Source: Pyrinomonadaceae bacterium (lineage in GTDB: Bacteria; Acidobacteriota; Blastocatellia; Pyrinomonadales; Pyrinomonadaceae). From it: a DNA stretch of 22,060 bases. Below the pieces are notes generated by a model, which saw nothing but the letters and a program-made list of their open reading frames with translations, was not told the DNA's origin and searched no databases. A program made the translations under genes and the position numbers. How positions within the stretch are numbered: the first letter of the stretch is position 1; every line of letters begins with the position of its first letter. Positions 1 through 22,060 of this stretch are shown here, piece after piece. Location: contig JAUZFQ010000280.1 in NCBI GenBank assembly GCA_030838445.1, positions 1 to 22,060 of the forward strand, written 5' to 3'.

Positions 1-1215
1 GAGCAGGTCAGGGGCCGAGTCGTCCTCGTCGGCCGACACCAGACGGTGCCCGTCTCTTTCAACCCGCCCTTCAAGCGCCGCGACGAGCAGGAGGCGCGCA
101 ACACGTTCGACCCGAGCACGCCGCCCGCGTCCCCGTTCGCCCTCCCCACCCCCAGCCCGACGCCGACGCCCGGCCCCGACCAGCCGCTCACCGCGCAGCG
201 CGTCGCCGAGGCCGTCGAGCAGTTCCTCGTCGATAACGGGGCGCTGGTGCGCGTCAACGACGCCGGCCGCGAGCACGGGCAGATACGCGCCTTCAACAAT
301 CGCACTTTCGACGTCTCGAAAGTCGTGCCCACGGTCGTCATGCGTAACGAGGACTACGGCCGCATCAGTCGCATCCTCGCAGACGGCACGCCGGTCGAGT
401 TGGAGTTCAACATCGTCAACCGCAACTACCCGGAGGGGCGCACGTCCTACAACGTCGTCGGCGAGATACCGGGCAGCGATCTGAAAGACGAGGTGGTGAT
501 GCTCGGCGGCCATCTCGACTCCTGGCACGCGGCGACGGGCGCGACCGACAACGCCGTCGGCTGCACGATCATGCTGGAAGCCGCGCGCATCCTGCACACG
601 CTCGGCCTCAAGCCGCGCCGCACGATCCGCGTCGCGCTGTGGAGCGGCGAGGAGCAGGGCTTGCTCGGCTCGAAGGCTTACGTCAAGGAACACTTCGGCA
701 CGTTCGAGCAGCCGAAGCCGGAGTATTCAAAGTTCAACGGCTACTTCAACATTGATTCGGGGACGGGGCGCGTGCGCGGCGCGAACGTCTTCGGGCCGCC
801 GGAGTCGGCAACCGTGCTGAGACAAGCGCTCGCCCCGTTCGAGGACATGGGCGTCTACGGGGCGATTGCCACGACGAGCCGCCGCACGGGCGGGACGGAC
901 AGCACCTCTTTCAACGAGGCGGGGCTGCCCGGCATCGGCCTCGGCCAAGACCCCATCGAATACGGCACGCACACGTGGCACACGAACCTCGACACCTACG
1001 AGCGCATCATCGAGTCGGACGTGCGGAGCGCGGCCATCGTGGTGGCGGCGGCCGTCTATCACCTCGCCACGCGCGATGCGATGCTGCCGCGCTTCACGAA
1101 GGACAAGATGCCCGCCCCTCCGCCGACGCCCACGCCGAGTCCTACCCCGGCACCGAGTCCCGCGCCGACGCCGAGCGCCACGCGGACGCCGACCCCGGCG
1201 GGGATGCCGCGCTGA
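1..1215 (+). CDS. M28-family zinc aminopeptidase, 5'-truncated by the window edge
   Basis: The frame is open from nt 1, with no stop before the listed start at 46. M28 metal-ligand blocks are visible: [41 protein letters not shown]. It is flanked by Pro/Thr/Ser-rich linkers ([11 protein letters not shown] and [22 protein letters not shown]). Confidence 0.85.
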
Positions 1216-1278
1216 TTCGGCTAATGCATCGCCGTCGGTGACAGGTGAAAGTTCCGAGGGGAGCAATAGACCGTGAAA

Positions 1279-1333
1279 CGCCGTCAGGGGCGGCGGACAT
1301 TCGAGTTGAGAATGTCCGCCGCCCCTGACGGCG
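1279..1333. terminator. Bidirectional hairpin terminator between convergent genes
   Basis: Perfect 24-bp stem: CGCCGTCAGGGGCGGCGGACATTC (1279-1302) pairs with GAATGTCCGCCGCCCCTGACGGCG (1310-1333), with a 7-nt loop. It lies between the stop at 1215 (+) and the stop at 1469 (-). There is no strong T-tract. Confidence 0.7.
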
Positions 1334-1468
1334 CTTGGTAATATTGTGATGGATTGAGCCTCGCACGACGTGCGCGGGGGGCTAACATCCGTCGCGCCGG
1401 TGGGCGGGGAAGACTGGCGCGTCGCGTGCGCCAGTGGGCGCGAGCGGCGTTGCTTAAGCGTCGGCGCG

Positions 1469-1693
1469 TTATTCCGCCGTCGAGGTCGCCGGGTCAATGA
1501 AGAGGTTGGCGAAGGCGCGACGCGGGTCGGGCGTGTGACGCTGCTGCAATTCCTTGATCCAAGTGGTGACGTGGCCGGCGATGTCGCGCGTCGCCTGGCG
1601 CGTGCTGTTGGTTTCGGGGACGCGGCTCTCGGCCGTCTTGTTGCCCGGTGCGTGTCTCTCAGACCGCTTGATGATTCTAATGTTCGTATTCAT
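1469..1693 (-). CDS. Hypothetical small protein (74 aa)
   Basis: I shortened the listed 156-aa ORF to the internal ATG at 1693. That ATG is preceded by GGAGA about 7 nt upstream (minus strand GGAGATACCCCCATG). The region upstream of it (1694-1884) looks intergenic in composition. I recognise no family. Confidence 0.45.
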   Translation of the reverse strand: MNTNIRIIKRSERHAPGNKTAESRVPETNSTRQATRDIAGHVTTWIKELQQRHTPDPRRAFANLFIDPATSTAE

Positions 1694-1884
1694 GGGGGTA
1701 TCTCCGTCGTCAGTCAATCCTCTTAAAACTTCGTTAGCGGGTCTCCAATTTACGTCCCATCTACTAACGCGAGATTCAGACTGAAAACGGATCATGCAAA
1801 AAAATTTCGGGCGGGCGGTGAAAAGCCCTTGGGTGGGAGTCGCGACGACTGTGCGACTCCGCGAGGTGTGTGTAGCTTGGTCAG

Positions 1885-2265
1885 TTAGTGCCCGACGGGT
1901 ATCCTCTGAAAGCGGGATTTCCCTTCCGGGTCTTCCCACGAGATGTCCAGCACGTAAGGCCGGATCGCGCCCGCGACCACTTTGAGACGTTCCAACTGGT
2001 CGTCCGTGGGGGCGGCCGGTTTCCCGTCAATCAACGTTTTGTGCGGCATGACGGCCTTCTCCCGCGCCTGTATATACTTGACGGCCTCGAACCTGATGTG
2101 CGCCCGCGAAGGCGCGCCGTAAGTTTCCTCGTCCTTCAAAAAGACGGTGAGAATCTCGACGCACCGGAGCGGTTGATCGCTCGCGTTCATCAATTCCAGA
2201 CGCGTCTCCGCGCCGTCGCCGGTAAAGGCGTAGTTCAGGGGAGAGGTCTTGACGTCACTGCTCAT
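1885..2265 (-). CDS. Hypothetical protein (126 aa), immediately downstream of infA
   Basis: Balanced amino-acid composition, unlike the Arg-rich opposite-strand ORF 1888..2508. It starts 36 nt after the infA stop on the same strand. I see no clear SD and recognise no motif. Confidence 0.55.
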   Translation of the reverse strand: MSSDVKTSPLNYAFTGDGAETRLELMNASDQPLRCVEILTVFLKDEETYGAPSRAHIRFEAVKYIQAREKAVMPHKTLIDGKPAAPTDDQLERLKVVAGAIRPYVLDISWEDPEGKSRFQRIPVGH

Positions 2266-2301
2266 AATCTTTATTCGCGGCGACAGGTTGCGCCCCGCGC
2301 C

Positions 2302-2523
2302 TTATTTGTAACGGTACGTGATGCGGCCTCTGGTCAGGTCATACGGCGACAATTCGACGCTTACGCGGTCGCCCGCCAGAATGCGGATGTGATTTTTACG
2401 CATCTTGCCGCCGATTTGAGCCAGCACCAGATGATCGCCGCCATCGAGTTTCACTTTGAAAAACGCGTTCGGCAGCTTATCAATGACCACGCCTTCGGCC
2501 GGAACTAAGTCTTCTTTAGCCAA
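2302..2523 (-). CDS. infA: Translation initiation factor IF-1
   Basis: The 72-residue S1-like protein [73 protein letters not shown] has the canonical IF-1 length and sequence pattern. TTG start, with AAGGAGA about 6 nt upstream. Confidence 0.95.
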
Positions 2524-2564
2524 TATGTTTCTCCTTCGAGTGTTAGATGCAATTTAACCGCAAC

Positions 2565-2603
2565 GCGACCGGCGGGAGCGTGATTAACGCTGCCGCCGGT
2601 CGC
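2565..2603 (-). terminator. Hairpin between the RRM gene and infA (terminator or attenuator)
   Basis: GCGACCGGCGG (2565-2575) pairs with CCGCCGGTCGC (2593-2603), extended by AGCG/CGCT around a 7-nt loop. It lies in the 94-nt gap between the RRM-gene stop (2618) and the infA start (2523). Confidence 0.55.
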
Positions 2604-2617
2604 TTGCCTGCGTTTAG

Positions 2618-2983
2618 TTAGTAGCGGTTGCCGCCACCGCCGCCGCCGTAGCCGCCACGACCGCCACCGCCGCCGTTGCCGCCGTAGCCGCCACGACCAC
2701 CGCCGCCACCGCCGCCGCCGCGTCCGCCGCGATCTTCGCGGGGTTTCGCTTCGTTGACGTTCAGGCTACGACCGTTGACTTCCTTACCGTTGAACTGCTC
2801 GATGGCCTTCTGGCCTTCTTCCGTGCTGGACATTTCGACGAAGCCGAAGCCGCGTGAACGTCCCGTCTCGCGATCCTCGACCACCGAAGCCGACTCGACC
2901 GTGCCCGCCTGCGCGAACAACTCCTGCAAATCGTCGCTCGAAGTTTGAAAAGCAAGGTTGCCGACGTAAAGTTTCATAGACAT
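2618..2983 (-). CDS. RRM-type RNA-binding protein with a Gly/Arg/Tyr-rich tail
   Basis: RNP-2 (LYVGNL) and RNP-1 (RGFGFVEM) motifs sit in an approximately 80-aa RRM. The C-terminal tail is GGRGGGGGGGGRGGYGGNGGGGGRGGYGGGGGGNRY. GAGGGA lies 9 nt upstream of the ATG at 2983. Confidence 0.9.
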   Translation of the reverse strand: MSMKLYVGNLAFQTSSDDLQELFAQAGTVESASVVEDRETGRSRGFGFVEMSSTEEGQKAIEQFNGKEVNGRSLNVNEAKPREDRGGRGGGGGGGGRGGYGGNGGGGGRGGYGGGGGGNRY

Positions 2984-3312
2984 AAAATAGTATCCCTCTT
3001 CCCTGTGGAAGTGTTAGGAGAAGCGTCGAATCGAAGGTGGCTTAGGAGTAACGGTAGGTAGGCGAAAGCTCTCAGTTCGTGTGCCCTGCTTGCGGCGGCT
3101 TCTAATGTTGAGATCGACCTTCCCCCTGAATATCCGAAACGCACCGCCGCTGCTTTCGCGGCTCGGTCGCGCATCACCGTTAATACATAAGGGAAGGATT
3201 AACACAGTCATTATGCGCCATCCGCCGCCCGAACGCAAGACGCCCCCGTCAAACAAAGGCGGCGGCGACGGCGGGCGGCAGGGCGCGCGCCGATTCGGCC
3301 ACACTTCCGCAG

Positions 3313-4602
3313 GTGCTAGAATGGCGCGATTATCTCGGACGCGCGGGTGCAAATTCGTTGACTTCTGTGTCGGAACTAAAGTCTGAAGGGCGAAAAATCG
3401 GGCGGGTGCTGAGCCTCGACGCGATGCGGGGCGTGGCCGCGTTCGTCGTCGTCGTCTATCACGCGCTGGGGGTCGCGCCGCAGACGGCGTTCACGGGCTG
3501 GCAGTGGTGGCTGCCGGAGTTGACCGCGTGGCTCGTCCATTTCGGCTACGCGGGAATCTACCTGTTCTTCGTCATCTCCGGCTTCTGCATCCACCTCCAC
3601 TGGGCGCGCTCGCGCGCCGCCGGGGTCGCGCACCCGACGATCAACTTCTACGCCTTCTGGAAGCGACGCGTCCGACGCCTCTACCCGCCCTACCTCGCCG
3701 CGCTCGCGCTCTACGTCGGCTACAACGCCTACCAGACGCCGCCCGACTTCTCCGCCTTCTACCTGTGGGACGTGGGGCTGCACCTCTTGATGCTCCACAA
3801 CCTCGACCTGCGCACGACCTACAGCATCAACGGCGCGTTCTGGACGCTCGCGATTGAAGAACAACTCTATCTCGCCTACTTCCTCCTGCTCTACCTGCGC
3901 ATCCGCTACGGCTGGGCGCGCACGCTTGCGTTGTGCGCGGCGGCGCGCGTCGGCTGGCTGGTGTTGGGGCGCGCCGTCGCCTACTTCTACGGCCTCCAGA
4001 TTCCAGTCACGGAGTCGGCGGCGACCAACTGGTTCATCTGGGCTTTGGGCGCGCTGAGTGTAGAGGCGGCGTTGGGCGTCGTGCATTTGCCCGAATGGTG
4101 TTACAAGTGGTGGGCGGGCGCGGGCGCGCTGGTCTTGGCGATGAGTCTCGCGTTGGGGCTACCTTACGTCAATCACCTGATCTGGATTCACGATCCGGGC
4201 TGGCTCTTGATGCACCCGGCGTGGGGCGTCGGCTTCTTCGTGCTGGTGAACGGCGCGGTGCGCGCAGAGCAGCGTCGGCGCGCGTTGTCGCGCCGCGCCT
4301 CGCGCGTCGTCGTCTGGCTGGCGGCTCTCGGTTTGATCTCCTACTCGCTCTACCTGACGCACCTCTTCGTGCTGATGCAGTGGTACTGGTTCGGCTTCAC
4401 GCAGTTTCACATCCGCACCATCGCGCTCGTCATCATGACGCCGCTCTCGGTCTTGTTCGCGTGGCTGTTCTTCCGCCTCTTCGAGCGGCCGTTCATGGCG
4501 GCCTCCGTCGGCATGGGCGCGCAACCCCGCGCGAGTAGCAGCGGCGGCAGTCACATTTCCCAACCGCCGCCCGAACGCGTCAGCGACCCGGCCGCCGTCT
4601 GA
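3313..4602 (+). CDS. Acyltransferase family 3 (OafA/YrhL-like) integral membrane protein
   Basis: N-terminal signature LDAMRGVAAFVVVVYHA, then FFVISGFCIH and about 10 hydrophobic segments. The start is uncertain: GTG at 3313, or in-frame TTG 3358, GTG 3367 or GTG 3406. Confidence 0.8.
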   Translation: MLEWRDYLGRAGANSLTSVSELKSEGRKIGRVLSLDAMRGVAAFVVVVYHALGVAPQTAFTGWQWWLPELTAWLVHFGYAGIYLFFVISGFCIHLHWARSRAAGVAHPTINFYAFWKRRVRRLYPPYLAALALYVGYNAYQTPPDFSAFYLWDVGLHLLMLHNLDLRTTYSINGAFWTLAIEEQLYLAYFLLLYLRIRYGWARTLALCAAARVGWLVLGRAVAYFYGLQIPVTESAATNWFIWALGALSVEAALGVVHLPEWCYKWWAGAGALVLAMSLALGLPYVNHLIWIHDPGWLLMHPAWGVGFFVLVNGAVRAEQRRRALSRRASRVVVWLAALGLISYSLYLTHLFVLMQWYWFGFTQFHIRTIALVIMTPLSVLFAWLFFRLFERPFMAASVGMGAQPRASSSGGSHISQPPPERVSDPAAV

Positions 4603-4667
4603 AAACTCAAACTCACTCGACCGGCGCAAGAAAACTTTTGCTTACTTCGCGAGAATCAACTGTGACG

Positions 4668-6263
4668 ATGCAGTGGACAACAAAGAGCGGCGGGCGCGCC
4701 GGTCACAACAGTCGCAACGGACACAACAATCGCGACGGACGTTACAGTCGCGGCGTCCGGCGTGCGCTTGCCGTGTTGTGTCTGGTGCTCGTCGTCACGT
4801 CCGCGACAAAGGCGACGGCGAGAGACGGTTGGGTCGGCGTGCGCTCGCCACATTACCTGCTGGTGGGCGACACGACCGAGAGCGAGTTGCGCGAGGTGGC
4901 GATCAGGTTTGAGCAGTTCCGCAACGCCTTCTCACAACTCTTCCCCGCCTCCGGCCTGAGTTCCTCCGTGCCGACGACCGTCGTCGTCTTCAAAGACTTC
5001 GAGTCGTACAAAGACTTCCGCCCGCTCTATCTGGGCAGGCCGACCGAGTTCATCAGCTACTTTCAATCGGGACTCGACAGCAACTACATCGCGCTGCCGC
5101 TCGACCGTGATCGCGAGAGCCTCTACGTCAAACTCTTTCACGAGTCCGTCCACCTCTTGATTGACAGCCAGTCGCGCCGCGTCCCCGACTGGCTCAACGA
5201 AGGGCTGGCGCAGTATTACAGCACGTTCGAGTTTGACATCGCCGCGAACAAGAACATCCTCGGCAAGCCCGTCGCGGGCAACCTCGCGCTCCTGCGTAAA
5301 AACAGACTGCTCCCGCTCGCCGCCCTCTTCGCCGTGGATCGCGCCTCCGCCGATTACAACGAGCGCGAACGCAACGGCATCTTCAACGCGCAGTCGTGGG
5401 CGCTCGTGCATTACCTGATGACCGCGGACGGCGGGCGGCGGCAACTCCAACTCCTGCGCTTCATCGAGATGACGGCGGCGGGCGCGCCGTTCGAGCGGAG
5501 TTTCCGGCAGTCGTTCAAGGCCGATTACAAGATGGTGGAGGACGAGTTGAAGGAATACGTGCGGCGCGAAAACTTCCCTGCGCGGCAGACGCGTCTGGAA
5601 GATAACTTGAGCGTCGTGGCCGAACTTGAGTCGCTGCCGCTGACGAGCGCGGACGCGCACTATTTTCTCGGCGACCTGCTCCTGCACATCAACCGCTACG
5701 AGGACGCCGCGCGCCAACTGCAAAAGGCCACGGGTCTCAACCCCAGATCGGCGTTGGCCTTCGCCGCGCTCGGCATGGTGCGCGTGCGGCAGCGGCAGGG
5801 CGCGGAGGCGCGGCGTCTGCTCCAACAGGCCACGAGCCTCGAACCTGACAACTACCTGACGCACTACTATTACGCCTACGCCCTCAGCCGCGAGGAGATG
5901 GACGAGGAGCAGGAGATCAACGCCTACGAGGACGAAGCGGCCGAGATCATGCGTCGCGAGTTGCGTCGCGCGATTGCGCTCAAACCCGACTTCGCAGAGT
6001 CCTACCGCCTCCTCGCCTTCATCAATCTCGTGACGGGCGAGCAACTCCCCGAAGCGGTCGAGCTACTCAGGCAGGGCTTGAAACTCTCGCCCGGACGACC
6101 CGACCTGACCTTCATCCTCGCGCAAGTCTACGTCCGCATGAAGGAGACGGACGCCGCCCGCGCCACCCTCCAACAACTTCTCAACAGCGGCGCGAACGCA
6201 CGCCTCCGCGCACGCGCCCAACTTCTCCTCGACCGGATGAAAACCAACGGCGGCGCGCGATAG
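4668..6263 (+). CDS. Secreted HExxH (peptidase-MA-like) domain protein with C-terminal TPR repeats
   Basis: ATG at 4668; the listed TTG at 4638 is an alternative. Signal-like segment ALAVLCLVLVVTSATKATA. HESVH is followed about 17 aa later by NEGLAQY, a gluzincin-like arrangement. The C-terminal half has TPR-like repeats (YFLGDLLL..YEDAARQLQKATGLNP, ALGMV..A.RLLQQATSLEPDN, and others). Confidence 0.7.
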   Translation: MQWTTKSGGRAGHNSRNGHNNRDGRYSRGVRRALAVLCLVLVVTSATKATARDGWVGVRSPHYLLVGDTTESELREVAIRFEQFRNAFSQLFPASGLSSSVPTTVVVFKDFESYKDFRPLYLGRPTEFISYFQSGLDSNYIALPLDRDRESLYVKLFHESVHLLIDSQSRRVPDWLNEGLAQYYSTFEFDIAANKNILGKPVAGNLALLRKNRLLPLAALFAVDRASADYNERERNGIFNAQSWALVHYLMTADGGRRQLQLLRFIEMTAAGAPFERSFRQSFKADYKMVEDELKEYVRRENFPARQTRLEDNLSVVAELESLPLTSADAHYFLGDLLLHINRYEDAARQLQKATGLNPRSALAFAALGMVRVRQRQGAEARRLLQQATSLEPDNYLTHYYYAYALSREEMDEEQEINAYEDEAAEIMRRELRRAIALKPDFAESYRLLAFINLVTGEQLPEAVELLRQGLKLSPGRPDLTFILAQVYVRMKETDAARATLQQLLNSGANARLRARAQLLLDRMKTNGGAR

Positions 6264-6279
6264 AAACGATGAACGGGGA

Positions 6280-6403
6280 ACAGTTCTTTGTCCGTAGTCA
6301 GTGGTCAGTTGTTCAAGACGGTCTTTAGCAACTCGTGTGATGATCACGCGCAACTGACAACTGGCCACGGACAACTGACAGTCTTCACTTCATCGTTTTC
6401 CTC
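6280..6403. repeat. MITE-like inverted-repeat element, family E, copy 1
   Basis: The left end ACAGTTCTTTGTCCGTAGTCAGTGGTCAGTTG and right end CCACGGACAACTGACAGTCTTCACTTCATCGTTTTCCTC match the ends of the element at 15296-15446 (about 28/32 and about 32/38). The ends are partly reverse-complementary to each other (TCCGT.GTC / GAC.ACGGA, GTCAGTTG / CAACTGAC). It fills the gap between convergent genes. Confidence 0.75.
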
Positions 6404-6416
6404 AAGACGCCGTGCA

Positions 6417-8042
6417 TTACAACCGGATGAACGCGATGCGCCGCGCCGGGTAGTTGAAGACGATGGTGAAGGGCGAGAGGAACTCGCGCCCCACCACGCC
6501 CGCGCCGCCTTCACGGCTCAGCCCCGCGACCCTGAACCCCACCTCCGGCTGCTTGAATCTCACCCCCGCGAGTTCAAACCATTCAATCGTGCCCGTCAAC
6601 AGTTTGTACGAACCGCCCGACCCGGTGTCTGTGTCCTCTTTCGTCGCGCGCCCTTCGAGCAGCTTCTCGTCGCGGATGTACTTGTCGTAAAAAGTGACCG
6701 TGCCGGTAAAGCCCGTGTCGAGTTGGAACAACCCCTCGCGGTTGCCCTCGAAGCGGCACATGACGGCGGGCGTCAGATCAATGTAAGACAGGGGCTGCCA
6801 CTTTCCACGCCGGAGTTTGTACGTCGCCGGATCGTGCAGGGCGATCTGCTTGCCGCCGCCCGTCACCTCCACCACGACGCGCGCCAGGAGCGGGTGGCCG
6901 ATGAGTCCCGCGCGATGTGCGCCCGGCGGCGCGTTCCGCCCGGACAGATCCATCGCGAGGTAGAGCGGGTTCTTGAACGTGACGCGGCCGAGTTGCAGCG
7001 TGTTACCCTGCCGGATCGTCACCTCCTGCGGCCGCCCGTCCGCGCCCATCGACATGGACTTGCCGAGCACGGGCATCTTGAGTTCGTCGGCCACCTTCGT
7101 GTCGATGTGCATCCCGTCGCCGCCCGTGTCGAAGTGAAACCAGCCCACGTCGCGCCCGTCCACAAGCGGCCGCACGTAGTAATGCCCCGGCGCGGACGCG
7201 GAGAACGGGACGCCCTGCGCCACCTGCAACTCCGCCGGGAGCGTGTTGTCGAACACCGTGTCCGGCGGGAGCGCGGGCGTGGCGAAGAGCGCCGCATCCG
7301 CCGCCGACGCTTCCCTCACAGACTTCACCTTGAACTCCGAATCCGAGCCGCGATAGTTGACGACGATGGTCTGCGGGAAACGAAGGCCCAGCGCCTCCTG
7401 ATAATCCTTGAAGGCGACCGTGTACGGGCCGCGTTCGTACTCGACGACGAGCGTCTCCGGCAGCCACGTCGCGCGGTCTATAAAAACTTTCGCGCCCACC
7501 AAACCGCCGCGCACGCGCATTGAGAGCGCGACGCGTTTCGCGTCCGTCTCCGCGGGCAGCATCGCGTAGACGAAAGGCGCGCGCGCGTCGAGCCACCAAC
7601 CGCCCCTCACCCACGGCGGGATGAGGAGTTTCTCCCGCAGGCGTTGCGGCATCGGCGCGGGCAACGCAGTGCGGTCGAGTTGCCACGCGAAACTCCCGTC
7701 ATAACCGAGCGGCCTGTTGTTCGACGGCCGCGAGTCTTCCCGAAACTCCCCCGCCGCACCGAACGTCGAAATCCGCGACTCCCCGGCCGCCGCCCCCTTC
7801 GCCACTTCCTCCACCACGAACCCGCGCTTCAAACGTTTCAACTTCCCGTACCCAATTGCCCCGCGCACCTTCTCCAACACCTGCGCCACGCTCAACTCGC
7901 CCGCCCCCTGCCCCGACGCGGAAACCTCCCCACCCGGCTCACCCGCGAACCCCGACGCAAGCAACACTACACACACCAACACACACCAACCCCGCACCCG
8001 ACTGACGACGCGCGGCACAACTCCGTCAAAGCGACTCCTCAT
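6417..8042 (-). CDS. Secreted protein with two tandem retropepsin-like aspartic-peptidase domains
   Basis: Strong SD (AGGAGG 6 nt upstream of the ATG at 8042). Signal-like segment WCVLVCVVLLASGFA. Two DTG active-site contexts: GWFHFDTGGDGMHIDTKVADELKM and GLFQLDTGFTGTVTFYDKYI. Confidence 0.7.
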   Translation of the reverse strand: MRSRFDGVVPRVVSRVRGWCVLVCVVLLASGFAGEPGGEVSASGQGAGELSVAQVLEKVRGAIGYGKLKRLKRGFVVEEVAKGAAAGESRISTFGAAGEFREDSRPSNNRPLGYDGSFAWQLDRTALPAPMPQRLREKLLIPPWVRGGWWLDARAPFVYAMLPAETDAKRVALSMRVRGGLVGAKVFIDRATWLPETLVVEYERGPYTVAFKDYQEALGLRFPQTIVVNYRGSDSEFKVKSVREASAADAALFATPALPPDTVFDNTLPAELQVAQGVPFSASAPGHYYVRPLVDGRDVGWFHFDTGGDGMHIDTKVADELKMPVLGKSMSMGADGRPQEVTIRQGNTLQLGRVTFKNPLYLAMDLSGRNAPPGAHRAGLIGHPLLARVVVEVTGGGKQIALHDPATYKLRRGKWQPLSYIDLTPAVMCRFEGNREGLFQLDTGFTGTVTFYDKYIRDEKLLEGRATKEDTDTGSGGSYKLLTGTIEWFELAGVRFKQPEVGFRVAGLSREGGAGVVGREFLSPFTIVFNYPARRIAFIRL

Positions 8043-8290
8043 ATTTCGCCTCCTGTGACGAGGGCATTATTCAACGGGGGACTTGTTTGTGGACGCACCC
8101 ATTTTGCCCCTTTCAACTCGCCCGCGCAAATATATCGTTCAGGTCAATCATACTCCGTGTAGGGGCCGGCCGGGACGGGTGATACAATCGAAGTCCTCAC
8201 TCATCAGCGACACCGGGCTGATAAATGGTACTCCACCCAGAGGCGTTGAATCACCCGCGCCTTCACCCCAAGAAACATAGGAGATTAGTA

Positions 8291-8492
8291 ATGACTACTA
8301 AAAAATGCGACGTGTTTCAATTCACCTATCTGGGCAACCCCAGAGGAGGGTTTAACCTACCTTGATTTAATCAACAGAGGAGTCTTCTTTAGCCATGAGG
8401 GTTTATCCCGCGAAGTACTTAGACAAGAATTCGGAATGGATAAAGTTAACGAATATCTCATAAGTAAGTATGTGCAAAGGAATGCCACCTAA
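8291..8492 (+). pseudogene. Small ORF split by a 1-nt frame difference at an A6 run (66 aa if read as A5)
   Basis: AGGAGA lies 6 nt upstream of the ATG at 8291. As written, that frame stops after 24 codons (TGA 8363-8365). The adjacent frame is open from 8295 to TAA 8490-8492, which is unusual for about 40 % GC DNA, and is followed 6 nt later by an 11-bp hairpin. Removing one A from the A6 run at 8300-8305 joins the two frames. Confidence 0.3.
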
Positions 8493-8497
8493 CAACT

Positions 8498-8524
8498 CAT
8501 GCAACCGGACTGCCCGGTTGCATG
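8498..8524 (+). terminator. Hairpin following the small ORF
   Basis: CATGCAACCGG (8498-8508) pairs with CCGGTTGCATG (8514-8524) around a 5-nt loop. There is no T-tract. Confidence 0.4.
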
Positions 8525-8643
8525 CCTCTCAAGATCCTTGTTCCTTCCACTGTTGAATACTTTATACCTGCGGCTGGTTAATTCCAGCGTCATGCCGCTT
8601 TGCTAATAAGCGGGAATGAGTCTACTAATCTAATGGAGCCGAG

Positions 8644-9156
8644 ATGAGACATAAACTTGCTTCAGGGCTTTTGATTGCGTCAGTGATTGTGTGGGGCATC
8701 TGGTGTGGCGGGCAAGTTTTCAACGAGTTGATGACCGTGCCGATCTGGAGCGCTGCGCCGCCCGAATCCTTGAAGGTGTATGCGGAATTGCCAAGCAGAG
8801 GCGGCGCTCCATTCTTTCCGCTGTTCAATCCCCTGTTCGTCGTACTGGCAATCGGTTCGACTCTCGCGGCCTGGAAGTCGGCGCGCCGCTCAAGGAAGTG
8901 GCTCGCGCTTTCTGCTTTAATTGCCGTTGCCCTGTTCGCCTCTTTGGTGTTCTATCTGGCACCGCTCGTCGTCAGCATGTTCAGGCATAGCGTGACGGGA
9001 GACTTACCTGCGTCAGAGATTGTGGCAGGTGTCGAGCGGTGGAAATTGGGGAATAGAATCCGCCTCATAGTCGAGCTTTTCGGGTTTGTGTGCTCTGCCA
9101 TTGCTTTGCGCGTGTGGTCTGCCGAAGTCGCTTCACCCGACGAACGGACGGCATAA
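8644..9156 (+). CDS. Small four-helix membrane protein, DUF1772-like (assignment tentative)
   Basis: GGAG lies 6 nt upstream of the ATG. Four hydrophobic segments are visible. The N-terminal pattern GGQVFNELMTVPIWSAAPPESL resembles DUF1772/anthrone-oxygenase-family proteins as I remember them. The family call is unverified. Confidence 0.55.
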   Translation: MRHKLASGLLIASVIVWGIWCGGQVFNELMTVPIWSAAPPESLKVYAELPSRGGAPFFPLFNPLFVVLAIGSTLAAWKSARRSRKWLALSALIAVALFASLVFYLAPLVVSMFRHSVTGDLPASEIVAGVERWKLGNRIRLIVELFGFVCSAIALRVWSAEVASPDERTA

Positions 9157-9234
9157 CAACGGCATTCAACCGAACGCGAATCGCGTTGCTTTCAAGCGCG
9201 AGACATAGCCCTCCCGCAAACGTGAGCGCATCGG

Positions 9235-9609
9235 CTAAGACGTGCGGCCGGATGGTGCGAGTAAGCGGGCGACCGTCTCAATAATCTTGCCTACGTCTTG
9301 CGGCTTCCTCAAGAACACATTGACGCCCGCCAGTCTCGCCTCCCTATTACATTCACTCGCGGAGAACATGATGATCGGCATCGCTCTGCGGCGTGGCAGC
9401 GTGCGCGCATAGATCACTAACTCAAGACCGCTAAGGCTCGGCAACTGGTTATCACAGAGTAAGAGGTTATAACTCGCATCGCTCGCCAGCCTGAGCACGG
9501 CGACCGCGCCGTCGCCACAGTGCGAGACGCGCCAGCCTTTCGCTTCCAAAGTCTCTTTAATCGCCTGCGCGATCACGGAATGATCTTCTACTAACAGGAT
9601 GTGAGGCAT
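9235..9609 (-). CDS. Stand-alone CheY-like response-regulator receiver domain
   Basis: I start at the ATG at 9609 (MPHILLVEDH) rather than the listed TTG at 9648. Receiver signature residues are present: ED near the N-terminus, phospho-acceptor context LLLCDNQLP, IIMFSAS, FLRKP. There is no output domain and no kinase gene in the window. Confidence 0.85.
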   Translation of the reverse strand: MPHILLVEDHSVIAQAIKETLEAKGWRVSHCGDGAVAVLRLASDASYNLLLCDNQLPSLSGLELVIYARTLPRRRAMPIIMFSASECNREARLAGVNVFLRKPQDVGKIIETVARLLAPSGRTS

Positions 9610-9725
9610 AAGGCTAGTGCGGCGGGGCTTGCGCTGTCCTTGCCACAAGCCCCGCGTGCCCCTGCCGTCGCGTTGAGAGGTTCAGGCAGAGGCTAGACGA
9701 GTCGGGGTGAAGATATTCAACTCCG

Positions 9726-9920
9726 GCGCGGTCTGTTATGATGCCGCGCGTTCTGTTATTGAAAACCAGCGACGGTCATGTGTAGCTCAACCTCAAAGAA
9801 GGAGTGATGAGCATCGCCGTTCGAGTGGAGAGGTTCTTACTCACGGCGAATCTGTTACGCAGAGCCATTCCATTGAAAGTGTCCAATAGAAGCAAATCTT
9901 GTGCGTTCTCTTTTCTGTTA
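9726..9920 (+). promoter_or_regulatory. Four same-orientation TCTGTTA boxes upstream of the XRE gene (candidate operators)
   Basis: TCTGTTA occurs at 9732-9738, 9752-9758, 9851-9857 and 9914-9920. The first two are embedded in the direct repeat GCGCG-N-TCTGTTAT, 20 bp apart. The last abuts the AGGAGG SD of the HTH gene. Confidence 0.4.
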
Positions 9921-9934
9921 GGAGGTGACTCCTA

Positions 9935-10210
9935 ATGGCAAGTGAGGCGCGCGAAAAGCCTCTGCGTTTGGCCGAAAAGCTGCTGCTCATTCGGACTGCG
10001 CTTGGCCTGTCTCAGAGTGAAATGCTCAAGCGCATAGGCGCTGAAAACAAGATGGCTTACTACAGGATTTCAGAATTTGAGAACGGGAAAGGAGAGCCAT
10101 CCTTGCCCGTTCTCTTACAGTACGCGCGTGTCGCGGGGGTCTGTGTGGACGTACTGATTGACGACGAACTCGACCTGCCCGCGAAACTGCCGGGTAAGCC
10201 GAAACACTAA
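9935..10210 (+). CDS. XRE/Cro-C1-family helix-turn-helix DNA-binding protein (91 aa)
   Basis: AGGAGG SD. The HTH_3-like pattern is LLLIRTALGLSQSEMLKRIGAENKMAYYRISEFENGKGEPSLPVLLQYARVAGVCVDVLI. Confidence 0.85.
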   Translation: MASEAREKPLRLAEKLLLIRTALGLSQSEMLKRIGAENKMAYYRISEFENGKGEPSLPVLLQYARVAGVCVDVLIDDELDLPAKLPGKPKH

Positions 10211-10261
10211 GCAATGCCTCGCACACAGTCATAAAAGGTGGCCTCGCCTTCTCTCAAGACG

Positions 10262-10576
10262 AACGGTTTGAAGTTTCAACTGGCTTCCTTAAACTTTCAA
10301 CCGCACGGTTTGAAGTTTCAACCGGCTTCCTTAAAGTTTCAACCGGGTGGTTGGAATCTTCAACCGGCTTCCTTAAAGTTCAGGAAGGTGGTTTGAAGTT
10401 TCAACCGGCTTCCTTAAAGTCTCAGGAGTGCGGTTGAAACTTCAAACCAGTCTCCTTAAGTTTTAAGGAAGGCGGTTGAAACTTCAAACTTGCTTCCTTA
10501 AAACTTAAGGAGCACGGTTGAAAGTTCAAACCAGTCTCCTTAAAGTTTCAGGAAGCCGGTTGAAACTTCAAACCGG
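10262..10576. repeat. 7.5 x 42-bp (15 x 21-bp) array of two alternating palindromic motifs, with an orientation flip of motif A
   Basis: Motif A, GGTTTGAAGTTTCAACC, starts at 10265, 10307, 10349 and 10390. Its reverse complement, GGTTGAAACTTCAAACC, starts at 10432, 10474, 10516 and 10558. Spacings are 42, 42, 41, 42, 42, 42 and 42 bp. Motif B, C(T)TCCTTAA(A)G.., starts at 10284, 10326, 10368, 10409, 10452, 10493 and 10536, always in the same orientation. Degenerate remnants continue to about 10710. Confidence 0.9.
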
Positions 10577-10740
10577 ACACTCACACATTCCGGCGGGGCG
10601 ACGAATTAAGCAAACGCTCCGTTTGAATCTTTTCGCTAACCTGTTCAGACATCAAACCGCGTGCCTTACTACCTCAACTCGCGCGTTTGAGTTTGAACTT
10701 TCCTCTAACCCGTTCTTCACCAAAGAAGGAGCTAAGCCTC

Positions 10741-11094
10741 ATGGCGACCAAATACAAATTCGACACGGTACTGACCGATGGCGAGCAGATCGTGCGCGTC
10801 TGGACGGAAAACCCGACCTTCACCCTCGGCGACATCACCCTCGCCAAACTCCAGACCAGGATCAAAGACCTCCGCGCCAAGCGCGACGAGGCGGAAACCC
10901 TCCGCACGCAGTTAACCGCCCTCTCCAACGACCTCAACGCCCAAACCGGCGAACTGGCGGGCATCGTCACGCGCGCACGCAGCGGCTTCCGCGCCGTCTA
11001 CGGCCCCGACTCCACCCAGTACGAACAAGCCGGAGGCACGCGCGCCAGCGAACGCAAACGCCCCTCCAAAAAGAAGACCCCGCCCACTCCCTGA
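10741..11094 (+). CDS. Hypothetical coiled-coil protein (117 aa) with a basic tail
   Basis: I start at the ATG at 10741 (AAGGAG 8 nt upstream), not the listed 10687. The central heptad-like stretch is LAKLQTRIKDLRAKRDEAETLRTQLTALSNDLNAQTGEL. The C-terminal tail is ERKRPSKKKTPPTP. I recognise no family. Confidence 0.65.
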   Translation: MATKYKFDTVLTDGEQIVRVWTENPTFTLGDITLAKLQTRIKDLRAKRDEAETLRTQLTALSNDLNAQTGELAGIVTRARSGFRAVYGPDSTQYEQAGGTRASERKRPSKKKTPPTP

Positions 11095-11109
11095 CCACAC
11101 CACACACAC

Positions 11110-11158
11110 AAGGAGCACGCCCCGTCCAAGTATTAAACTTGGACGGGGCGTGCTCCTT
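11110..11158 (+). terminator. Very strong hairpin terminator
   Basis: Perfect 22-bp stem: AAGGAGCACGCCCCGTCCAAGT (11110-11131) pairs with ACTTGGACGGGGCGTGCTCCTT (11137-11158) around the loop ATTAA. It begins 16 nt after the stop at 11094. Confidence 0.85.
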
Positions 11159-11357
11159 GCGGCATCTATATCACTGAATCCGCTCCTGCCGGGTTGTCAT
11201 GGGATGGCAAGTCAGGCGCATCCAGACCTCAACGCTTCAAGCTCGATCCACACTATGCAACTATAGGGCTGAACAACCAAGTACGCGCATGATATTCTAC
11301 AATGCCTGTGAGTAAGTTGAGACACGCCGTTTGGTTATGATTCGTTGTCGTTAAATT

Positions 11358-12830
11358 ATGGGAAATCTGAATATTGATCGGTATCACGCGACGATGGGCG
11401 ATGCGTCGTTCAAGGATGAGACGCGTCTGCACGATAAACGCTTGAGCGAGGCGGAGGCGACGTTTTATGTGACGCAGCGGAAGTTGCCGTTCGCGCCGTG
11501 TCTGGGGCACGGGCGGTTGGTGCGCCTGATGGCGGAGGGCGGAATTGACCGGCCGCGCCTGCGCTTTCTCGAACAGGATCGAGGGGGCTTGGAGCGGTTC
11601 GCGCAGGCTGTGGAGGACATGAGTTTCGTCGGGGCGGTGCGGGCGGTGCGACCGGCGACGATCATGTTTGCGGGCGAGCCGTTCGCGGACATCACGGGGG
11701 CGTTCGGGTTGACGCAGGCGCAGGAGATCAAGTTTGAGCACGCCTTCGATCTGCCGATGACGACGGCGGCCATCGCGATGCAGTTGCGGATGGCGGCGGG
11801 CGAGACGCGCTGGCTCTCCGACTTCAGCTTGCGGCGCAACGGCGACATCGAGCGCGCCGTCGAAGTCGCCACCTATGCCTTTATCGGCGGGTTCAACGAC
11901 ACGTCGAACATGGAGGCGGCGCACCGTCTGGACATCCCGGCCGTCGGCACGTCGGCGCACTACTGGCAGCAGGCGTTCATCGAGTTTATGGACGAGCCGG
12001 AGATCGAGCCGCGCACGGGCAAGCCGAAACATTTCGAGCAGGTCGCCTTCGAGCGCTGGCTCGACGCGAACCCGCAGGGGACGACGCTCCTGCTCGACAC
12101 GATCAACGTCTACACGGGCGCGGCGCACGCGGCGATGGCCGCCACTTCTACGGACGCGCGCCGCCGCGCCTTCAAGGGCTTTCGCGTGGATTCGGGCGAC
12201 CTCGCGCAACTCGGCGCGTGGTGCTTGCGCTTCTTCGAGGCGAACGGTCTCGAAGGGTTGATGCCGGTGTTGACGGGCGATCTGGATGTGGAGGGCGTCA
12301 AGCGGATCGTGGCGGAGTTTCCGGAGGCCGCGGGGTTCGGCGTCGGCACGAAACTTTCCGGCGAGGTGCGGCGCGTGGCGGGCGTCATCTTCAAGCAATG
12401 TTTGATTGACGGCCGCCCGACGCTCAAGGCTTCCAACACGCCGGAGAAGTCAACGCTGCCCGGCCGCCTGCAAGTGTTTCGCGGCGCGGACGCGCAGGGC
12501 AATTACGTCGGCGACGTGATCGGTCTCGACGGCGAAGAGATCGACATTCCCGGCGCGGCCACCGTCGAGCCGCTCCTCGCGCCGTTCTGGGAACGCGGCC
12601 GCTACGATTCCATCCCGTCTATTACTAAACTGAAAGCCTTCGTCGAAGAACAGCGCACGCGTTTCCGCGACATCGAAAACTACCCGCACGAGTTGAGCGA
12701 CAAGTTGCGAAAGTTGCGCGACGAACTGACGGCACGCATGCGCGCCGACGAGTCGGACTGGCGCGCAGTGTTGCGCGTGCCGGAAGAGTTTGCCGAAGCG
12801 ACAACGCACGTGCCGTCGAAACAAAGTTAA
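11358..12830 (+). CDS. pncB: Nicotinate phosphoribosyltransferase-family protein
   Basis: A 490-aa protein with the N-terminal pattern DRYHATMG, the AVGTSAHYWQQAF block (the GT.AH motif typical of NAPRTases), LLLDT and FRVDSGD. I read these as type II PRTase family blocks. I did not verify substrate specificity. Confidence 0.8.
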   Translation: MGNLNIDRYHATMGDASFKDETRLHDKRLSEAEATFYVTQRKLPFAPCLGHGRLVRLMAEGGIDRPRLRFLEQDRGGLERFAQAVEDMSFVGAVRAVRPATIMFAGEPFADITGAFGLTQAQEIKFEHAFDLPMTTAAIAMQLRMAAGETRWLSDFSLRRNGDIERAVEVATYAFIGGFNDTSNMEAAHRLDIPAVGTSAHYWQQAFIEFMDEPEIEPRTGKPKHFEQVAFERWLDANPQGTTLLLDTINVYTGAAHAAMAATSTDARRRAFKGFRVDSGDLAQLGAWCLRFFEANGLEGLMPVLTGDLDVEGVKRIVAEFPEAAGFGVGTKLSGEVRRVAGVIFKQCLIDGRPTLKASNTPEKSTLPGRLQVFRGADAQGNYVGDVIGLDGEEIDIPGAATVEPLLAPFWERGRYDSIPSITKLKAFVEEQRTRFRDIENYPHELSDKLRKLRDELTARMRADESDWRAVLRVPEEFAEATTHVPSKQS

Positions 12831-12897
12831 GGCGTCGGCGCAGTCGTCATCGAAACAAAGTTGAGGCGTCGGCGCACGTGCCGTCGAAACAAAGTTA
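12806..12897. repeat. 34-bp tandem repeat (2.7 copies) overlapping the 3' end of pncB
   Basis: Copies are GCACGTGCCGTCGAAACAAAGTTAAGGCGTCGGC (12806-12839), GCAGTCGTCATCGAAACAAAGTTGAGGCGTCGGC (12840-12873) and GCACGTGCCGTCGAAACAAAGTTA (12874-12897). Copy 1 contains the pncB stop codon. Confidence 0.85.
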
Positions 12898-13055
12898 TTG
12901 ACTGCCCGACGCGGTTGTCATATCGTCCGAGCATCCACACGAACCGGGGCATCAGTTGTTTCAGTCGTAACTCTTACGAGAGGGGTTTTCAAACGCGCGA
13001 CGCGCGCTTGACAGGCGCGACGCCTTAACCCGACCCGAAAGGAGATCGAGACTCA

Positions 13056-13280
13056 ATGGCAACTAAACGTGCTTCGTCTAAGAAGGGCAGCAAGAAGGGC
13101 GCGAAGAAGGCTTCCAAGAAAGCATCGGCCAAGGCAGCCGCCTTTACGATCCCGAAAATTGATCCCGCGTGCCTCAAGAAATGCGTCGAGGCTTATCGCA
13201 AGTGCCTGGCGGGCGGCAACAAACCGGCGGTCTGTAAGTTGAGGTTCGCGAGGTGTGTGGCGGGCTGCATCAAATACTAA
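13056..13280 (+). CDS. Small Lys-rich / six-Cys protein (74 aa)
   Basis: AAAGGAGA lies about 10 nt upstream. The N-terminal half is KK/AKK-rich (ATKRASSKKGSKKGAKKASKKASAKAAA). The C-terminal half has six Cys (C..KKC......C.........C......C...C). A hairpin follows at 13355-13400. Confidence 0.6.
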   Translation: MATKRASSKKGSKKGAKKASKKASAKAAAFTIPKIDPACLKKCVEAYRKCLAGGNKPAVCKLRFARCVAGCIKY

Positions 13281-13354
13281 CGTCGCGCCAGGGACGTCAG
13301 CCCCGAGATTGCAAACGACCGCCCGCGACAACCGTAGCGCAGGGCAGTTCCACA

Positions 13355-13400
13355 GAAAGGCAGAAGGCCGCGTCTAACCCGCGCGGGCTTTCTGCCTTTC
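13355..13400 (+). terminator. Imperfect hairpin terminator after the small Lys/Cys gene
   Basis: GAAAGGCAGAA (13355-13365) pairs with TTCTGCCTTTC (13390-13400). The GC-rich inner stem (GGCCGCG / CGCGGGC) is imperfect. Confidence 0.55.
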
Positions 13401-13479
13401 GCCTGTCAACGTTATGATGCCCGCGACACTGATGTTGACGACCACACGCTCTGCCGATTCCCCGTCCCGAAGTTAAAGC

Positions 13480-14775
13480 ATGCCGGAAACGACGCCCCCG
13501 CCGCCGCTCAATCTGTCTCGCAGAAAACTGCGCCTGTTCAAGTTTGCCCTGCTGCTCTCGGCGATTCTCGTCGGGCTGCTCATCGCAGAGATCGCGCTGC
13601 GCCTCGCGGGTTACACCTACCCCGTCTTTTACACGACCGACACGACGCGCGGCGTCGCGCTCGAACCCGGCATGTCCGGCTGGTATCGCAAGGAGGGCGA
13701 GGCCTACATCCGCATCAACAGCGACGGCCTGCGCGACCGCGAGCACGCGAAGCAGAAGCCCCCCGGCACGCTGCGCGTCGCGCTGCTCGGCGATTCCTAT
13801 TCGGAGGCGCTGCAAGTGCCGCTCGAAAACACCTTCTGGTTCATCCTGGAGGAAAGGCTGCAAGGCTGTCGCGCTTTCAACGAAGGCAAGCGGGTCGAAG
13901 TGATCAACTTCGGCGTCTCCGGCTACGGCACGGCGCAGGAACTGCTGACGCTGCGCGAGCGCGTCTGGGACTACGCGCCCGACGTCGTGCTCCTCGCCAT
14001 GACCACGAACAACGACATCACGGACAACCTGCGCACGTTCAAGAAGGCCGAGGAGATTCCCTACTTCGTCTACCGCGACGGCCGACTCGCGCTCGACGAT
14101 TCCTTCCGCGAGTCGCGCACGTTCCGTCTGCGCCATTCGAGCCTCAACCGCGCGGGTCGCTGGATCAGGTCGCGCCTGCGCGTCATACAGGCTTTTCATC
14201 AGGGACACTACGCGCTCAAAAACTACCTCGCCTCGCTGCGCGCGCCCGTCGCGCAAGTCAACAACGGCGCGAACGCGCAGGCGACGAATGCGACGGGCGG
14301 GCGTAACGACAACAACGCCGCGCCCGCCGTCGCCATCTCCGACGAACTCGGCATAGACAATCTCATCTACCGCGAACCGGCCGACGCCGCGTGGCAAGAG
14401 GCGTGGCGCGTGACCGAAGGATTGCTCCGCGTCATACGCGACGAGGTGCGCGGGCACGGCGCGCACTTCATGGTCGTGACGCTGAGCAACGGCGTGCAGG
14501 TTCACCCGCGCCCCGAAGCGCGCGCGGCCTTCCTCAAGCGCGTCGGCGCGACCGACATCTTCTACCCGGACGCGCGCCTCAAGTCGCTCGGCGACCGCGA
14601 GGGCTTCCCCGTCCTGACGCTCGCGCCGTCGCTCCAACAGTATGCGGAGCAGAGACAAATCTTTCTCCATGGCTTCGGGCGCGACCTCGGCAACGGACAC
14701 TGGAACGCCGAAGGCCACCGCGTCGCGGGCGAACTCCTCGCACAGAAAATTTGCGAACTCGCCGGGCAGAACTAA
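13480..14775 (+). CDS. Membrane-anchored SGNH/GDSL-family hydrolase
   Basis: N-terminal transmembrane segment FKFALLLSAILVGLLIAEIALRL. Block I is VALLGDSYSEA, block II is NFGVSGYGT, block III is LLAMTTNNDI, and the C-terminal His region is GNGHWNAEGHRVAGELLA. An Asn/Ala-rich insert is present (NNGANAQATNATGGRNDNNAAP). Confidence 0.7.
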   Translation: MPETTPPPPLNLSRRKLRLFKFALLLSAILVGLLIAEIALRLAGYTYPVFYTTDTTRGVALEPGMSGWYRKEGEAYIRINSDGLRDREHAKQKPPGTLRVALLGDSYSEALQVPLENTFWFILEERLQGCRAFNEGKRVEVINFGVSGYGTAQELLTLRERVWDYAPDVVLLAMTTNNDITDNLRTFKKAEEIPYFVYRDGRLALDDSFRESRTFRLRHSSLNRAGRWIRSRLRVIQAFHQGHYALKNYLASLRAPVAQVNNGANAQATNATGGRNDNNAAPAVAISDELGIDNLIYREPADAAWQEAWRVTEGLLRVIRDEVRGHGAHFMVVTLSNGVQVHPRPEARAAFLKRVGATDIFYPDARLKSLGDREGFPVLTLAPSLQQYAEQRQIFLHGFGRDLGNGHWNAEGHRVAGELLAQKICELAGQN

Positions 14776-14856
14776 CCATCCCGCGCGTCCCGCCCTGCAC
14801 AGTGCGCGGAGTTGATCGGTTGCGGATCGGATCAGTTAGAAAAGGAGGAAGCGACT

Positions 14857-15285
14857 GTGAACGTCGAAGGCATCACCAAATTCATCTACGGGTTTCTAGC
14901 CGCGGTCTTCCTGCTCGTTGGCGCAGGCGTCTTGCTGTTGGACACGAATCTGCTGCCGGGCGGCGTGAGTCGCGCCTTGACGGATGCCGTTGACGGCAAC
15001 GCGCGAGCGCTGCACATCATGCAGGAGTCGGCCGCCTTTCTCGTCTTCGTCGGCCTCATCACGCTCTGGTTCGTGCGCCATTACGAACAGAGCCGCTTCT
15101 TCCACTGGGCGATGACCGCCGCGTGGGGGCTGATCGCGCTCGCCCACTGGTTCGACGTGCGCGGGTCGCGCCACTCCGGCATCGGCCCGCTCGTCAACTC
15201 CGTCCCCTTCATCCTCTTCCTCATCCTCGGCCTGCTGCGACGGACTTCGGAGGGGGCGCGGAGAGGAACGTCGGGAGCGGGATGA
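14857..15285 (+). CDS. Hypothetical four-helix membrane protein (142 aa)
   Basis: I start at the GTG at 14857 (AAGGAGG 8 nt upstream) rather than the listed 14812. Four hydrophobic segments are visible. I recognise no family. Confidence 0.6.
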   Translation: MNVEGITKFIYGFLAAVFLLVGAGVLLLDTNLLPGGVSRALTDAVDGNARALHIMQESAAFLVFVGLITLWFVRHYEQSRFFHWAMTAAWGLIALAHWFDVRGSRHSGIGPLVNSVPFILFLILGLLRRTSEGARRGTSGAG

Positions 15286-15295
15286 GGTATGAGAA

Positions 15296-15446
15296 ACAGT
15301 TCTTTCTCCGTGGTCGGTTGTCAGTTGCCTGTGGCTCTCATCCGGGTCGCTAAAGATTAGCCCGAACAATTGACCACGAACTACCGACCAAGAACAACGG
15401 CCAACTGACCACGGACAACTGACAGTCTCCGCTTCGTCGTTCCTCC
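15296..15446. repeat. MITE-like inverted-repeat element, family E, copy 2
   Basis: The ends ACAGTTCTTTCTCCGTGGTCGGTTGTCAGTTG and CCACGGACAACTGACAGTCTCCGCTTCGTCGTTCCTCC match copy 1 at 6280-6403. The internal part differs in length. It begins 10 nt after the stop at 15285. Confidence 0.75.
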
Positions 15447-15533
15447 TTCATCCTTTCCTCCCCCGTGGCTACTTTTCCCCCGGCGCACTTTGCGGTTATC
15501 CTCTTCCAAATTTCCCGTTTGAAGAAGGCACAC

Positions 15534-16928
15534 ATGAAAACATCTCTGACGACCGACAACACGCGCGACACCATCGCCCGTCTGCAACAGGCCAACACGG
15601 AGTTTGCGCGCGTCTACCCCGGCGAGACCGGGCGACGCCAGCCCGTCCACACCGTCTACGGCGGCGCGCACCTCTTCAAGGCCGACACGCCCCGCCGCCT
15701 CGGCTCGCTCGCCCTGCGCTCACTCGAACAGTTCGCCCCCGACGCCGACGCCTTCGCGCGCGCCCTCGGCCTCTCGTTCGCCGCCGAAGGCTCGTCCGGC
15801 GATGAGTCAACATCCGCACTCGCGCGCACCATCTACGAGCGCGTGCGCGAGAAACTCGGACGCGAGCCGGTCGAAGATTTCCGCATTGACTTCGAGGACG
15901 GTTACGGCAACCGCCCCGACGCCGAAGAGGACGCCCACGCCGAGGCCGCCGCGCGCGAGGTGGCGCGCGGCGTGGAGGCGGGCACGCTCTCGCCCTTCGT
16001 CGGCATCCGCATCAAGCCCTTCACCGAAGAACTGCGCGCCCGCAGCCTGCGCACGCTCGACATCTTCGTCTCCACGCTTGCCGCCGAAATGGGCGGACGG
16101 ATGCCGCCGAACTTCGTCGTCACGCTGCCCAAGATCACCATCCCCGAACAGACCGCCGCGCTCGCTAGAATCTTCGATCTGCTCGAATCACAACTCTCGC
16201 TCCCCGCGGGCACGCTCAAGTTGGAGATGATGGTCGAGACTACACAGTCAATCATCAACCGCGACGGGCAGGCCAACCTGCCGCTCCTGCTCGCCGCCGC
16301 GCGCGGCCGCTGCACCGCCGCGCACTTCGGCACTTACGACTACACCGCCAGTTGCAACATCACGGCCGCGCACCAGCACATGCTTCACCACTCCTGCACG
16401 TTCGCCAAGCTCATGATGCAGGTCGCCTTCGCGGGCACGGGCGTCTGGCTCTCCGACGGCGCGACCAACATCATGCCCGTCGCCCCGCACCGCGCCGCCG
16501 AAGGCGCGCCGCTCACACCCGCGCAGGAAGCGGAGAACCAACGCACCGTCCACCGCGCGTGGCGCATCCACTACGAGCACGTCGAACACTCGCTCACCGG
16601 CGGCTTCTATCAGGGCTGGGATTTACACCCCGCCCAACTCCCCACCCGCTACGCCGCCGTCTACGCCTTCTTCCTACAGAGCCTCGACGCCGCAAGCGAG
16701 CGCCTCCGCAACTTCGTCGAGAAGGCCGCCAAGGCCACGCTCGTCGGCGACGTGTTCGACGACGCGGCAACAGGTCAGGGCTTGCTCAACTATTTCCTCC
16801 GCGCCATCAACTGCGGCGCGATCACAGAGGAGGAAGCCTTACAGCGTTCCAGCCTCACGCTCCCCGAACTGCGCTCCGGCTCGTTCGTCAAAATTCTCAA
16901 CAACCGTCAGAACCTGTCGAGCACTTAG
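15534..16928 (+). CDS. CitE/HpcH-HpaI-like (PEP/pyruvate-binding TIM-barrel) lyase-fold protein, function unknown
   Basis: I prefer the ATG at 15534 (GAAGG upstream); 15465 is an alternative. The blocks FRIDFEDGYG, LEMMVETTQS and AAHFGTYDYTAS resemble the E / E / D metal-binding and catalytic blocks of citrate-lyase-beta and malyl-CoA-lyase-type enzymes. This was read by eye only. Confidence 0.55.
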   Translation: MKTSLTTDNTRDTIARLQQANTEFARVYPGETGRRQPVHTVYGGAHLFKADTPRRLGSLALRSLEQFAPDADAFARALGLSFAAEGSSGDESTSALARTIYERVREKLGREPVEDFRIDFEDGYGNRPDAEEDAHAEAAAREVARGVEAGTLSPFVGIRIKPFTEELRARSLRTLDIFVSTLAAEMGGRMPPNFVVTLPKITIPEQTAALARIFDLLESQLSLPAGTLKLEMMVETTQSIINRDGQANLPLLLAAARGRCTAAHFGTYDYTASCNITAAHQHMLHHSCTFAKLMMQVAFAGTGVWLSDGATNIMPVAPHRAAEGAPLTPAQEAENQRTVHRAWRIHYEHVEHSLTGGFYQGWDLHPAQLPTRYAAVYAFFLQSLDAASERLRNFVEKAAKATLVGDVFDDAATGQGLLNYFLRAINCGAITEEEALQRSSLTLPELRSGSFVKILNNRQNLSST

Positions 16929-17174
16929 GCGGCTTCGCCCATGTCCGAGCAACACCTCTTGAGTTGACAGGACGCAAGTCTGGCCTTTGGCGCGTATGCA
17001 CACGATACGGAACGGCTTGATACCTTATCGTGCGGTGCGGGGCGTGTGGGTACTTATAAGGCGGCGATTTTTAAGTGTTTTCGTGTCCTGTGCGTGTGGC
17101 ACGGGGGTTGTTAGTCATTCCGTGAGTGTTCGCGATGATGCGAATTTCAGTTGAAAGTAGAGGGGTGATAAACG

Positions 17175-17636
17175 ATGAGAAGCAATAGTGGTTTGAAGAC
17201 GAAGGCGTTGATGTTTGCGATGGGTGCGTTCATGCTTGTGCCGACGGCGACGTTTGCGCAGGATTGGCGCTACGGTCAGGACAGGCGCGATGAGCGTCGT
17301 GACGACAGGCGCGACCGCCGTCAGGACAGGCGCGAAGACCGGCAGGAGCGACGCGAGGAACGCAGGGCGCGCCGCGGCAACAGCTACGACGGCTACCCGA
17401 ACTACGGCGGCACGTTCCAGCTTCGCCAGACGGCCTTGAACGCCGGTTACAACGAAGGCATCAAGGAAGGTCGCAAGGATCGTTCGCGCAACGAGCGTTA
17501 CGACTTCAGCGACGAGAGCGTCTACCGCAGCGGCACGAAGGACTACAGCTCGCGCCTCGGCGACCGCTCGCTGTACCAGCGCTACCTCCGCATGGCCTTC
17601 GAGAACGGCTACAACGACGGCTACAGCGGCTACTAA
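17175..17636 (+). CDS. Secreted protein with an Arg/Asp/Glu zwitterionic repeat and two GYN(D/E)G motifs
   Basis: Signal peptide KALMFAMGAFMLVPTATFA|QD. This is followed by DRRDERRDDRRDRRQDRREDRQERREERRARRG. The DNA contains GACAGGCGCGA three times. The C-terminal part contains AGYNEGIKEG and ENGYNDGYSGY. Confidence 0.7.
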   Translation: MRSNSGLKTKALMFAMGAFMLVPTATFAQDWRYGQDRRDERRDDRRDRRQDRREDRQERREERRARRGNSYDGYPNYGGTFQLRQTALNAGYNEGIKEGRKDRSRNERYDFSDESVYRSGTKDYSSRLGDRSLYQRYLRMAFENGYNDGYSGY

Positions 17637-17661
17637 AATTTAGCCGACAACATTACAAAGA

Positions 17662-17704
17662 CGAACGGGAGCGGGAGACGCGATTGTCTTCCCACTCCCG
17701 TTCG
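17662..17704 (+). terminator. Imperfect hairpin terminator
   Basis: CGAACGGGAGCGGGAGAC (17662-17679) pairs with GTCTTCCCACTCCCGTTCG (17686-17704), with one mismatch and one bulge. It is followed by CTTTAT. Confidence 0.55.
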
Positions 17705-17710
17705 CTTTAT

Positions 17711-17780
17711 GAGTTTCAAGTTTCAAGTTAAAGAACGAAAGAACCTCAGACTTGAAACTTGAAACCTGAAACTTGAAACC
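17711..17780. repeat. GTTTCAAG-type hairpin element, family H, copy 1
   Basis: GTTTCAAGTTTCAAGT (17713-17728) pairs perfectly with ACTTGAAACTTGAAAC (17750-17765). The 21-nt loop is TAAAGAACGAAAGAACCTCAG, and extra CTGAAACTTGAAACC units follow. It lies just past the 3' end of the puuD-like gene. Confidence 0.85.
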
Positions 17781-17801
17781 GTGTTCAGACCTGAAACTTC
17801 T

Positions 17802-18617
17802 TCACGCGCGCCGGATGAACTTGGCGGCCACCCAGCCGACGAGAATCAAGATTGAGAGGATGATCCAGTCGTAGCGGCTGCCGTAGGTGGCGGTCGGGAA
17901 GTGGTTGCTGATCATGGTGAAGACGACTGGCACGACCATGAACGTGTTCTGCTTGGAGCGGAGTTTGGCCTGCGCGCCGAGCCGCGCGTCGGGCGTCTCG
18001 CCCGCGCTCGTCGCGGCGATCATGCGGCGTTGCGCGGGGAGGATACGCATCCACACGTTGGCGACCATCAGCGTCCCCAACAGCGCGCCCATGTGGATGT
18101 AGGCGGCGCGCCCGCTCAGCGTGTGCGTCAACAGGTATGCGACGCCGACCAGGAGCGCGTAGGCGACGACGGCGAATGCCACCTCGTTGCGGCCGAGCGG
18201 CGAGAGCATCAACAGATCGTAGACGACCCAGCCGATGACGAGCAGCCCGATGCTGAACCCGATAGCGGCGGGCACGCTGATGTCTCGCACGTCCGGGTCA
18301 ACGAGCGCGCCGCCGAGGTAGTAGACGACGATGAGCAAGACCATCCCGCTCAGCCACGTCAACCCGGCCTCCCAGCGAAACCAGTGGAGCGTCTGTGTCC
18401 CCGGCTGCTTCTGTTTTTCCACCACGTAGAAGCCGCCGCTATGCACCATCCAGACCTGCGGCTTCTCGCCCACTGCCGTTGTCGCTTCGGCTTCGGAGAG
18501 GCGCGCGTCAAGCCAGGTGAAGTAGTAGGTCGTGCCGACCCAGAGGATGCCCGCGAAGACGTGAAACCAGCGCGCGAAGAGGTTGAGCCATTCGCTCGTG
18601 TTGGGGTCGAGTGTCAT
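17802..18617 (-). CDS. puuD: PuuD-like membrane urate oxidase domain protein (Urate_ox_N/DUF989-like), without a cytochrome c domain
   Basis: The N-terminus WLNLFARWFHVFAGILWVGTTYYFTWLDARL matches my memory of the conserved start of PuuD-family proteins. It is a multi-pass membrane protein. GGGAG SD. The start is 4 nt downstream of the uraH stop. The protein contains no Cys, so it has no CxxCH motif. Confidence 0.6.
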   Translation of the reverse strand: MTLDPNTSEWLNLFARWFHVFAGILWVGTTYYFTWLDARLSEAEATTAVGEKPQVWMVHSGGFYVVEKQKQPGTQTLHWFRWEAGLTWLSGMVLLIVVYYLGGALVDPDVRDISVPAAIGFSIGLLVIGWVVYDLLMLSPLGRNEVAFAVVAYALLVGVAYLLTHTLSGRAAYIHMGALLGTLMVANVWMRILPAQRRMIAATSAGETPDARLGAQAKLRSKQNTFMVVPVVFTMISNHFPTATYGSRYDWIILSILILVGWVAAKFIRRA

Positions 18618-18620
18618 TCG

Positions 18621-18962
18621 TTAACTCCCGCGATAGGTGGAATAGCCGAAGGGGCTGACGAGCAGCGGCACGTGGTAATGCGCCGCCGCGTCCGAGACGA
18701 TGAAGATGATCGAGACTTCCGGGTAAAAACTCTCGCCCCCCTGCGCCACGAAATAATCGGCCGTGTGGAACGTGAGTCGGTATGCACCCTCCCGCAAGTC
18801 GAACCCGGCAGGCAACAAATCTCTCAGCCGCCCGTCAGCGTCCGTCGTGCCCTGCCCTAACATTCCCCACGCCTCATACCCACGGACTTCGAGTGTGACG
18901 CGCACGCCCGCCGCCGGACGCCCGCGCGACGTGTCGAGAATGTGTGTGGTGATGGCGCTCAT
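18621..18962 (-). CDS. uraH: 5-hydroxyisourate hydrolase (transthyretin-like)
   Basis: A 113-aa protein. The N-terminal block is THILDTSRGRPAAGVRV, and the family-diagnostic C-terminus is YSTYRGS. Confidence 0.9.
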   Translation of the reverse strand: MSAITTHILDTSRGRPAAGVRVTLEVRGYEAWGMLGQGTTDADGRLRDLLPAGFDLREGAYRLTFHTADYFVAQGGESFYPEVSIIFIVSDAAAHYHVPLLVSPFGYSTYRGS

Positions 18963-18970
18963 AAGAAAAT

Positions 18971-19093
18971 AGTTTCAGGTTGAAGGTTTCAAGTTTCAAG
19001 TTTAAGACAAAGAACCAGAACCACAGTCCCGAACTTCCAAGTTAAAGAACGAAGAACCTCAGTCTTGAAACCTGAAACTTGAAACTTGAAACT
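18971..19093. repeat. GTTTCAAG-type hairpin element, family H, copy 2
   Basis: GTTTCAAGTTTCAAGTTT (18986-19003) pairs with AAACTTGAAACTTGAAAC (19075-19092). The interior carries the shared core GTTAAAGAACGAAGAACCTCAG. It occupies nearly all of the 139-nt uraD-uraH gap. Confidence 0.85.
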
Positions 19094-19101
19094 TTACCGC
19101 A

Positions 19102-19611
19102 TCAGGTCAACAACTTTTCCAGCCGGAGTTTTGTGATCTTGCTTTGTTCTTCGGCAGCGGTGCGGAGTTCCGCGCCCGGCTCGTTGGGGAGACGCGCATG
19201 CAGGAGCGCGAGCATCTCTGCGGCCGTCTTGCCCGTCGCGCAGACGATGAAGATGTGGCCGAACTTCTCCTCATAGGTGCGGTTGGCTGCGTCGAGTTCG
19301 TCGAGCGTCGCCTGCGCCGCGTCGCGCGCGCCCGCCTGTTCCTGCTCCGACCAACCTTCGGCCTGCGCGTGCTGCTCGCGCGCGGCCTTGCGCCCGCCGA
19401 TCTTCGGGTGCGCGGCGAACGCTTCGAGCCAGTCGCGCCCGCTCAAGCTCCACCACACGTCGTCGGCCGCCGCGAACAACTCCGTTGCGTCGCCGAACGG
19501 ACGCCGCGCCGCGAGCGCACGCGCCCACCGCGTCGAGCCGCAGCACTTGAGCAGTTCTGTCTCAGCCGCCGCCGCGTCCAAAGAGTTCAGGCGTTCGAGC
19601 GCTTCGATCAT
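19102..19611 (-). CDS. uraD: OHCU (2-oxo-4-hydroxy-4-carboxy-5-ureidoimidazoline) decarboxylase
   Basis: A 169-aa protein. The blocks AAHPKIGG and FGHIFIVCATGKTAAEML match OHCU decarboxylase family blocks, and the operon context supports the call. Confidence 0.85.
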   Translation of the reverse strand: MIEALERLNSLDAAAAETELLKCCGSTRWARALAARRPFGDATELFAAADDVWWSLSGRDWLEAFAAHPKIGGRKAAREQHAQAEGWSEQEQAGARDAAQATLDELDAANRTYEEKFGHIFIVCATGKTAAEMLALLHARLPNEPGAELRTAAEEQSKITKLRLEKLLT

Positions 19612-19615
19612 CTTG

Positions 19616-19706
19616 GTTTCAAGTTTCAGGTTTCAAGTTTCAAGTTCAAAGCCAAGACCAAGACGAAGAACCTCAGTCCTGAAACTTGAAACCTGAAACT
19701 TGAAAC
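19616..19706. repeat. GTTTCAAG-type hairpin element, family H, copy 3
   Basis: Perfect 27-bp stem: GTTTCAAGTTTCAGGTTTCAAGTTTCA (19616-19642) pairs with TGAAACTTGAAACCTGAAACTTGAAAC (19680-19706). The 37-nt loop ends in ..GACGAAGAACCTCAGTC. It fills the alc-uraD gap to the nucleotide. Confidence 0.9.
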
Positions 19707-20720
19707 TTATTCCTCTTCGACGCTCCCGTAGAGGCGCAGGCGACTGACGCCGCCGTCTGGGTAGATGTTGAAGCGCACGTGCGTGAGCGCGCCCGGCGCG
19801 TGTCGCAACTCGTCCGTGAAGTGGTGGCGCGTGTGTGCCTGCAACTTGGTGCGCGGCAGAATCTCCGTCCACGCGAGACTATCGAGCGCGCTTGCGTCGC
19901 CGCCATCAGCGGGCGCGTCCGCGCCTTCGAGCGAACAGCTTTCGGGAAAGTTGCCTTTGAAGTGAGACGTGTCAACTTCGACCTGATGAATCCGACCGCG
20001 CGCGCCGAGTTTGATGACGACCCAATCGTGGCCGGGGCCGCGTCGCCGCTTCGTCTCCCAGCCGTCGCTCATGTTGGCGGCGCGGCCGGGCATGATCAGA
20101 TTGTGGCGATGGCCGAAGAACATGTCGCTGCACGCGAGCACGAGTCCGCCCGACTCGACCGCCGCCAGATCAATGCGCCCGCCGCCCGCCGCCGCCGCGG
20201 TGCGCGCCCGGTCGGGCACGACCTCGCCGTAGACGCGCAGGCGCGCGACGCCGCCGTCCGGATAAATCTTGAAGCGCAGGTGCGTCGCGCGTTCGGTGTC
20301 TGCAATCGGAAACGGATTTTGCGAATCGCCGCGCAGGGCGGAGACGGGCAACACCTCGCGCCACTCGACCGCTTCGTCCAGCAGTTGCTCGATTGTGGGC
20401 TGGCCGTCCACGGCGCAGGCTTCGAGCGAACACTGCTCCGGGTAGTTGCCCTTGAAGAACGCGGTGTCAACGACGACGCCGCGAATGATACCGGGCAGGC
20501 CGAGCCGGATGACGCACCAGTCGAAGCCGGGCGTGCGCCGGCGGCGCGACTCCCAACCGTCCATCCACTTGCCGCGATCCGTGTACTCGCCTTCGAGGAA
20601 GACGGGCGCGCTCGCCTTCAACAGATTCTCCTTCGGCGCGAAGAAGTCGTCGTTGGCGTAAAGAACAGCGCCGCCCACGCGTTCAGCGGCCAGATCAACG
20701 AGTTCGGTAAAGTCCGTCAT
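19707..20720 (-). CDS. alc: Allantoicase
   Basis: Two internal allantoicase repeats are present (DGWESRRRR.. and DGWETKRRRGPGHDW..), with the repeated YPDGGV(A/S)RLR(V/L)YG. The start overlaps the allB stop (ATGA). Confidence 0.9.
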   Translation of the reverse strand: MTDFTELVDLAAERVGGAVLYANDDFFAPKENLLKASAPVFLEGEYTDRGKWMDGWESRRRRTPGFDWCVIRLGLPGIIRGVVVDTAFFKGNYPEQCSLEACAVDGQPTIEQLLDEAVEWREVLPVSALRGDSQNPFPIADTERATHLRFKIYPDGGVARLRVYGEVVPDRARTAAAAGGGRIDLAAVESGGLVLACSDMFFGHRHNLIMPGRAANMSDGWETKRRRGPGHDWVVIKLGARGRIHQVEVDTSHFKGNFPESCSLEGADAPADGGDASALDSLAWTEILPRTKLQAHTRHHFTDELRHAPGALTHVRFNIYPDGGVSRLRLYGSVEEE

Positions 20721-22060
20721 CGCTCCACACCTCGCGCGAGCAGAGCGCCCGCTGGTTCGTTCATAAACTCGCCGCGCTCGTAAATCTTCGCGCCGCGCAA
20801 ATAGGTCGCTTCAACTACGCCGCTCAAAGTTCGCCCCGCATACGGCGTCAACTTGTGACGATGCTCAAGCAACTCAGGCTCGACGCGAAACTGTTCGTCG
20901 GGTCGGAAGACGACGAGATCGGCGTCGCACCCGGCGCGAATCGCGCCCTTGCGCCCGTCCAACTCGACGAGACGCGCGGGCGCGGCGGCCACCCACTCCG
21001 CGACGCGCTCGATTGAATGGCCGCGCGCGCGCGCCTCCGTCCACACGGCGGGCAGGCGCAGTTGGAGCGAGGCGATGCCGCCCCACGCCTTGAGGAAGTC
21101 GCCCTCTTCGCGCCGCTTCAACTCCGGCGGGCACGGCGAATGATCGGAGACGATCATGTCGAGCGCGCCCGCGGCGAGCGCGTCCCAGAGTCGCTCGCGG
21201 TTCTCGCGCTCGCGCACGGGCGGGCAGCATTTAAATTCGGTCGCGCCGTCGGGCACGTCTTCCGCCGCGAACGTCAGGTAGTGCGGGCAGGTCTCGGCCG
21301 TGAACGGCAGCCCCTCGGCTTTCGCCGCGCGCAGCAGTTGGAGCGACGCGGACGACGAGTGATGCACGATGTGCGTGCGCGCGCCCGTCTCGCGGCACAG
21401 GCGCACCATCAAACGGACGGCTTCGTCCTCCGCCGCTTTGGGGCGCGACCGGAGAAACGTCTCGTAGCGACGCGCGCTGTTATCGTCGTCGTCGCCCGCG
21501 TGCTCGACGGCGGCGAGCGCAGCTTCAATCGGCGCGGGCGTCTCGGCGTGGACGATCAGGAGCGCGCCCATCTGTGCCAACTCCGGCATCGCCACGCGCA
21601 AGTCTTCTTCGGTGACGTGCGCGAACTCGTCAACGCCCGACGGCACGAGGAAACACTTGAAGCCGAACACGCCGCCCGCGTACATGCGCGGCAACTCCGC
21701 AGTGTTGCCCGGCACGACGCCGCCCCAGAAGCCCACGTCAACGTGACACTTCCCTTCTGCCGCCGCGCGCTTCGTCTCCAAATTCTCGCGCGTCGTCGTC
21801 GCCGGGATGCTGTTGAGCGGCATCTCGACGAGCGTCGTCACGCCCCCGGCCGCCGCGGCGCGCGTCGCCGTCTCGAAGCCTTCCCAGTCGGTGCGCCCCG
21901 GTTCGTTGATGTGGACGTGCGTGTCAACCAATCCCGGCAGGACGACCGCCGCGTCTTCAACTTCGACGAGCGGACGCCCGTGCGTCGTCCCGTCAAACTC
22001 CCCGACCATGACGATGCGACCCCCGCGGACGTGGATCGCCGCGGGCGCGCACCCGGCGGG
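20717..22060 (-). CDS. allB: Allantoinase, 5'-truncated by the window edge
   Basis: The amidohydrolase motif LPGLVDTHVHINEPGRTDWEGF is present, with later HAE, H.H and D.. blocks. The frame stays open beyond the listed ATG at 22009 to nt 22060 (..IHVRGGRIVMVGEFDG), which matches the usual allantoinase N-terminus. The true start therefore lies outside the window. Confidence 0.9.
   Translation of the reverse strand, partial: PAGCAPAAIHVRGGRIVMVGEFDGTTHGRPLVEVEDAAVVLPGLVDTHVHINEPGRTDWEGFETATRAAAAGGVTTLVEMPLNSIPATTTRENLETKRAAAEGKCHVDVGFWGGVVPGNTAELPRMYAGGVFGFKCFLVPSGVDEFAHVTEEDLRVAMPELAQMGALLIVHAETPAPIEAALAAVEHAGDDDDNSARRYETFLRSRPKAAEDEAVRLMVRLCRETGARTHIVHHSSSASLQLLRAAKAEGLPFTAETCPHYLTFAAEDVPDGATEFKCCPPVRERENRERLWDALAAGALDMIVSDHSPCPPELKRREEGDFLKAWGGIASLQLRLPAVWTEARARGHSIERVAEWVAAAPARLVELDGRKGAIRAGCDADLVVFRPDEQFRVEPELLEHRHKLTPYAGRTLSGVVEATYLRGAKIYERGEFMNEPAGALLARGVER

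What the first reader, a model, noticed from the sequence alone, without database searches (positions are those of the whole stretch)
17711..19706. Family of GTTTCAAG-repeat hairpin elements embedded in the uricolytic operon
Three elements share the same architecture (17711-17780, 18971-19093, 19616-19706). Each has a left arm of tandem GTTTCA(A/G)G octamers and a conserved core ..(G)AAGAACCTCAG. Each has a right arm of the complementary CTTGAAAC/CTGAAAC octamers. They give 16-, 18- and 27-bp perfect stems. All three sit on the same transcript: after puuD, between uraD and uraH, and between alc and uraD. Three copies within 2 kb of one operon and none in the other approximately 20 kb suggests a functional role, such as mRNA segment stability, processing or differential expression, as with REP/BIME elements. 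Random MITE insertion seems less likely.
Basis: partly seen in the sequence, partly recalled or inferred. Interest (0 to 1): 0.65.

Follow-up and report, generated by a model that had tools for sequence, protein, structure and literature searches.

The report
Dispersed heptamer-repeat hairpins at operon junctions
The three hairpins are real, but they are copies of a repeat family found in many unrelated operons of this soil acidobacterium and its relatives, wedged between one gene's stop codon and the next gene's start, not a control device special to uric-acid breakdown.

Summary
Three palindromic elements lie at 17711-17780, 18971-19093 and 19616-19706, on the transcript of an allantoinase-alc-uraD-uraH-puuD operon. 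Their arms are tandem HEPTAMERS, GTTTCA(A/G), not octamers. The operon-specific reading does not hold. The source is a soil Pyrinomonadaceae (Acidobacteriota). The same element, usually about 80 nt with a near-identical loop, sits at 16 sites on 15 contigs of one metagenome. Those sites include pstC-pstA, phoU-regulator, grpE-dnaK, purM-purN and nuoH-I-J. In DNA runs its depth is 25-110x that of the flanking genes. Placement is not random. 32 of 45 classifiable copies leave at most 30 nt on each side. The median gap is 3 nt after the stop codon and 5 nt before the next start, mostly without a Shine-Dalgarno sequence. The three uricolytic sites are occupied in relatives down to about 76% UraD identity. 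More distant relatives carry hairpins built from other repeats, or nothing (a 9-nt spacer). Loops flip orientation. Stems are 95% Watson-Crick with no excess of G-U over A-C, so the palindrome is kept at the DNA level. Best reading: a REP/MITE-like, self-maintaining palindrome family that is co-transcribed within operons. Its RNA effects (exonuclease barrier, RNase III site, stop-to-start bridging) are inferred, not shown.

The parts
19616..19706 (-). E3. A hairpin element that fills the alc-uraD spacer. It has 4+4 GTTTCAR/YTGAAAC heptamers and a 27-bp perfect stem. It starts 0 nt after the alc stop codon (TAA) and ends 4 nt before the uraD ATG.
   Evidence: (I5)
18971..19093 (-). E2. A hairpin element in the uraD-uraH spacer, lying 9 nt after the uraD TGA and 9 nt before the uraH ATG. 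The long loop appears to hold two core units, suggesting a fused double element.
17711..17799 (-). E1. A hairpin element in the puuD 3' UTR with a 17-bp perfect stem (17712-17728 pairing with 17750-17766). A degenerate extra heptamer stretch at 17781-17799 reaches to within a few nt of the puuD stop codon.
   Evidence: (D3)
17658..17705 (.). A G+C-rich hairpin (-33.6 kcal/mol, z = -6.5) between E1 and the convergent gene. It is probably a bidirectional terminator that ends the puuD transcript after E1. It is conserved in the orthologous loci.
17802..22009 (-). The operon that carries the elements: allantoinase 20717-22009, allantoicase 19707-20720, uraD 19102-19611, uraH 18621-18962 and puuD 17802-18617. 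Three xanthine dehydrogenase subunit genes lie upstream, outside the window.

Best explanation
E1-E3 are three copies of a dispersed, multi-copy family of DNA palindromes in Pyrinomonadaceae. A typical copy is about 80 nt.

Structure. Each copy has 3-4 tandem GTTTCA(A/G) heptamers, a loop of about 25 nt (consensus GGACTGAGGTTCTTCGTTCTTTAAC, itself roughly 7-nt periodic), and the complementary (C/T)TGAAAC heptamers.

How the family behaves. It resembles REP/REPIN/MITE-type repeats:
- It is copied or homogenised at the DNA level.
- Heptamer number changes by slippage.
- The loop can invert between the arms.
- It persists at the same sites for long periods.

Where copies survive. They are found almost only where they do no harm. 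That means inside transcription units, in the few nucleotides between a stop codon and the next start codon, or just after the last gene.

Consequence for the RNA (inferred). Because they are co-transcribed, each puts a long, self-contained, A/U-rich perfect hairpin into the polycistronic mRNA. The most likely effects are a barrier to 3'-5' exonucleases and/or an RNase III substrate, which would split the operon mRNA into segments of different stability. Folding also brings the upstream stop codon and the downstream start codon to the base of one stem, so the insertion does not uncouple the two genes.

The clustering of three copies here reflects a long operon with several non-overlapping junctions. 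It does not indicate a uricolysis-specific function.

Shown: family membership, dispersal, placement, positional conservation, and DNA-level symmetry. Inferred: the mode of spread and all RNA-level effects.
For: Dispersal and copy number:
- The arm-plus-core pattern hits 25 metagenome loci, 16 of them on 15 contigs of one sample. Their loops are near-identical and many copies are exactly 80 nt.
- In DNA runs X1 and X2 the depth over the elements is 25-110x that of the flanking genes, and 231 of 432 laid contigs fit two places.
- Excluding the ascertained copies, I estimate a background density of about 1 per 35-50 kb, which is of the order of 100 copies per genome (my estimate).
- Flanking genes are unrelated in function: pst permease pair, PhoU, GrpE-DnaK, PurM-PurN, NuoH-I-J.

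Placement:
- Of 45 classifiable copies, 36 are between co-directional genes, 6 convergent and 3 divergent. This matches the background of 163/27/20.
- 32 of 45 leave at most 30 nt on each side. Only 25% of element-free spacers are that short, and they hold 0.8% of intergenic bp (p = 7e-7).
- The median stop-to-element gap is 3 nt and the median element-to-start gap is 5 nt.

DNA-level maintenance:
- Stems have 844 Watson-Crick pairs out of 887.
- Sense-strand G-U pairs (14) do not exceed A-C mismatches (17).
- Loop orientation relative to the transcript is not fixed. It differs even at orthologous sites: after puuD in L121 versus the window, and at alc-uraD in L148 versus the window.

Persistence:
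- All three junctions are occupied in L121, L122, L124, L125 and L153 (UraD 76-95% identical to the window's; 4-fold site identity 0.73-0.89). The arms stay clean heptamers while the loops diverge.

Transcription:
- Element copies lie in the interior of 2.1-6.3 kb metatranscriptome contigs.

Not a terminator or known RNA:
- No terminator-like site overlaps the stems. There is no Rfam family match.
Against: - No transposase, target-site duplication or clean filled/empty pair with identical flanks was found, so mobility is inferred from dispersal and loop identity only.
- The strong bias to tight junctions and the long persistence of perfect arms could equally reflect positive selection for an RNA function.
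- At the same junctions, distant relatives carry hairpins built from other repeats: GTCTCAR, GAGTCTR, and the octamer CGCAAAGG. This looks like conservation of 'a repeat-armed hairpin here' rather than of one selfish family.
- 26 of 29 downstream genes, including dnaK and nuoI/J, have no Shine-Dalgarno-like motif between hairpin and start. The hairpin may therefore take part in initiation.
- No RNA-end or expression data exist for this organism.
- The copy-number estimate comes from mixed metagenomes, not a closed genome.
Confidence: 0.65

Rival explanations
1. The hairpins are a selected intercistronic expression module. By pairing, the arms put the upstream stop codon and the downstream start codon at the base of one helix. 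A terminating ribosome, which must already have opened the bottom of the stem, would then be handed to a start codon that lacks its own Shine-Dalgarno sequence. This is hairpin-bridged translational coupling or insulation. The 7-nt period places a TGA in all three frames just before the start.
For: - Geometry is flush. The median gap is 3 nt from the stop and 5 nt to the start, with several cases of 0-2 nt on both sides.
- 26 of 29 downstream genes have no SD-like motif after the hairpin.
- The junctions stay occupied across species, and in distant relatives by different repeat-armed hairpins.
- Other junction repeats seen, GTGATGA and CAGTAGN, also carry stop triplets. So does the published TAACTGA repeat, which lies just upstream of SD-less start codons (PMC4679880).
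- In divergent regions the hairpins still abut the start codons (L015).
Against: - E1 and its orthologues sit after the last gene, with no start codon to serve.
- The loop flips, and sense-strand G-U pairs show no excess over A-C mismatches, so there is no signature of selection on the sense RNA.
- An SD-like motif just upstream of the hairpin is no commoner than around control stop codons (8/29 versus 51/205).
- SD-like motifs are infrequent in this lineage anyway (68/187 control starts).
- One relative manages the alc-uraD junction with a plain 9-nt spacer (L154).
Confidence: 0.18
2. The three hairpins are a regulatory device specific to the uricolytic operon, tuning segment stability or differential expression of alc, uraD, uraH and puuD.
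For: - There are three copies in 2 kb of the window and none of this type in the other 20 kb.
- The same three junctions are occupied in related genomes.
Against: - The same element, with the same loop, lies in pst, phoU, grpE-dnaK, purMN, nuoHIJ and other operons.
- Depth in DNA runs shows a high-copy repeat.
- Pairs of copies 0.6-2.6 kb apart occur in other gene clusters too.
- At a density of about 1 per 35-50 kb, I estimate that a cluster of three in one 8-kb operon would arise by chance about once per one or two genomes.
Confidence: 0.04
3. The elements act mainly as double-stranded DNA. They would be binding or structural sites for a protein such as a nucleoid protein, gyrase, IHF or a recombinase (as proposed for BIMEs), or sites of cruciform extrusion. 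The RNA hairpin would be incidental.
For: - Symmetry is kept equally on both strands.
- The loop consensus is conserved across copies and genomes although its orientation varies.
- The same GTTTCAR arms, with different loops, occur in Flavobacterium and other phyla. This could reflect recognition of the arms by a conserved protein.
Against: - No candidate protein was identified.
- Placement is tied to codon boundaries, not to any DNA landmark.
- Orientation classes simply mirror the background.
Confidence: 0.08
4. The elements are not mobile at all. Each arose in place by microsatellite-like expansion of heptamers plus hairpin-templated copying, and similar sequences in different operons are convergent.
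For: - Heptamer number varies between orthologues (3 to 7 per arm).
- Different heptamers occupy the same junction in different lineages.
- There are no target-site duplications (by eye).
Against: - A 25-nt non-repetitive loop consensus is shared by well over a dozen unlinked sites in one metagenome and by the three window copies. Independent origin cannot explain this.
- The modal length of exactly 80 nt points the same way.
Confidence: 0.05

Closest known systems
REP/BIME elements and REPINs of Proteobacteria (Bertels & Rainey 2011, PMC3116915)
   Same: Short, high-copy, extragenic palindromes that fold as hairpins in ssDNA or mRNA. They are often inside transcription units, are species-specific in consensus, and are conserved in place. 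In E. coli they are proposed to stabilise upstream mRNA segments (this last point from my own knowledge).
   Different: - The arms here are tandem heptamers that are not themselves palindromic, whereas a REPIN is two inverted REP palindromes.
- The elements are A/T-rich in a 63% G+C genome.
- There is no GTAG/CGTC end tag.
- No RAYT link has been shown.
- REPINs were reported as randomly distributed in extragenic space (PMC3116915). These are concentrated in spacers of at most 30 nt.
Correia/CREE (NEMIS) MITEs of Neisseria (PMC2649163)
   Same: Dispersed inverted-repeat elements of about 100 nt. They are often co-transcribed with neighbouring genes, fold into long hairpins, and are bound or cut by RNase III, changing the expression of adjacent genes.
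   Different: - There is no sequence similarity.
- Correia elements have 26-bp terminal repeats, TA duplications and an IHF site, and can create promoters. None of these is seen here.
- RNase III cleavage here is only inferred from the 17-31 bp near-perfect stems.
TAACTGA heptamer direct repeats of Beggiatoaceae, Cyanobacteria and Bacteroidetes (MacGregor 2015, PMC4679880), and cyanobacterial STRR heptamer repeats (own knowledge)
   Same: - Tandem 7-nt repeats, intergenic, in many unrelated operons.
- They most often end a few nt before a start codon that lacks a Shine-Dalgarno sequence.
- Indels come in 7-nt steps between strains.
- They are present in distant phyla.
- The unit contains stop triplets.
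- Function is unknown.
   Different: - Those are direct arrays: only one inverted pair in 170 sets.
- Here two complementary arrays always face each other across a conserved loop, so the product is a long hairpin.
- The heptamer sequence is different.
Intrinsic (Rho-independent) terminators and intercistronic attenuator hairpins
   Same: A stem-loop after a stop codon. E2 is followed by a U-rich run (UAUUUUCUU).
   Different: - The stems are A/U-rich and very long.
- There is no consistent U tract.
- No terminator-like site overlaps the stems.
- Copies sit in front of essential downstream genes.
- E1 is followed by a separate canonical G+C-rich terminator hairpin.

Membership tests
REPIN / REP (BIME) | Each half is itself a short imperfect palindrome (a REP); two REPs in inverted orientation form the unit. 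| tested here: not met
   The arms are tandem GTTTCAR units with no internal self-complementarity. Only arm-to-arm pairing is found.
REPIN / REP (BIME) | High-copy, extragenic, dispersed through the genome. | tested here: met
   16 sites on 15 contigs of one metagenome. Depth is 25-110x the flanks. All copies are extragenic or overlap a stop codon by at most 11 nt.
REPIN / REP (BIME) | Association with a RAYT (REP-associated tyrosine transposase) gene flanked by the repeat. | not testable with these tools
None of the gene tables of the fetched operon loci lists a transposase next to an element.
REPIN / REP (BIME) | GTAG or CGTC tetranucleotide at one end (the two REP superfamilies, PMC3733652 abstract). 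| tested here: not met
   The elements begin GTTTCA and end TGAAAC.
MITE | Terminal inverted repeats bounding a short non-coding element present in many copies. | tested here: met
   Arms of 17-31 bp, 95% complementary. Multi-copy.
MITE | Target-site duplication flanking each copy. | tested here: not met
   No direct repeat is shared by the left and right flanks of the canonical 80-nt copies or of E1-E3, by inspection. Element ends are somewhat uncertain, so very short duplications cannot be excluded.
MITE | A cognate autonomous IS with the same terminal repeats. | not testable with these tools
   No whole-genome search was possible.
Heptamer tandem repeats near start codons (TAACTGA type, PMC4679880) | Tandem 7-nt unit, intergenic, ending within a few nt of a start codon that lacks an SD sequence. 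| tested here: met
   Period 7. Median of 5 nt to the start; 26 of 29 without an SD-like motif in between.
Heptamer tandem repeats near start codons (TAACTGA type, PMC4679880) | The unit is TAACTGA, arranged as direct repeats in one orientation towards the start codon. | tested here: not met
   The unit is GTTTCAR/YTGAAAC. Arrays are always paired in inverted orientation around a loop.
Intrinsic terminator | A G+C-rich stem followed directly by a U tract. | tested here: not met
   The only terminator-like hit lies inside the E2 loop, fewer hits than in shuffles. The stems are A/T-rich.
Any curated RNA family (Rfam 15) | Score at or above the family's gathering threshold. | tested here: not met
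   0 hits at gathering threshold. With the E-value threshold there are only sub-threshold matches to unrelated miRNA-precursor hairpins.

The most novel reading that the evidence does not exclude
Repeat-armed hairpins, here GTTTCAR and in relatives GTCTCAR, GAGTCTR or CGCAAAGG, are a general and so far undescribed class of intercistronic module. The idea is that Pyrinomonadaceae, and perhaps Flavobacterium and other phyla, use them in place of a Shine-Dalgarno sequence. The stem would place stop and start codons side by side for ribosome hand-over. The 7-nt period would supply stop codons in every frame. The long duplex would set mRNA segment boundaries. On this view the family is maintained by selection at operon junctions rather than by selfish spread.
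Probability: 0.15. Interest if true: 0.8.

Novelty: new variant of a known kind. Interest (0 to 1): 0.45.

Why it matters
For this operon, the hairpins should not be read as a uricolysis regulator.

More broadly, the data define a repeat family in a poorly studied soil phylum with three unusual properties.
- Its arms are made of tandem heptamers.
- It is placed almost exactly between stop and start codons of housekeeping operons, including grpE-dnaK and nuoH-I-J.
- At some of the same junctions (seen at uraD-uraH and alc-uraD), different lineages carry hairpins built from different repeats.

This links two separately described phenomena: REP/MITE-type palindromes, and heptamer arrays upstream of SD-less start codons. 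It also gives a concrete system for asking how genes directly behind a 20-30 bp perfect hairpin are translated, and whether such palindromes are tolerated parasites or operon punctuation.

Practically, these repeats break metagenome assemblies. Many contigs end in them.

Tried and rejected
- Split Shine-Dalgarno (SD, hairpin, AUG, as in phage T4 gene 38). It is attractive for E3, which reads GAGGAATAA|hairpin|CAAGATG, and is seen at L148, L127, L139 and L117. As a general rule it fails: SD-like motifs upstream of the hairpin occur in 8/29 cases versus 51/205 around control stop codons.
- RNA-specific selection on the stem. Sense-strand G-U pairs (14) show no excess over A-C mismatches (17).
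- Intrinsic terminator or attenuator. No consensus sites were found.
- Known RNA families. None matched.
- Integron attC sites and CRISPR. I considered these from memory and dropped them. The end sequences do not fit the attC core sites, the genes are housekeeping operons, and the period is 7 nt with no spacers.
- Direct RNA evidence. No RNA run covers the window well. X25 and X26 hold 5-6% of words and give only fragmentary contigs. No RNA run was found for the grpE-dnaK locus. Runs for the nuo locus are assembled contigs, which show transcription through elements but not RNA ends.
- Literature. Searches for the heptamer string and for repeats in Acidobacteria or Pyrinomonadaceae found no description of this family.
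- Per-genome census.
Full report
**What is there.** The window's last 4.3 kb carries five minus-strand genes. By Pfam they are an allantoinase-type amidohydrolase, allantoicase, OHCU decarboxylase (uraD), HIU hydrolase (uraH) and a PuuD-type membrane urate oxidase. On the source contig, three xanthine dehydrogenase subunit genes precede them.

Each has tandem GTTTCA(A/G) units, a loop, and the complementary (C/T)TGAAAC units. The unit is 7 nt, not 8 (TRF period 7). A two-unit probe with one mismatch hits 21 times, against 0.06 expected. Perfect stems are 17, 18 and 27 bp. The transcript-strand folds have z-scores of -3.3 to -6.0. All three share the loop core CTGAGGTTCTT on the transcript strand.
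- E3 begins immediately after the alc stop codon and ends 4 nt before the uraD ATG.
- E2 lies 9 nt from both the uraD stop and the uraH start.
- E1 follows puuD and is itself followed by a separate G+C-rich hairpin that looks like a bidirectional terminator.

**Whose genome.** The window is part of a 24.8-kb JGI soil-metagenome contig. The closest UraD homologues are named Pyrinomonadaceae or Acidobacteriota by their sources.

**The family is dispersed, not operon-specific.**
These included many Pyrinomonadaceae and other Acidobacteriota with the full hairpin architecture. Many Flavobacterium carry the same arms but different loops.
- A more specific pattern, two heptamers plus the loop core, found 25 metagenome loci. 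Sixteen lie on 15 contigs of a single sample. They share a near-identical loop (GGACTGAGGTTCTTCGTTCTTTAAC) and a modal length of exactly 80 nt.
- In two soil DNA runs that hold this organism or a close relative, summed contig depth over the elements is 25-110 times that over the flanking genes. More than half of the laid contigs fit two of the three elements.
- Counting only copies that were not the reason a locus was fetched gives about one per 35-50 kb, of the order of a hundred per genome. This is my rough estimate.
- Genes flanking other copies are two phosphate-transporter-type permeases, PhoU and a response regulator, GrpE and DnaK, PurM and PurN, and NuoH, NuoI and NuoJ.
- Pairs of copies 0.6-2.6 kb apart occur in several of these gene clusters. 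Three in a long operon is therefore not exceptional.

**Placement is strikingly non-random.** I used a simple GC3-based gene caller that reproduces the JGI calls in the window.
- 45 elements in Acidobacteriota loci could be classified: 36 between co-directional genes, 6 convergent, 3 divergent. These are the same proportions as element-free spacers (163/27/20).
- 32 of the 45 leave no more than 30 nt on either side. Only 25% of element-free spacers are that short, and they hold 0.8% of intergenic base pairs (p = 7e-7 against the 25% figure).
- For the 29 tight co-directional cases, the median gap is 3 nt from the stop codon to the hairpin and 5 nt from the hairpin to the next start codon.
- The stop-codon adjacency is not an artefact. 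The 5' arm contains no stop in any frame, whereas the 3' arm carries TGA in all three.
- Only 3 of 29 downstream genes have an SD-like motif between hairpin and start. SD-like motifs are not frequent in this lineage anyway (68 of 187 control starts, with imprecise start calls).

**Conservation.** Orthologous operons were fetched from eight other assemblies.
- In five of them all three junctions carry GTTTCAR hairpins. Their UraD is 76-95% identical to the window's and their 4-fold site identity to the window is 0.73-0.89. Heptamer numbers and loops differ between them.
- After puuD in the closest relative, the loop is the reverse complement of the window's. At alc-uraD in another relative it is likewise flipped.
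- More distant genomes differ. One (79%) has an octamer-armed hairpin (CGCAAAGG) at alc-uraD, a GTCTCAR-armed hairpin at uraD-uraH, and nothing after puuD. One (67%) has a GAGTCTR-armed hairpin at uraD-uraH. One (72%) has a plain 9-nt alc-uraD spacer.
- So the arms stay clean while neutral sites and loops diverge, and 'a repeat-armed hairpin at this junction' outlasts any one repeat.

**DNA or RNA?**
- Across 36 oriented elements the stems have 844 Watson-Crick pairs out of 887. The transition mismatches split 14 (G-U on the sense strand) to 17 (A-C on the sense strand, G-U on the antisense).
- Selection on the sense RNA alone would tolerate G-U and remove A-C. No such asymmetry is seen.
- Together with loop flipping, and loops found in both orientations relative to transcription, this says the symmetry is maintained on the duplex. 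Candidate processes are copying of a palindromic master, slippage, and hairpin-templated correction.
- The elements are nevertheless transcribed. Copies lie inside 2-6 kb metatranscriptome contigs, followed within a few nucleotides by ATG. Those libraries may contain some DNA.

**Mechanism.**
- Shown: a multi-copy palindrome family, confined to the codon-free slivers of transcription units, long-lived at its sites, and symmetric at the DNA level.
- Inferred: (a) it spreads or is homogenised like REP/REPIN/MITE elements, by an unidentified agent. (b) In the mRNA it forms a self-contained 17-31 bp duplex, which by established knowledge of RNase III and 3'-exonucleases should be a cleavage site and/or a decay barrier. 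(c) It is tolerated at junctions because folding restores stop-start proximity and does not sequester the start codon.
- I put 0.65 on this package.
- The main rival (0.18) is that the hairpins are selected for ribosome hand-over at SD-less starts. The flush geometry and the replacement by other repeat-armed hairpins support it. E1-type copies with no downstream gene, the missing RNA-strand signature and the hairpin-free junction in L154 count against it.
- The uricolysis-specific reading is essentially excluded.

**Comparison with known systems.** The elements work like REP/BIME/REPIN and Correia-type repeats, but fail defining features of each.
- The arms are not REP palindromes.
- There is no GTAG/CGTC tag.
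- There is no target-site duplication.
- No transposase is known.

They share the 7-nt tandem unit, start-codon proximity, lack of SD, 7-nt indels and cross-phylum occurrence with the TAACTGA repeats of Beggiatoaceae, Cyanobacteria and Bacteroidetes (PMC4679880). Those are direct arrays, not hairpins. No Rfam family matches. Literature searches found no description of this family. I therefore rate it a new variant of a known kind.

**Limits.**
- No closed genome could be censused.
- Gene starts come from a crude caller.
- Copy number comes from mixed communities.
- There are no RNA-end data.

Noticed in passing
window 10255-10585: A palindrome of about 310 nt built from a 42-nt unit (consensus about GGTTTGAAGTTTCAACCGGCTTCCTTAAAGTTTCAGGAAGG). 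About 3.8 units read forward, followed by the inverted copies. The DNA fold is -108 kcal/mol, z = -17.8. It lies between a small HTH_3 gene (9935-10210) and a 117-aa ORF, in the low-G+C part of the window. It shares the GTTTCAA/GTTTGAA motif with the hairpin arms. A spacer of the same size exists in the 95% relative L121.
   Followed up: partly
L001 2728-2865 (source contig, outside the window); also L125 5953-6150, L152 5600-5761 and 9877-10000, L153 5903-6040: A second hairpin family whose arms are tandem octamers, (CGCAAAGR)n ... (YCTTTGCG)n. It fills the spacer between the xanthine dehydrogenase large subunit and the Fer2 subunit. In L152 the same repeat occupies the alc-uraD junction instead of the heptamer element.
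   Followed up: partly
L152 10520-10628; L155 4241-4306; L154 10520-10835; RNA contig at L151 ~2308 (run X27): In relatives, junctions hold arrays or hairpins of other 7-nt units. At uraD-uraH these are GTCTCAR, GAGTCTR and CAGTAGN. At nuoI-nuoJ it is GTGATGA. Nearly all of these units contain a stop triplet, so the 7-nt period puts a stop in all three frames just upstream of the next start. Significance unknown.
   Followed up: partly
L004, L008, L010, L012, L019, L050, L052 and other Flavobacterium loci: Low-G+C Flavobacterium genomes carry hairpins with the same GTTTCAR/YTGAAAC arms. Their loops are short and unrelated. A T run flanks the 5' side and an A run the 3' side. One arm sometimes expands to more than 10 units. 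This is either cross-phylum sharing or convergence.
   Followed up: partly
window 17175-17636 (+): A 153-aa ORF with no Pfam match and a Tyr/Asn/Asp/Gly-rich repetitive C-terminus. It is conserved convergent to puuD in most of the related operon loci (L121, L122, L124, L125/L126, L152, L153). Its 3' end has by far the highest depth of the region in metatranscriptome run X26 (about 330-340, against 10 or less for the operon).
   Followed up: no
window 15465-16928 (+): A DUF6986 protein with weak malate-synthase TIM-barrel similarity. It is a conserved neighbour of the uricolytic operon in every related locus fetched. It may belong to the same pathway (glyoxylate or ureidoglycolate handling?).
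   Followed up: no
L154 1-2033, 6138-7526 and 12284-16195: In one relative the operon neighbourhood is interrupted by defence-type genes. These are McrBC upstream, a CAP12-PCTIR TIR-domain gene inserted between the XDH FAD subunit and allantoinase, and DUF4062/TIR genes downstream. This same relative lacks the heptamer hairpins.
   Followed up: no
window 12805-12897: A 34-nt tandem repeat (2.7 copies, 83% matches) spanning the end of, and lying just downstream of, the NAPRTase gene.
   Followed up: no
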